In this document: one piece after another, positions 1-5,881 of the stretch | Layout of the letters: each line of letters opens with the position of its first letter | Numbering within the stretch: position 1 is the stretch's first letter | DNA from: Octopus sinensis | Lineage: Eukaryota | Assembly (NCBI RefSeq): GCF_006345805.1 | Contig: NW_021829733.1 | Span: 1 to 5,881 of the forward strand | Direction: 5' to 3' | DNA length: 5,881 nt | The notes under the pieces: model-generated | Told to the model about the DNA's origin: nothing | The model's input: only the letters and a program-made list of their open reading frames with translations | The model's database searches: none | Program-made: the position numbers and the translations under genes

Positions 1-68
1 CCCAGTAGGTGGGTGGTCAAATTTTACTCTAAATTAAAAAGAGGATACGAATAATATACGTAAGTAGG

Positions 69-132
69 TACGTACGTACATACATACATACATACATACA
101 TACATACATACATACATACATACATACATACA
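69..132. repeat. (TACA)n microsatellite, 14 units at 77-132, preceded by two TACG variant units
   Basis: Read directly from the sequence; abuts the 5'-truncated end of retrotransposon copy 1 at 133. Confidence 0.98.
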
Positions 133-497
133 GCGGATGTTAGCATAAAGCTGAAGATCAGTGAAAAAGAGAACACCTACGACACCTGCGCTGAACTATT
201 GAGAAATCTGCAGTTACTGTATCCAGATTACAAGTTCAGTTTAATACCTGTAATTATTGGAGCCCTGGGATATGTAACACTGCCTAAATACCAATCTTGA
301 GAAATTAGGCTTCTCAAAACCAGAGAGGAGAAAGCTGATTTGAAAACTACAGATCAAATCACAGGAACTGTAAAAATCTGCAAAACTTTCCAGAAGTTTA
401 TCATTTAAATATATGTGAGCATGTCTAGATATGCAACAATATGCCTGAGAATACATACAAAAAACATACAAAACTGCACATACATACATACGTACGT

Positions 498-536
<39 letters not shown>

Positions 537-694
537 CATACACACATACATACATACATACATACATACATACATACATACATACAAAAATACCCTGTTG
601 TTGATGTTGAAACTCCAGTGAAGGAACCTTGGATCTAGGTTAGAAATAAGTTCTTTCTCTATTGGCAAGAAATCTTGAAATAAACTGAATAATG
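133..694 (+). mobile_element. R4/Dong-clade (RLE-type) non-LTR retrotransposon, copy 1: 5'-truncated, with the C-terminal RLE end and the complete 3' UTR
   Basis: Frame 133-300 reads ADVSIKLKISEKENTYDTCAELLRNLQLLYPDYKFSLIPVIIGALGYVT. After frameshifts it continues CLNTNLEKLGFSKPERRKLI*KLQI/ITGTVKICKTFQKFII*, with the stop at 406-408. The K-x-x-x-Y..L..L and P(V/I)IIGALG motifs match the end of the RLE domain of R4/Dong-type elements. 279-592 is homologous to 2187-2412. An in-frame 9-nt tandem duplication lies at 173-190. The 3' end runs into (ACAT)n at 695. Confidence 0.85.
479..586. repeat. Compound (CATA)n/(CA)n microsatellite inside the 3' UTR of retrotransposon copy 1
   Basis: Read directly; the homologous position in copy 2 holds only about 3 CATA units followed by the same CAAAAATA. 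Confidence 0.95.
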
Positions 695-787
695 ACATAC
701 ATACATATATACATACATACATACATACATACATACATACATACATACATACATGCATACATACATACATACATAGATTCATACATA
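695..787. repeat. (ACAT)n microsatellite at the 3' junction of copy 1
   Basis: Near-perfect tract 695-775 with a short degenerate extension. Confidence 0.97.
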
Positions 788-788
788 G

Positions 789-987
789 CACGCCGTCGGT
801 TACGACGACGAGGGTTCCAGTTGATCTGATCAACGGAATGGCCTGGTCGTGAAATTAATATGCACGTGGCTGAGCGCTCCACCGACACGTGTACACTTAT
901 CTCAGTTCTCAGGCAGATTCAACATGACAAAGAGTATGACAAGGCTGACCCTTTGAAATACATACGGCACTAATTTTTACCAGCTGA
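789..987 (-). mobile_element. Probable 5'-truncated SINE (3' half) of a cephalopod-type family, embedded in the TACA tract
   Basis: Non-repetitive, GC-richer 200-bp block with TACA repeats on both sides. It resembles, from recall, the reverse complement of the body and tail of an abundant octopus tRNA-derived SINE. No pol III boxes are present in this fragment, so the family call cannot be verified here. Confidence 0.55.
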
Positions 988-1060
988 TACATACATACAT
1001 ACATACATACATACATACATACATACATACATACATACATACATACATACATACATACAT
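988..1060. repeat. Perfect (TACA)n microsatellite, about 18 units
   Basis: Read directly; abuts the 5'-truncated end of retrotransposon copy 2 at 1061. Confidence 0.98.
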
Positions 1061-2412
1061 GTTAAGGAAGTCTGAAGGATGTCTAACTGGTTAGCAAGGA
1101 AACAGAAATACCAAAATTACACAGTTTCTTTGCGGGTGGCTTGAAACTTTTATGCAAAGAATTTGCACGAGATGAAAAAGAGCTTTGACCTGGTTACAAC
1201 GTTCTCGAAGGATGTTGGGTTGGAGTTTGGTCAGATTAAATGTTGTTATATGATTGTTGAAAGGGAGAAAACTATAAACCAGACTAGCAGCATCTTCATC
1301 AATGTCTTGACTGTTTCCCCTATAACTGATGAGAAATGTTCTAGGTGTCTCGGTGTGGATGAAGACATATCTTACAATGGCACCTATAACAAAACACGTG
1401 TCACTAAGGAATAGTACAGTCGAATAAAGAAAATTTGGGCCTCAGAACTCTTTGCATTCAATAAAATAGTTGTCCACAATGTGCCTTGCAGTGTCAGTAC
1501 TCATACCAACGTTTGGGCTGCTTAATTGGACGCTTGATGAAATCCGAGCCATTAATGTGAAAACCCGGAAAATACTAACATGCACACATAATTTCCACAT
1601 AAACAGTGACGTAGACCGTCTCTGCCTAAAACGAAAACAAGGTGGTAGAGACTTAACATCGATCCAAAATGCCTCTGAATGTCGTATCATATCCCTTCGG
1701 CATCATCTTTTAACCACCAAGTGTCAAAGTGCATCCCTTGGCCAAATTTGCATACTTGAGGCTGATGACATAAGACTTGGAAGGTAATTCCATGAGCAGC
1801 ATTCTTTGTCTAATAACCTTAAATAAATGCCCCAAGACATCGCACGTATCATCAGACGAAAGGATGAGCATCATCAAAGCAATCTATCATGGACGAATAA
1901 CCGGATTACTACATCCCACTTTGAAGGGTATGTGTTTGCAATCCAGGAACAGGAAATAGCAACCAAATATTTTATTCGCAAAATTGATTGAGATGCAGGA
2001 AAAGCAGTAAAATGTGACAACCTATGCAGATTTTGTGGAGTTAACACCAAAGATAGCCATACCATAAGCAGTTGTCCGTAAATGCCATTACGGTATTATC
2101 CACCGATGAGACATGGTGTTGTAGCTAGGACACTATATATTCAAATACCTCGGAAGGATAACCACGAGGACAAAGAAATAAAACAAACTGCCTAAATACC
2201 AGTCTTGAAAAATTAGTCTTCTCAAAACCAGAAATGGGTAAGCTGATTCGAAGGCTTCTCATGCGATCCATTAGTGGAACAATAAAACTCTAAAACTTTC
2301 CAGGAGTTTATCATTAAGTATATATGAGCATGTCTAGATATGCAACTATATGCATGAGAAGACATACATAAAGCAAAACATACAAATCTGCACATACATA
2401 CATACAAAAATA
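1061..2412 (+). mobile_element. R4/Dong-clade non-LTR retrotransposon, copy 2: pseudogenised RT-thumb-CCHC region, internal deletion of the RLE core, partial 3' UTR
   Basis: Conceptual translation across frameshifts and stops gives: HSFFAGGLKL at 1120-1149 (decayed F(V)DD RT motif), FSKDVGLEFGQIKC, CSRCLGV (YKYLG), SRIKKIWASELFAFNK, IPTFGLLNWTLDEI, KTRKIL, H-x-x-SDVDRL-x-LKRKQGGRDL, FEGYVFAIQEQEIATKY (1920 onward), C-X2-C-X7-H-X4-C (2025-2075) and MRHGVVA. At 2187 the sequence jumps to the last about 40 codons, homologous to copy 1 from 279. This motif order is typical of R4/Dong/Rex6-type elements. Confidence 0.92.
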
Positions 2413-2416
2413 TGGA

Positions 2417-2435
2417 CTTTCCGGACAACCCAATA
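2417..2435. mobile_element. Solo mariner terminal inverted repeat remnant ending in TA
   Basis: CTTTCCGGACAACCCAATA is identical (19/19) to 5071-5089, the terminus of the mariner element, and is in the same orientation. Confidence 0.85.
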
Positions 2436-2448
2436 CAAACATACATAC

Positions 2449-2699
2449 TGGAGCACTTGGTTTTTGTAAGTAAATGCCTAACTGTCATTCTGGATAAGCT
2501 TGGATTTTCACAAAAAGGAATGAACCAACTGATTTGCATATTACAAATACAATCTGTAAGCAAAATGGTAAAATTATGCAAGACTTTTCTCAGGTTTAAA
2601 ACGTGACATTGTTTTCGTTATCTACATTCCAAAGATGGAGCTTTGTATCTTTGTTAGAAACCAAGAATTTTTCAAGAAGAATTTCAATCATTAAATACA
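2449..2699 (+). mobile_element. R4/Dong-clade retrotransposon, copy 3 (divergent subfamily): extreme C-terminus and 3' UTR
   Basis: With one frameshift it reads GALG-FVSKCLTVILDKLGFSQKGMNQLICILQIQSVSKMVKLCKTFLRFKT* (stop 2604-2606), aligning with GALGYVT-CLNTNLEKLGFSKPE...VKICKTFQKFII* of copy 1. UTR segment 2626-2662 matches 612-648 at 26/37 nt. It is preceded by ACATACATAC. Confidence 0.8.
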
Positions 2700-2703
2700 G
2701 AGG

Positions 2704-2856
2704 ATCCATCCATCTGTCCATCAATCCATACGAACATATATACATACATACATACATACATACATACATACATACATACATACATACATACATACATACA
2801 TACATGCATACATGCATGCGTACATACATACATACATACATACATACACACATATA
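2704..2856. repeat. Degenerate (TCCA)n followed by a long (TACA)n microsatellite
   Basis: Read directly; main TACA tract about 2741-2850 with TGCA/TGCG variants. Confidence 0.97.
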
Positions 2857-3005
2857 TTTTTGTGTTGAGTATCAGCACTACTTATATTAAGACCTCTCTA
2901 AGGACGGTTGACCACCCCTCCCCTTTCCTCAGCATCTGGTCAACACTTATCTAGCAACAGTATACGAAAAACATAGTACAAAAAAATTAAACAAAAAAAA
3001 AAACA

Positions 3006-3196
3006 GGCGTAGGATGGCTGTGTGGTAAGTAGCTTGCTTGCCAACCACATGGTTCCGGGTTCAGTCCCACTGCGTGGCACTTTGGGCAAGTGTCTTCAAC
3101 TGTAGCCTCGGGCCGACCAAAGCCTTGTGAGTGGATTTAGTAGACGGAAACAGAAAGAAGCCCGTCGTATATATGTATGTATATATATATGTATAT

Positions 3197-3229
<33 letters not shown>

Positions 3230-3483
3230 ATGTATATATATATATATATGTGTATGTGTCTGTGTATGTGTATCTGTATTTGTCCCCCTAACACCGCTTG
3301 ACAACCGATGCTGGTGTGTTTACTTCCTCGTAACTTACCGGTTCGGCAAAGAGACCGATAGAATAAGTACTAGGCTTACAAAGAATAAGTTTTGGGGTCA
3401 ATTTGCTCGACGAAAAAGCGGTGCTCCAGCATGGCCGCAGTCAATTGACTGAAACAAGTAGAAGAGTAAAAGAGTAAAAAAAA
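3006..3483 (+). mobile_element. Full-length tRNA-derived SINE (family A) with an internal microsatellite
   Basis: A-box-like TGGCTGTGTGGT (3015-3026) and B-box GGTTCAGTCCC (3058-3068) at tRNA spacing. CORE-like CACTTTGGGCAAGTGTCTT at 3078-3096. 3' hairpin at 3438-3451 and a short tandem AAGAGTA/A-rich tail. Resembles the common octopus SINE from recall. Confidence 0.85.
3168..3279. repeat. Compound (TA)n/(TG)n microsatellite inside SINE A
   Basis: Read directly. Confidence 0.95.
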
Positions 3484-3771
3484 GCATTCGCGATGCAGAA
3501 TGAGTGTAGTGTAAAAGCACTGGAATGGTTGGCAACACTTCTGCTCTTTAATCGTTGTGAAGGCCATCAGTCAGGAAGAGAAGCACGCTGAATAAATGTT
3601 CAAAAAGATAACTTGCAAGAGACATCAATATAAACTTTGATCTGCAGCCATTATGTCAGAGCTTGCTTCGATTTTGGTGATTTTGCAAATGGCCGGGTAA
3701 CGTAATGTGTCTCTTTGTAAACCATAGCTTGATTTTAATCAAAGATATTCTTAAGATGATATTTTTGAATT

Positions 3772-3969
3772 TTGGTACAAGGCCAGCAATTTCGGGCATG
3801 GGGTAAGTGGGTTACGTTGACTACAGTTGTTTTATTTGGTGAGTATTTTTATCGACCCCGAAAGGACGATAGGTAAAGTCTAGCTCGGCGGAATTTGAAC
3901 CTAGAACGTAAATACGGAAGGAATGCAGCTGAGAATAATTTCATCCGACGCGTTAACGATGCAGCCAGC
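3772..3969 (-). mobile_element. tRNA-derived SINE (family B), copy B1, near full length and diverged
   Basis: The minus strand has a B-box GTTCAAATTCC (3890-3900) and an A-box-like TGGCTGCATCGTT near 3954-3967. The body CCTTTCGGGGTCGATAAA and the tail GGCCTTGTACC are shared with B2 and B3. Confidence 0.8.
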
Positions 3970-3970
3970 A

Positions 3971-4051
<81 letters not shown>

Positions 4052-4076
4052 TAATAATAATGATAATAATAATAAT
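3971..4076. repeat. Compound trinucleotide microsatellite (AAT)12(GAT)14(AAT)n, probably the tail of SINE copy B2
   Basis: Read directly; lies at the 3' end (minus strand) of B2. Confidence 0.97.
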
Positions 4077-4200
4077 CCTTTCTGCTCTAGGCACAAGGCC
4101 TGAAATTTGGGGGGGAGGGGGCTAGTCGATTACATCTACCCCAGTATTCAACTGGTACTTATTTTATTGACCTCCGAAAAGATGAAAGGCAAATTTGACC
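4077..4200 (-). mobile_element. SINE family B, copy B2, 5'-truncated (no tRNA head)
   Basis: Homologous to B1 and B3 (GGCACAAGGCCTGAAATTT, GGGGCTAGTCG, GATGAAAGGCAAA); it stops just before the position where the B-box occurs in B1. Confidence 0.8.
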
Positions 4201-4201
4201 C

Positions 4202-4253
4202 ATAATAATGATGTTGATGATGATGTTTTTGTTGATGATGATGATGATGATGA
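4202..4253. repeat. Degenerate (GAT)n microsatellite, probably the tail of SINE copy B3
   Basis: Read directly. Confidence 0.93.
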
Positions 4254-4366
4254 TTCTTTCTACTATTGGCACAGGGTCTGAAATTTACGGAGGGGCTAGT
4301 CGGCTACATCCTCTCCTGTGCTCAACTGAAACTAGTTTATCGACCCTAAAAAGGATGATAGGCAAA
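4254..4366 (-). mobile_element. SINE family B, copy B3, 5'-truncated, abutting the broken end of the mariner
   Basis: Homologous to B2 (CTTTCTACTATTGGCACAGGGTCTGAAATTT ... TTTATCGACCCTAAAAAGGATGATAGGCAAA). Confidence 0.8.
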
Positions 4367-4369
4367 CCC

Positions 4370-5089
4370 CACATCGGGTTTTTTGCCTGGTTCCCAAAGA
4401 AACGTGCGATCTTGCATATCATGTTGGAAAACAACACCCTTCTCTTGAATTGCTGCTTTTAACTCGTCCAGTTGTGTGCAGTATTTCTCAGATTTAATTG
4501 TCTGGTTACTTGAGAGAAGCTCATAGTACAGAATTCCTTTCCAATCCCACCAGACACAAAGCAAGAATTTTTTAGGGTCAAGGCTCGTTTTGGGGGTGGC
4601 TAAGGGTGGCTCATGTCTCTTACTCCAGGATCGCTTTCTTTGAACATTTCGGTAGATAATCCATTTCTCATCACCTGTCACAATTTGCTTTAAAAAAGGC
4701 GCGTTTTCATTCCGTTTGTAAAGCGAATCACAAATGGCAATGCGATCCAAAAGGTTCTTCTCACTCAACTCATGTAGCGATTTGTGTACCCAAGCTTTAC
4801 CAGGTGCTCATGAACGACGGATTTTGATAGGTTGAGGCTTTCTGCCAATTCTCGGGTTGTGCAATGTGGGTTATTCTCAATTACTGACTTGATTTGGTCA
4901 TCATCTGTAGTGGATGGTCTGCCTGATCGCTCTTTATCAATAAGGCTACAATCTCCAGCTCGGAACCTTGCGAACCATGCTCTAAATAGAGGTATAGTCA
5001 AATCCTCTTTTATGGACTCAACCAAGTTCTAAAATAAGTCGAAAGGTAAGCTACTATAAATCGGCACGATCTTTCCGGACAACCCAATA
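4370..5089 (-). mobile_element. Mariner (Mos1/Himar-like, DD34D class) transposon relic with the 5' TIR intact and the 3' end lost
   Basis: The minus strand begins TA-TTGGGTTGTCCGGAAAGATCGTGCCGATTT, a mariner-type TIR at about 5058-5087. It carries transposase motifs WFARFRAGD...RSGRP, HEL (WVP deleted at 4774/4775), IVTGDEKW (4661-4678), KKFLLCVWWDWKGILYYELL and GVVFQHD (4418-4423). The YSPDL motif and third Asp are absent. Confidence 0.95.
4373..4977 (-). pseudogene. Mariner transposase pseudogene (HTH linker and first two catalytic Asp regions), split over track ORFs 4765-5025 and 4346-4768
   Basis: Frameshifting deletion at the WVPHEL motif, a deletion between AAIQEK and GVVFQHD, a frameshift after HD (the shifted frame reads ARSHVSLGTRQK), and the N-terminal about 45 aa are missing. 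Confidence 0.92.
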
Positions 5090-5694
5090 GAAAAAAAAGT
5101 TCCAAACTTTTGGCTACGATTGTAGAGTCAAACTGAGTCTATGCAAAGAGAAACGTTTAACTTTCTAAATAAGCACCTGTGGGTATAGATTAGTGTGTGT
5201 GTGCGCGCGTATGTGTATAGCAATTTTTAATACACCTGTATGCACACATGTCTATTGACGGAAAATACTTTATAAGAATACATCGTATTTTCCAGGATAC
5301 AAATCGAATACTTCACATCAGTATTTTCAGCCAAATAAGGTCGGTCGATTTATACACCAATACAACTTTGGAGGACCGAAAATTCGATGTGGAAAGCGGC
5401 AAGATTTGCAAAGATGGTGATGATGTTCGAATGTTTGTATTACAAGTTTGCACGAAGTTCAGAAGCGATTCAACTTCGATAAGTATTGCGCACGAAAGTA
5501 TAGAAACTTAAGGGATTTCTTTGTAACTTTCTCTTGATTAATATAAAAATAACACGCCTATATAAAGTACATGCTTTTGGATACGTCTACAGATACATAT
5601 ATACATGTGTGAGAATGTGCGTGTGTCTGGCTGCGTAAGAATACAAGTGTATAATCGTATGTACATTTACATATGAACGTATGCTAAATGTCTA

Positions 5695-5746
5695 TTGATT
5701 GATTCTAGTTTCAGCTCACGAGCTGTGGCCATGCTGGGGCACCGCC
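5695..5746 (-). mobile_element. 3'-tail fragment of a SINE related to family A
   Basis: The minus strand reads GGCGGTGCCCCAGCATGGCCACAGCTCGTGAGCTGAAACTAG, aligning to GCGGTGCTCCAGCATGGCCGCAGTCAATTGACTGAAACAAG at 3418-3458. Confidence 0.8.
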
Positions 5747-5843
5747 ATTTGTAGATATATATATTATATTTGTATCTAAACATATATACATATCTAGATG
5801 TATATATCCATGTCTCTCTCACACACCCTTTCTCTGTCGGCCT

Positions 5844-5880
5844 GTCTCTCTCTATACACACACACACACACACACACATA
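5844..5880. repeat. Short (CT)n followed by a (CA)n microsatellite, running to the window edge
   Basis: Read directly. Confidence 0.9.
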
Positions 5881-5881
5881 T

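Follow-up and report, generated by a model that had tools for sequence, protein, structure and literature searches.

The question raised by this locus is whether three fragments of one LINE lineage came to lie in a single TACA-rich zone through a preference for the repeat itself. The window, i.e., the whole 5881-nt stretch of Octopus sinensis DNA that was analysed, contains at positions 69–2856 three same-strand, 5′-truncated fragments of one RT- and RLE-bearing LINE lineage arranged head-to-tail. The zone is probably one former (ACAT)n/(TACA)n microsatellite, into which a Dong-like LINE lineage inserted on no fewer than three separate occasions. Its features are the following:

69–132, + strand: (TACA)16 tract, 5′ flank of copy 1 and putative target microsatellite (TRF, 16 copies, 98% matches)
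133–694, + strand: copy 1, 5′-truncated LINE fragment (tblastn, C-termini of relatives, comparison with locus L005)
695–787, + strand: (ACAT)23 tract, 3′ tail or target remnant behind copy 1 (TRF)
788–986, no strand assigned: 199-nt insert, not a LINE copy
987–1060, + strand: perfect (ATAC)18 tract, 5′ flank of copy 2 (TRF, 100% matches)
1061–2412, + strand: copy 2, 5′-truncated LINE fragment (homologues, frame analysis, tblastn)
2413–2439, no strand assigned: mariner-end-like fragment between copies 2 and 3
2440–2448, + strand: short ACAT-type remnant, 5′ flank of copy 3, reading ...CAAACATACATAC with the preceding bases
2449–2733, + strand: copy 3, 5′-truncated fragment of a diverged subfamily (tblastn, DNA alignment to copy 1)
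2734–2854, + strand: (ACAT)30 tract, 3′ tail or target remnant behind copy 3 and end of the zone (TRF score 200)

All (TACA/ACAT)n tracts revealed by TRF and regex scans of the window (69–132, 478–586, 695–787, 987–1060, 2392–2406 and 2734–2854) were located on the + strand. No run of at least three TGTA units was detected by these scans in the window, and the 4-mer TACA was counted 138 times vs. 36 for TGTA. Every TACA tract lay on the sense strand of the elements, as the sequence-only reading had stated, and the junctions and homology starts bore out its claim that fragments begin at 133, 1061 and 2449 flush behind (TACA)n.

Copy 1 started directly behind the first tract (...TACATACA followed by GCGGATG). 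Positions 133–405 corresponded to the last ~90 codons of the RLE domain, with one in-frame stop, and matched the RLE C-termini of the related proteins P0002, P0003 and P0004 exactly from 133 (tblastn, E = 4e-18). Copy 1 was 78% identical to P0010 from O. bimaculoides. Its 3′ UTR was composite and consisted of 406–477, an internal expanded (ACAT)27 tract (478–586) and a terminal segment (587–694) ending in ...AATAAACTGAATAATG. An end at ~490 was initially read, since the alignment of copy 1 with copy 2 is confined to 279–491 and 2187–2405, respectively (82% identity). This end, with 587–694 as a separate insert, was ruled out by the O. vulgaris locus L005, which has both parts in the same order (87% identity over 5164–5444 and 91% over 5470–5577), the counterpart of 587–694 following the same internal short ACAT tract. 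The proposed end of copy 1 at 694/695, flush in (ACAT)n, was thereby confirmed, the junction being ...AATAATG followed by ACATACATAC. The segment 587–694 was also considered as a short copy of the copy 3 subfamily and rejected, as the match covered only 33 nt with 76% identity (z = 4.1). The copy 3 subfamily is a possible source of the composite 3′ UTR of copy 1.

In copy 2, homologous codons started at 1061/1062, directly behind the repeat (...ACATACAT followed by GTTAAGG). The stitched translation of 1061–2186 matched seven proteins (E = 5e-87 to 2e-53), among which the closest named homologue was an Octopus bimaculoides protein, and the alignment to the RT relatives (E = 5e-87) began a short way 5′ of the YxDD box. 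For P0003, the tblastn matches covered 116–236 and 227–629. The span included a degenerate RT YxDD region, the thumb, a CCHC knuckle (CRFC..H....C) and an RH(D)-type motif, given also as RH(G). Two features absent from the sequence-only reading were found here. An internal deletion of ~285 nt at 2186/2187 took out the RLE core; beyond it came the tail of the ORF and the 3′ UTR, together with a short (ACAT)3.8 tract inside the copy (2392–2406). The 3′ end was lost, since the copy broke off past AAAAATA at 2412. Several stops and frameshifts were also present.

Copy 3 began with the GALG motif immediately behind the short remnant (...CAAACATACATAC followed by TGGAGCAC), carried one frameshift and its ORF ended with ...VKLCKTFLRFKT and a stop at 2606. 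It matched the C-terminus of P0002 (tblastn, E = 4e-9; 2445–2597, also given to 2603), and its DNA alignment to copy 1 scored 49 vs. a shuffle mean of 20.4 (z = 10.4). The ~65% DNA identity to copy 1 and a 3′ UTR (2607–2733) that bears no relation to the 3′ UTRs of the other two copies agree with the earlier view of copy 3 as a distinct subfamily. Its end had been described as TACA followed by a degenerate TCCA and then a TACA tract; the degenerate TCCA-like tract (2704–2729) running into (ACAT)30 was found (...CCATACGA followed by ACATATATACATAC), which differs slightly from that description. A putative fourth copy at 1–68, resembling the 3′ end of copy 3, was rejected with an alignment score of 21 vs. 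a shuffle mean of 15.8 and a maximum of 24.

The 5′ truncation point thus differed in each copy, as had been claimed, lying in the RT YxDD region (copy 2), just past the RLE core (copy 1) and at the GALG motif (copy 3). The chance that a single copy in a repetitive zone gave rise to all three through segmental duplication or misassembly is negligible. Segmental duplication is found in the lineage, as copy c at locus L011 is a 99.2% duplicate of copy b together with its flank and was therefore rejected as an independent insertion. The window copies, however, cover different parts of the element, with different truncation points and lesions, and their overlap identity is only 82% for copies 1 and 2 and ~65% for copies 1 and 3; judged by these sequence differences, this explanation is already refuted. 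The stops, frameshifts and deletions show that the three copies are long dead. The RLE remains in the window are the CCHC knuckle and RH(G) in copy 2 and the post-catalytic C-terminus in copies 1 and 3. The window as a whole thus lacks an RLE catalytic core, a point absent from the sequence-only reading.

Two pieces unrelated to the LINE copies and absent from the sequence-only reading were identified in the zone. The 788–986 insert was not significantly similar to the LINE copies, to other parts of the window or to the octopus loci L002 and L005, and gave no Rfam and no tRNA match, so it was rejected as a SINE or LINE piece. In the fragment between copies 2 and 3, the 23 nt at 2417–2439 were 96% identical to 5071–5093, which adjoin a mariner transposase remnant. 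The zone therefore tolerates other insertions. The remainder of the window is crowded with SINE-like and mariner remnants.

These pieces and this density are what would be expected if the elements had accumulated passively in a microsatellite-rich, insertion-tolerant or low-recombination patch, the link with TACA being incidental. Passive accumulation is cited for Drosophila Waldo-A/B near CA repeats in PMC3812793. For the present locus it is very improbable, as it leaves unexplained both the flush junctions at both ends and the strict strand bias. The three window insertions share a single zone and so count only in part as independent support for a preference. Related loci were also analysed.

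The octopus loci outside the window were two only, L005 (O. vulgaris) and L002 (O. bimaculoides); the others were ENA records, among them those of samples ERZ25073825, ERZ26222911 and ERZ25072740, and L007, L009 and L010 had no readable junction. A metagenome scan for more loci yielded one, also without a readable junction, and scans of viral and prokaryotic genomes found none. The tabulation of junctions and orientation suggested by the sequence-only reading was carried out at these loci. Among the junctions that could be read, ten of 11 at the 5′ end and every one at the 3′ end abutted the tetranucleotide of the respective family on the same strand. Tracts of the family's own unit lay on the element sense strand in every locus and none on the opposite strand. 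Away from the elements, runs of at least three ACAT units made up 12 bases of 20.4 kb of octopus sequence (~0.06%).

Locus L005, with its own truncation point and flanks, started directly behind ...CCATACATACATAC, and its 3′ end was trailed only by degenerate ACTGACATATAT. L002 departed from the pattern, as its 5′ end lacked an ACAT tract and its 3′ end was lost. The full-length L012 was preceded by ~95 TACA units and followed by (CATA)26, and ~705 ACAT units stood at the 3′ end of L003. In other loci, the unit was ACTT (CTTA), which framed L001, L004, L011b, L014a and L014b on both sides on the same strand and was found at the 3′ ends of L008, L006 and L011a. The repeat unit tracked the lineage, in that octopus and a second clade (L003 and L012) had ACAT, and sister families ACTT; in a rough NJ tree, the L003 and L012 clade and the clade of the window and L002 each had 100% bootstrap. 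The ACAT locus L012 and the ACTT locus L011 came from one sample.

Above all, passive accumulation does not explain why, in one sample, one element family is flanked by ACAT and another by ACTT, nor does it account for the recurrence of the pattern in O. vulgaris and in unrelated hosts. The match between family and repeat unit largely refutes it. A specific preference of the lineage for tetranucleotide microsatellites as insertion sites is very probable. Fixed-orientation insertion into (TACA)n by an RLE-type LINE lineage, in a habit older than one burst, had been proposed from the window, and L005, L012, L003 and the ACTT sister families support it.

Some of the same observations could be explained by the elements' own tails, with no real target preference. 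The ACAT tracts would be 3′ tails comparable to the simple repeats that terminate RTE and CR1 elements, later expanded by slippage, and the upstream tracts would be the tails of older copies, reached by homing into earlier tails or by tandem build-up. Every copy runs at its 3′ end into the repeat on the sense strand, the copy 1 family has an internal ACAT tract in its 3′ UTR, and copies are arranged head-to-tail in the window, L011 and L014. The 3′ UTRs also differ among sister families (L011a vs. L011b), so an upstream tail donor of another family could escape recognition. However, the sequences preceding the long upstream arrays of the full-length L012, L001 and L014a contained no recognisable 3′ UTR of the same element in a low-power similarity test, in which the arrays of L012, L001 and L014 were rejected as tails of same-family upstream copies. 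Nothing resembling a 3′ UTR lies upstream of the first tract of the window, and the tract upstream of L005 is mostly (CCAT)20, which is not the tail of that family. This explanation is therefore unlikely, and it differs from target preference in degree rather than in kind, since homing into tails is still sequence-directed insertion into (ACAT)n.

The window fragments gave no matches in searches against Pfam and PDB because they fall outside the RVT_1 core, whereas the relatives P0003 and P0006 matched Pfam RVT_1 (2.5e-16), i.e., an RT domain of the non-LTR type. P0002, P0003, P0004 and P0008 contained CRLC..H....C, RHD and KPD-x14-E, as did P0010 of O. bimaculoides, whose catalytic motif is also given as RPD-x14-E. 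The CCHC/RH motif aligned to R2, and the VRR_NUC match at the KPD..E site was weak. The PDB sequence search with the RT/C-terminal region returned R2-type RLE proteins only, with no L1 ORF2p and none of the APE type. The proposed RLE-type rather than APE-type identity was thus upheld by the CCHC and KPD-x14-E motifs of the relatives and by the solved structures matched. The 550-aa N-terminal ORF of the full-length L001 contained no Pfam domain and hence no APE (Exo_endo_phos).

The full-length relatives L001, P0014 and P0020 had a single conceptual ORF of ~1165 aa, whose conserved N-terminus showed no CCHH/CCHC pattern. A conserved N-terminal module of ~70 aa was predicted to form a three-helix bundle (AlphaFold2, pLDDT 75); its best Foldseek match in PDB had E = 2, and profile searches of the module against PDB and Pfam gave nothing relevant. 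A diverged N-terminal Myb/SANT-like domain is a trait of the R4/Dong clade (PMC7998251). Members of that clade insert into rDNA or a microsatellite, and insertion next to microsatellites was seen here in the junction table and tract maps. The (TAA)n target or tail of Dong sensu stricto was not found, as no junction had a (TAA)n tract and the units were ACAT or ACTT. Nor was the Waldo combination of an APE-type endonuclease and an R1-clade RT present; the C-terminus was RLE-type and there was no APE domain. A provisional R4/Dong-type assignment fits the architecture, and also the reported abundance of Dong-R4 in octopus, where it dominates the annotated RLE LINEs (PMC13282606). The HERO clade is a possible alternative placement.

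Dong elements (R4 clade; Bombyx mori, Anopheles gambiae, Biomphalaria glabrata and Darwinula stevensoni) resemble the present lineage in their single long ORF with the RT followed by a CCHC knuckle and RLE, in the lack of N-terminal zinc fingers, and in fixed-orientation insertion into a microsatellite identical to their own 3′ tail, with frequent 5′ truncation. The target of Dong is (TAA)n, whereas the unit used here is a tetranucleotide, ACAT in octopus and the L003/L012 clade and ACTT in the sister families. The best-understood mechanistic model is R2, in which the RLE nicks the bottom strand and target-primed reverse transcription follows. The RT, CCHC and RH(D/N) motifs of R2 (28S rDNA-specific; 8gh6, 9nl3 and 9dou) align with those of the present lineage, but R2 has N-terminal zinc fingers and Myb and a unique 28S site, in contrast to the other conserved N-terminal module and the simple repeats found here.

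The anatomy, homology, junctions, strand bias and agreement of family with repeat unit were observed; the nicking site, the tail pairing and the source of the specificity, protein or RNA, are inferred. Modelled on R2 and Dong, insertion would begin with the element protein nicking the bottom (ATGT)n strand of the repeat. The element RNA would end in an (ACAU)n tail, which would pair with the freed 3′ end, and reverse transcription would be primed there. Priming at the paired tail would fix the orientation, so that the sense strand always carries ACAT. Early stops in synthesis would give copies with differing 5′ truncation points, and rejoining of the cDNA end into the repeat would leave the same repeat on the same strand at both flanks. 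Copies would pile up head-to-tail because each new one brings a fresh ACAT tail. The use of ACTT in place of ACAT by sister families makes the repeat unit a heritable property of each family. Cleavage of (TACA)n by the lineage's own nuclease, as the sequence-only reading had it, may be inferred, and the observed pattern fits equally well the pairing of an (ACAU)n RNA tail with a nicked repeat.

At L014, two full-length copies started at an identical base behind (CTTA)n, and L014a, although 3′-truncated, still abutted (CTTA)n, which is not predicted by simple target-primed reverse transcription. L013 was identical to L014/L015 up to the (CTTA)n tract and then diverged (the right flank of L014 lying beyond the sequence compared).

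A tentative and rather doubtful extension is that these elements form a widespread undescribed branch of Dong-like RLE elements, whose target would largely be set by their own RNA, its (ACAU)n or (ACUU)n tail pairing with the repeat once this is nicked. Replacement of a single base of the unit, turning ACAT into ACTT, would then retarget a whole family, which would explain how sister families with near-identical N-terminal modules use different repeats in one genome.

Waldo elements (WaldoAg1/2 and WaldoFs1; R1 clade) are described as sequence-specific for (ACAY)n microsatellites in PMC3812793, citing Kojima & Fujiwara 2003. Their target is essentially that of the present lineage, whereas their endonuclease is N-terminal and APE-type and their clade is R1, in contrast to a C-terminal RLE matching R2-type proteins only. 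The shared target, if real, arose by convergence. To our knowledge, ACAY targeting is known only for the APE-type Waldo. HERO families and Togen ((TG)n, near NeSL) are likewise RLE-bearing LINEs reported as microsatellite-targeting, the HERO families on the strength of Repbase Reports 2014 as cited in PMC4640811. No ACAT- or ACTT-specific R4/Dong element was found in the literature searched, which did not extend to Repbase Reports and Dfam. If the families and their targets are already in Repbase or Dfam, the novelty would lie in the comparison of ACAT and ACTT families and not in the discovery.

Site-specific RLE retrotransposons such as R2 are under development for DNA insertion at chosen sites, and their choice of target is mechanistically open. 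Closely related families whose targets lie one base apart per four-base unit (ACAT vs. ACTT), in one genome and with very similar N-terminal modules, offer a natural experiment separating protein-encoded from RNA-tail-encoded specificity. In cephalopod genomics, such targeting would account in part for the association of tetranucleotide microsatellites with repeated flanking sequence, and would mean that Dong-R4 LINEs, which published work describes as both abundant and recently active in octopus (PMC13282606, PMC8967140 and PMC9115989), are steered away from genes.

The (TACA)n zone was resolved by Tandem Repeats Finder and regex scans into (TACA/ACAT)n tracts at 69-132, 478-586, 695-787, 987-1060, 2392-2406 and 2734-2854, all six on the forward strand. 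The same scans found no run of three or more TGTA units in the window, where the 4-mer TACA occurs 138 times and TGTA 36 times. Three 5'-truncated LINE fragments lie in this zone:

133-694, + strand: copy 1, starting where its relatives read 'ADINV..', just past the endonuclease core; tblastn match from base 133, E=4e-18
1061-2412, + strand: copy 2; its stitched translation matches seven proteins, E=5e-87 to 2e-53
2449-2733, + strand: copy 3, with the GALG motif at its start; tblastn E=4e-9, z=10.4 when aligned to copy 1 as DNA

The sequence-only reading, that three same-strand copies begin right after TACA repeats, was confirmed by the common strand of the tracts, by the copy 1 match from base 133 and by copy 2, in which homologous codons run from the first base past the repeat. 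Copy 2 begins just upstream of a degenerate YxDD box and takes in the RT thumb, the CCHC knuckle and the RH(D) motif; its endonuclease core has been lost in a deletion of about 285 nt at 2186/2187, after which the ORF tail and the 3' UTR are present. Copies 1 and 2 are 82% identical (279-491 / 2187-2405). Copy 3 has its own, unrelated 3' UTR and is therefore, as had been proposed, a distinct subfamily. By its nearest matches the window is eukaryotic and very probably octopus DNA: among named proteins the longest fragment comes nearest to P0005 of Octopus bimaculoides (58% identity), and copy 1 has its nearest DNA relative in L005, a locus on an Octopus vulgaris chromosome (87-91% identity). 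Stops or frameshifts occur in all three copies and, judged from their sequence, all are long dead.

The alignment of copies 1 and 2 breaks off at CTGCAC(ATAC)n. An end of copy 1 at about 490, with 587-694 being foreign, was ruled out by L005, in which both parts are present in order: past the matching 3' region come a short degenerate ATAC tract and, after that, a counterpart of 587-694 (91% identical) that ends ...AATAAACTGAATAATG. The copy-1 family thus has a composite 3' UTR, whose internal ACAT tract has grown to 27 units in the window, and the end of copy 1 originally placed at 694/695 is borne out. A 33-nt match (76%, z=4.1) was noted between the terminal 3' UTR segment of this family (587-694) and the 3' UTR of copy 3 (2628-2660); a short piece of another subfamily, inserted in the tail, may have been captured to give the composite 3' UTR. 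Copy 2 retains only AAAAATA of the terminal segment, being broken at 2412 by a 23-nt sequence (2417-2439, between copies 2 and 3). This is an orphan copy, 96% identical, of the end-like sequence at 5071-5093 of a mariner-type transposase remnant (4346-5025, - strand; Pfam Transposase_1 1.4e-24, HTH_32).

Other repeats were also found in the window. A 199-nt insert at 788-986, with ACAT tracts on both sides and an imperfect inverted repeat at about 805-850, resembled neither the LINE copies nor the other octopus loci and gave no match in Rfam or to tRNAs; it may be an unrelated insertion or else a non-autonomous passenger. SINE-like repeats lie at 3005-3460, 3780-4366 and 5705-5750, with pieces flanking a TG/TA microsatellite (3167-3283), an inverted partner at 5705-5750 and two tandem units of about 170 nt (4023-4193 / 4202-4366, 72%), each headed by (AAT)n/(GAT)n. 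Rfam hits to 'mir-297', 'mir-1277' and similar families on the - strand (55-130, 475-543, 702-770, 984-1056 and 2754-2857) scored far below gathering thresholds and were rejected as microsatellite artefacts on ACAT tracts.

Pfam RVT_1 is present in relatives of the copies, and downstream of the RT these carry a CCHC knuckle, RHD and KPD-x14-E, which fits the restriction-like endonuclease (RLE) motif K/R-P-D-x12-14-D/E that Yang, Malik and Eickbush are said to have described in 1999. No endonuclease catalytic core lies anywhere in the window, so the RLE assignment rests on close homologues, such as the O. bimaculoides protein P0010, with 78% identity to copy 1 and an RPD-x14-E motif. Sequence matches among solved structures were to R2 retrotransposon proteins only (9nl3, 9dou, 9nl2, 8gh6), CCHC/RH segment included, with no APE-type L1 ORF2p among them, and one full-length relative has an N-terminal ORF of 550 aa in which neither an APE domain nor zinc fingers were found. 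An RT grouping with APE-type LINEs, which would have refuted the initial proposal, is thus not what these matches show. The relatives share a conserved N-terminal module (SYRRNRDYS..W.YELN..Y.CY...GYMKRMK..WD..HPE), predicted to form a three-helix bundle (pLDDT 75), for which no significant match was obtained by fold or by profile. This neither favours nor argues against the Myb/SANT-like feature attributed to R4/Dong (PMC7998251). The lineage is a candidate member of that clade.

Independent copies were drawn from contigs encoding homologues. In L005, the truncation point differs and the flanks are unrelated; the start follows ...CCATCCATACATACATAC, and only a degenerate ACTGACATATAT stands past the 3' end. 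The O. bimaculoides locus L002 does not fit, its 5' end lying away from any ACAT tract and its 3' end being lost. Loci from other hosts were as follows:

L012, full-length copy: about 95 TACA units upstream, (CATA)26 downstream
L003: 3' end in about 705 ACAT units
L001, full-length copy: (CTTA)18 upstream, (CTTA)75 downstream
L004, 5'-truncated copy: (CTTA)n of at least 12 units upstream, short ACTT tract downstream
L011: about 1 kb of CTTA between copies
L014: two full-length copies with an identical starting base after (CTTA)n
L008 and L006: 3' ends in short ACTT tracts

The family's own unit, ACAT or ACTT, is abutted on the sense strand by 10 of the 11 readable 5' junctions and by all readable 3' junctions, and no tract of it was found on the opposite strand in any locus. 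Of 20,419 octopus bases lying outside the elements, background ACAT tracts account for 12; counting the window as a single locus, two of the three octopus loci are at ACAT tracts, far above the base rate. These junctions support the initial proposal that the lineage inserts into the (TACA)n microsatellite in a fixed orientation, from which a matching cleavage specificity may be inferred. The main rival explanation takes the tracts for nothing more than tails of the elements themselves; it loses weight through long upstream arrays with no recognisable element 3' UTR ahead of them, though this test has little power, since even sister families have different 3' UTRs. A regional or passive explanation of the element-repeat link cannot account for the change of flanking unit with element family inside one genome, as L012 (ACAT) and L011 (ACTT) come from one sample, ERZ25073825.

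Several loci showed further features. In L001, inverted copies of AAAATGAACATGAGGG (~4081-4097 and ~8588-8604) bracket the (ACTT)n tract holding the full-length element; the target microsatellite may in turn be enclosed in a foldback or another repeat. L011 contains a tandem segmental duplication of about 3.7 kb (7640-9570 vs 11360-13300, 99.2%) covering the 3' part of a full-length element and a composite CTTA/CCTA/TACT/CA tail. L013, L014 and L015 represent one locus in three samples; L013 is 99.5% identical to the others up to the (CTTA)n tract and diverges from 8227, lacking the further full-length copy present past (CTTA)n in L014 and L015; the assemblies may differ here, or the copy may be polymorphic for presence/absence. 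The L014 copy at 5455-8045 is 3'-truncated near residue 784 of ~1165, yet directly abuts (CTTA)n, which target-primed reverse transcription in its simple form does not predict; it may stem from a microsatellite-mediated deletion. The L004 contig, with an ACTT-type element, ends in (ATAC)13 (5081-5132), both tetranucleotide tracts lying within 5 kb. (CCAT)n/TCCA-like tracts grade straight into ACAT tracts in L005 (5068-5147) and the window (2704-2729); these tetranucleotides may interconvert or be co-associated with repeats in octopus.

In a rough, unrooted neighbour-joining tree of the RT-to-CCHC region, L003 with L012 and the octopus copies (window and L002) each formed a clade with 100% bootstrap, the octopus clade falling among families that are ACTT-type or unassigned, a position with weak support. 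The deep order of the tree is compatible with either an ancestral ACAT preference or one that arose twice. ACAT and ACTT differ in one base of four, and ACAT-type (P0020) and ACTT-type relatives closely resemble each other in their N-terminal modules, which leaves room for tail-guided targeting without proving it.

Given the anatomy and junctions of the copies, target-primed reverse transcription into the repeat is the best-supported reading. The bottom (ATGT)n strand would be nicked and the (ACAU)n RNA tail would pair with it; cDNA synthesis would start at the paired tail and often abort, giving varied 5' truncations, and the cDNA end would be rejoined inside the repeat. Each insertion would bring a new tail, favouring head-to-tail pile-ups such as those in the window, L011 and L014. 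The nick position is deduced, as is the share of protein and RNA tail in choosing the target.

Microsatellite-specific LINEs include Dong (TAA)n, Waldo (ACAY)n, Mino (AC)n, Kibi (TC)n, Koshi (TTC)n, Togen (TG)n and some HERO families (PMC3812793, PMC4640811). Waldo, the sole recorded ACAY targeter, is APE-bearing and of the R1 clade, unlike the RLE-type lineage of the window. According to published work, which does not take up insertion preference, Dong-R4 LINEs are abundant: O. vulgaris has five families with recent activity, and a full-length consensus is available for O. bimaculoides (PMC13282606, PMC8967140, PMC9115989). RLE elements specific for ACAT or ACTT were not found described in the literature searched; a prior description of these families in Repbase Reports or Dfam, which that search did not cover, is quite possible. 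The finding is of value mainly through the ACAT/ACTT family pair, a system in which to study how RLE retrotransposons select and switch targets.
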